A stretch of DNA of 64,000 nt. Source: the human T2T-CHM13v2.0 reference genome, Homo sapiens. The notes under the pieces were generated by a model, which was not told the DNA's origin, did not search any database, and saw nothing but the letters and a program-made list of their open reading frames with translations. The stretch lies in assembly GCF_009914755.1 (NCBI RefSeq), contig NC_060942.1, one strand, 5' to 3'. The position numbers and the translations under genes are program-made. Below are positions 1-64,000 of the stretch, piece by piece. Each line of letters starts with the position of its first letter. Position 1 is the first letter of the stretch.

Positions 1-1700
1 GATATAACTTAAAATAGATTATAATAATGGTACATGCGCATATAATAAACCTAAAGCAACTACTAAAATAAAATAACAGAGTTTACTACAGGCTACAAAA
101 TAGATAAAACTGAAGCCTAAAGAATACTCAATCTAAAGAAAAAATAAAAGAAAAAAGTGAGCAAAGGACAGGTGAAAAAAACATACAAGTAGCAAAGCAG
201 TATGTTTAATATTAACCATAATAATAATCACTCTAAATATTAATGGGATAAAAAAATCAAAGTATGAGATGAGGATTATTAGATTTTTAAAAAGACTCAA
301 CTATATGTCTTTAAAATGATTTAAAATATAAAGGTACAGTAGGTAAGAATTTAAAGAATGAAAAACATATATCTTGCTCAACTCTAGTCAAAAGAAAGCT
401 ACAATGGCCATAATATTAGATAATGTAGATTTTGGGACAAAGAATATTAGCAGTGATAAATAATATCATTTCATAATTATAAATTTCATAATTATAAGTG
501 ATAAACATATCATTTCATAATTATAAATGATAAACAATGTCATTTCATAATATAAAACAATATCATTTCATAAGAATTATGTCAATTCATTAACAGGGCA
601 CAACTTTTCTAAATGTTTATACACTTAATAACAATGCCTCAAAATAAATGAAATACAAGATGAAATAAAACCTTATTGTATTACAAGAAGAAACACACAA
701 ATCTATAATTCAAATTGATTCATTTCTATTCAACATTATACTGAAAATTCTATCCAATGAAATAAGAAATGAGAAGCATCTAGATTAAAAAGATAAAAAT
801 ATGTTTATTTACACAGGGCATAAATACACATATAGAAAATCTTATGAAATCTATAAAAATACTGGTAAAATCTATAGGTAACTTTAGCAGGGTTGGAGGA
901 TACACGGTCAATATTAAAATCAATTATATTTCTATTTACTAGCAACGCATAAGCAAAATTTAAAATTTATACAACAGTACATTTTATAATAATATAAATA
1001 ATTCAAAGATTGGGACATAAATCTAACAAAAATGTGCAATACCTCTCTATTGCACACTATAAAATACTGCTAAGAGGAATCAAGAAAAATCAATATGATT
1101 GGAGATATTTATGATGATACTGGATCAGAAAACTCAAAATGGTTAAAAATGTCAATTCCCTCCAAAGTGTTGTATAAATGCAATTTTAAAAATACAATTA
1201 AATTAAAATTAAAATACAAAATAAAATTCCAAACAGGTATTTTTATAAAACTTACATGCTCATTCTATAATTATATATGCAAAAGCATGGGGCTTAGAAT
1301 AACTCAAAGAACATTTTAAAAGAAGAGGAAATTTGGAAGACTATGCCATCTGACTTTAACACATAATGCTACAGTAATCATTATGGTAAAGTATTGGATC
1401 AACAAATAATTTAGTAGAACAAACCACAAAGTGTACAAATACACCTACATTTATGTGATCAATTGATTTTTGAAAAAGTTCAAAAGGTGAATCAATGGAG
1501 AAATAACAGTCTTTGTGCTAAAACACCTGAGTATTCACTTGAGAAAAAGATACTTTCATCCATACTTTACCGTGCATGAGGTCACAAAAAGTGAATACAA
1601 ATTTAGATGAAATACTTGTAATTTCTTTGGCAAAGATTTCTTACAACAATATCAAAGTGCACTTGTTAAAAACTGTTAAATTGGACCATATCAAAATGGA
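1..1700 (+). mobile_element. Ancient L1 (L1M-type) ORF2 remnant, internally deleted
   Basis: Degenerate EN-region motifs (aaaagaaagctacaatggcc...gtagattttgggacaaagaatatt). Near 720 it jumps to RT-region motifs (ttctattcaacattatactgaaaattcta; ggatacacggtcaatatt; aatgtcaattccctccaaa). Confidence 0.8.
455..575. repeat. Degenerate tandem repeat of (a)tatcatttcataattataa units inside the L1
   Basis: tttcataa core repeated 5 times at 17-30 bp spacing. Confidence 0.75.
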
Positions 1701-1709
1701 GATAATCTC

Positions 1710-2209
1710 TGTATCAGATCCCATTGCTACTGTAAAGAATTCCCACAACTCAGTGTCTTAAAATGATACACATTTATTGTCTTACAGTTCTATAGGTGAG
1801 ATGTTTAAAATGAATTTCACTGGACTGAAACCAGGGTGCCAGAAAGGTCATGCTTCCACCCAAGTCTCTAGAGGAGAGTCTATTTCCTTACATTTTCCAG
1901 CTTCTCAAAGTGTATTCTATTCCTTGCATGCCTTGGTTCATATTCCACCTCTAGGCCAGCAGCAGAGCATCTTCAAATTTCTCTCTACTCTATCTTCACA
2001 TTGGCTTCTCTTTGTTGTGTTAAATTTACCTCTTCTCCCTTTATAACGACACTTATAATTTCCTTTAAAGTCCACTTGGATAATACAGGATAATCTTCCT
2101 ACCTAAAGACCATTAACTGAATCTCATGTTTATCTACAGAGATCACAGTCTTTGGTTTTAGGTGTGAAGACCTTGATATCTCTGCGAGCCATTATGTGGT
2201 CTACCTCAG
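1710..2209 (-). mobile_element. MLT1-family MaLR solo LTR inserted in the L1
   Basis: tgtatcag...ttgctactgtaaagaattcccacaactcagtgtcttaaaa...tttattgtcttacagttct; ends ccattatgtggtctacctca, typical of MLT1 antisense. Confidence 0.85.
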
Positions 2210-3190
2210 ATGATAATTACATGAGGAAACAAGTCACAGACTGAGCGAATATTTGTTAATTATATATCTTGTATTCAGAGTGTACAAGGACTTTCAAAAC
2301 TTGGAAACAGAGATTCATCACAATTTTTTTAAATACGCAAAATATTTAAAGAGACATATCACAAAGAGTTGACATGTAAAATAAGTTAAAAAATGATAAT
2401 CAACACCTTCAGTTTCAACGGGTAAATGCAAATTAAAACTACAATGAGATACCAGTAAACTCTTACTAGAACGAATATAATTAAAAGACTGACCTTATCA
2501 AGTATTGAAGAGAACATAGAGCAACTGTACCTCTCATACACTGCTAGTGTGAATGTAAAATCGCATGACTATTTAGAAAACAGTTCTGCAATTTGTTAAA
2601 AAGTTAAACATATACCTACCATATGATCCAGCCATTCTAGATATTAGCTAGATATCAAGGATATCTATCTAGATATCTACCTAAGACAAAATAAAATTAT
2701 ATTTCCATATGAAGATGCTTACATGAATATCAGAGCAGGTTTATTTGTAACAGAAAGAAACTGGGAAAAGTCAAATGTCTATCAACAAGTCAATGTACTA
2801 AGAAAGTGTAATATGTCTATGCAATGTAATGATACTCAGTAGTGAAAAGAAATGAACTACTGATACAGTAATATCCAAAATAATAATGAGTAAAACAAGC
2901 CTGCCAACAAATTCAGGTTGTGTGTTTCCTTTTGCATCTAATTTTAGAAAATTTAAAACAATCATAGTGACTGAAATCAGACTAAGAACTGTGGGAAAAT
3001 GGGGGTGGGAGGAAGATCAGGAGGGAAGGATGATGAAGGGACATGAGGAGACTTTTGAGGGCAGTGATGATTGTGCTCATTATCTGTATTGTGATGAAAG
3101 TCTTAGAAGTAGAAATATGTCAAAAATTCAATTCAACTTGAGTATATGCAGATTATTGTGCCAATTATACTTCATTAATGTTGTTAAAAA
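2210..3190 (+). mobile_element. Ancient L1 (L1MB/MC/ME-type) 3' end
   Basis: aatgcaaattaaaactacaatgagatacc; ctctcatacactgctagtgtgaatgtaaaa; 3'UTR gggacatgaggagacttttgaggg...caattatacttcattaatgttgttaaaaa. Confidence 0.85.
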
Positions 3191-3394
3191 TCTTGACTTG
3201 TCAAAACCTAGAAAAACAAATTAGACAACTAACCGTGGAACAACAGATAATAGATGTTTCTGATGTGTTATGATATGACCTTTATAAAGAACATTGCCTA
3301 TAAAGTATTTTACCAAAAAAAGTTGAAAGCTAATTTTCAAGTTATGGGAAATTAACCTGTAATAAAAGAACAAATTAAACAGGAAACAAAGTAA

Positions 3395-4110
3395 ACAAAG
3401 TAAAAGGAAACAATCAAACAAACCCAAATTGTGTCTTTCTACAGATTTGCTACCCACAGTGTAATCTGTGGAATAGCAGCATCTTACTACAGATGCGAAA
3501 TCTTGAGCTTCTTCACAGATACCGACTTTGAGTCTGCATTTTATCACACTCACCACAAGGTCTGAATATACAATAAATTTTAAAAAAGCATTGATCTACC
3601 ACAAAATTGATCTAGTTTATTTGACATGTCAAAAAAAGCAGGAGTATAGGAAAGATATTGCTCTAGATTAAGAAAGATTTAAGATATACTAGAACTAGTG
3701 TAAAATGTGGGCATTGTTTGGGTCATGACTTTACAAAACTGTTTTTATATTTGCATTTTTATGGATTTATAAAAAATTTAGTCTGTATAAGGTATAATAC
3801 ATACTAATGTAGAGATGAGCAATAGATGATAATGAGAAAGTATTGCCAGTTTTTTTGGTCATTGAATGTTTCTTTCTTGTTATATAAAAACACGCCCTAT
3901 TTTTAGTCGTGTATACTTGAAGCATATTGGTATTAGAAATGACAGGGTGTCTTGAGAAAAAGTATATTTTCTTTAAAATATCTCAAAAAAATGGAAGATA
4001 GGCAAAACCATTGTGGTAAATTGATAATAATTGTTGAGTTCGGGTCACGAGTATTTGGATAGTTATTCTTTTATTATTCACTTATGCTTAAAATATACGT
4101 ATTAAATCAA
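3395..4110 (+). mobile_element. L1MC4/5-like 3'UTR fragments
   Basis: aaacaatcaaacaaacccaaattg; ctctagattaagaaagatttaagatatact...aaatgtgggcattgtttgggtc; ataattgttgagttcgggtcacgagtat. Confidence 0.6.
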
Positions 4111-5372
4111 CAACAAAAATATACAGCAATTCGTACTTTTAAATCAATATGTTAAACAAATACAAGTAATTACTGTAATACCAGCTATTGATGACAATGT
4201 ATAGAAAGCAGAACTATACAACACTCATAAAATGGAAAATTTGGACACTATTTTGGAGAATAATTTGGCCAAAAGCAATAAATTTTACAATGTGTATATA
4301 AAGTAGCAGTTGTATTTTACTATTTTATACCTAGAGAAATATTCAAATTTTTCCACTGGGAAGCAAGTATAAATTGGATTAATTGAAAAAAGAATGTTTA
4401 AATTAGGATACCATATGATAATAATTATATAAGTGTTTCACAATTACAAGGCAATGTCCCATAATACTCTTGGCATAAAGCAATTAGTTAAGTTAGTAAG
4501 TCTAGGCAGAGAAAACTGACAAAATTTGTCATGGTAATTACAATGATTGAAATAAGTGAAATTTGTCTAAAAGTTGAAACTTAGAAGTTTCTGCAAGATT
4601 CTCCTTCCTCGAAAACAGTTTAAAGTAAATATGACAAACAACAACACTCATGACATCTGGGTCATTTTTCTACCAAGTGCTATTTTTCCCTATTAAATAT
4701 ATGATTGAAATATTTCTCAATTCAATTTAAAGTTAAAAATCATCATTTATAATTCTAAGGAAAAAGCCCTTTAATTTGAACACTCTTAGATAAAACATTC
4801 AAGAAAAATGAATGGTAGCAGTAGGTATATCTCAATAATGAAATACTGTGGCTTTGTTTATACTCCTCTATATTCCAAACTTTCTATAATGGTCATACAT
4901 TTCAGCAGAAGTGAAAAACATTTCACATAATGATCCACTTCTGATTGAAGACTGGTGGCAGCTGTCAGCATTGCTAGACTGAGAAACACTCTGGGCTGAA
5001 ACCAGGCAAATAAGAAAAAATGCTCTCGCCTGAAATGGGCCCTGGATAAACCAGCAGTGGCATTTTGCCCTGCATTTCCAATCTTGTTTATATTTTCCAA
5101 TCAGATGAATATGCTAAAAAATCTACCTAACATTTCAGTATGAAGAAATGCTAATACTATGTCTTATGTTAGTGTGTTTTTATATTTTCTCTTATTGCTA
5201 ATACCTGGGAATGTTAATCCATATTTATTTTCAAAGTTGTAAATATATTTCAAAATAAAAGTGCACTTATATTAGCACAATATTAGATACTAAACTAATT
5301 ATAATCATATTTAAATAGCATTATTATAAGAAGAAACAACATATTATGGCCAAGTAAAATTGCGAGTATGTT

Positions 5373-5924
5373 TGTGATGATTAATATTAGGTGTCAACTT
5401 GATTGGATTGAAGAATCCCTAGATAGCTGGTTAAGTATTTTTTCTTGGTGTGTCTGTGAGGGTTTTGCCAGAGGAGATTAACATTAGAGTCAGTGAACTG
5501 GGAGAAGAGTCACCCTGGTTGTGGTTGGGCACCATCCAGTCACAGCTGCCAGCATGGCTAGAACAAAGCAGGTGGAAGAAGGTGGGAGAAACTGGCTTGC
5601 TGAGTCTTCTGGCTTTCATCTTCCTCCTGTGCTGGATGCTTCCTGTCCTTGGATATCAGACTTTAGGTTCTTCGGCCTTTGGACTCAAAGTGGTTTGCTG
5701 GGGGCCTCTCAGGCTTTTGGCCACTGAAGGCTGCACTGTTGGCCTCCCCGCTTTTGAGACTTTGGGACTCGGATTGAGCGACTACTGGCTTCCTACCTCC
5801 TCAGCTTGCAGAGGGCCTATCTGGGACTTCACCTTGTATCCGTGTGAGTTAATTCTCCTAATAAACTCCCTTTCATATATGCATATATCATATTAGCATT
5901 GCACCTCTAAAGAACCCTAATACA
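5373..5924 (+). mobile_element. MLT2A (MLT2A2-like) HERV-L solo LTR
   Basis: TG...CA ends; tgtgatgattaatattaggtgtcaacttgattggattga start; aataaa signal and gaaccctaataca end; 5-bp TSD atgtt/atatt. Confidence 0.92.
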
Positions 5925-6663
5925 ATATTTTATTTAATGTGTTAATTACATCCCATATGCTAGGACTTATATTCAGTAATTTTAAGTGACCTGTCCTGTA
6001 AACAAATGTATTCATAACTACTGATCTTAAAGACATCAAGTGTATTCTATACACTGTACTTTATTGAATGGAAGAAAAAAATGCATAAATATCTAACACT
6101 GTGACATCTATATCTAATGGTTCACTTTGTTTACATTGAATAAAGATCTATAAATTACATTTTAACGTTTGGACCATTCTTCAAATGACAAAATATATGT
6201 TTTCTATTATCTCTTCTTAGTATATAATTTTTCCCCTTGTTCTAAAGATTCTTGAGGTCAAGTAAAAAAAATAAGTCAGAATGATGGATTTGATGGCTGT
6301 GTGGGGGAAGACATAAGTTGAAGCTGGGAAATGTGGATGGGATAAATTTAGAAACTTAATCCTGTTTGTGATCTCTTAAAAAATCAAGGGAAACTTGGCA
6401 GCTTCACAGAATGACACCATGCATAAAAAGACTTTGAAATGGCTTTCTCAGAACCACTAGTATGAAATATAAAGAAATGTGAGTGGATACAGTTTGCATA
6501 CATAAGTGAAAAGGAAGCAATATTTTGGGGCCAAAAATTTTAATAACCCATGTGTCAACTCTTTCTCTAAACATTCATTGCACAGCACTAAAATGTGAAA
6601 GATCATTTTCTGTTTTATTTATGAACTCTCATTAAGCATATAATTTGCATACTTACTGTCACC

Positions 6664-6687
6664 AAAAAAAAAAAAAAAAAAAAAAAA
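6664..6687. repeat. poly(A)24 tract
   Basis: Direct; no adjacent retroelement body seen. Confidence 0.95.
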
Positions 6688-7360
6688 GCCCTCTGGGACA
6701 GCTACAGCAGTGTGAGTCAGAATAGCTATACTGGAGCCTCTGATGCCCTCTTTGACATTACACAGCCTTCCACATTCACTATTGATGTGAAATCCTAAGA
6801 TATACAGCAACAAGTGCCATTTCATTTTTGGGCTGGATATCATGAACTTTATTCAGGAGCAGTGGTAGAGGACTGTGGATTAATGAGCAGCATATGTGAA
6901 GTGGTAAGCACTGACAACATTAAGACTGAGTGTGCAAAAGTTCTAAAATGAAAAGAGATAGATTCCAATTGGTTAAATAAATGCTGGTGAAATTTCATAT
7001 TCTTAGATACAGTATTTCACTTTTTATTCCCCTCCACAAACTATCAGACCATGATTTGCCCTTATTGGTCAAGGGTAAATTTTTGTATGCTCCTGTATTG
7101 AAGATTTGCCTAAAACACCTTTATCAGTATAGATCTTAATTATGTCTTTACCATCTTTGCAGTCTGATTTTTTAAAATTATTGTACTTTTTTATGAGCCT
7201 TTGGTGCTCTCAGTGTTATACAAAAATAAACATCAGACATATAAGCATTGATAATTATATTCTTTGTTTAAAAAACATAGTGACAGGAATAGAATGAAAT
7301 GAAGGGCATCTGAAATTTATAGGGTTCGTGTGAGAAAAATAGGAATAAAAACATGATTTT

Positions 7361-8742
7361 CTTTTTTTAACTTTTATTTTGTGTTTGGAGGTACATTTGC
7401 ACGTTTGTTATATAGGAAAACTCATGTCACAGGAGTTTGTTGTACAGATTATTTCATTACTCAGGTACTACGCCTAGTACCCAATAGTTGTTTTGTTCTG
7501 TTCTTATCCCACCTCCCACCCTCTGCCCTCAGGTAGGGCCCAGTGTCTGTAGTTCCCTTATTTATGTTAATGAGTTTTCACCATTTAGCTCCCACTTATA
7601 AGTGAAGACATGTGATATTTGGTTGCCTGTTCCTGAGTGAGTTTGCTAAGGATAATGGCCTCCAGCTACATCTATGTTCTCACAAATCACGTAGACCAAG
7701 GAAACAGAATACAGAGCCTAGAAGTAAGACTGCACACCTACAATCATCTAATCTTTGACAAAAACAAGCAATGGGGAGAAGACTCTCTATTCCATAAATG
7801 GTGTTGGGTAACTGGCTAGCCATATACAAAAGATTGAAACTGGACCCTTTCCTTACACCACATACAAAAATCAATTCAAAATGGATTAAAGACTTAAACA
7901 TGAAACCCAAAACTATAAAAACCCTGGAAGACAATCTAGGCAATACCATTCTGGGCATAGCAACAGGCAAAGATTTTATGACAAAGACACCAAAAGCGAT
8001 CACAACAAAAGGAAAAATTGACAAGTGGAATCTAACTGCTCTTAAGAATCCCTGCACAGCAAAATAAACTATTAACAGACTAAACAGGAAAATTACAGAA
8101 TGAGAGAAAATATTTGCAATCTATGCATCTGACAAAGGTCTGATATCCAGCATCTATCAAGAACTTAACAAAAATTTACAAGACAAAACAACCTCATTAA
8201 AAAGTAGGCAAATACATGAACAGACACTTTTCTAAAGAAGACATACACTTGGCCAACAAGCAAATGACAAAAAGCTCAGTCTCACTTATTAGAGGAATGA
8301 AAATCAAAAGTACGAGATACCATCTTACACCACTCTGAATGGCTACTATGAAAAACTCAAAAATAACAGATGCTGGTGAGGTTGAAGGGAAAAAGATACA
8401 CTTACACTGTCGGTGAGAGTATAAATTAGTATTTACATTAGTTCATTTATGTCATCATTGTGGAAAGCAGTAAGGCAATTTCTCAAAGAGCTGAAAACAG
8501 GACTACCATTCAACCCAGCAGTCCCACTACTGGGTATATACACAAATGAATACAAATAATTCTATCATAATGACACATGCATTTTCACTCATGCACACAT
8601 GAATATACATACCATAAAGGTACACGAATGCTCATTGCAGCACTATTCACAATAGCAAAGACATGGAACCAACCTCACTGCTCTTTAGTGACAGACTGGA
8701 TAAGAAATGTGGTACACATATACCATGAAATATTATGCAGTC
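7361..8742 (-). mobile_element. L1PA13-16-like element with 5' inversion (3' end on minus 7361-7680; inverted ORF2 segment 7681-8742)
   Basis: Antisense L1 3'UTR starting at a T-tract, switching at about 7680 to sense ORF2 (ORF 7798-8067 is L1 ORF2-like); TSD tgatttt at 7354-7360 and 8743-8749. Confidence 0.9.
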
Positions 8743-9409
8743 TGATTTTAACTTAACCATCACATGAACACAGGCTATTTCTTATTACTTTCCTGTGTGT
8801 TTGCAGTCAAACCTGTACAATATTTTCATGTTTTTCTAAAATGTGTTTTTTCTCTTAATGTTCTTATGACAAGATATACTACAGAAAAATAAAACACTGT
8901 TTTACTTCTAATATCTAAACAGGTATTCTACTATTCCTTTGATTATTTCAGAAGATAAACTCACATAAACCTGTCTTTATTTTTAGTTTTCATGTACAAT
9001 TAAAAAGCACTGTAAACACTCTCAATAGCCAAAATCCATTCACTGGGAGGAGGTACATAAAATTGGTCTCACAGTTGAACAAACGACCAACCGTTGAATA
9101 CAAACATTAAAAAATTTATGTCAACATGTTGTTACTCAGCAGCCACATAATTTGGTGCCATAATTGTCAAGTGAAATAAAGAAACGGAACACATACAATA
9201 TAATTTCTTTAATTGAAGGAAAAAAGTTGTAGACAAATGCAGGGAAGAAGTCCTGGATATATATAATATAAATTGATTTTATATAAATAAATGTTATTTT
9301 GCACCATAGTAAAGACCAAGAGAGTCACTCTCTACTGACTTTTGGGTTATTTTCCCAAATAGTTTGAGATGGAATGTTCTAAAGACAGTTTGCTGGAGAT
9401 AAGAGTAGC

Positions 9410-9625
9410 ACATGTGGAGCAAGGATGGCTGAATAACTAACTCAACACCAACACTTGCTAGTTCCATCACCTTGGACGAATAGCTCGACCTCTGGTTGTC
9501 TCAGTTGTCTCATGTGAAAATTGAGGATAATTATTATGCCTCTCAAGGTCTGTGTTCTTGATGAAATGAGTTGCTGCATCCAAAATACTGTCCGGCACGT
9601 ATTAAGAGTTAAATGTTTTTAGTGA
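9410..9625 (+). mobile_element. MIR SINE
   Basis: accttggacgaatagctcgacctctggttgtctcagttgtctcatgtgaaaattgaggataat core. Confidence 0.75.
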
Positions 9626-11543
9626 GCTACATGAAAATAGCTATTGACAGGTGAATAATAAGCATCTAGTGATTTCTGCATTTCTCAAGGTCGAAATATT
9701 CAGCTATTTTCATTTCTGCTAAAAATATACACACATAAAAAGCTTTGTAAATGACTATTGCAAAAATACTTTAGTATATATTTTCCCTGATGTATATGTT
9801 CCACATGTATTTTCAAATTATTTGAATGTCATTATTTTTTTTCTAAGCATGGTTAAGTGACTATGACAGATACATATTATCATGCTTGAAGCAATACATG
9901 ATATTGCATGGACATATATAAGCTGAAAATGAGCCCAGTGTGACTCAGAACAATTATATTTTCAAAGAAGACTAATTACGACTTAAGGGATGAAAAATAT
10001 TATAATCTATGCACTTATGCAGTTTGAAACTGAATCTAATTAGAAATTGTCTTTTTTATGACCTCTTCTTGGTTACATAAAGCTAATTATTCCATCTGTG
10101 AAAACTTGTAAAAATATAATGTATTCCGGAAAGCTCATGGAAAGCTGAAATATTGAGCTCAACTAAGCCCAGCTTCTCATAGAGAAAAACAGATGGCAAT
10201 TAATATAATGTCTCCATTTTTAGAAAAATATTGAGTAGGCGTGGCCAAAATGATATATCATAGACTTAGAATTTGTGGTGATCAGAGAGTTCCAAACCTT
10301 TCCCAAAACAAAGAAAAACAGAAAAACTTAAAGGTTTTGAAAATGCTACTAAAAAATAAGAATAAGAGTTTCTCTTCATCAATTTAAAAAACACATCTTA
10401 CCTCTCCTCTTGGGAAGTGAACACATGAAGCAAGCAAATACTATAAAGCCTTCGTGTGAAACAAATAGGAACACATGGCTCTGGGGGACTGGAGTGGTAA
10501 TATTAAAATGGGGAAGTAGTTAGAGAATATTACCTATCTTTCTTCTAATTTGAGAGATTCTTTATAAAAAGGAAAAAAAAAGAAGGAAGCCACAAAGTGT
10601 CTATAAACAGTCCCCTTTCATTCCAAAAGCACCTCTGTAGTACCATATAGAGGAGTTAACATGGAGAGTTAGTGGCATATTTTACACTATGTGGTGAAGT
10701 CTATTTTAAAAAATGATACTAACATTGTCTCAATGCTCATTTCAAAAAGGTACTCTGTATTTTTGTGAATTTATTTAAATCTTGTCTGTGTAGTTAAACA
10801 CAGAAGCAAGAAAATTAATATTAGAACAATGTTAAGAAAAAATAAATCCCCTTCTTGAATTGTTGTGGCTGGAATATCTTTTGGAATGCGTATTACCTAT
10901 TGTCTTTATTCCCACTTCCATGCCTATCCTTTTATTTAATCTATTTTTATCTTATATTAACATTTTAATTTTATTAGTTAGTTACAATATGATTTTAGTC
11001 TTAAAAGAAATTATTTGGATCTTCTAATCAGTGCTTAGAAGCACCTGCATTACCAGGACATTGAAATAATTGTTCTGTTTCTCCATCAAACACCCTAGAT
11101 CCATGACCTTCTATTGCCTTCTTGAAGGTGATATTTCATCCCAGCACTCTGACTAATCCTGCTCTTCAGCAAAGGACAATATAAGTAAGAGAATCAATAA
11201 TAACATGGAGGCAGAATTGACAAAACTTAATGACCAACTGGATGTCAAAAGAAATTGCCTGTGTTAGGAGTGTCAAATGAGAGTTGGGAAACGCAGAGGT
11301 TAAGATACCTTCAAAAATCACAAGTGACAATGCTAACTGGTGCTGGTTACTCCAGACTCAGAAGGAACTGCGATTGCTATCATGATATTCTTCCTTCCAC
11401 TCCATCACTCTAAGAAAAGCTTAGGTTCAGATTTTTAAGACCTCATAAACTGTCCCTAACTTCTGAATGACTAATCGGATGAAATGGCTATGACTAGTAT
11501 ATAAAACAAATAAAAAAAAGAAGAACTAAAATGTTTTGGTTAC

Positions 11544-11878
11544 TGTGGTAGACATATAATTGTTTACCAATATGTCTCTTGCAATTGCACAAGGTTACAT
11601 GACTGGTTTTACTAACAAGATATGAGTAAAAGTGATGTACACCATTTTCGAACTGAAACACTGAAAGGCCTATGAATAATTGTCTCGTCTTTATTGCTTC
11701 CTAGTTTGGCAATCAGTAGTTGAAGGATGGTGGAGCCTCTACCAAGCCTGCGTCACTGAGTGACTGTGAAACTTGGATACACTTCCCCCACTAACTTCCA
11801 CCTGATGTTTGTGGTAGGAGGTTGCTGAGAAATGGAAGGTTAATTGGTTACTGTAATAGCCTAGCTCCCCGACTAACA
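11544..11878 (+). mobile_element. Old MLT1-family LTR (MLT1I/J-like)
   Basis: tgtggtagac start; catgactggttttactaacaagatatgagtaaaagtgatgtacaccatt; end gcctagctccccgactaaca. Confidence 0.7.
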
Positions 11879-12005
11879 AAATCAACTGTGTCTCTAATGC
11901 CATAATGGTACTCATCTGTTCTCTTAGTAATTTGTCTCATAATTCAATGGTACAGTAAATATTATATTCATTTCAAAAGAGAAGAAAGATCAAGGTGAGC
12001 TTGTA

Positions 12006-12626
12006 CAACAACTCCTCAAAAAATGTCATTTTGTTGAATTTCATTTCAGTGTAATATTGATGAGAAAAAAGTTGATTCACTGCCAGAGCCACTATCTGTG
12101 TTGAGTCTGCACATTCCCCCCATGTCTGCATGGGATTATCTGGATCCTCCAGTCACTTCCCACTTCCCAAAGCTGTGCACATCAGGCTGGTTGTTCATCT
12201 ACAAGGTCCCAGTCTGAGTGAGTGTGACCATGTGAGGGTGATCCTGCAATGGGATGGCACCCTGTCTAGGGTTGGTTCCCACCAATCTCCCTGGGTTTCT
12301 GGGATAGGCTCCTGTCACCCATGGCCCTGAACTGGAATAACCAGGTTGGAAAATAAACGAATACAAATTATTGTAAAATGAAGATTTGTAAAGTACATGA
12401 TCATCATACAAAAGCAGGACAATAAACTATGCTGGGTAGGAAAGAGTTCAGCGAGCCAGCTGTTATTTGTTAATTCTTGTGTTTGAACTTCATAGTGGCC
12501 AGAGGTGATCCTGACAATCTTTGTTTTGCCAACATTCATTTCTTGATTTAACCCATCACCACAACTGCCAGTCACTCACTGATTCGCCCAAAATTGGGTA
12601 AATAATGATCTTACTCATTTTTACTA

Positions 12627-12685
<59 letters not shown>

Positions 12686-12858
12686 CTCAGATTTATTTCA
12701 GTGTTTAATATTAGAAATGTTTTGGTCCTTATTTATAAGTTTAGTGAAGTTTTTGTTACCAGAAATATGTCATAGGGACTAAACTCTCCTTTATCTCAAT
12801 TAGCCTCTGATAAAATTGGTTTTATTACACAGTGTTTCACTTAAAGTTACAGTTTGAA
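12006..12858 (+). mobile_element. MER6 (TcMar-Tigger non-autonomous DNA transposon)
   Basis: TA then caacaactcctcaaa (TIR-like); ttgatgagaaaaaa; V-domain-like gagtctgcacattcccccatgtctgcatggg; ccctgaactggaataa...gaatacaaattattgtaaaat; cttaaagttacagttt near end. Confidence 0.88.
12631..12682. repeat. (TA)26 microsatellite within MER6
   Basis: Perfect TA run. Confidence 0.97.
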
Positions 12859-13267
12859 GACTGAAGTGGAATATATGCAGATACACCACTAAACTACTGA
12901 TTAGGGAATCATACATCCCAGGCTTCTTTTGATGATTAATGAATTAACAGCTTTTTAGAAAGCAGAGAATAAACAAATAATGCTTCCTACTTCCAACAAT
13001 AATAACAACACAAGAAAAAATTTAAAAAGTAAAAATAAAAATCTTTAAAGGTTGATGAATAAGGTAGACTGAAAATTTCATGAACCTTCAAATAAATCAT
13101 GATGGTTTAACAAAACCACCAATTACCATACATGTAGAGTGGGAAATTCCATAGTCATAAAATTATGCAAAGACTATTTTTTCCTAAAACATTGTTCAGA
13201 ATAATGATCAAACATTATGTTAGTTAAACATGTTTATCACATAAATTATATTTGACAAATTGAATGA

Positions 13268-13323
13268 ATATATATATTTGAATATATATACATATATATA
13301 TATACACACATATATATATATAT
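13268..13323. repeat. (TA/CA)n imperfect microsatellite
   Basis: Direct. Confidence 0.85.
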
Positions 13324-14299
13324 CTGTAAAGGCAACATGAAGGATTACATATTTTTCTTCGAACCAACAGTGTATTTCATTTTCCCAAGAATTTCTAACA
13401 GTATTTATTTCTTTGTTCTTATGCTTTCATTATGAAGATATAGTTTCACTTTGCACTTGTTGAAACTCTTTTTAGCCACTGCTTAGTATAGTAAATAAAC
13501 CATTGTATTCAATTTGACAGTTTTTGCTGATGTTGTGATAGTAGCTACATAATACCTAGACAAACATATCATCCAAATGTTCCTTTCTCCAATTATCAGT
13601 TGTCCTTTCAGCACATCTCTCTATAACTGTAATATCTATAAATTTACTCTACTATCAAAAATAATACTTAGTAAGCACCACTGCCAAATGGTATAGAAAG
13701 TATTATTTTGTTATGGAAAAGATATAATATAAACATGATTTTATAAAACACACAATCCTTCGTGAATGGAAAAAGAAAACTAAAGTCATGCACTTTGTTA
13801 ATTTGCCTTTCTTTATGTATATATATGTTTGTGTTGTGTAGAATCAGTACAAAATCTAAAAATTAATATAATTATATCACAGAACCACATAAATCTGATT
13901 CACATGAACTGAGTGAAATATAAAAATCATTTGATCCAGGCCTGCAAAAGCACTTTATTTGACAATAGCAGTAATTATGACTTTAACAAATGAACAAATA
14001 TGACAAAACTATTATTATTTTATTTGTTAGACCTCATTATATTTAGTTTAAAATTTTATTGTGAATGTGGAGAATACCTCAATCTTTAAATAAATATGTA
14101 GACAAATAAGGGTTAGTTTGATCCCTCAATTTCAGGGAAATTGTTTCTACAGAAACACAGAATCATTTCAAAAGCTTGACAAAACAGATAATCCCACTCC
14201 ACAGCTACTGATTCATGAGCTGGGTATTTTTTTTAACAAGCCTCAAAGATGACTTTACGGTAAATATTTTCAGGAAATATCATCACCATCATCATCTTG

Positions 14300-14535
14300 T
14301 CAACCATACTGAGTGTTTACTCTGTGATGATTACTATGCAAAGATAATGGCATTCCTTAATTGACTTGTCTTACAATAATTCTATAGTATATGTTCTATT
14401 ATGTTGCTATTTTATAAATGCAGATACTGAGCATATTGAAGTTAAGTAACTTGTCTTAGCCATAAAGCAATTGGTGGGATTGGAATTAAGACAAAGAATT
14501 TTGCTTTCTTTAGAGCTGGTACCTTTAACCAATGT
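14300..14535 (-). mobile_element. MIR SINE
   Basis: tactgagtgtttactctgtg...attttataaatgcagatactgagcatattgaagttaagtaacttgtc. Confidence 0.8.
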
Positions 14536-14624
14536 CTTTGCAGAAGCCATTTTCTGGAATACGTATATCTTTAAAAAAAAAAAAGAAAATGCATGTAGAA
14601 GTTGGTTAACACTTATTTATAGAA

Positions 14625-14890
14625 CAGTGTTTTTCAAACTTTTCATAATTTATTCTCCTATCAGAAAGAAATACTACTGGTGAACCCCAATATTTGTATA
14701 TGTATTTATATACTAATGATTCACAAACACAAATGTTATCACTATGTAAAGTATTTCCTAAAATGAACTCAAAATTGAAATGCAAAAGAATGAAGTAAAG
14801 CATAAATATAAATGAAATTTCTCATATTTTTCCATAGTTCATTTAAAAGCATGGTGAGCCTGCTGTGTTATATAAACACTTCCTTGCAGA
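14625..14890. mobile_element. Possible hAT-Charlie-type DNA transposon relic
   Basis: cagtgtttttcaaact TIR-like start; highly degenerate. Confidence 0.4.
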
Positions 14891-16274
14891 CTTCCTTGTA
14901 AGATGAAGGAGCATGACATAATCATGTTGGATTTTGCGGGTCTGTATCTTCCACCTAAGCCTGTTTGGGGTCTATCATTTTCCCTTTCTTCCTCAAGAGG
15001 ATAATCAGCAGTGATTTTTTTTATGTATTACTTTTTAAGTTCTCATTTTGTAACATTAAGTCAATGTTGACCCGTAAGTAGAATCTGCATAAAATGTAAT
15101 GATTTGTACCTCCATGATACGATAGTTTCATGACACTAGTCAAGATTCTTAAACAATCTCAGATTGAGTATCTTCAGCTGCAAGACGATTTAATAAATGT
15201 AACCTCTAGATCTTCTGGATAAATCCCATTAAAAATAACAGAAACTGTAGTTAGAATATATCAAGTGTTTAATAAAGGTCCTCATGTCATATAAACATGA
15301 GATTTATTTAAATACTTATAATGTCTGACTTCTTTAAATAAATGCTTATTAATCAGTTCCTGGAGTGCATAAGATAATCACTGGTAATCACCCATTGCTA
15401 CAAGAATCATCAAAGGAGCAGCTCTCAATATAAATGCTATTTAAGCCATGCAGGAGAGGGCTCCTTCCAAGTCAGAACGATTGAAAACGGGAAATATTTG
15501 CTATGATCATTTACAAATGATTTTAGGTGTATACACCGAAGATTAGTGTGCACAGTTTCTATTATGTAAAATTTTCAGATTTGGCAGTAGACAACAGTAC
15601 AAATCTATCATAAATACTTATAAAAACTAAGAGAGTTTAGATAGAATTTTAATTTAGCAGAAGGTTAAAATTCTTACCTTATATTGTCACTGTCACGTCC
15701 GAATATAGATTTTGAAAATCATTGATAATCTAGCAACTTACAAGTGGAATTCTGTTTACCTACTTTCCTATTTACTTTAATGGAAAAAACATTCCTGAAA
15801 AGTCATATTGGTATTTGAGGAAAATTAAATCTTGGGGTTCTATTTTGAAGACATTTTTTGCACATTCTGGACATAATATCTTCAGATTATGTGGCTTCAG
15901 TGAGTATCTGCCTACTGCATCAGAAAACAGTCTAAGCAATCCATATTTATCTCTTTTCTAATCTCCAGACCTACAGAACTACTTTCCACGAGGCATTTCA
16001 AAGTGCATACTGAAATTCTTACTTTCTATTCACTCTTCCACCTAATCGTTATGTTCCTTCTTTCCCTTAATGAAATCAGCATCCTGTTGAAAGCTCACAC
16101 TTGAATAAAAGGTTCTTCTCTAATGTTTCCTTCAGCTAACCTCCCATATACATACATTTGAGCATGAAGCCTGACTAGAGATGAACTATGATTAATTCTA
16201 TGTCTTAAATCCCTCAAGTAAATTCATTTACCTCCTATTACCTCCAAGTTCTTAATTCATAATAATTTTAAAAT

Positions 16275-17233
16275 CTTTATTTTGTACATATTCAAATATG
16301 AACAAATAATTGTACATATTTATGGGATACAGAGTGATATTTTGATACATGTATTCAATGTGTGATGATAAAATCAGGGTAATTAGGACAACAATCACCT
16401 CAAACATTTATCTTTGTGTGTATGTGTTAGGAACATTCTGAATCCTCTCCTAGCTTTTTAAAAAGTATAAATTAAATTATTGTTAACCATATTCACTGTA
16501 CAGTGCTATAGAAAAGACGAATTTGTTCCTCCTCTCTAGCCATAATTTTATATCTATTAAACAATCTTTCCCCATTTCCTCTTCTTCCATTCTTTCCTTT
16601 CTCTAATAATCATAATTCTTCACTCTATTTCTGTTAGCTTAATTTTATTCTAGCTTTCAAATAAGAGTTAGAACTTGCAGTGTTTATCTTTCTGTGCCTG
16701 ACCTATTTCACTTAAAGTAATGCAGTCCAGGTTCATCCATGTTGCTGTGAATGATAGAATTTCATTCTTTTCTATGGCTGAATAGTATTTCATTGTGTAT
16801 ATACACCACATTTTATTTATTCTTTTATTTCTTGATGGACACTTAGTTTTCTTCCATATATTGGCTATTGTGAATTGCAATACATATATTGCAATACACA
16901 TTGGAATGCAGATATATTTTCAATATACTGATGTTCTTTCATTTCAATAAATACCCAGTAGTGAGATTGCTGAATCATATACTACTTCTATCTAGTTCTA
17001 TTTTTAGTTTTTGGAGAAACCTTCATACTGTTTTACATAATGGCTGTACTATTTTACCTTCTCAGCAACAATGAAGGAGTTCCATTTTCTCCACATTCAC
17101 AACAGTATTTTTTTTTAGATTTTTTGATAATGGACATTCTAACTGGGGTGAAATAATATCTCATTGTGATTTTGATTTGCATTTCCCTGATGATTAGTGA
17201 TGTTGAAAATTTTTCCATATACTTATTGGCCTT
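16275..17233 (-). mobile_element. L1MA (about L1MA1-4) 3' end
   Basis: taattgtacatatttatgggatacagagtgatattttgatacatg...aaatcagggtaattagg; ccaggttcatccatgttgc; gatttgcatttccctgatgattagtgatgttga. Confidence 0.92.
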
Positions 17234-17849
17234 AGTTCATAAATTCTTGTTATAAATTGTTTATAATAACAGCAAAATAAATAGGAATTGTATTTTTGAA
17301 AGTAACCAATAATGTTTCTGGAGTGTTAAATACTGAAAGTCATTTTATTTTCAATCTCACATCTGTGACTCTATCTTAAAGAAATAAATTGATATCTAAA
17401 ATGTTCTTATACAAAAAAATTTATCAATGTATTATTTATTGTGTCTAAACTTAAAACCTAATTGCTGAGATAAGCCATGTACTTTTTGACATATAAGTTC
17501 TCTTAAGTGTTTAAAGATGTTGGATAGGATTATGGCAAAGATATTTGGAGACTTGCATAGTAGAAAAACTTAGTAGTCGAAAAAACCTCAGGGTATCAAG
17601 AAAGTAGAGTTCTACATCACATTGTATTAAAAAATAAACTAGTGTTAACAGATGAACACAAAAATATATATATTTTCTAATTTGTCACTGAAAGAGACCA
17701 CAACATAAAGAATAATTCTGGTTATTTCTTCCACTAATGTACACCATAAGTTTCCAATTCTGATCTTTTATATCGGCCTTCAATTAAGAAAAATTAATAA
17801 TTTGCTGTATAGCTGAAGAGAAGTTTTAGGAGTGAATCTCAGGAAACAG

Positions 17850-18000
17850 AAATAATGAATTGAAGGGTAACTGGAGGTTAAGAATGAAGTTCCACAATTC
17901 AAAGTAGTCTTTCAAAGAAGTTGCTGAGAGAGGGAAAACAGAGAGTTGGGATGATAGCAATGAGAGGTTTGGAGTTAATGAGGATTTTTTAGAAGATAGA
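17850..18000 (-). mobile_element. L2 fragment
   Basis: tctttcaaagaagttgctgagagagggaaaacagagagttggg, L2-like purine-rich antisense. Confidence 0.45.
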
Positions 18001-18645
18001 TAATGTGCTGAATGAAAATGGGCTAAATGCCCCACTTTTTAAAGACCCAACTGTGTGCTGAATTAAAAATATCTGTTTCATGTACAATGACACCCACAGG
18101 CTCAAAGTAGAGGAATGGAGAAAGATCTATGAAGCAAACAGAAAACAAGAAAGAGCAGGAGCTACTATTCTTCTTTCAGACAAAACAGACAACTATCAAA
18201 AACGACAAAAATCGGCATTACATAATGATAAAGGGTTCAATTCAACAAGAAGACTTAATTATACTAAATATATATGCACCCAACACTGGAGAACCAAGAT
18301 TTAGAAACCAAGGTATTGAAGACCTACGAAGAAACTTAGATAACCACACAATCATAATTGGGAGACTTTAACACCCCAATGACAGTATCAGACACACTAA
18401 TGAGTTAGAAAACTAATAAAGATATTCAGAACCTAAACTTGACACTTTACCAAATGGAACTAACAGACAACTACAGAGCAGTCCATCAAACAACGGTAGA
18501 ATATACATTCTTCTTATGTACGTATGGCACATGCTCTAAAATCAACCACACACTTGGCCATAAAGCAATTCTCAACATATTCAAAAAGCCCAAAGTCATA
18601 CGAATCACAGTCTTGGAACACGGTGCAATAACAATAAAAATAAAT

Positions 18646-19082
18646 AACCCAAATGTCCAACAATGATACACTGGATTAAGAAAATGTGGCACATATACAC
18701 CATGGAATACTATGCAGCCATAAAAAATGATGAGTTCATGTCCTTTGTAGGGACATGGATGAAATTGGAAATCATCATTCTCAGTAAACTATCGCAAGAA
18801 CAAAAAACCAAACACTGCATATTCTCACTCATAGGTGGGAATTGAACAATGAGAACACATGGACACAGGAAGGGGAACATCACACTCTGGGGACTGTTGT
18901 GGGGTGGGGGGAGGGGGGAGGGATAGCATTGGGAGATATACCTAATGCTAGATAACGAGTTAGTGGGTGCAGCGCACCAGCATGGCACATGTATACATAT
19001 GTAACTAACCTGCATATTGTGCACATGTACCCTAAAACTTAAAGTATAATAATAATAAATAAAATTAAATTAAAAAAAAAAA
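18646..19082 (+). mobile_element. 5'-truncated young L1 (L1PA2-like) 3' end nested in older L1
   Basis: Near-consensus 3'UTR: gcattgggagatatacctaatgctagataacGAGttagtgggtgcagcgcaccagcatgg...ccctaaaacttaaagtataataa plus A-tail; GAG (not the L1HS ACA/ACG) diagnostic. Confidence 0.92.
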
Positions 19083-20842
19083 GAAAATCACTCAAACCAT
19101 ACAGTTACATGGAAATTAAACAAATTGCTCCTGAACGACCTTCAGGTCAACAATGAAATTAAGGCAGAAAGGAAGAAGTTCTTTGAAACTAATGAAAATA
19201 TAGACACAACATACCAGAATCTCTGGAACACTGCTAAAGCAGTGTTAAGAGGAAAGTTTATTAGTCTTAAATGTCCATATCAAAAAGTTAGAAAGATCTT
19301 TACTTAATAACGTAACATCACACCTAGAGGAAATACAAAAACAAGAGCAAACCAACCCAGAGTTAACATAAAAAATAGCTAGCTGAGCTGAAAGAAATGG
19401 AGACATGAAAAACACACATAACATCAACAAAACCAAAGTTGTTCTTTGAAAGAATAAATAAGATTAGTATAGTACTAGAAGACTAATAAAGAAAAAAAAA
19501 AGGATCCAAATAAACACAACTGGAAATGTCCAAGGGGACATTACCACTGGCCCCACAGAAAAAAAAAAAAAAAAAACCTGAGAGACTCTATGCACACATA
19601 GTAGAAAACCTAGAAGACATTGATAAATTCCTGGAAACATACAACCACCCAAGACTGAATCAGGAAGAAACTGAAAGAGATTAATAGTGAGTTCCAAAAT
19701 TGAATCAGTAATAAAAAACCTACCCAAAAGGAAAAGCCTTGGACTAGACGAATTCACAGCCAAATTATACCAGATACTATAAAGAAGACGGGGTATCAAT
19801 TTTACTGAAACTATTTCAAAAATTTGAGGAGGATGGACTCCTTTCTAACTCGTTCTATAAGGCCGGCATCATTCTAATACCAAAATCTGTCAGAGACTCA
19901 ATAGCAGAAGAAAACTTCAGGCCAATATCCTGGTGAACATAGATTCAAAAGTCCTCAACAAAATACTAACAAACCAAATACAGCAACATATCAAATTCAA
20001 TCCATCATGATAAGATTACCTTGTTTCCTGAGATGCAAGATTAGTTTAACATATGTAAATAAATAAATGTGATTCATAACATAAGCAGAACTAGAAACAA
20101 AAATCACATGATCATGTCCATACACACAGAAAAGCTTCTGATAACATTTAATATCTCTTCATATTAAAAACCCTGAAAAAAAGGCATAAAAGGGACATAC
20201 CTGAAATATAATAAGAGCCATCTACGACAAATTCACAGCAAACATGATACTGAATGGGCAAGCGCTGGAAACATTTCCCTTGAGAACTGGAACAAGACAA
20301 GGATGCTGACTCTCACCACTCCTATTTAATATAGCTGTGGAAGTCCTAACCAGAGAAATAAGTCAAGATACAGAATTAAAAGGCAAACATATAGGAAGAG
20401 ATAATGTCAAAATATCTCTCTTCACAGATAATATGATTCTATACCTAGAAAAGTCTGCCCAGAGGTTCCTAGATCTCATTAAAATTTCAACAAAGTTTTG
20501 GGATACAATATCAAGGTACAAAAATCAGTAACATTTCTATATACTGATAACGTCCATGCTGAGAGCCAAATCAAGACCACAATCCCACTCAAATAGCCAC
20601 AAATAGAATAAAATACCTAGGAATACAGCTAGTCAGGGAGGTGTAATTTCTCTATAATGAGAGTTACAAAAGTTACTGAAAATCAAAGAGGACACAAATA
20701 AATGAAAAAACATTCCATGCTCATGGATAGGATTAATCAATATTGTTAAAATGACCATAATCCTCAAGGAATTTACAGTTTCAATGCTATTTTTATCAAA
20801 CTACCAAAGACATTCATCACAAAATTAAAAAAAATCATACTA

Positions 20843-21154
<312 letters not shown>

Positions 21155-21204
21155 AATGTTCACAGGAAACCACAAAAGAGCCCAAAGAGCCAAAGCAATC
21201 TTAA

Positions 21205-21239
<35 letters not shown>

Positions 21240-21898
21240 GGAAGAACCACACTACCTGACTTAAAAGTGTACTACAAGGCTACAGTAATTAAAACAGTAT
21301 GGTACTGGTACAAAAACAGACTCATAGACCAACAGAACTGGTTAGAGAACCTAGAGGCTGCATATCCACAACCATCTGATCTTCGATGAAGCCATCCATA
21401 ATAAGCAATGGGGAAAGGACTCCTTTTAAATAAATGGTGCTGGGATAACTGGCTAGGCATATTCAGAAGATTTAAACTGGACCCCTTCCTTCCACCATAT
21501 AAAAAAATCAGTACAGATTAAATACTTAAATGTAAATCCTACAACTATAAACACCCTAGGAGAAAACCTAGGAAATACTATTCTGGACATAGGCCCTGGC
21601 AAAGATTCCATAACAGACTCCAAAAGTGATTGGAACAAAAATTAAAATTGACATGTGGGACCTAATCAAACTAAAGAGCTTCTGCACAGCAAAAGAAAGT
21701 ATCAACGGAGCAAACAGACAACACACAGAATCAGAGAAAATATTTGCAAACTATTCATCCGACAAATCCAGAATCTATAAGGTACTTAAACAAATCAGCA
21801 AGCAAAAAACAAACAACCCCATTTAAACATGGGCAAAAGATATGAACAGAGTCTTCTCAAAAGAAGACATGCACACAGCCAACAAGCCTATTAAAAAA

Positions 21899-22104
21899 TG
21901 AGAACACCTGGACACAAGAAGGGGAACATCACACACCTGGGCCTGTCATGGGGCGGGAAGAAGGGGGAAGGATAGCATTAGGAGATATACCTAATGTAAA
22001 TGACGAGTTAATGGGTGCAGCACACCAACATGGCACATGTATACATATGTAACAAACCTGCACGTGGTGCACATGTACCCTAGAACTTAAAGTATAAAAA
22101 AAAA
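21899..22104 (+). mobile_element. Short L1PA4-7-like 3' end nested in older L1
   Basis: gagaacacctggacaca...gcattaggagatatacctaatgtaaatgacgagttaatgggtgcagcacaccaacatgg...ctagaacttaaagtataaaa; host resumes at atcactaatc; short TSD aaaaaat. Confidence 0.9.
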
Positions 22105-22316
22105 TATTCCAAATATCACTAATCATTAGAGAAATGCAAATCAAGGTCACAATGATATACCATCTCACGCCAGTCAGAATGGCTATTACTATGTCAGAAT
22201 ATAACAGATGCTGGCAAATTTGCATAGAAAAGGGAATTCTTACACACTGCTGATGTGAATGTAAATTAGTTCAGCCACTATGAAAAGCAGTTTGGAGATA
22301 TCTCAAAGATCTTAGA

Positions 22317-22393
22317 ACTACCACTCAACTCGGCAACCCTAGTAGTGGATTATATCACTACCATTCAACTCAGCAATCCTAGTAGTGGATTAT
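22317..22393. repeat. 40-bp tandem duplication inside L1
   Basis: actaccactcaactcggcaaccctagtagtggattat / actaccattcaactcagcaatcctagtagtggattat. Confidence 0.9.
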
Positions 22394-23334
22394 TAACTAT
22401 ATATTTGAAGGAATATATAGTTCTACCATAAAGATATATGCACAAATATGTTCATCACAGCACTTTTCACAATAGGAAAGACATGGAATCAACCTGGATG
22501 CTCATCAACAATGGACATAATAAGGAAATCTGACACATTTACACAATGGAATACTATACAGCCATAAAAATGAGATCATGTCCTTTGCCCCAATAGGATG
22601 GAACTGGAGGCCATTATCTCAAGCAAACTAATGCAAGAACAGAAAATCAAATACTGCATGTTCTCACTTATAAGTGGAAAACTTAACATTGAGTACACAT
22701 GGACAGCACAGTAATAGACACTGGGGCCTAACCTACTTCAGGGTGGGGTGAGGAGAGGGCAAGAATCAAAAAACTATCTGTCAGGTAGTATTATCACTAC
22801 CTGGGTGATGATATAATTTGTACACTAAACCGCAGCAACATGCAATTTACACATGTAACAAGCTAGCACATGTACCCCCTGAAACTCAGAGTTAGAAAGT
22901 AAAAATTTAATTGAAGCTATAATAAAATATAGAATACTAAAATGGAAAGTACACTTCAAAGACATGCTATAAAAGGTAAATAAGAATATATTATTATTTT
23001 GATACAAAATATTTTGGAATTCAATCTCAAGATAAGAATTATTTTAGTTTCAAATTGTATAATATAAAATTGAATGTTTAGCCTCTTTCATAAAGGATAT
23101 AATGTAAAAAATTGTATCACTTGTTTTATATTTATTTTTTATATTTTCTGCATATTAACTTAAATTCATATTTGTAAAACTTTATTTTGTTGAGTTTATT
23201 CAGAGTATTTAATCATGAAAAGGTATTGTCAACATAAAACGTGGTGCCAGATGGACTAGGTTAGCACAATGTTTAATGCTATTATTGCATATTTTGGGGA
23301 TTTTTTTTAATTGTCTGCTATGAGCTGTGTATGA

Positions 23335-23770
23335 AGAATGACTAAGTAATATTCAGCCAGCACGGAAAGAGAAATATCACATTTTGTCATCTTTATGTGG
23401 AATCTAAAACAATGGAACTCATAGAGGCATAAAGTAGACTGGTATTTACAGAGGCTGGTGGGGTGGGGCAGATGAGGAAATGAAGGTCAAATCTCAGACA
23501 GGAGGAGTATGTTTCACGTTTCAGAAGGGGTTCTATTAGACAGTGTGGCGAATACAGTTAATAGTAGAGTATTCTACATTTCAAAATTCCTAAGAGAGCA
23601 AAGTTTAAATGTTCTCACCACAAAAAATGTTAAATATTTGAGGTGATGGATATATTAACTAGCCTGATTTAATCATTCCACATTGTTTTCATGAATTCTA
23701 ACATCAGTTTATGTCTCATAAATTTATTCAATTATAAATTGTCAATTTTCAATAAAAAATAAATATTGAA
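23335..23770 (+). mobile_element. L1MA (about L1MA4-5) 3' end
   Basis: tatgtggaatctaaaacaatggaactcatagag; aaatgttctcaccacaaaaaatg...tgaggtgatggatatattaactagcctgatttaatcattccaca. Confidence 0.88.
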
Positions 23771-26700
23771 AACATCCTATAAACAGATTAATAAATTGTT
23801 TTAACATTAATGGCATGAATATAGGATAAATAAATTTCTACTTTTTAATTCCCAAAATGAGAAATTCAAGAATATCACCTTAATTATAAACAAAAATGTG
23901 TATGGTATAAAACAAAACAGAAGTGTTTTGAGTTTTTTAAACACAGAAGACAGTAAAGTATACGTCCAAGGGTTGTATGTAATGGGTTAAAAATATGTAT
24001 CAACTTAAGGAAGGAAAACAGTCATGAACGTTTATGAAACAGTCGTGAATATAGTTAATTCATGTTACAAGCTGGATTTAAAAATAAAGATAGATAGGAT
24101 ATCTTAAGTATGTAAATCCTTTGAAATTTGTGCCAGATAGAATAAACATACTTTCTTTTAGTACTTAAATGTAACAGCATTTAGTATAATCTAAATGCGT
24201 GACTGGGATTATTGAATAAATAAATGTGACTTTATTCCTAAAATTTTAAATTATGTGGACTCTGAACCTGCACCAAATTGTCAATAAGTATACAGACAGC
24301 TAGAATATGCTGTTGAAAGGGATGATGTTTTATATAAAATAATTCCTTACTTTATTTTTTAAAAATCTGGCAACCCTAAAGTTCTAATGTTTTGTTTCAT
24401 AATATTTAAGGGTCAGTTAAGTAATGTCTTGCTGAGATTTTTAATATTTAACTCACTCTCTTAAAAGTCTATTGCTTTTTCCTTTTTTATGCACAAAAAA
24501 ATCTCAATGACATGATTATAATCTCATAAAAATCATATTTGTGAGTTAAGAATTGTATGTTTTAAACACTGGTTTAAAAATGCAATACACACACACGTAC
24601 ACAAAATGACAACATCGCTTTGTATCTTTAAAAATACTTTAAATTAAATTTCATGTAAGTGGTTTTATTAAATCCATATTGTATAAAATGACATGAAAGT
24701 TTTATAAATAATTCACATGGTCTTGAAATTATCAAAGGAGTATACACATGCATTCAAAATTATCTGTTAATAGAGAAATGTGTAGCCAGGTACACATATG
24801 TGTGTGAAAACATCAATACGCTTATTTATTATTAACCAATAAATTTGGAGTCAAATCCTCATATGCCTACAGGGTTGGGTTATTCTATAAGCATTCGATA
24901 AAAGAGAGAAAATAATCAAAAATAAACCAATGTCTTACATAGTCTCCCAAAGAAAAGTGTTATTTAGAAGAAGGGGAATTATATCCACCTGACGAGTGAC
25001 ATTATAGCCCATTTATTTCTCATCAAATACTATGGGGGAAGAGTTACATTTTGCTTTACCAGTTCAAGAGCAATTTCAAGCACTGTCAATAAGTATTTGC
25101 TTAGTGACAAATGACACTACTCTCTTGAAAATTCAGAGATGCATCTATACCTTTTCTCTTTGCCTTTATTATTATTCTAGTTACATTTTATGTTTATCTT
25201 TATGTTTAGTAGTATTATCTCTACATCAAGGAAAGTCATATATTCTCCACCAGGCCTTTTTAGGAATAAAATAGATGGCAAACTCTCTGACACAATTTAA
25301 CTATAAAACAACTTAAAGACAAAAAAATAGCGACTTCTTTTCTGTGATGTATTTATGATTTGCTCATTTCCACAGGAATGACATTTCTAAATTTTGCACA
25401 CAGATAAAACTGCCTAGGTTATTTTAAGACATGACTGATGTGCCAAAATTATCCCCACTTTAATACAGTATCTTGCAAATTTGCAAATTTCATTTATCAT
25501 GAAACTTCTTAGAATTAAAAAACAGCTAAACTGGATCTACTGCTCTGGTATGTTGAGAAACCACTGTCCTAAAATAACATTTCAAATTTCACGTGTTGTG
25601 CCAAGGCAGGATTTTTAAAAATGATGTTTTGCTTTAATCTTAAGACATACTTGGATGATTCTGAATATAATTATTGAGTAATTAATGTGACACATTTTGA
25701 CAAAGGTATGTATTCTAGAGTATGTTTTAAATTCAGACAAGCATTCTCTTAACGAATCATATCAGCATATTCAAGAGGGTAGGCATCATTTGAAAGGGAA
25801 ATTGATCTGTTACACATTTTGACAGGCTTTAGAGCATTTAGCTGTGTTCTCTCAATTGAAAGGTGGTGAGAGTGGGTAAAAAAAAAACGCTGTAAGGGTA
25901 CAGTTTATCTTGTTTTGTTTTGATTTGATTTTAAAGTGGCAAACATCTTTCTAGTCACTTTTGCAAAGACACTCATTTTGTCAATCAGGGGCTGTCTTCA
26001 CCATTGATAGAAAGGATTCCTGTGGGATTATTATTACGTTCCATACTTAGTTGTGTTTCAACTTCAATCTGTTTCACCAAAGCAAAGATACAGGTGATAG
26101 AAGATCATCGATGTTAAAGGAAATCGTCGTGACAACAAATTTTTCTTATTCACCAGCATGGTTCTCAAACACTTGGTTAGGAGCAATAAATTCTCATGTA
26201 AAGAAGGTATATAGAAAGATCAATATCTCCTTTTAAACAGTTTAACACATTTATTCCTAATGCATTACTACTCACTAACATGCTGAATACTGCTATGTAA
26301 TGTTTTAAACATAACATATATTTAAGAGTACATGCTAAGATCATGAGTGGCAAAAATGATCAGTTGATATTTAGTTATAGATGATATGTATCAGATTATA
26401 TGTAGCTGTATTAGGAGAAATTCCTGAAAGATGGATCTGGTTTCTTAATAATGCATAGGAGGCATCTGTGCACATCATTTTAAAGCATCTTCAATTTATG
26501 ATAATTTAATCAAAAATTTTTTTATGTTTCTTGAGGAAATGTACCTTACAAACATTCCTAAGTGAAAAACAAAACAAAACAAAAAATATAAGTAGAAGAC
26601 ATATGCTTTTCGATATATGCAGATGTGTCTGTGTGTGCCTAAAATTATAAATATTTCACTGGAGCCTAAGTAAAGAATTTACTAATGTGTAAGACTGTAA

Positions 26701-28995
26701 AAATCAGATATTTATATAATGATATGAGCATTTCGTTCACTGTTATAAAGGCTTGGAAAAGTGGAAAACATATGTAAAGGAAAGGAGATCTGGTGGTTTC
26801 TAAATGACATAAATTGATTGTTTAAAAATTTTGAATAATTGCAGACAATAATGAAATGCTTATTCCTTTTAAAAATAAATTGTTAGTTATTTTATTTGGT
26901 CAATATAAATGTTCACATTACATTGAAATTTAAATTCTTTGAAATCAAAAATTATAGTAAGTAGGCATACTACTGATAATTACAATATTAAGAATTTGAA
27001 AAAAGAATATATTAATGCATATAATTTTACTTAATATTGTAACTACATCTAAAACATAAATATATATTACTAAATTTTCAAATATTTTATCTAAATAATG
27101 TCTTTCTTACAGATATATTAATTCAACAAATGAATTAATAGAGCTAAAATATAAATTGACATAATCTAAAGAAAACCTTTGCCACTCTATTTAGGTATTT
27201 TTTGTTGCTAAATATTTTATGTTTTTATATTTAATAGATTTATTAAATCCCTTTGGTAAACTTATTTTGAAATATTTTATTATAATTAGTTATTCAATTA
27301 AAATTGCATGTACCAAATTAGAATTGAAACAATATAAAATGTCTTTTACAGTATGCATTTTCCTAATTTATACTTTTCTTAATTTATACTTTCATATTTG
27401 AGAAATTACCTTTTGTGTTATGTATAAATGTTATAATACATATAGGTAAATTAATATGCCTGTACAATTTTAGGCATATATGTGTTTTTATTCATAGCAA
27501 TGCTAATATTTTAATTTTTTTGGAATTATAATATACTTAAAATTTTTCATATTTATTCTGTATATATTTTTCTCATATACTTAATGATGACAACTCTATT
27601 GTTCATATTACCTGATATACATGGTAAATACATGATAAATAAAAAATAAAACCCTGAACAAAGAAAAAAGTGCAAAGAAAGACATGCAAAGAAAGGTTGA
27701 TTCATTTATTCTAAGAAACTTGAGAAGTTTTAAATATCCTAACATAGGTGTAACTTCCCCCCAACACCAACAATCTGTATTACAGAGATGGAGAACTGTT
27801 CTCACAAATACGTGTTTTGAGAAAGTTCAGTACAAGTACACATCATGGTTTTAAAATTTTTAGAATATTTTCCTTATTTCCTATGTAAATATTTTCCTTA
27901 ATATTTTTAGAATATTTTCCTAGCAACATTTTGTCATGTACTTTTTGACCTATTGACTCATTAAAGATGATGCATGTAGTTTATAATATGCCTGATTATC
28001 ACAGTCTTACCTTTGTAACTTCAACTTCTAGAAGTTCTGTGAAAACTGAACAGCAAACTTCGTGTTGGACACATAAGGAAGAGTAGGAAAAACTTTCTTC
28101 TTTTTGCTTCACAGTCTTCTCAGCAAACTCTCGATGTGCCCCATTGCCCAGAGTTACAGACGCTTGTGCTTTTAGTACCACAACACTGTCAGTATGTCAC
28201 TGCTTACTCAATGCTATTTTGGGTTCTCTGAGTAGAGTCATAAACACTGAGCCTTTTGTGCAAAATATCATAAGGGCACTCTGACGCTCGTTCATAGTCT
28301 GGAATTAAAATGCAGACAGCTACGCAAGTAGTATGAGCTGATTATCTTTGTTTTTTTTTTTTTTTTCCCTAACAACAAGCAAAAACAAAATAAAGTACTT
28401 ATTGGCCTGAGTTGATAAAGGGAGAATTCAACTTACATACAAGAATTTTGCAAGTAGAGCGGACGTGCCCTCTGTTTGGGGATTAGCTGATGAAACAAAT
28501 GATCAATTTAAAGCAGACCCAAAACTTACTGAAAAGAGAAATGATTTTCCACTGTGTGTCTATGCCTCATGGCTGTTTCTTAATTCGGTCATTTCTCCTC
28601 AGAAATCAAGTAAAGACATAATGAGAGAGAAATGTCTAAACTTTAATAAGTCCTTTTCTTTTCCTTGGTTTATTATTATGTAAAATCTTTTATTTTATTC
28701 ATGGTTATAATTAGATTTTGATATAAGCTATTATTATTTAACATAAAATACATATGTATTTTCTATGCTGTTTACTCAAGCTGTTATTTACTTAAAAACC
28801 ATTTTTGAACCAAACTAGAGAAACATTAAAATATTAAAAGTTTCTTAAATTATACCTATATAATAAGAAAGTCTATGTGGGGCAGGATTATTCAAGCATC
28901 CTGTTAATTCTGATAGATATTTTGGTCACTATCCTCTTAGCTTTTGAGGAAAGAAATGGCAAAAGCTATATGGGCAGTAAAGTAGGACACTCAAG

Positions 28996-29086
28996 CACAC
29001 ACATATACACACATGCACATGTGCACACATGCATACACATACATGTGCACACACATACATATGCACACACACGCACAAATGCACAT
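28996..29086. repeat. (CA/TACA/TGCA)n low-complexity repeat
   Basis: Direct; alternating purine-pyrimidine. Confidence 0.9.
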
Positions 29087-29837
29087 CCTATGAGGTTGTG
29101 AATATTAGGAGGAATCAATAATTTATGAACAAATCTTGAAGAGATGAACCTGGGAGAATAGATCTGTGGATAGCAGGAACAGTATAATGTGGAAATATTT
29201 TATTTTTTCAGGTAGAAAAAAGCATTCAGCTAGAAAAAAACACTGCTAAGTGTTTCAAGATGTTAGTAAATCGGGAAAAAATAAATTTTACAAAGAACCT
29301 CTGAAGTATTCTTATACATTTCCCCCTTCATATTTTTTACAGTATCAAAAAAGGTGGAGATACCTGTTTAAAATATTTATTTACATAATTCACTGTTCTG
29401 TCTATGACCTAGTCTAGGATTTCTGTAAGAATCTAACATTTTATGAGATGCCAATTTATATCTTGATGTTTATAAAATATCCAGTTGCACTTAGGATTGA
29501 AACCACAGTTTAGAGCCTCAGTGTACCTGTAAACATGATGTCCCAAAGGCTTATTTTAGAGCCTAAGGGAGCAAAGGTGGGTCACAATTTGCTGCCCTGA
29601 TTATTACAGTACCAATAAAGAGCAATGGCAACTATAGAAACCACAGTGAGACAGGATTAAATTTTCTAAAGAAGGTACAGTGTAAAACTACATGTTTTAT
29701 GTAGAATATCATTAACAGCAAACTGATTTTATTAAATAGATAATCTATTATCAAACACGTACAGGAACTAGTTGCTGTAAATTACTTAAGAAATGCATGC
29801 CCTTTCTGGAAGAGGATATAAGATGAACAGCCGATAG

Positions 29838-30272
<435 letters not shown>

Positions 30273-31019
30273 TAACAAGAGAAATATATCTGACTAATTT
30301 TTCATATATGGGGGGGTAATACATAGTAAATGGAACATGACTGTGTAAGAACAGAAGCTCAAAATTAAATACACTACTATCCATATGTAAGTCAGAGTTA
30401 TCATACTCAGAGTTATCTGAGGTCCCCACAGCAGTAAACATGTGGCAGGATGGACAATTCCTGAAACACAAGTGATGTTTTATAGCTGCACAGTGACATT
30501 CTGGTCTATTTTCACATGCAGTCTGGGGGAATTTCACAGTTATCACCTGCCAGCAGGCTAAGGAACAGAGCTTGAAGTTGCAGAAGCCAGGATTGTATTG
30601 AGTTACTCTAAATAAAAATTTGAATTCAAGTATTATAATTCAGAGCCACCAATTTTTTAAACCAGATAATTAAGAAATATATATCTAATGACTAACCGCA
30701 GACAAGACTGGCTAATGAAGTTTGAATTTAACTGAACAGGCAGAAATGGAAAGTCAAACATTATGCAAGCTCTGATCTGTCCCTTGAAAATAGACATTTA
30801 ACCAGAAAGTTTAAGTCTACCTACTTTATATCATAGGCTATACATGTGCCTTCAATTAGAAATTTAGGCCTTGTCCAATCAGGTGTTGTCAGGATAGCAT
30901 AATCTAAGGACCACATCCTTCTCACATGGTCTGGAAGCATTTTAGTTCTTAAAAATATATTTAAGTTGTTTTGGGAAAAGCTTATAATATGTTAATACAA
31001 GAACATTTAAAACAGATAT

Positions 31020-31440
31020 TTACTGTATGCTATCACTATATCAATGAGAAATCTATTGACTAGCAAGCAGATAGCAAAATCAAACAAAATCAAATCCAAA
31101 AATGAATAGAATAATGAAGAAATTCAATGTATACATAGAGAAATAAAGTAGGGTTAAGGGTTAGTTGATCCAGTGGCTTCCTACTGCAATCAGTTATCTA
31201 GGTTCTTGGGCTCTGTTTGGTTCTCCAACTTTTCCTCAAGGCCCTCAAAAACACTGTCACTTTCGTCTTATTCATCAAAATGATCACTTGTCCATGCATG
31301 AACAAAGAATGGCAACAAGAAAAGCTTAAAGTAATTGTCATTCCTGAACCTGAGAGAAAGAGTTAGTTGATAGAAAAACAGATTCATTTCCCCAAATTAG
31401 AGTGGAGTGGTTGAATCTAGTTGATAACCAACTAGACGTC
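31020..31440 (-). mobile_element. Possible very old MLT1-type LTR relic
   Basis: gggttagttgatccagtggcttc...ctaggttcttgggctctg resembles MLT1K/L antisense. Confidence 0.35.
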
Positions 31441-31871
31441 CAGTGTTCACTTCAGATATTCATGTAAAATAGCTTTTAAAATGCTGAAAATAAAAATAAT
31501 AATTTTCTCCATGGATTGCCATTAAATGGCATTCTTTTCCAACAGTCCAATTTGCTGTGTTTTCCATTCTGTTTTTAACATTGAATATATATCACAATGA
31601 TAAATATGGGGAAATAAAAAAATGCACAATGATAGAACAAACAATAAACAAAATATTCACTAATCTATATACTTCTAACCATGCTAAAATACTTTGTATC
31701 AAAATTACACAAATTTTGCTCAGAGTAAAGAAATATTGTCTTGAATATGGCAACAATTTGTATGGTTTGAAGATTTATCTTTTAAATTCTAGTTACAGTA
31801 GCCACTTGTCTAATATAATAAAAAATTTTATTGTCATATATATGTCCTTATTTTCTTATTTTTGTATTCAT

Positions 31872-32187
<316 letters not shown>

Positions 32188-33271
32188 TGTTTTGTTTTTA
32201 TTTTCTTTTGTAAGAAGACTTTTCTCTGGAGCAGTATATTTAAGAAATATATATATGTATGTATATTTGCCAAGCCGCAACATAATCTCCATGACGGAAG
32301 AAATCCATTATAGTAATTAACAATGAATAAATGTATAAATAACAAAAAAGGCTCATTACAAGAATAATTTAGTAATTGTCAATATGCAAACAAACAACCC
32401 AAAATACTTAAATTCAGACATAAACGTGTAGAGGTATGTCAGCCTTGTTTTCTGTTTATATTACCAGAATTTATTAGAAACATCTCACCTAGGCACCAAC
32501 CTCTTTGAAACGGTAGATTAACTTTTACTTTTTCTTTCACCAGGACAATATTAATATGAACATTTAATTTCTGGAAGAGTTTCCATGTTTTTATAAAATT
32601 TTGGTTACTTCTTAAATTTATAGATCATGCACATCAGCATTATAAACATTCTCTCTGGCATCATTTAGAATTGTAATATTATAAAAGATGTGAAGTTATC
32701 TGTCATCTATCATCTCTCTAATCTATCTATGTATCTATCTATAGTCTATCATCACCTATTATGTTTATGCAATGTATTGTTCTACAAGTCATAATGATAC
32801 AAAGACAAGACTCTGACCAACCACTTATTTGACTACACATGGTTGACCAGCGTCTTGTGTTTCTATCATTATAATCCCTAGCCCAATGTATTACATAAAG
32901 TAAATTTTTATTTAATTAAATTTTTATTGAGACGAGAAATCACAGGGTTATTGTAATAATGTAAGGGAGTTACTTTGCATTGTTCTTGACAGATAACAAC
33001 TCCTGTATTTTTATTACTACTAAATAATAACTGCTATTGTTACTATGCTTAATGGTAATAATAAAGACAGTAGTAGTTGGTAGAAAGATGAAAATCATAT
33101 TTCCAATAAAATAGTAATTTAAATCAAAACAATAGATTTAAATAATATATTAAAATAATATATTTAAATTAAAATAATAGATTTAAATCAAAAGTAGAGA
33201 ATAATGCAATATTAATATATTAAATAAGCATAGTGTTTTAAACTATTTTTACTCCACATTATTGTAAAACT

Positions 33272-33368
33272 GTATGTATATGTGCATGTATATATATATA
33301 TATATATATATGCATATATTACACACCATGCTCCCACATATATATGTGTATATATACATATATATATC
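33272..33368. repeat. (TA)n/(TG)n microsatellites
   Basis: Direct. Confidence 0.85.
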
Positions 33369-33384
33369 TCACCAATCTTATTGA

Positions 33385-34840
33385 GCTTTTCTTCTAGTTT
33401 TAGAGTTTCAGGTCTACGTTTAAGTCTCTAATTAATTTTGAGTTGATTTTGTATAGTGTCTTAATTTTTCTGCATGTGGATATTTAGTTTTCTCATCATC
33501 ATTCATTGAAAAGACTATCTTACCCATTATGTGTTTTTGAAATCTTTGTTGAAATTCAATTAACTGTAAATGTGTGGACTAATTTCCGGGCTCTCTATTA
33601 TGCTCCATCAGTCTATGAGTCTGTGTTTATGCTAATACCATGCTGTTTTGATTACTGTAGCTTTATAGTAGACTTTGAGATCAGGTAGGATGATGCCTCC
33701 AGTTTTTCTCTTTTTTCTCAAGATTGATTTAATTATTCGGGGTCTTTTTTGGTTCCTTCCAAATTTGGGGGTTCTTTCAATTTATCTGAAAAACATATTT
33801 GAAATTCTAATACAGAATGCATTGAATCTGTAAATTACTTTGGGTAATATGAATATTTTAACAATATTAACTCTTCTCATCTATGAACATGGTGTTGGTC
33901 AACAGACATATGAAAAAAAAAATGCTCAATATTACCAATCATCTGGAAGATGCAAGTTAAAAGCTCAGTGAAATATTACCTCAGACTTAGATTGGGTTAG
34001 TTTAGATTGACCATGAAAAAATACAAAAGATAACAAGTGTTGGTGAGGATGTGGAGAAAGGGAACTTTGCACACTTTTGGTGTGAATGTAAATTAATTCA
34101 GTCATTATAGATTGCATTATGGAAGTTCCTCAAATAACTAAAAATAGAAATACCATATATTCAGCAAACCTAGTACTGTGTAAATAGCCAAATAAACAAC
34201 AAATCAGTATGTGGAGGAGACAGCTTCACTCCCATGCTCATTGCAAAATTATTCACAGTAATTAAGATATAGAAAAAAACCTAAGTGTCCATCAATGGAT
34301 GAAAGGATAAAGAACATGTGCTATATATACATAATGGGATAATATTTAAAACAAACAAAATCCTGTCAACATGGACAACATGTTTGCAACAACATGAATG
34401 AGCCTGGGGTATACTATGTTAAGTGAAATATGCCATGCACAGAATAAAAAATACCCTAAAATATCATTATATCACAGGATATAATGAGGAATCTAAAAAT
34501 ATGGAATCTAAAAACATCAAACTCAGAGGCAGCATAGAATGATGGCTATCAGAGGTTTGAGGTGGGGCAATTTGGGAGATGTTGGTCAATTTTTTTTTTT
34601 AAATTCAGTTACAAAGGTGGACTATCCCCAAGATATATATTACATGTTATGGTGACTATAGTTAAAAATAATATATTGTATATATTATTACAATTTTTAC
34701 ATTCTCACCACAAAAAAATAATAGGTATGTGAAGTAAGCATGTTGATTAGCTTGACTTAGTCATCTCACAATGCTTACATATATCAAAACATGCTGTATG
34801 CCATAGTTATACAATTTTTGACAAAAATGAATGAATAAAT
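33385..34840 (+). mobile_element. L1MA element with 5' inversion (antisense ORF2 33385-33892; sense 3' end 33893-34840)
   Basis: Antisense ttcaggtctacgtttaagtctc...ctatgaacatgg abuts sense tggtcaacagacatatgaaaa...L1MA 3'UTR. Confidence 0.85.
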
Positions 34841-35469
34841 TGGTTAATATAATACTCATACCTAATAAAAATAGCTAATATACGCTTCCCCCCAGAGAAA
34901 AGTTCAATATATTTTTACATATTACTTGGTTTCTCCTTTTGTTACATTTCACCATTTTACTAATACAAAAGATAGTTCACATCTGTACCATTTCGGCAAA
35001 TTTTATAGCACCATGAAATTGTCTTAAAGGCAGATTGAACTCTGCTAAAACTCAGTGTTGAGAAATTTAATTTGAACGAACCACTCTACCCTATTAGCCC
35101 CATCCTAGGGACATTTATCATGTCCAGGTTGTATACCTAAATTTAGTTTGGTGATAACTTTGGGATCTAGAGCTTGATAAGCAAATTTGAGATTATGTAT
35201 TTGTAACCAACTTCATTGAGGTAGCTGAAGTTCCCAAGCATTTCATCATTTGTTTTTGTTATCTAAAGCAAGACACATAAGAAAAATCTGTTATTATTAA
35301 TTGAAAAGAGATAAGAGGAGTAACTAAACTGTCAAATATCACTGCATTAATGCAATAACAATAGAGAAGAGGGAGCAACACAAAGAATAAGGAGGCCGGA
35401 AACAGATTTATGCATGTATGAGATATGAGACATGACAAAATTGGTGTTTCAAATAACTAGGGAATGGTT

Positions 35470-36211
35470 AGTAATAGGAAGAAACATTTTCTATACACAC
35501 AATTTCTTACACCAGATTTTTTCACAGCAACAACTAATTTTTTTCCAACTGAGGATACCAAATGAGGGTCCAAAAATTCCATTTAATTCTGACACTGTCT
35601 ACATGGAGTTAGCTTCAGACTCACAAGTAAAGGGCTCAGTCCCACACGACTGTCCCCACTTAAAACTGTAAATCACCAGTCCTGGGCGTCACATACATAT
35701 GACCAGCTTAGCTGCAAATCACAGATTACCACAACCCACTCTTCATGTTCAATAATTTGCTATCATGGCTCAAACAACTCAGGGAAACACTTTATTTACT
35801 ATTACTGGTTTATTAATGAATACAGATGAACAGCCAGAGGAACAGGTACATATAATGAACTATGGAAGGGTCTTGAGCACAGAAATTTCTGTTCCCTTGG
35901 AGTTTTAGGGTACCCCCATCCCAGCACATGGATGCAATCACCTGGAAGCTCTCTGAACCCCATCATTTACAGGGGTTTTATGAAGTTTCCACTATGTAAG
36001 CTTGATTGATAAAATCACTGACCATTGGTAATTGGACTCAATCTTCAGCCCTCCTTCATGCATCCTAGAAGATCTTTTGTAAGGAAGTCAGGACTGAGAC
36101 CAAATAGTATAACAAAAGAAGTTTTCGTCTTTATTAGTCAGGGAATTACAAGTGCTTAAGAAACTCTGTGTCAGAAAACTGGAGGGAAGATCAAATTTCT
36201 TATTATACCAT
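35470..36211 (-). mobile_element. MER21-family LTR
   Basis: ttaattctgacactgtctacatggagttagcttcagactcacaag...agggctcagtcccaca; tacagatgaacagccaga; cctggaagctctctgaaccc; atcaaatttcttattatacca. Confidence 0.85.
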
Positions 36212-36446
36212 AGTTTGGTCATTTAATAAATGATGTTTGAAAAAATTATGGTAGAACTCTATATGGAGAAAAATGCATTTAAATTTCTGCTTTATATAAT
36301 AGCAGAGAAAATTCAGGCAGATAACATTAAATGAAAATAAATAAAAGTGTGAAGAAAATATGAGTCCGCATTTTTAAAATACTGGATATGAGATATGATA
36401 TCTAGGACTGGCACAGATGACAGGTACTGTAAAGATAAGCAATGTT

Positions 36447-36602
36447 TTTTATTTGTCCTAATGCTATCCCTGCATGCGGGGCTTAAAACCTGGATGACAA
36501 GTTGATGGGTGCAGCAAACCACCACGGAACATGTATACTTATGAAACAAACCTGCAATGTCCTGTACATGTATCCCAGAACTTAAAGGAAAATAATAAAA
36601 AT
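36447..36602 (+). mobile_element. About 155-bp L1PA7/8-like 3' tip with a 22-bp inverted 5' piece
   Basis: gcatgcggggcttaaaacctggatgac...atcccagaacttaaag; 15-bp TSD aagataagcaatgtt (36432-36446) / aagacaagcaatgtt (36603-36617). Confidence 0.9.
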
Positions 36603-37292
36603 AAGACAAGCAATGTTACATTTTTTACTATATAGAAATTTAAAATGGCAAAATAAATAGAAACCATTAATTTAAAAGCCATGTCTGAAAAAAAAAAAAA
36701 ACATAATACACAGACCAGCCGAAATTACATCTGTCATCTATAATTACACCCAAATAAGAAAATCAGAAGAAAATAGTAGCAAAATTGAACAATGATCTCC
36801 AATAAACATATTAATACACCTTCAATACAAATTATAGTAATCTGAATTAAAAACAATAACTAGTAATTTTATTTCAAGTGTCTTCTAAAAATTACAAAGA
36901 TTGACAATATTTTTTGTTGCCAAGGGAGTAGATATACACTTCCATCATACTGGTGATAAAAAAGTTGTGGAAGACAATTTGACAGTAAAAATTTCACTAA
37001 ACTTTCCTGTAGAAATAAAATCTATTATAAACCCATATGTAAAAACACATTTATTACAGCATTTTATTAATATAGATGATCTAGTCACAATTAAAATACC
37101 TATCAATAAGGAAATGTAATATATGCATTTATGTTTTGTCCATAGTGTGGCAGCCTAAAATGCAAATAAAAAGACTGAGGTCATTCTATAGGCACAGTCA
37201 TGGAGGGCTACCTTAATAACAACTACATAATGGTATTTGATAAAATAACTCCAACTTTCAGTGGCTTATGTGGTGATTATTTTTAATGATAA

Positions 37293-37623
<331 letters not shown>

Positions 37624-38268
37624 TGGTGTTTAATGTTTTAGAAGGACTTCTTTAAGTGAACTGGCCCTAAGAGTACAAACTTTGGACTTGTTCCAGGATC
37701 TGGGTAACCCAGAGCAAACAACAAAAATTAAAAGGAAGCAAAACAAATCAATTTTAAAATACATTTTTAAAACTATAATGCCACTTACTTCCAATTAGTT
37801 TATTCTCTGTGATAAATGAAGAATTTTAAAAATAATTTAGCATATTAAAATTTACTGATGTTTTACTAATAATAAGAAGGCAAGTAAATAAGCCCTTCAA
37901 TCACTGTACTTTTCCTTTCATTGTCTTGTCTACTATATATGAGAAATTATTTAAGTTTCCCTTAATATTTTATTACCTCATGGACATAAAGAAAGGCAGG
38001 AATTCATAGTCCTTAAATCTATCTTGGGCATTGCTACATTCAGCTGGGCTTTCTAAGGTAGTTTGGTGCTATATGACTTGCTAGTCATCAGAAAGCTAGC
38101 TTAGAGCTGCCATACAGTACAAATCTGTTTTTTTGAATGCATATATTTCTATCTTACAAATACAAAATAGGATAAAGTTATTTGCATATCTGTAAGAGAG
38201 GGTATTAAAATTGATAACCAAAAACTATAAATCTATATATTTTGCAGACAATATTAAAGTGAAAATTT

Positions 38269-38567
38269 GGCCAGTCGTGGTGGCTCACACCTGCAATCCC
38301 AGCACTTTGGGAGGCCAAGGCGAGTGGATCACCTGAGGTCAGGAGTTCAAGACAAGCCTGGCCAAGATGGTGAAACTCCGTCTCTACTAAAAATACAAAA
38401 ATTAGCTGGGCGTGGTGGCGGGCACCTGTAATCCCAGCTATCTGGGAGGCAGAGGCAGAGAATTGCTTGAACCCAGGAGGTGGAGGTTGCAGTGAGCCAA
38501 GATCACGCTACTGCACTCCAGCCTAGGCAACAGAGTAAGACTGCGTCTCAAAAAAAAAAAAAAAAAA
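38269..38567 (+). mobile_element. AluS (Sx-like)
   Basis: Full dimer; ggatcacctgaggtcaggagttc; A-tail. Confidence 0.93.
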
Positions 38568-39194
38568 TTCAAGGGTAACAACTCCCAGTGTTGAGCTGAC
38601 CCACACAGGCATTATAAAGATTGGTTTCACTTAAAACCATTTTCATATTATCCTTGTATCTGGATAAATCCTAACAACGTAATAGTGTTTTGGAGTAGAT
38701 CATACCTCAAAAAAATTAATTTTCATATAATAAAATGTGATTTTCTCATTTTATATAAAGAAAAAATTATGAGAGAGAAATAAAGAACTGTCTTGAAATT
38801 GGTTCATGTAGAAAACATACGTTTTCTAGCAAGCTATTTTATAAATGTCAATGGTCTTATGAAGCTAGCAAAATGCATTAATAGAAATACATTGAACTCA
38901 AATTCCTTAGATGTAAGAAGATGTAGAAGGGTTACCACGTAAAGAGAAGTTAGACTTCCTTTATATTTTCCTATTTTTCTGTCTTGCCATGAATAATTTT
39001 TTGGGAGGACCTGATCACTATTCTTTTCATCAACAGATATTAGCTCTCAGCAGCCATGATTGGGATGTGTAAAACCTATGCTTAGCCATAGCTGATGGAA
39101 TTAAGAGTTTGACTTTGGCCTCAAATTGTGTCACTCACTTTTCTCTCTATTAAATTATGAGTTGAATGTGTTAAAACCTAAGTAATAGACAATA

Positions 39195-39387
39195 TTTTAT
39201 AAAGTTTTGCATATTCTATCTCATTTAAACAACTACCAATACCCAGGAAGGTATTCATTTCTTCTTCTTATTTTATAAATGTGGAAAGTGAAATTCAGTG
39301 AAGTTAAATAACTTTTCCCAGGGCCCTAAATCTGAACACTCTGTTTCTCTATATCCAAAACACTTATCTTTTCAGCAGTATCATACC
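39195..39387 (-). mobile_element. MIR SINE
   Basis: attttataaatgtggaaagtgaaattcagtgaagttaaataacttttcccaggg. Confidence 0.75.
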
Positions 39388-39944
39388 AAAGCTTTACAGA
39401 AGGTTGTCAGAGCCAGCTGGCTTGTTTACTGCTTATTGAAACATCCTGTTTAAAAACATGTCAGCAGTTATTTTGAGTACAAAATGTAAGCATCTTCTCA
39501 ATGAATGAAAATTTAAAAACTGATTCTTGTGGCTGTTTTTAAATTGAAATAATACTTAAGGGAGAAGAGCAAATGTGACATATATAGATATCACACACAA
39601 CCATGTATAAATTACCTACCAAATGGCCTTAAAACTTAAATGAATATATTGTCTTAATTATTAGTTACATATAATTTAAATCCCCTAAAATTAATTTGAC
39701 CAAAATGCATTATCTAATTGTCATTTGATAAAAAACATTTAACTACCAATCAAATACAATACTCAACATTATTTATATTTTCATTATGTTTTTAGCATTA
39801 TTATAATTATTTTTCTTGACCCTAGAAAATTACCATTTAAAAGAGAAGAAAATTTCCTAATGCATTATAGCACTATAGCAATTCCAGTATTGGAGCCAAC
39901 TTATTAACTCACTAATGTAATTAAAATAAATTACCTTTTTTACC

Positions 39945-42900
39945 CCAAAGTGGTAGACTAGAGGCTTTTAGCATGCCTCAGCCACTTGGAAATAGCAAAA
40001 TAGTTTATAAAGATGAATTATTTAGCTTTAATTTGAGAAGTATTAATGAATGGGAATCCACTGGTACCGTGAAGGACAACCCAGATTCCCAGGAGTAGGA
40101 TGCAGGTAAACAGCCCCATGACATTGTCCAGCTGATAAAAAGATCCTGGAGCAAGGGCACCCGCTCCACTCCACACCTAGGCAGATCTCCAGGCATTTGG
40201 AGCACCCACTCGCCTCAACCAACAGCCTGGGCCACCCCACCCTGTGCAGAGATTGTGGTGCAGAGGGGCCTTCTCTGCTTGACACCTAGGCAGATCTCAG
40301 ACATTGTGGTGAAGTGAGGCCCTCTTCACTCCGCACCCAGGCAGATCTCCATGTGTTCAGAGCACCTGTTTGCCCAGATTGGTAGCCTGAGCTGCCCAAC
40401 ACTTACTGCACAGAGATAACGGTACAGCCATACCCTTTCCAATCCACGCCCAAGTACATCTCGAGGCAGCCAGAACACCCTTTCCTCTGGATTACCAGCA
40501 TGAGCTGCCCCGCCCATGCTCTACAGAGACTGTGGTGCAGTGGAGCCCTTTGTGCTTCATGCCCAGGCGTATCTCCAGACACCGAGAACACCCAATCTCC
40601 TAGATTAGGAGTTTAGGCTGTCCCCCACCTGCCGGTGCAGTGGACTTGGGGCCAAGGAGTTTTCCCAGCTCCACATCTAGGCACACCTTGGGTGCTTGGT
40701 GGTCACCCACTGGATTCTCTCTCAGTGCTGATGCTAGTGCATGACCTCAGGGCACCTGTAGGTGGGCCTGTCCAGTCCAGTCCTGCCCACCTTGTGCCCC
40801 ACAACCTGGGAGCTGAGCAGGGAACTCAGACCACTGTGCACTGCACTGATCACCCCACTGACAGAGGCAACAGAGACCTTCACCTTGTAAACAAGGATCA
40901 AGTATATACCCTGCCACATTGGCAGCAGCCGGCTCTTACATATAAGTGCCACCTACTGGCTTTCAGGTGGAACCGCACAGCCCTATATAAAACCTCCCAA
41001 CAGAAGTGCATAGGGCAAAAGCAAAGCCAAAAGACCCTACCCAACATTATCTTCAGTCACACCCACTAGAGAAAGAGAAAAAGGAAAAAAAAAAAAAAAA
41101 AGCACCAAATAATATTATATAGAAAGAAAAGGAAACGAAAAAATCCTACCCACACAGAAAATAATTACAAAAATTAGAAATGCTAGTATCTTCAGAAGGA
41201 AGAAAAGCAGTGAAAGAATTCTGCAACCATGAAAAATTTGAATGTAGTGACACCACCAAAGGATCACACTAGCTCACCAGAAATGGTTTATAAACCAAAT
41301 GGAAACTCTGAAGTGACAGATAAAGAATTCAAAGTGTGAATTGCAAGGAAGCTCTATGAGATCTAAGACAATGTTGAAGATGAATACAAAGAAACTTCTA
41401 AAGAAATCCAGGAAATAAAGGAAGAGAAAAGCATCATAAAAAATCAGTCAGAGCTTCTGGAGGTGAAAAATTAACTTATGGAATTTTAAAATATGAGATA
41501 TCTCTAAATAGACTGGACCAAGCAAAACAAAGAATTTCAGAGCTTGAAGACCAGTTTTTAAAACTAACCCAGCCTGACAAAAATAAAGAAAAAATAATTT
41601 ACAAAATGAAAAAAAAATCAAAGATAGTAGAACAAATAAATAAATAAAATTGGAGTGGAACAGAATTAAATTGAGACACAAAAATCCATACAAAAAACCA
41701 ATGCAACCAAAAGGTGGTTTTTTAGAAGGAATAAGCAAGATCAACAGACCGTTAGCTAGATTAATGAAGAAAAAGAAAAAAGATCCAAATATGCAAGATC
41801 AGAAATGACAGAGGTGGCATCACAACTGATCACACAGAAATACAAAAGGTCCACAGATATGATTATTTACACCTCTATGCACACAAGCTAGAAAATCAAG
41901 AGGAAGTGGACAAATTTTGGAAATACATAGCCTTCCAATATTAAATCAGGAAGAAAAATAAAACTGACTAGACAAATATCAAATTATGAAATGGAAGCAG
42001 TAAACCACTAACCAAGAAAAGACCCAGACCAGGCGAATTCACAGCCAATGTACAAGATACACAATCTACCAGATGTACAAAGAAGAGTGGGTATCAATTC
42101 TACTGAAACTACTTCAAAAAACTGAGGAGTATTGACCCCTCCCTAATTCTATAAAATCAGCATGACCATAATACTAAAACTCAGCAAAAACCCCCCACCA
42201 AAAAATAAAACTGCAGGTTAGTATCTCTGATGAATCTAGAGACAAAAATTCTCAACAAAATACCAGTAAAGCAAATTTGATAGCACATCAAAAAAGTTAA
42301 TTCCGCAGGATCGAGTAGGCTTCATTCCTGGGATGCAAGGACAGGTCAACACATGCAAATCACTACATGTGATTCAGCACATAAACAATTAAAAACAAAA
42401 AACACACGATTATCTCAATAGATGTGGAAAATGTCTTTGATGAAATCCAGCTTCCCTCCAGTCTTTGATAAAATCCAGCATGATTAAAACCCTCAACACA
42501 CCAGGCATCAAATGAAAATACATTTAACACAAAATAATGTAAGCCATCTATGAACAACCCATATCAAACATCATACTGAGTGGACAAAGCTGGAAGCATT
42601 GCCCTTGAGAACTTGAACAAGACAACAATACCCATTCTCACTGCTCCTATTCTACATAGTACTGGAAGTCCTTGCAGGAGCAATCAGGCCAGAGAAAGAA
42701 TTAAAAGTTATACTAATAGGCAAAGAAGAAGTAAAACTATCTGTCTTCTCTAACAGTAAAATTCTATACCTAGAAAGCCCTAAAGATTCTACCAAAAGGC
42801 TCCTGGAACTGATAATGACTTAAATAAAGTTTAAGGATACAAAATCAATGTATAAAAATCAGTAGTATTTTTACACACCAATAACATTCAAGCTGAGAGC

Positions 42901-43474
42901 CAAATTATAAATGCAATCCCATTTACAGTAGCCACAAAATAATTAAATACCTAGGAATACATCTAACCAAGGAGGTAAAAGATCTGTACAAGGGCAATTA
43001 TAAAACACTGCCAAAATAAATTAGAGATGATGTAAACAAAATGAAAATAAAACCATTTAGTGCTCACTGATTTGAAGAATCAATATCATTAAAGTGGCTA
43101 TACTTCCCGAAACAATCTATTGATTAAATGCTATTCCTATTAAACTTTCAATTTTTTTAGAGAATTAGAAAAAAACACTATTGTAAGTTTAATATGAATC
43201 CCAAAAGAACCTGAATAGCCTAAGTAATAAAAAAAAAAAAAAAAAAAAGCCAGAGTCATCGTATCACCTGACTTCACACTGTACTATAAGGCTACATAAT
43301 CAAAACATGGCACTGGTACAAAAACAGACAAATAGACCAATGGAGCAGAATGGAGAACCCAGAAATAAAGTCACACACTACAGCCATCTGATCTAACACA
43401 AAGTTGACAAAAATGAGCAAAGGGAAAAGCACTTCCTGTTCAACAAAGGATGTTGGTATAGCTGACTAGCCATA
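39945..43474 (+). mobile_element. Old primate L1 (L1PA16/L1PB era) with 5'UTR, partial ORF1, internal deletion at about 41620, ORF2, 3'-truncated
   Basis: 5' caaagtggtagactagaggc; GC-rich monomeric UTR; ORF1 caccaaaggatcacactagctc...gacagataaagaattcaaa; ORF2 attcctgggatgcaagg, ggatacaaaatcaatgta; ends gctgactagccatac. Confidence 0.88.
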
Positions 43475-43475
43475 C

Positions 43476-44790
43476 GCTATACCTAGGAGTACAGCTGATG
43501 GGTCATATGAAAAATCTGTGTTTTAAACTTTTAAGGACTTGCCAGAAGATTTTCAAAATTTAATGGTTGTATCATTTTTTATTCTTGACAGCAGCGCTTG
43601 AGTGTTTCAATTTCTCCATAACCTTTGCAAAACATTATTATTCATCTTTTTATTATAGCCATCCTAGTGGACATGTGGTGGCATCTCATTGTCATTTCAA
43701 CTTGCTTTACTCTAAGAACTAATGATGTTGAGCATCTTTTCATATTCTTATTGGCAATTTGTTTGCCTTCTAGATACATGTCTATTCAGATACTTAATTG
43801 CTGTATTTAATTAGATAAATTTTCTTTTTCTTATCAAGAATTCTTCATATATTTTAGATTTAAGTCCCCAATGAGATATATCACTTGAAAATATTTTACC
43901 CTAGGTTTTAATTTCCACTTTCTTCATAATGTCATTTGCAGGTAAAACATTAATTTTGATGATATTATCCAATGTTTCTTTTTTTTTTTTTTGCTTTTGT
44001 GCTTTTATTATCATTCTTAAAAAGGATTTGTCTAACTCCAGGTGGCAAACATTTACTATAATATAATATTTTACAGTTTTATGCTTTTAGTTCATATGTT
44101 TAGATATAAGATCCATTTGAATTAAGTTTTGTGGAACTTTTGAGATTGAGACCCAACTTCATTCTTTAGCAAAAGTTAATCCATTTGTTCAGCATCATTT
44201 GTTGAAAAACCTATTCTTACCCCATTGAATTGTTTTTGTTGCCTTTTAGAAAATTAATTGAATGTAAATTTGAGGGATTTTTTAATGGATCCTCTATTCT
44301 ATCCCATTGATTTCAATATGTCATTATGTCAGTACTACTCTGTCTCCATTTTTGTAAAGTTTGAATTCCAGAAATGTAATGCCTCCAAATTTATTCTTCA
44401 TTTTTTAAGATTGTTTGGGCCTATTAAATTTTCTTTTGAATTTAAAATCATTTTCTCAATTTAGGCAAAGAAGCCATCTGATATTTTAATAGGGATTTTA
44501 CCGTTTCTATAAATCAATGTGCCGAGTATTGTCGTCTTAAAAATGGTATGTCTTCCAAATCATGAACATAAAATATCTTTAGATTTATTTAGGCCTGCTT
44601 TAATTTTTAACATATATGTATAGCTTTTAGAGTATAAATTTTATGTGTTAAAATATAAATAATTTTTATTTTTATGGCATTCTATGGAAAACGATGTCTT
44701 AATTTTACTTTTTAATTGTTTCTTGTTAGTATATACATATACAGTTGATTTTTTATATAGATTTTGTACCCTGAAAGCCTGATGAACCAC
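43476..44790 (-). mobile_element. Ancient L1M ORF2/3' region
   Basis: atacctaggagtacagctgatgggtcatatg; aatgatgttgagcatcttttcatatt; cagcatcatttgttgaaaa; cagttgattttttatatagattttgtaccctg. Confidence 0.85.
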
Positions 44791-44809
44791 TAGAAGAAAT
44801 TGAAGGTGA

Positions 44810-46690
44810 TGTGACATATATTAGTAATATTTTAATAATAATACGATTAATTTTACTCATAATTATTGTTTTCATGTGGATTCAAATTATTGTATGCGAT
44901 CACTTGTTTTCAGACTAAAAAGTTTCTTTAGACTTCCTTATACAATGTAACAGATTCTCTGAACTTTTGTCAATTATCTGTTAATTTTTTTCAATTTTGT
45001 CTCAATTATTGGAGGTCAGTATTTCATGATTTTTTTTAATAGTATTACTGGATATAATATTCTTGCTTGGCTGCTTTTTAATTTTATTTTTTCTGTCCAT
45101 ACTTTGAATATCTCACTACCTCTTATCTCTATTATTTTTGGTAAGAAAGCACATGCTATTCTTATCGGGGTTCCTTTGTCATTGGTGAGTCATGGCTGTT
45201 TTGTGCTTTCAAGATTTTGGCTTTATTAACTTTCAGTGTTTTTACTATAGTGTGCCATGGGTGAATTTCTTTGCTAGTGGAATTCTTAAGAGTTTCTTGT
45301 TGGTATATATCCATGTTATTTATTTTTTCCAATTGGGGATTTTTCAGTCTTTATTGCTTCAAGTATTTTTCAGCCAAATTATTGTCTCCTCTTCCTTTGA
45401 TACTCCCATTTACATACGTTGTTTTGCGTTGTGGGAGCACCACATTTCTCTGAGGCTCTGTCCATTTCTTTTTATTTATTTTTTCTCTCTGTTTTTGAGA
45501 TTGCATAATCTTGATTCTTCTCTTTTTAAGTTTATGGATTCTTATTTCTTACAGCCCACATCTACTCTTGAGGAACGCTAATAAATACTTTATTCAATTT
45601 TTGTAGATCTTAAGTCCAGAGTTTCCATTTGGTTCTTTTTTAAACAAACAATTGCTCTCTCTTTAATGATATTCACTATTTGGTGAGACATTGTCATTGT
45701 ACCTTCCTTTACTTTTTAAGATTCATTGTCATTACTTCTTTGAATATATTTTTAATGGCTGTCTTGAAATCTTTGTGTGTCTGCTAATTCTACCATGCAG
45801 TCCCTCTCACTGTCAGTTTCTGTCACCTGTTTTGCCTGTCTTCCCTTCCCAGGTACTTTTCACACTTCCTTATTTTTATGCATGTTCCTTGATTTTGTGT
45901 TAAAAACTGGACCATCTAGATAATATTTGGTAGCAACTCTTCACACCAATCTTCCACGCTCTCTCTCTCTCTCTCTCTTTTTCTTGTTTACTTAGTTACT
46001 AGGTTGGACTATTTAGTGAAAGTTATTTCCCTACAACAGGAAGAGTCTGATGTCACTCATAGCACAACTCCTCCTGGCTGTGTATTTCCTTGAACTCTCT
46101 ATTAACCTGTCTGGGCCGGGCGCGGTGGCTCACGCCTGTAATCCCAGCTCTCAGGGAGGCTAAGAGGCGGGAGGATAGCTTGAGCCCAGGAGTTCGAGAC
46201 CTGCCTGGGCAATATAGCGAGACCCCGTTCTCCAGAAAAAGGAAAAAAACAAAAAACAAAAAAAAAAAAAGACAAAAAAAAAATAAGCGTAACTTCCCTC
46301 TATTAACCTGTCTGCCTCTTTTGATAATACACCCAGCTCTTAAGCTCTGCTAATTGTCTGCTGACTGTGCTATTGCTTTCCACTAAGCTCTTGGAAATGA
46401 ATTGTTCTATAGTCGTACTCCACTAAATTCCAGTCACTGTGCAGGATTATCTGGGATGGCCAGGCTTTGAGGTTTTCTTAACCCTAAGAGGAATTTTCTT
46501 AGCTGTGACTTTATCTGCTTATTACCAATCAACTAGCTAATCTCTTGTTGATCTTCTTGCTTTCACGGAGCTGCCAGCCTTAATTTAATTTCTTACCAAC
46601 AAAGCCTACCTTGTTTCAAAAGTGAACCTATGTTTCAACCTTCCCACATCTATGTAAAAAATAAATCAGTAACTATGACAAGAGCTTCAG
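44810..46690 (-). mobile_element. Ancient L1M (L1MD/ME-type) ORF1/5' region
   Basis: actggatataatattcttgcttggc; gatactcccatttacatacg; cacatttctctgaggctctgtccattt; cagagtttccatttggttcttttt. Confidence 0.7.
46114..46300 (+). pseudogene. BCYRN1: Retrocopy (processed pseudogene) of BC200 RNA, 3'-truncated and tail-less; not the parent locus
   Basis: Monomeric Alu domain with BC200-specific cccagctctcagggaggctaagaggcgggaggatagcttgagccc...cctgcctgggcaatatagcgagaccccgttctccag; A-rich domain; unique domain taagcgtaacttccctc; 17-bp TSD ctctattaacctgtctg at 46097-46113 and 46298-46314. Confidence 0.95.
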
Positions 46691-46699
46691 AACTCTCTG

Positions 46700-47650
46700 C
46701 TTGGATTCCAATATACACTTTTCATGGATATAATCATTCCGTTTTCTTGGTATATATGTAGAAGTGGATTTTTTACAAGGTAGGTGTATTTTTAACTTGG
46801 TAAAAACTGCCAAACAATTTTAGAAGCAGTCCTAAAAATATATTCCAAATTTCAGTGTTTCATAGTTTAAATTGTTCTACATTCTCACCAAAATGTAGCA
46901 TCCTCTATAATTTTATTTTAGTCTTTTTGTGTATGGATACTAGTATCTTATTGTCATTGTGATTTAGATTTTTTGACCTAGCTAATGTAAATGAGCAACC
47001 TTTCATATGCTTATTGTATGAATTGTTCATTGTATGAATTGGTATATCATACAAATTTGCTTAATAAAGATTCCGCACATTTTTTATTGATTTTTTCCGT
47101 TTTATTTTTGTTTTGGAGTTCTCTAAGTATTCTAGATATTATCACTATTGTTGAATAAATGTATTGCAAGAATCTTCTCACAGCCTTTTTGCCTTGCTTT
47201 TAAAATCTTTTGTGATGGCTTCTAAGGACGTTAAAAAATTTAATGTAGTTAGTCCAATGTATATGTATTATTTGTTTATTTACTTATTTATATGGTTATT
47301 GCTTCCTGTACCTCATTCAGAATCTCATCCTACCAAGAGTTAACAAATGGGAATGTGCACGTGTACAAGTATACATGTGTGTATACATATACATGATTGC
47401 TAGAAGCTATCTTTATTTTTTTTTAAATTTGAATCCTTCTGGAATTTGTTTTTGACAATTATGTACTATGTGTAAGAAGGTAACATTAATTTTTCTCTCA
47501 TATAAATAGCTAATTGACCTAGCAACTTTCATTGAAAATGCCACAATTCTTCCAAAAACTGCGAAGTTACTTTTGTTGTAAATCAGTTGAGTGCACTGTT
47601 TATGGACCGTACATTCCATTTGTCTTCTAACACCAATATCTAGCTCCTAT
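46700..47650 (-). mobile_element. Ancient L1ME 3'/ORF2 fragments
   Basis: ttttcttggtatatatgtagaagtggatt...aaaactgccaaacaattt; gagcaacctttcatatgcttatt. Confidence 0.7.
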
Positions 47651-48614
47651 AGATCTGTTTGTTTTGTCTGTATTTTTCAATCCTATACATTTTTTAACAT
47701 TATAAGTAACTATTGGCTATAAACTGTACATTTATATTAAGAAAATGTAGGTAATTGGGATGCTATTATCTTTAGGTTTCATGCTTTTTTTTTTTTTTTT
47801 TTTTTTTACTGCTAGGTAGTTAGAGTAATGACTAATCATTAAAGATTGAGCTGCTGAATTGTCCACTTAGGCACTTCCCATTGTTCATTTCTGGATGCTA
47901 ATGTTTGATTCATTATAGCAGCAAAACTATGAAAAAACATGCTTTAGCTTTGAAGCTTCTCATCCTGAAAAGCTTCTGAATTTGGAAAAAGGCCTAAGAA
48001 ATGGACAATGTTTTGAGCCCTTCAAGTCTTCTAGTGAGGTCCTCACCCAACCCTGCAAGATTAACAAGAGTTCTGCTATTTTTTCCTGCCCTCTGAAAAG
48101 CGGTTCTTAGCCTTTTCCTCTTTCTCTAAAGAGGAAGGAACTATAAATTACATATGAAATATTATTTACCAATAAATAAAAGGTGTCCAAGACAAAAATT
48201 TAATTGTTATTTTCTTAGATTTTTTAAAAATTCTAATGTACTTGTAGTATGTTTTTCTTCTTTGTAAGAAAACCATCCTATGTGGTATGTGATAATCTCA
48301 GACTATAGCAGACATGTCGACAGAAATAGACTCTGTAAAACACTGCAAAAAAAACTCACAATAGAGTGAAGATTGACAACCAATTTGGTTAAGGTAAAAT
48401 AATAATTCAAGTCTTTTTTCAAATATAAAATCTAAATTTAAAAGCATACATATGTTACCTAAAAATAATTTTCAATGCACTTTGGTCAACAAATAATTAC
48501 TTAATATTTTTAGGGATTGTAAAAAGAAAAACAAGCATAAATTAGGCCATAGTTACACAATCTTATTTTGAACAACATCCAATGTGTTATATTCTTGTAT
48601 TGTGTTCACAAATA

Positions 48615-49000
48615 TATCAGTTAGGGATTTTTTGGCAATAGGCAATAGATAACCACCCCAGAGAAGACTTACACTAGAACAAAGTTTATTATCGCATGTG
48701 TCAAGATATCTAAAGTTAGGGCTCTTCAGTACACTGGTGTGATTTAGCCCTCCATCCTTTCCATTTTCTGCTCTGCCATCCTCAGTATTTTACTTAGTCC
48801 CATCAACATCACAGAATCTCTGTGAGAGTTTCAGTTATCCTTTTCTCACAAAACAAGTTAACGAAAAGAATATGACTCATCCTTATTATCTTTTTGAGAA
48901 TGGAAACTATAAAATAGACACTGCTTGCATCTTCATGGACAACTTACATTTTAGGGTCCTTTACACAACTAGAGCTAGAAAAAGACAATGATCAGCACAG
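48615..49000 (-). mobile_element. Old MLT1-type LTR relic
   Basis: atcagttagggattttttggcaatagg...; ttccattttctgctctgccatcctcagt. Confidence 0.5.
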
Positions 49001-49324
49001 CTGGAAAAGATTAGAAAATATTCACGATGGTTCCACAGAGAATTCTAGCCTTCAGGAACCATAAGACTATTAGATACCTGAACAAAACTGTAATTCTCTG
49101 TCAAGGACATAGGCAATATATATGGCAATTAGGTAAACAGCCACAATAAGTAAGGGATCAAGGTGATATAAATCAAAACAATGTACAATTATAAGTGAAA
49201 AAATAAGATTGTATAGACGTAGCTCACGAAATGTTACGTAAAGTACAAACACATTCATAACCCAATATTATTTTAGGCTTACTTCAAAAAACAGAATGCA
49301 GCAGAAAGCGTAAATATGAATATA

Positions 49325-49505
49325 GTACTTGCCTTCTCACTTGGTAGCTTTTATTCCAGGTAAATTATTTAAACTTTCTGAAACTTGGTATTCAGATTTC
49401 CTAAAATAGAATAATAATCCTTGTTTATTTGTTAAGGTTTCTGCAAAAAGCAAATGTAGTAGCTAATGTAATCATGCTGTGAAATGGTCCCATACAGATT
49501 TGTTA
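49325..49505 (+). mobile_element. MIR fragment
   Basis: ggtaaattattaaactttctgaaacttgg...aaaatagaataataatcc. Confidence 0.55.
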
Positions 49506-49523
49506 TTATAAAAAGCACATGTA

Positions 49524-49825
49524 GGCTGGGCACGGTGGCTCACTCCTGTAATCCCAGCACTTTGGGAGGCCGAGGTGGGTGGATCATCAGGTCAGGAGAT
49601 AGAGACCATCCTGGTTAACACAGTGAAACACCATCTCTACTAAAAATACAAAAAGTTAGCTGGGCCTGGTGGCACGCGCCTGTAGTCCCAGCTACTTGGG
49701 AGGTTGAGGCAGGATAATCATTTGAACCAGGGAATCAGGTTGTAGTGAGCTGAGATCACGCCACTGCACTCTAGCCTGGAGACAGAGTGAGAATCCGTCT
49801 CAAACAAACAAACAAACAAACAAAC
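49524..49825 (+). mobile_element. AluSc-like with (CAAA)n tail
   Basis: Full dimer; 13-bp TSD aaaagcacatgta 49511-49523 / 49826-49838. Confidence 0.93.
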
Positions 49826-49957
49826 AAAAGCACATGTAGAGGACATATTATATATAAAAGAGGGTATAGTTGCCATTGAGGAATGTAAAAGATATCAAAA
49901 ATGGTATACTATTGTAAATAGTATCAAATGTAAAAGATATCAAAAATACTATTGGAT

Positions 49958-51410
49958 AAAATATTTACAAACTATGCATTTGACAAAGGTCTAATATCCA
50001 GAATCTATTAGTGATACAGTTTGGCTGTGTGCACAACCAAATCTCATCTTGAATTTCAGTTCCCATAATCCCCGTGTGTCATGGGAGGGACTCAGCAGGA
50101 GGTAATTGAATCATGGTGGCAGTTACCCCCATGCTGCTGTTCTCATGATAGTGAGTGAGTTCTCCTAAGATCTGATGGTTTTATAATGGGTTTTCCCCCC
50201 TTTAGCTGGGCACTACTCATTCCTGCCATTATATAAAGAAGGACATGTTTGCTTCCTGTTCTGCCATGATTGTAAGTTTCCTGAGGCCTCCCCAGCCCTG
50301 TGGTACTGGGAATCAATTAAACCTCTTTCCTTTATAAATTACCCAGTCTTGGATATGTTCATAAAGCAACATGAGAATGGATTAATACAATAAATTGGTA
50401 CCAGTAGAGTAGGGTGCTGCTCTAAGGATACCTGAAAATGTGAATGTAACTCTGGAATTGCATAACAGGCAGAGGTTGGAACAGTTCGGAGGGCTCAAAA
50501 AACAGGAAGATGTGGGAAAGTTTGGAATTTCCTAGAAATTTGTTGAATGGCTTTGACCAAAATGCTGATAGTGATTTGGAGAATGAAGTACAGGCTGAGG
50601 TGGTCTCAGAAGGATATAAGGAACTTATTAGGAACTGGAGTAAAGGTCACTCTCGCAATGTAAGAGACTGGCAGCATTTTGCCCCTGCCCTAGAGGTCTG
50701 TGGAACTTTCAACTTGAGAGTGATAATTTAGGGTATCTGGCAGAAGAAATTTCTAAGTGTCAAAGTATTGAAGAGGAAGCAGAGCATACAAGTTTGAGAA
50801 ATTTGCAGCCTGATGATGTTAGTGAGGCTGCAGAGAAAAGGGAATGTTTACACATGGTTGATAGGAAAGTAAATTAGTTCAGCCACTGTGGAAAGCTGTT
50901 TGGAGATTTCACAAAGGAATTAACAGCAATCATGTTACTGGGTATATACCCAAAGAAATTTAGATCAGTTTTCCAAGAAGACACATGCACTTGTGTATAT
51001 TCATCACCACTTTATTCACAATAGCAGAGGCGGGGAATCAGCCTAGGTGCCTGTAAGTGGCGGATTTGATAAAGAAAATGTACACATACACTGTGGAATA
51101 TTACACAGTCATAAAAAGAATAAAATGTACTTTGCAACAATGTCAATGAAACTAGAGGACATAATTCTAAGAAAATTAATGTAGGAACAGAAAACCAAAT
51201 ACTGTGTGTTCTCACATGTAAGTGGGAGCTAAACACTTGAAAACAAACATGGGAACAACAGACACTGTGGACTTCTAGAGGGGGAAGTTTGGGTTGGGGA
51301 AGGGTTGAAAGTCTACCTGTTTTGTATTATGCTCAATACTAGGGTCTAATATATCCATGTAATAATCCCACACATGTACCCGCTGTATCTAAAATAAAAG
51401 TTGAAAATCT
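49958..51410 (+). mobile_element. L1PA16/L1PB-like 3' end (49958-50011 and 50819-51410), interrupted by THE1
   Basis: aaactatgcatttgacaaaggtctaatatccagaatctat; gaggctgcagagaaaagggaa; cacatgtacccgctgtatctaaaataaaagttg. Confidence 0.85.
50012..50818 (+). mobile_element. THE1 (THE1D-like) 5' LTR (50012-50389) plus truncated THE1-int (50390-50818)
   Basis: tgatacagtttggctgtgt...ggattaataca followed by aaattggtacca...gaaaatgtg...ctttgaccaaaatgctgatagtgat (MaLR internal). Confidence 0.92.
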
Positions 51411-51668
51411 TATAAAACATCTGATCATGGGAAAATTCTAGAACACAACATTCTTTTTATGGACTGTACTATACTTTCCTGAATATTGCTAAAGTGCTCT
51501 GAAATATAGTCATGTCTCTAAAACATTTCTGCATTCTATGGAATATGTTGCATATATCTATGAAAAGAAAAAATCCTACTTAAATAGCATATATTTAAAT
51601 TATTGGAAATAATTAATTTGGGGTTATTAATGTTTTAATGTTAATTAAATTACAATCTTTCTTCACAT

Positions 51669-51894
51669 CAGGGTATGCAAACTAAGGCTCATACGCCCAA
51701 ATTCACGAAGCCGTCTGTTTCCATAAAAAAGTTTCTTGGACCCCAGACATTCTGATCTGCCTACCTATTTGTCTGTGTTGTCTGTGGCTGCTTTTGTGCT
51801 ATCATAGCAAAGTTATTGGGAAAAACACTCTTGGTCTACAAAACCTAAAATATTTACTATCTAGCCATTTATGGGGAAAGTTTACCAACTTATG
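51669..51894 (-). mobile_element. MER58-type hAT-Charlie MITE
   Basis: cagggtatgcaaacta...tgtctgtggctgcttttgtgcta...aacctaaaatatttactatctagccatttatggggaaagtttaccaac. Confidence 0.82.
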
Positions 51895-52319
51895 CCTTAT
51901 AGTTACATGATGTAGTTACTTTTAGTTAATATTTTAGCATAGTTTACTTGAAAATTGAATTATATATGTGATCAATAAAATATATGTAGAAACACACACA
52001 TAAATACACAAACACAAATCTATGTAACAGAAATCATCTTGTTCTACATTACCTTGTCTGACAATATGTCAATTAATTAATAGGATTTAATTAAAAATTA
52101 GGATTTTTAAAAGATATTTTAATATTTTTACTTAGTTAAAATATATATGCATGTTAACTTTTTATGTAGGCTCTCAAGATATTTTCTTCAGAAAGGGATT
52201 CTGCATATTCTTTCATAAAGCTCATTCATCATGTGTCTATGTTTTCCTGTTTGTTTGTTAAGAATGAAGAATAAATGTAAATAATGTGAATTAACCTTGG
52301 TGTAAAATCCTAGTTTGTT

Positions 52320-53705
52320 CATAGACTTTATTTTTTAAAGCTATTTATGTTCACAGCAAAAATGAGTGAAAGATACTGAGATTTCCCATATATCTCCTGC
52401 ACTTCCCCCTAACTCCTCTTTCTTTACTATCAACATCCAACACTAATGTCATATATTTGTTACAATTCATGAACCTACATTGACATATCATTATCACCAA
52501 AGTACATAGTTCACATTTGGGTTCACTTTTGGTTTCATACATTCTATGGTTTTTGACAAATGTATAATGACACGTATATTAGTGTACTTTTCACACTGCT
52601 GATAAAGACATACCTGAGACTGGGCAATTTACAAAGGAAAGAGGTTTAATGGAGAATTCACAGTTCCATGTGGCTGGGAAAACCTCACAATCATGGCGGA
52701 AAGCAAGGAGGAGCAAGTTACATTTTACTTGGATGGTGGCAGGCAAAAAATAAAAAGGGCTCATGTAGAGAAACTCCCATTTTTAAAACCATCAGATATC
52801 ATAAGATTTATTCACTATTATGAGAACAGCATGGTAAAGACCCACTCCCATGACTCAATCACCTCCCACCAGGTACCTCCCACAACAGGTGGGAATTCAA
52901 GTTGAGATTTGGGTGGGGAGACAGCCAAACCATATCAACATGTATTCATGACTATCGTATACAGAATAGTTTCACTGCCCTAAAATCCTCCATCTTTCCT
53001 TTATTCTTCCCTCCCTTCTGTTAACCCCTGGCAACCACTGATCTTTATGCTGTCTCCATAGTCATACATTTACCAGATTGTCGTAGTTGGAATCATACAG
53101 TATGTAGTCTTTCCAGATTGGCTTCCTTCACTTACTTATATGCAATTAAGGCTTCTCCATGTCTTTTCATGACTTGATAGCTCAACTTTAGCACTGAAAA
53201 ATACTCTACTACTTGGATTTACTATAGTTTATTTATCCATTCACCTGTTGAAAGACATTTTGGTTGCTTCCAGGGTTTGGCAAATATGAATAAAGTTGTA
53301 ATATCCATATGCACGACTTTGTGTGGACTTGAATTTTCCACTCCTTTAGGTAAACACCAAGAAGTTTAATTGCTGGATTGTATGGTAAGATAATGCTTAA
53401 TTTTGCAAGAAACAATCAGGCTTCCAAAGTGGCTATTCTGCTTTCCATGTCCATCAGCAGTGATAAGGAGTTCTGATTTCTCTACATTCTTGCCAGCGTT
53501 TGGTGTTGTCAGTGTTTTGGATTTTGGTCATTTAATAGGCATATAATGGTCTCTCCTTGTTGTAATTCCCTAATGATACATAATTTTGAACATTTTTTCA
53601 TATACCTATATGCTATATGTATATCTTCTTTGATGAGGTGTCGGTTCAGGTCTTTGGCCTGTTTTGTAATAAAGGTTGTTCATTTTCCTATGATGTAATT
53701 TTAAA
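52320..53705 (-). mobile_element. L1MC1-like 3' end, interrupted by THE1
   Basis: atagactttattttttaaagc...ttcacagcaaaaatgag; gaacctacattgacatatcattatcacc; aacccctggcaaccactgatc. Confidence 0.88.
52575..52937 (-). mobile_element. THE1 (B-like) solo LTR
   Basis: tattagtg...cactgctgataaagacatacctgagactggg...gacagccaaaccatatca; TSD acacg/acatg. Confidence 0.93.
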
Positions 53706-54029
53706 AATTTTCATCCATGCCCTTTAACAGTACTTTTGGCAGCTTGATTTTAACGTGCATTTCTGTAACATTCATCTTAGCGTACATAGAAAAATAATGC
53801 CTTGTACTTTTTAGTTATATTTTGAAACAAAATATGTTGTTATATTTTGTAAACTCATCATTTTCTATAACAAAAATTGGCATGGCTAGTTTTGCAAACA
53901 AACACAACTGACCCCTTGGTGACATGTATTTGCATGGTTGAGAGCAAAAGTGTGCAAGTTCAGACTGGTCTGAATATGAGGAAGCAGGTTTTGCAGATGA
54001 AATGGAAAGCTTATTTAGTCCATTTTGTA

Positions 54030-54220
54030 GCACATATGAAATGCCTGTACTATGGTAGAAGTTTTACATGCATTATCTCACTTAATCCTCGAAAATTTCT
54101 GCCCCGTTGTTGTCGGTCCCCTTTTATATTTCAGTAAACATCAGAGACAAATAGTAAAGGAAGCTCTTGAACCCACAGAAGATTTTTGATGCCAAATCCA
54201 ATATTTTTCTCACAAAACAC
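54030..54220 (-). mobile_element. MIR fragment
   Basis: ttttacatgcattatctcacttaatcctc. Confidence 0.6.
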
Positions 54221-54324
54221 ACTTTCTCTTTACTGAAGAAAATTTACATTTTAAAAAAAATATTTCTTTTAAAAATTTAATCAACAATTTCATAATAATG
54301 TTATTAAGTAGCCACCATTTAATG

Positions 54325-54580
54325 ACGGAACATCAAAGAGTCCATTATGGCTGGAGTGTAGACAGGTGGAGAATAGAAGATGAGAGATGTGTGTGTGAGT
54401 GTGCGTGTGTGAGTGTGCATGTGTAAGTGTGAAAGAGTATGTGTGTGTACACACAAGCAGATTGTTTAAGGCCTTGCTGGGAATTTTTGGTTATTTGCCT
54501 TTAATAAATAGTCAGATGGAAAGCAATTGAAGAGTTTTAAGCAAATGAAGTTGTGATTTAACTTAGATTTAAAGGTACCA
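54325..54580 (-). mobile_element. L2 fragment containing a (TG)n repeat at 54388-54452
   Basis: atggctggagtgtag; gatggaaagcaattgaagagttttaagca...agatttaaagg. Confidence 0.6.
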
Positions 54581-54583
54581 ACC

Positions 54584-54907
<324 letters not shown>

Positions 54908-55889
54908 TCATGGGTAAAGAACAGAATGTCAGGGGCCATGATGGAAGAAAGGGTAAACATTATAAGAGCTGTTGAAAAAAATTCGCAATCAGCATTCATC
55001 TTCTTGATTATCAAAAAACTCATAAAGCAGGTGTTAATTGGTCAGGCTAGTTTGAGTGCAAGTAAAACTGACTCATTGTGGTTATGCTCAAGCATAGTTT
55101 CATGGAAATAAGGAAGAAGAATCATTGCATGGTTATAGCAGATTTAGAGATGTCAGTGTAGGAGTTCAGAGTTTTGACTCCAGGACTACAGAAGTGGCTT
55201 CACTACTCTTTCTGTACCTTCTTTATTTCTACTTAATACAAGGCTTTATGATCACATTGTTTTGTGTATGGTTTTCTTTCCCTCAGAGTTGCTGCTTATT
55301 TATAATTTGTCTTACTTAAGGCAGATTGCTATACCTATACAGTCTTTGTCACAGATTTTTAACTTCCACTACAAACTGCCCCTATTTTCTTGCTATTTTA
55401 CCCTTAAAACTTATAAGAACACAAAGTGTTCTATGAACATGAGTAATAATCTGATGTTTATCATCAGTAGTAATAGTAATTGATTACTATTAATTAGTCA
55501 TCTTAAGGTCACTTATGTGCAATATTCAACCTAAGTAATAACCTTGTAGTCACTTATATTTTGGATTCACACCTCTTGTCAAATTTTTCTGTGGTAAATG
55601 GAGTAGATAGTGTTGTGTGCAAGAAATTGTAATTCTCTAGGGCATTCCCTTCAGAAGCAGTGAGACAGAGAATGTTGTGACCCTTTTAGGGAATATGAAA
55701 TTGCCAGGCATCATGATATTTGTCGGCTGCCTTTTTTTTTTCCTCCTCAAATAAGTCATGAGGAAACAAATGCAGATACTGTCATGCAGTTAGTACATTT
55801 TTGCAGCCAGATTTCAAGCTTCCATAATTTACACTCTATCGCACTGTCTTATATTCAGGGATTCAAGAGAAACTTACAACTATCTACTA

Positions 55890-56740
55890 TATTTATTTAT
55901 TCACAGAATGTTTATCGAGTTCTGCTATGTGTGATGCAGTGTACTAGAGAGTATGTAAAAACAAACAAAATCCCAGTGTGATGCTTATCTACAGCAATCA
56001 CATCTCTTAGCTAATAGATCCTGCATATTCTCTACTCTGATAAGTGCTATGATATAAAAGGGCACAGGAGAGTGTGACTTAAGCTACTAATATTTTGCAG
56101 GTGGAGGTATGAAGTAGTTAGGAAAGCATTCCAAAAACGGTTGGTGGTTAAATTGCGCTTGATGATGAAGCAGGCCTACTTGCACCAAGAAAAGGAGCTA
56201 TCTGAGCAATACCACAACATATAATGACATCTTAATAGAATGCCCAATAAACTGGCACATTTGGATTTTATAGTAGATGTTGAGAAGTATCTGGAGTTAA
56301 TCATGAAAACATAAAACAAGAACAGGAAGGTGTTTGAATACATCAGAGTTTTTACGGAGGGTATAATTTGACTAGATTCAAATTTCAGGAAAATCATTTT
56401 GGAAACATTGAAAAGGATTGAGGTTCAAGAACAAAGGCAAGTTATTCAAATATGAATCTAGTATATTAATACTCAAGCCAAAAGCATAAAAAATAAAGGT
56501 ATGATCAAAGACATTGGTAAAGGAGTTTAAAGTAGCTTGTCAACATATTTATTATTTAAGTTATCCAAGATTTACTGACTAACTGCAGGCAATTAGAAGG
56601 AGAAGTAGGATTTTTTTTTTTTTCCATGGGTTTCTGGGTTGTCCAGTCGTGAGAAGAGTTATACCATTCAAAAAGGAACGGAATAAAATAGGACAATTGA
56701 GGGGAGTAGATTTTGGATGTGAAGAGAGAAGAGAATAAAA
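55890..56740 (-). mobile_element. L2 3' region
   Basis: atttatttattcacagaatgtttatcgagttctgctatgtg...aaaacaaacaaaatccc; taagtgctatga. Confidence 0.7.
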
Positions 56741-56789
56741 TACAAGATATGGGAAGAAAAAGGGATAGTATTTAAGAGAAGAAATATCA

Positions 56790-58255
56790 TTAAATATATA
56801 ACCAATATGGGAATAATTGACAGCATAGCAACATTGGATCTTCCAACCTGGAAAAATGGTATAAACTTCCATGTATTTGGACTTCTTCAATTTCTCTCAG
56901 CAATGTTTGGTGGTTTGGTCTTGAATGCATTTTGCTAACTTCTTCTATAATTTCTATATTGCTCTAACATTGCATTTTGGAATGTTGCTGAATTCACTTC
57001 TTAATCATAGTGAAGATGACTCACTAAGCAATGTCAGGATTTCCTATGCAAGTGATGTCTGTGAGAACAGAATTTTGCTCTTTCCTTTCAAATCATTGAA
57101 TACTCCTTTTCTGAGACTACTGTACTGTATGGATCTTCAGCACAATGTGGAAAATGAGGGTGACAGTGAACATTCTTGTTGTGTCACTAAGGGGAAAGCA
57201 TTCAGCTTTTCGTGATTAGTTGAAAATGTTCCCTATAATTCTGAGTGTGCTAAGAGTTTTTACCACGAATGGATATTGGAATTTGTCAGATGTTTTTCCT
57301 GTATCTACTGAAATTATCAAATGTTTATTCTCCTTTATTCTATTAATCTGATGAGCTACTTTGATTTTTTTCCAATGTAATACTAACTTTGCAGACCTAG
57401 GACAAATCTCATTTATTCATTATGGGCTAAGACTTTATATACTGGGAGATTTAATTTGGTAATATTTTGTTAAGTACTTTTGTCTGTTAATGCCATATAG
57501 TTTTGTCGTACTATTTTTTCACACGTGGATGTCAGAGTAATACTGACCTCATAACACGAGTTGACAACTGATTATATATTCTCTATTTTCACGAAAAGTT
57601 TGTCTATGCTTGATGCAATTCAACCCTAAATGTTTACTAAACATCACTGATGTGACAGGATTGCTGTGAATTTTTTTTTGAGGGGGGCTGATTTTGAATT
57701 AAGAAACATGTTATTAGAGATTAGGCAATTCATATTTTTTTGTTACTTTTGGCATTAGATTGAATAATTTATGTATTTTGAGGAATCTGGTACATTTGTT
57801 GAATTTATAGGCATACAATTTTTCGTAAGTCTTGGTTATTATCCATTTCCTGTCTCTAGAATCGATAATGACATTTCCTTTTGTTCTTTGATATTAATAA
57901 GACTTATTTATTATTTACTTTGATACCACTCTTTCATAATAGAGGTTCACCTATTTAACAATCTTAAGAAAAACACATTTGTTTGCATTGATTTACTCTG
58001 TTGTTTGTATTAGGATTTCATTAACTTTCATTGTTATCATTATTATTTACTGTTCTCAAATTACTTTGGGTTTGGATTCCCATTTTTGGGGAGAGAGCTT
58101 CTTAAAGGGGGCACTTACACTGTGAATTTTCAACCTTCACTTTTTTCAATATGAACATTTAAAGCTATACAATTTTTCCCCTAAATAGAGCTTTAGTTGC
58201 AGCCAATAAATATGGATATGTTGTCTATTATCATTCACTTAAAAATACTTTCTAG
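56790..58255 (-). mobile_element. Ancient L1M ORF2 fragment
   Basis: aatttctctcagcaatgtt; gaggggtgacagtgaacattcttg-like, ggggaaagcattcagc; gaatggatattggaatttgtcagatg. Confidence 0.8.
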
Positions 58256-58539
58256 TATGTTGCACATTAATAACTTGAAATAATTGCACATATCTACACA
58301 TATACACATACTTTACATAGTTTATATATAAATAATAATAAAACTGGACTCATATACACGCATATCGTAGTGTTGTATTTTCTATATATACTATAATTTA
58401 GAATTATTACCTGAAGGATATTTGCCTAATCCTTTAATCCTGCTAGTACTGCAAGCCTGGCACTTAAAACTTGCTTATATTTGTATAAGTACTAAATGAT
58501 ATAAGCTGAAATATATAACCTAATATTTATCTACCTAGA

Positions 58540-58745
58540 TATTCTTATCAATTCCTTTCATGATATGTTTTAACTAATTCTAATTAAACAGCTCCATTAG
58601 GTAGATACATTTTTTCCATGTTAAAGTTGAGAAGTTGTAGGTTAGAGAGGTTAAGTAACTTCCTCAAGGTTCCATACATAGCAGATGGTAGACTCAGAAT
58701 TCAAGTTTGATCACTGTATCTACAATCTTAATCCACTATCTTTGG
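58540..58745 (-). mobile_element. MIR SINE
   Basis: aggttagagaggttaagtaacttcctcaaggttccatacatagcagatggtagactcagaattcaa. Confidence 0.8.
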
Positions 58746-58989
58746 AGGTTTTACAGGGGGTGAGTAAGGAGTTATGTGCAGGAGGAAGTAAGAATGAATA
58801 AAACAAGTCTAGGTTTCCCTACAACTAACTGTCTATACAAATGATCAGATAGAAGAAAAATCTGGATACAGGTCTTAAAAATATATGTAGGTTGTGGAAT
58901 AATAATAACAATGATTTAAACCTATAGTCAAATCTGAAACTATAATTTGTTGCTTTAAATACAATATCCCTTAAGGTAGCTATAGATAC

Positions 58990-59112
58990 AGCCAAAATGC
59001 TCTATACAATTTCTCAGGTTGTGCACTGAGTACCTTGGAGGCACGATCATATTAAAATTCTCTGAATAGAGTCCCCTTGGGAGTGTATGACACTTGTGTA
59101 CAGTACTGTGCT
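58990..59112. mobile_element. Possible MER91-like hAT relic
   Basis: tatacaatttctcaggttgtgcactg...gtccccttgggagtgt...tgtacag. Confidence 0.4.
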
Positions 59113-60250
59113 GTCAAATTCCAATTCCAGTCCTTATCATAAGCATCAAAAAAGTAAGTTAAGTTTTTTGGGGTTTTTTGTTGTTTTAACACTTTCCTCC
59201 ACAAAACACATTATGTGCGGTTAAAGATTAGGTTACGTAGCAAATCAAAATCAGAAAAGAAGAAAAGCACAGATGAAGACACTACAAATGACACAATAGT
59301 AGCATATGAAATATTTCCAAATTGGCTGAAAGCCAAACTCTCCTTTTTAGTAGTGGAGATTTGAAAGGAGCCAAAGTCTCCATTTTTAAAAAGTGGCTAA
59401 GTGTGGGTAGTGTGTCTGTGTTCATAATTCACAACATTTTCATTTTCTTCAATCAAAAACAATCATTTATTAAAATAATGCAATAGCATTGACTGAGGGT
59501 TCACCACTGCTCATGCTTTGAGCATGCTTCAGAAGGCTTCTCTTCTCCCCACAGGTGGATGATTTCTGCCTGCCCCCAAGCATGAGCAAGCACTGCAAAG
59601 TGGAACATGTCCCCTTGGTCAGCTTCTCCTGGGACTCAGCTTCCCACAGAGTGATGCTTTTCCTGCCAGTTCCCACTGATCATTTCCTCTTGGTTGTCCA
59701 ACTTTCTCTTAAAAGTTTCTGTTGATCTTCACTTATCCCCTCCTTCCCCCACTTTTTAAAAAGGCTCTTTTCTGTTTGATTCAGAGCATTCTTCCTATCA
59801 TGATAGACTTCAAAATAGTCATTTCTTATCTAAGTCCAGACTTGCTTTTATTTAATAATGCAAATCCTAGTCCTATCCTACCTGGGATAAGAATATGAGA
59901 ATACCATCTGGCCCTGGTCTTGTTCAATCAGTTGATGCCAGTGGGTCGTCTTCTAACACTCTTTCTGAGCATTTCCTTAGATTTTTAATATAACTGCTTC
60001 CATCCAGCTTTTCAATGCTTTATATATCCTCTCCTTTCAAAGAAAATAATTACACAAATTCTTGCATTTTTGTAGTAATTCTCCCTGGGGTACTTGCATT
60101 TTTACAATGGATTACAAGTATAAGGCACTGGAAGTAGATAGAAGGATATATTGAGATATGAAAGCATCCCTTGTTTTTTCAAATATAGCAAAGCATAACA
60201 TGCTGCTGTAATTAACTTCAAATATTGGTTTAAAAAAACAGTGAAAAATC

Positions 60251-60610
60251 TGTATTAGTCTGTTCTCACACTGCTGATAAAGACATACCAGAGACTGGGC
60301 AATTTATAAAGACAAAGAGGTTTAGTGGACTCACCGTTCCATGTGGCTGAGGAGGCCTCACGATCTTCGTAGAAGGTGAAAGAGATATATTACATGGCAG
60401 CAGACAAGGGAGAGTGAGAACCAAGTGATAGGGGAAACCTCTTATAAAGCTATCAGATCTCATGAAACTTATTTACTACTATGAGAACAGTATGGAGGAA
60501 ACAGCCACCTTGATTCAATTAAATCCCACTCTGTCCCTCCCATAACGTGGGAATTATGGGAGCTACAATTCAAGATGAGATTTGGGTGGGGACACACCCA
60601 AACCATATCA
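60251..60610 (-). mobile_element. THE1 (A/B/C-type) solo LTR
   Basis: tgtattagtctgttctcacactgctgataaagacatacc...gagatttgggtggggacacacccaaaccatatca; TSD aaatc/aaagc. Confidence 0.94.
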
Positions 60611-62287
60611 AAAGCAATGTCCTAAAATCTTAAAGAATAAAACTGAGTGGAAGAGGGACAGAAAATGCTGATTTTTCCTAATTACCCATGAAAGGAATAT
60701 ATCTAATGTCCCGGTAAATTCAAAATCCTGATTAAAGAAAGATATAGCCTTCAGTTTCACAATTTCTTGTAATCGACATTAAGAAAGCAAATCATACACC
60801 TCAGTATCACTGACCAAAACATAATACTGTGTTGTCAATTTTGATGAATATATATTCTGTATTGGAGGCTATTGGAGAGTAGAAAAACCTGTATCACTAT
60901 AAGGGCTTTTGTGAGCAAGTTGACTTTCCAAATTTAGTAATAAAGAGACTAAAATGAACTATCATTTCACCTTTCACCTATTATGACTATTCTATCAATT
61001 TATTTTCAAGAATATTGCAAGATGCTGGAAAAAGCATCACTGTTATTGTTTCTTGGAATGTATTCTTACTAAACTGCAAGACTTCTGGAATTTTTAGTTT
61101 TACATGTCACAAAACTTTGGGGGAAAATCAAGGAAATAATTCTGCCCTTCTGCTTCTGTATACTTTATGAACATTCTACCACAATACTATCAAAGAATGA
61201 GAGTGATTTCGTGATTGAGAAGGAAATAAAATACATCATGACAAGTACACACACAAAAAATATATTCTAAGTACATTTTGAATTGAAATGTAACAAGAAG
61301 GGATCGCATGCTAATGTAAGACTTTTCAGTGTGGCAATAGCAAATATTAATATTTATAATGCTTTTCTCTGCCCAAAGCATGCTTCCTCTGTAGTGAATT
61401 GTTCATTTACAAATTTCTATGTTTAACCTTATGTTTATTTTTGTGATCGACTGGGGATATATGGAAGAACTGGATGTTTATCTTACCTCAAGTTATATCT
61501 TTAACTTCTTGCATTATTCAGGATTAACACAATTTGGCAATATTAACTTAGAAAAAAATGAAGACAAAAAATGAATTAAATGTTCTTTTGTAAAACACAA
61601 AGGAAACTGTTGCAGATATGAAAACACTTCAATACTTCGTTTTCTTAGCAGAGGTGGATTCTGTCTGTTCGAATGACTAGCCACACTGATTCTCACCCAC
61701 TGCAATACTAAGAAAAACTTCGATCTAAGGCACCAGATTATCTTTAGGATGCTGCAAAGAATCAAACTAATTCCTCTCATTAATTCTGACCTGCTTACAA
61801 GTTTTACAAAATTTACAGTTTACTAGAATATGGCTGAGACACTCAGGGAATAGGAGTAAATTTCATTTTCACTACTGTATTTGAGACACTCAGGGGAAAC
61901 AATAGTGAAAATGAATTTCAGTAGTCAGTTGGTCAACTAAATAATTTAATGCCGAAAACAAAATAAACAAATTGCAGGTTCTATTTTGTACAGGCAGCAT
62001 GTGTTTTTTCTTATTTTCATCATATTAAATCCATGGATTTTATTCCCACTGTAGGGAGAAAGTACATGTATGAGTCAAAACCACATGTTTTGCACCAGTA
62101 TTACGTAAACATTTATGTATAAGTACTGGTTTCCATATTGGTAGCCATATCCTCCATGCTGACTGGCTTATCAATGAATTTCTTATTAATAAAAACTGTT
62201 TGTTTTCTGAAAATTGTAAGCAGTTTCTAACTACACACATTACTCTTAGCTGCAACTCCATGTAAACACATTATATTTCCATTTCCT

Positions 62288-62448
62288 CTTGCTTCTCCAT
62301 GAGCATGTGCCCTGTGCAGTCCCAAAGGGGCCTGTTCTTAGAAGGACCCCACACTTAATATAATACTTTGCTGTAGGCATCCTTAAATTTTTAATAATCT
62401 TTGAATTTTCATTTTCCACTGGGTTGCACAAATTATGTAGCTCGTCCT
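62288..62448 (+). mobile_element. MER53 hAT MITE
   Basis: cctgtgcagtcccaaagggg...agaaggacccc...ttttcattttccactgggttgcacaaattatgtagc. Confidence 0.78.
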
Positions 62449-62649
62449 CAGGGTATAAGATTATTTTTACAAACCACAATTCTGATACTTTCACTATGTG
62501 TCCAAATCTGTCAAATAAAGTCCTAAATGACATCTTTTCTGTTTCCTTATCTGATTCTCATCTTGAAGAGCAATTTCCCTATCCCAATTTGCCAGCACTG
62601 ACTCTGCACTGAATTTTTGCACATAAATTTCTATGTGGCATTGGAATAT

Positions 62650-63027
62650 CTATCAGTAATTGTACACAATAGGAGGCTATGCTAAATGTAAGAGGTTTTA
62701 TTTCTTGCTCATCCCACAGCTCCCCTAAGCAGCTGTCCTCCAAGCTTTGTCCTGAAAATCCAGGATGCTTCCCTCTTGCATCTTCACCTTCTGGAAAACT
62801 TAAGGGACTTGTTTTTGACATAAAAGAAGGAGAAAGTAGATAGCAATGCAGAGTATTCTTTAACATCCAACCCTGGAAGTGGCTTGTATCATTTCACTTA
62901 CAAGTATTAGTCTATGTTTGGTCATTTGACCCCAAAATAATTGAGGTAGAGGCTGAAAAATGTAGTCTCCCTGTATGCCTAGGAAGTGGAAATCATGTAG
63001 TTAATTCATAGCAATGCCGCTGCCAAA
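62650..63027 (-). mobile_element. Old MLT1 (J/K-like) LTR
   Basis: cctggaagtggcttgtatcatttcacttaca...gaggctgaaaaatgtagtctc...tgcctaggaag. Confidence 0.7.
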
Positions 63028-63963
63028 CCTGGAGAGAGAATCTAATTCATTTTTTCTCTTCTGCAGTACCTCGGCCATATCTTTGGATTGTAGGACTTAA
63101 GCCAATATTTGTTGAATGTGTGATTCAGTGTACCTAGCATGCTAACTTCCCTGAAGGTTCTTGAAAATTTCATTATTTCTGTTTACTTAGCCAAAATCAT
63201 AGTCTCCAATATAGCAATAGGGCTTCAAAACAATCATTTTTTTATTACTTCCACCTTAAAAAGTTTTATGAAGGAAATAGAAAAAAAAGTGTTGAAAGAA
63301 AACAGAGGAGACACTGTAATGGAATTATCTTTTTTATTTTCTGAGAAATTATGGAATCTATATGAGAATATTCAAGTCATTTTTCAAATATAAGAAAATA
63401 AGTCAGAATGGTAGATAAAACTAGGTTGAACAGTTAGCTTATGACTCATAAGCATAAGTTATAGAGGAAGTAAAATAGGATGAAGTAGTAACTTATGAGA
63501 CCTAACGTGTTAGAAAAAGGAAGTAGACTATGAGCATGTTCTGAACATAGATATGAAGACATGAAAAAATCCATAAAACCCTAGTATGATAATATGCTAA
63601 ACACACCGGAGGTACCAGAGGCTGCGATATTCATGATGTACTTAGTTTATATGAGGTACATAAGGCACTTCAAATACTCAGTGTTTTTAAATCATCCATC
63701 CATTGGTGGCACTTATATTTTGATAGACAAAAGAATTAAATTAAACAGATTTAAAACAAAACATTTTAACTTAATAGACTAAAATTCATTTGGGATGAAA
63801 GTTTAAATTTTGGCAGGGAATATTCTTTTTTATGACGGAATGCCAGCAAAAACAAGTATATAGTAAGGATTGAGATAGAAAATTTCTAAACACAAATATT
63901 ATAACTGACACAGGCAGGGGTGATTAATTGACGATAAAATGTTCAGAGGAAGAACATTAGAAT

Positions 63964-64000
63964 ATTGCAGCACTATTCACAATAGCAAAGACTTGGAACC
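63964..64000 (+). mobile_element. Start of a 5'-truncated L1PA running off the window
   Basis: attgcagcactattcacaatagcaaagacttggaacc matches the L1PA ORF2 3' region. Confidence 0.8.

What the first reader, a model, noticed from the sequence alone, without database searches (positions are those of the whole stretch)
46097..46314. Very young-looking retrocopy of the neuronal BC200 RNA: a host ncRNA acting as a mobile element
Seen: a monomeric Alu-like 5' domain, an A-rich middle and the unique sequence taagcgtaacttccctc, flanked by a perfect 17-bp direct repeat. All 9 CpGs are retained, although the surrounding L1M is ancient and decayed. Knowledge: this is the three-domain layout of BC200 (BCYRN1), an Alu-monomer-derived Pol III RNA. 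The Alu domain matches my recalled BC200 sequence with no difference; only the A-rich tract differs (GG-A7-C-A6-C-A13-GAC-A10). Inference: a recent L1-mediated germline insertion, possibly human-specific or polymorphic. Repeat annotation would probably mislabel it as FLAM/Alu.
Basis: partly seen in the sequence, partly recalled or inferred. Interest (0 to 1): 0.85.

Follow-up and report, generated by a model that had tools for sequence, protein, structure and literature searches.

The report
Young BC200 (BCYRN1) retrocopy, known kind
This is a real, barely decayed retrocopy of the brain RNA BC200 upstream of CDH19, but it is one of more than 200 such copies already described, and whether it is human-specific could not be tested here.

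Summary
Window 46114-46297 is a copy of BC200 RNA flanked by a perfect 17-bp direct repeat (46097-46113 and 46298-46314). I compared it with the BCYRN1 gene in the same assembly (chr2, confirmed with published primers). It has no substitution in BC200 nt 1-129 or nt 146-172. All 9 CpGs are kept, and the A-rich tract is 12 nt longer.

The copy starts exactly at +1 and stops at nt 172-175 of 200, with no poly(A) tail. Its target site (AACT/CTCTAT) is unlike the L1 endonuclease consensus. A 3-nt CTC overlap suggests microhomology-primed reverse transcription.

Genome-wide, only this copy and one on chr16 match the gene's first 129 nt perfectly, so it belongs to the youngest tier. Zero changes gives only a loose age: median 2-5 My, 95% upper bound 8.5-21 My.

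No primate or pangenome data were available, so "human-specific or polymorphic" is untested. BC200 as a source gene with over 200 pseudogenes, species-specific BC200-derived insertions in great apes, ORF2p-driven BC200 retrotransposition, and a RepeatMasker "BC200 scRNA" class are all in print. The finding is ordinary, and it probably makes no BC200-like RNA.

The parts
46097..46113 (+). 5' target-site duplication, CTCTATTAACCTGTCTG
   Evidence: Perfect 17-nt direct repeat with 46298-46314.
46114..46233 (+). BC200 nt 1-120, the monomeric Alu domain. It starts exactly at the gene's +1. The internal A box (nt 5-15 = 46118-46128) and B box (nt 78-88 = 46191-46201) are unchanged.
   Evidence: Identical to L004:1501-1620. 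Box positions come from PMC5537265 passages. Rfam SRP Alu-domain hit.
46234..46283 (+). A-rich central domain: AGAAAAAGG-A7-C-A6-C-A13-GAC-A10. It is 12 nt longer than the gene's A11-C-A4-GAC-A10.
46284..46297 (+). BC200-unique sequence nt 159-172 (TAAGCGTAACTTCC). It includes T170, the state of the present-day gene.
   Evidence: A published primer for nt 158-180 (PMC11482611) maps to nt 158 of L004.
46298..46314 (+). 3' target-site duplication. Its first three bases, CTC (46298-46300), equal BC200 nt 173-175, so they are a junction microhomology of ambiguous origin.
46319..46322 (+). First TTTT downstream of the insert. It would terminate a hypothetical Pol III transcript of about 209 nt started at 46114.
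   Evidence: Transcription itself is not shown.
44818..46096 (.). Left part of the old dispersed repeat that the insert interrupts.
46315..46698 (.). Right part of the same old repeat. It is colinear in paralogues L041, L042 and L044.

Best explanation
Window 46114-46297 is a processed retropseudogene of the Pol III transcript BC200 (gene BCYRN1, chr2). It inserted into an old dispersed repeat about 18 kb upstream of the CDH19 start.

Shown: the copy begins at the RNA's first base, shares no flank with the gene, is flanked by a 17-bp target-site duplication, and is identical to today's gene outside the A tract.

Inferred: the L1 ORF2 protein reverse-transcribed a BC200 RNA from a nick on the bottom strand. 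Priming was not on an A run. It used a 3-bp match between the primer end ...AATAGAG-3' and CUC at RNA nt 173-175. That explains why the copy lacks the last 25-28 nt and has no poly(A) tail. The nick site (top strand AACT/CTCTAT) is off the L1 endonuclease consensus.

Inferred: the event is recent on the primate scale, most likely within the great-ape or human lineage.

Inferred: the copy is probably inert. It keeps the A and B boxes but lacks the -100 upstream region needed for efficient transcription, and it lacks the C-rich 3' domain.
For: Gene identified: the chr2 locus L004 holds the published -100 and -20 BC200 primers exactly, at 1401-1427 and 1481-1514. It also holds nt 158-180 at position 158.

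Copy versus gene: 0 substitutions and 9 of 9 CpGs kept.

Census by first 129 nt: of the 40 places scored (out of 3184 candidates), only 3 are 100% identical. These are the gene, this copy and chr16:73.6 Mb.

Retroposition hallmarks: exact +1 start and a 17/17 target-site duplication.

Old-repeat paralogues are colinear across the insert.

The 3' end at nt 172 and the 3-nt overlap come.

BC200 can be mobilised by ORF2p in cells (PMC11260458 passages). L1 priming tolerates short or imperfect primer-template matches (PMC3649969 abstract).

Deleting the whole upstream region drops BC200 transcription below 10% (PMC5537265 passages).
Against: The target site has no A in the first four duplicated bases. 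Only 2 of 35 events with a candidate duplication are like this: this copy and L016.

There is no poly(A) tail, which L1-driven trans-mobilisation normally needs. The cell assay used an engineered 44-nt tail.

The PLoS Genet abstract reports efficient priming with as few as 4 terminal matches. Here there are 3.

L1 involvement is therefore inferred, not shown.

The age rests on recalled mutation rates and a flat prior. Low germline methylation or gene conversion would allow an older insertion.

Silence of the copy is inferred from plasmid data for the gene, not measured at this locus.
Confidence: 0.78

Rival explanations
1. It is the same BC200 retrocopy, but made without L1 endonuclease. A BC200 cDNA, or the RNA, was captured at a pre-existing staggered break or nick and joined by microhomology.
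For: The target site is off-consensus, there is no poly(A) tail, and the 3' junction has a 3-nt microhomology. The other perfect copy, on chr16 (L015), also sits at a non-A site (AGAT/CATGAG) with a 2-nt overlap.
Against: A clean 17-bp duplication with no target deletion is the usual signature of staggered L1 nicks (general knowledge, recalled). The insert is full length at the 5' end.
Confidence: 0.14
2. The copy is a live gene. Pol III transcribes it from the intact A and B boxes to the TTTT at 46319-46322, giving a roughly 209-nt BC200 variant without the C-rich domain.
For: [quoted passage not shown]
Against: The -100 upstream region is absent, because the flanks are unrelated. Removing it cuts expression below 10% on plasmids. 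No expression data were available here.
Confidence: 0.05
3. It arose by DNA-level duplication or gene conversion from BCYRN1, not through RNA.
For: Perfect identity with the gene.
Against: Homology starts exactly at +1 and ends inside the transcript. No gene flank is shared, and a target-site duplication is present.
Confidence: 0.02
4. It is an ordinary free left Alu monomer (FLAM) or a truncated Alu, not derived from BC200.
For: The 5' domain is Alu-like.
Against: It is 129/129 identical to the BC200 gene, against 73-80% to the window's Alus. It also carries the GAC-A10-TAAGCGTAACTTCC segment unique to BC200. No FLAM consensus was available for a direct comparison.
Confidence: 0.01

Closest known systems
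Human BC200 (BCYRN1) retropseudogenes (Kuryshev et al. 2001, seen only as cited; RepeatMasker class 'BC200 scRNA')
   Same: Alu domain, A-rich tract and part of the unique region of BC200. Exact +1 start, target-site duplication and dispersed location. In my sample, 34 of 36 events, this one included, are 3'-truncated.
   Different: It is less decayed than nearly all others, with 0 changes in nt 1-129. It ends in the unique region (nt 172-175) rather than in the A tract (17 events) or at nt 163-168 (11 events). Its target site is off-consensus.
Lineage-specific monomeric Alu insertions in great apes, mainly from BC200 (Kojima 2011, seen only through the passage in PMC5753468)
   Same: Recent transposition of the monomeric BC200 transcript.
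   Different: I could not see that paper or its lists, so I do not know whether this locus is among them.
Alu and other SINE mobilisation by L1 ORF2p (target-primed reverse transcription)
   Same: Pol III transcript with an SRP9/14-binding Alu fold, a 17-bp duplication, and insertion in trans.
   Different: Canonical events prime on a 3' A run at TTTT/AA-like nicks. This one primed on CUC at a purine-rich nick and has no A tail.
Rodent BC1 RNA gene as master of ID elements (recalled; mentioned in PMC13034634 table)
   Same: A neuronal Pol III regulatory RNA that also seeds retrocopies.
   Different: BC1/ID reached very high copy numbers. BC200 has a few hundred copies.

Membership tests
BC200 (BCYRN1) retropseudogene | 5' domain matches the BC200 Alu domain rather than generic Alu | tested here: met
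   129/129 identical to the chr2 gene. The window's Alus match at 73-80%.
BC200 (BCYRN1) retropseudogene | Central A-rich tract with the GAC landmark | tested here: met
   GG-A7-C-A6-C-A13-GAC-A10. It is 12 nt longer than the gene's tract.
BC200 (BCYRN1) retropseudogene | BC200-unique 3' sequence | tested here: met
   Nt 159-172 are present and identical. Nt 176-200, including the C run, are absent.
BC200 (BCYRN1) retropseudogene | RNA-mediated origin: starts at +1, shares no gene flank, has a target-site duplication | tested here: met
Canonical L1 endonuclease-dependent insertion | Nick at a TTTT/AA-like site (duplication starts with an A run, preceded by T) | tested here: not met
   Top strand AACT/CTCTAT. 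Shifting the boundary by the 3 ambiguous bases gives CTC/TATTAA, which is still off-consensus. The consensus itself comes from the PMC3649969 abstract.
Canonical L1 endonuclease-dependent insertion | 3' poly(A) tail next to the 3' duplication | tested here: not met
   The insert ends ...TAACTTCC directly at the duplication.
Functional BCYRN1 gene copy | Upstream -100 promoter region and TATA-like element at -28 to -22 | tested here: not met
   The window upstream sequence is unrelated to L004:1401-1500. The requirement comes from PMC5537265.
Functional BCYRN1 gene copy | Complete 200-nt RNA with the C-rich 3' domain and native terminator | tested here: not met
   The copy stops at nt 172-175.
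Human-specific or polymorphic insertion | Empty orthologous site in other apes, or in some human haplotypes | not testable with these tools
   Only this one assembly is held ('It has no relatives here').
Insertion inside an L1M element | Flanks belong to an L1M family | tested here: inconclusive
   The flanks are an old dispersed repeat. No L1 protein domain was found in 17 of 39 open frames tested. No repeat library was available.

The most novel reading that the evidence does not exclude
The insertion arose after the human-chimpanzee split and may still segregate in humans. That would show BCYRN1 is still a live source gene in our lineage. It was made by a poly(A)-independent, microhomology-primed event at a site unlike the L1 endonuclease consensus. 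The only other perfect copy (chr16) shares the off-consensus site and the microhomology junction. This hints that the newest BC200 copies arise by an atypical route.
Probability: 0.4. Interest if true: 0.3.

Novelty: already known. Interest (0 to 1): 0.18.

Why it matters
The practical weight is small.

First, the copy is identical to BC200 over nt 1-129 and 146-175. Probes, primers or short reads aimed at those parts cannot tell the gene from this locus or from the chr16 copy.

Second, if an empty site were found in other apes or in some people, the locus would be a clean, datable marker. It would also be one more example that a domesticated neuronal RNA gene still seeds copies.

Third, its junctions add a case to the small set of retrocopies primed outside an A run.

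None of this changes what is known about BC200 or L1.

Tried and rejected
Rfam: no BC200-specific family hit. The best hit was Metazoa_SRP at 65.5 bits, below its threshold of 70. The rest were weak chance-level hits to mir-1285, mir-3135, gyrA and CrcZ.

I then listed stop-free frames (39) and sent 17 of them to Pfam. The only matches were unrelated, with E of 0.015 or weaker, and none was an L1 domain. So 'L1M' stays unverified.

Automatic 3' end calling by global alignment (column end_in_master) slid along A runs and gave unreliable ends. I read the ends from the junction print-out instead.

Papers not held: Martignetti & Brosius 1993, Kuryshev 2001 and Kojima 2011. I therefore could not check whether this locus is one of the cloned beta/gamma pseudogenes or is in published lists. 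A search for BCYRN1P1-3 and 'BC200 beta/gamma' found 0 papers. A search for joined spellings found only reference-list mentions of 'BC200 pseudogenes'.

I considered the X-linked pair L002/L003 as parent of this copy, because they share the A7-C-A6-C start of the A tract. I rejected this. They end at nt 166, and they carry a 1-nt deletion and a CpG change that the window lacks.

Full report
WHAT IS THERE

The window reads ...AACT [CTCTATTAACCTGTCTG] GGCCGGGCGCGG ... TAAGCGTAACTTCC [CTCTATTAACCTGTCTG] CCTCTTTTG.... The bracketed 17-mers lie at 46097-46113 and 46298-46314 and are identical. They are the only non-A-rich direct repeat reported in 45800-46600. The bases just outside them differ, so the repeat is exactly 17 bp. 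Chance identity of two given 17-mers is 5.8e-11.

FINDING THE REFERENCE GENE WITHOUT MEMORY

A search of the window's own assembly with the 184-nt insert returned 40 scored places out of 3223 candidates. One of them is on contig 2 at 47.34 Mb (locus L004). L004 contains the published BC200 promoter primers exactly: the -100 primer at 1401-1427 and the -20 to +14 primer at 1481-1514 (PMC5537265 Table 3, seen). It also holds the published nt 158-180 primer at position 158 (PMC11482611 passage). The gene runs GGCCGGG...CCCCCCCCCCCTTTT over 200 nt. L004:1501-1700 is therefore the BCYRN1 gene.

COPY VERSUS GENE

The insert aligns to gene nt 1-172 with no substitution. The only difference is a net 12 extra bases in the A-rich tract: GG-A7-C-A6-C-A13-GAC-A10 against GG-A11-C-A4-GAC-A10. 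The next three bases, CTC, equal gene nt 173-175, but they are also the first bases of the duplication, so their origin is ambiguous. All nine CpGs of gene nt 1-175 are intact. Ordinary Alus elsewhere in the window match the 5' domain at 73-80% only. Rfam sees just the SRP Alu-domain fold, at 65.5 bits against a threshold of 70. I had no FLAM consensus for a direct comparison.

RNA-MEDIATED ORIGIN

Homology to the gene begins at the first transcribed base and ends inside the transcript. The gene's upstream and downstream DNA is not shared. The flanks are an old dispersed repeat. The left flank gave 404 candidates, of which 40 were scored; the 39 non-self hits are 66-79% identical. The right flank gave 10 hits. 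Three fetched paralogues (L041, L042, L044) align on both sides of the insert at 59-65% identity, in one orientation and order, so the BC200 copy interrupts that repeat. Flank CpG observed/expected is 0.17-0.24, against 0.65 in the insert's Alu domain. Whether the old repeat is an L1M I could not tell.

HOW YOUNG

I fetched the 39 other places and compared each with gene nt 1-129. One is the gene. Of the 38 copies, three pairs are later duplications that share flanks (L002/L003, L017/L018, L025/L028). That gives 35 independent events, or 36 with the window.
- Zero substitutions and no indel: the window and L015 (chr16:73.6 Mb).
- Zero substitutions with one indel: the X pair L017/L018.
- One substitution and no indel: L009, L010, L011, L021.
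- The rest have up to 5 substitutions.

A second search with the 129-nt Alu domain alone scored 40 of 3184 candidates. It found exactly three perfect places: the gene, the window and chr16. The tool scores only the best candidates, so these counts are lower bounds.

Older copies that reach the unique region read AACTCCCCTT. The gene, the window (through T170) and the full-length X copy L008 read AACTTCCCTC. So the window copy postdates that change in the gene.

For absolute age I used recalled rates of 0.5-1.0e-9 per site per year, with CpG sites 6-10 times faster. I counted 156 compared insert sites plus both copies of the duplication. Zero changes then give a median of 2-5 My, a 95% upper bound of 8.5-21 My, and 0.60-0.90 probability of an age under 6.5 My under a flat prior. 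A post-Old-World-monkey origin is likely (0.97 or more in that model). Human specificity is open.

HOW IT WAS MADE

In my reading of the 36 junctions, the 3' ends fall as follows:
- 17 events end inside the A-rich tract, and 2 are unclear.
- 11 end at nt 163-168, right after TAAGCG, mostly with a duplication that starts TAA.
- 4 end at nt 169-182: the window, L016, L036 and L007.
- 2 are full length: L008 and L025/L028.

Most target sites start with A-rich words, as expected for L1 nicks. Only the window (CTCT) and L016 (CCTC) have no A in the first four duplicated bases, 2 of 35 events with a candidate duplication.

For the window, the bottom-strand primer would end ...AATAGAG-3'. This pairs with CUC at RNA nt 173-175, so cDNA synthesis would start opposite nt 172. 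That fits the missing last 25-28 nt and the absent A tail. L1 reverse transcription is known to tolerate imperfect primer ends, though efficient priming was reported with as few as 4 terminal matches (PMC3649969 abstract). The 17-bp duplication and the intact 5' end fit staggered L1 nicking. The odd site leaves room for capture at a pre-existing break. A 3'-trimmed RNA template is also possible, since processing intermediates of BC200 are described (PMC11482611 passages). The junction cannot separate these.

WHAT IT DOES

Probably nothing. The A and B boxes (nt 5-15 and 78-88) are intact, and a TTTT lies at 46319-46322. However, efficient BC200 transcription needs the upstream 100 bp, and removing all upstream sequence leaves less than 10% (PMC5537265 passages). 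The copy has unrelated upstream DNA and lacks the C-rich domain. No expression data were available.

WHAT IS KNOWN

[quoted passage not shown] - A consensus BC200 with an added 44-nt A tail retrotransposes with ORF2p in permissive HeLa cells (PMC11260458 passages).
- RepeatMasker-derived annotation has a 'BC200 scRNA' class (PMC8728242 passages).
- The hub table shows 46108-46290 masked.

I saw these papers only as passages or abstracts. The three primary papers were not held, and searches for named pseudogenes found nothing specific. As a recalled lead only: the pseudogenes cloned in 1993 were found with unique-region probes. This copy and the X copy L008 are the least diverged ones carrying that region, so one of them may be among those clones.

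VERDICT

This is a correct and careful observation of an ordinary object. It is a member of the known BC200 retropseudogene family, notable only for being in the least-decayed tier and for an atypical 3' junction.

Noticed in passing
L015 (G000:C16:73606609-73607054, minus strand): This is the only other BC200 retrocopy with a perfect nt 1-129. It ends at gene nt 147-149, sits inside an Alu with an 18-bp duplication CATGAGGTCAGGAGATCG, and also has an off-consensus site (AGAT/CATGAG) with a 2-nt overlap.
   Followed up: partly
L005, L006, L009, L014, L019, L024, L032 and others: There is a recurrent 3' end. Eleven of 36 independent BC200 retrocopy events stop at nt 163-168, just after TAAGCG. 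Seven of them have a duplication starting TAA. This fits primers ending ...TTA pairing with UAA at nt 165-167, or a processed RNA end near there.
   Followed up: partly
L002/L003 (G000:C23:71.38 and 71.21 Mb, inverted pair): Over the whole 184-nt insert these are the closest relatives of the window copy (96-97%), because they share the A7-C-A6-C start of the A tract. They end at nt 166 and carry their own changes, so they are not its parent. The shared form suggests the source gene once carried, or still varies for, an expanded (A6C)n tract.
   Followed up: partly
L007, L016, L025/L028, L036 versus window and L008: Older copies read AACTCCCCTT where today's gene reads AACTTCCCTC (nt 170 and 175). 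This is a record of change in the source gene. The window has the modern T170.
   Followed up: partly
L008 (G000:C23:138032512-138032707): A near full-length BC200 copy (nt 1-196, 99%, two CpG changes) followed by TTT and an A-rich tail, and then an Alu. It is the least diverged copy that keeps the C run.
   Followed up: no
L025 (chr13:17.92 Mb) and L028 (chr21:12.15 Mb); L017/L018 (chrX:70.16/70.19 Mb): In these BC200 copies the flanks are duplicated as well, so they were carried along by later segmental duplications (acrocentric arms, and an X inverted repeat).
   Followed up: no
window 44818-46698: An old dispersed repeat interrupted by the insert. Paralogues are 59-65% identical, and there are over 400 candidate copies for the left part. 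The family was not determined.
   Followed up: partly
window 45959-45979: A short (CT)n run, followed by a T run, about 120 bp upstream of the insert.
   Followed up: no
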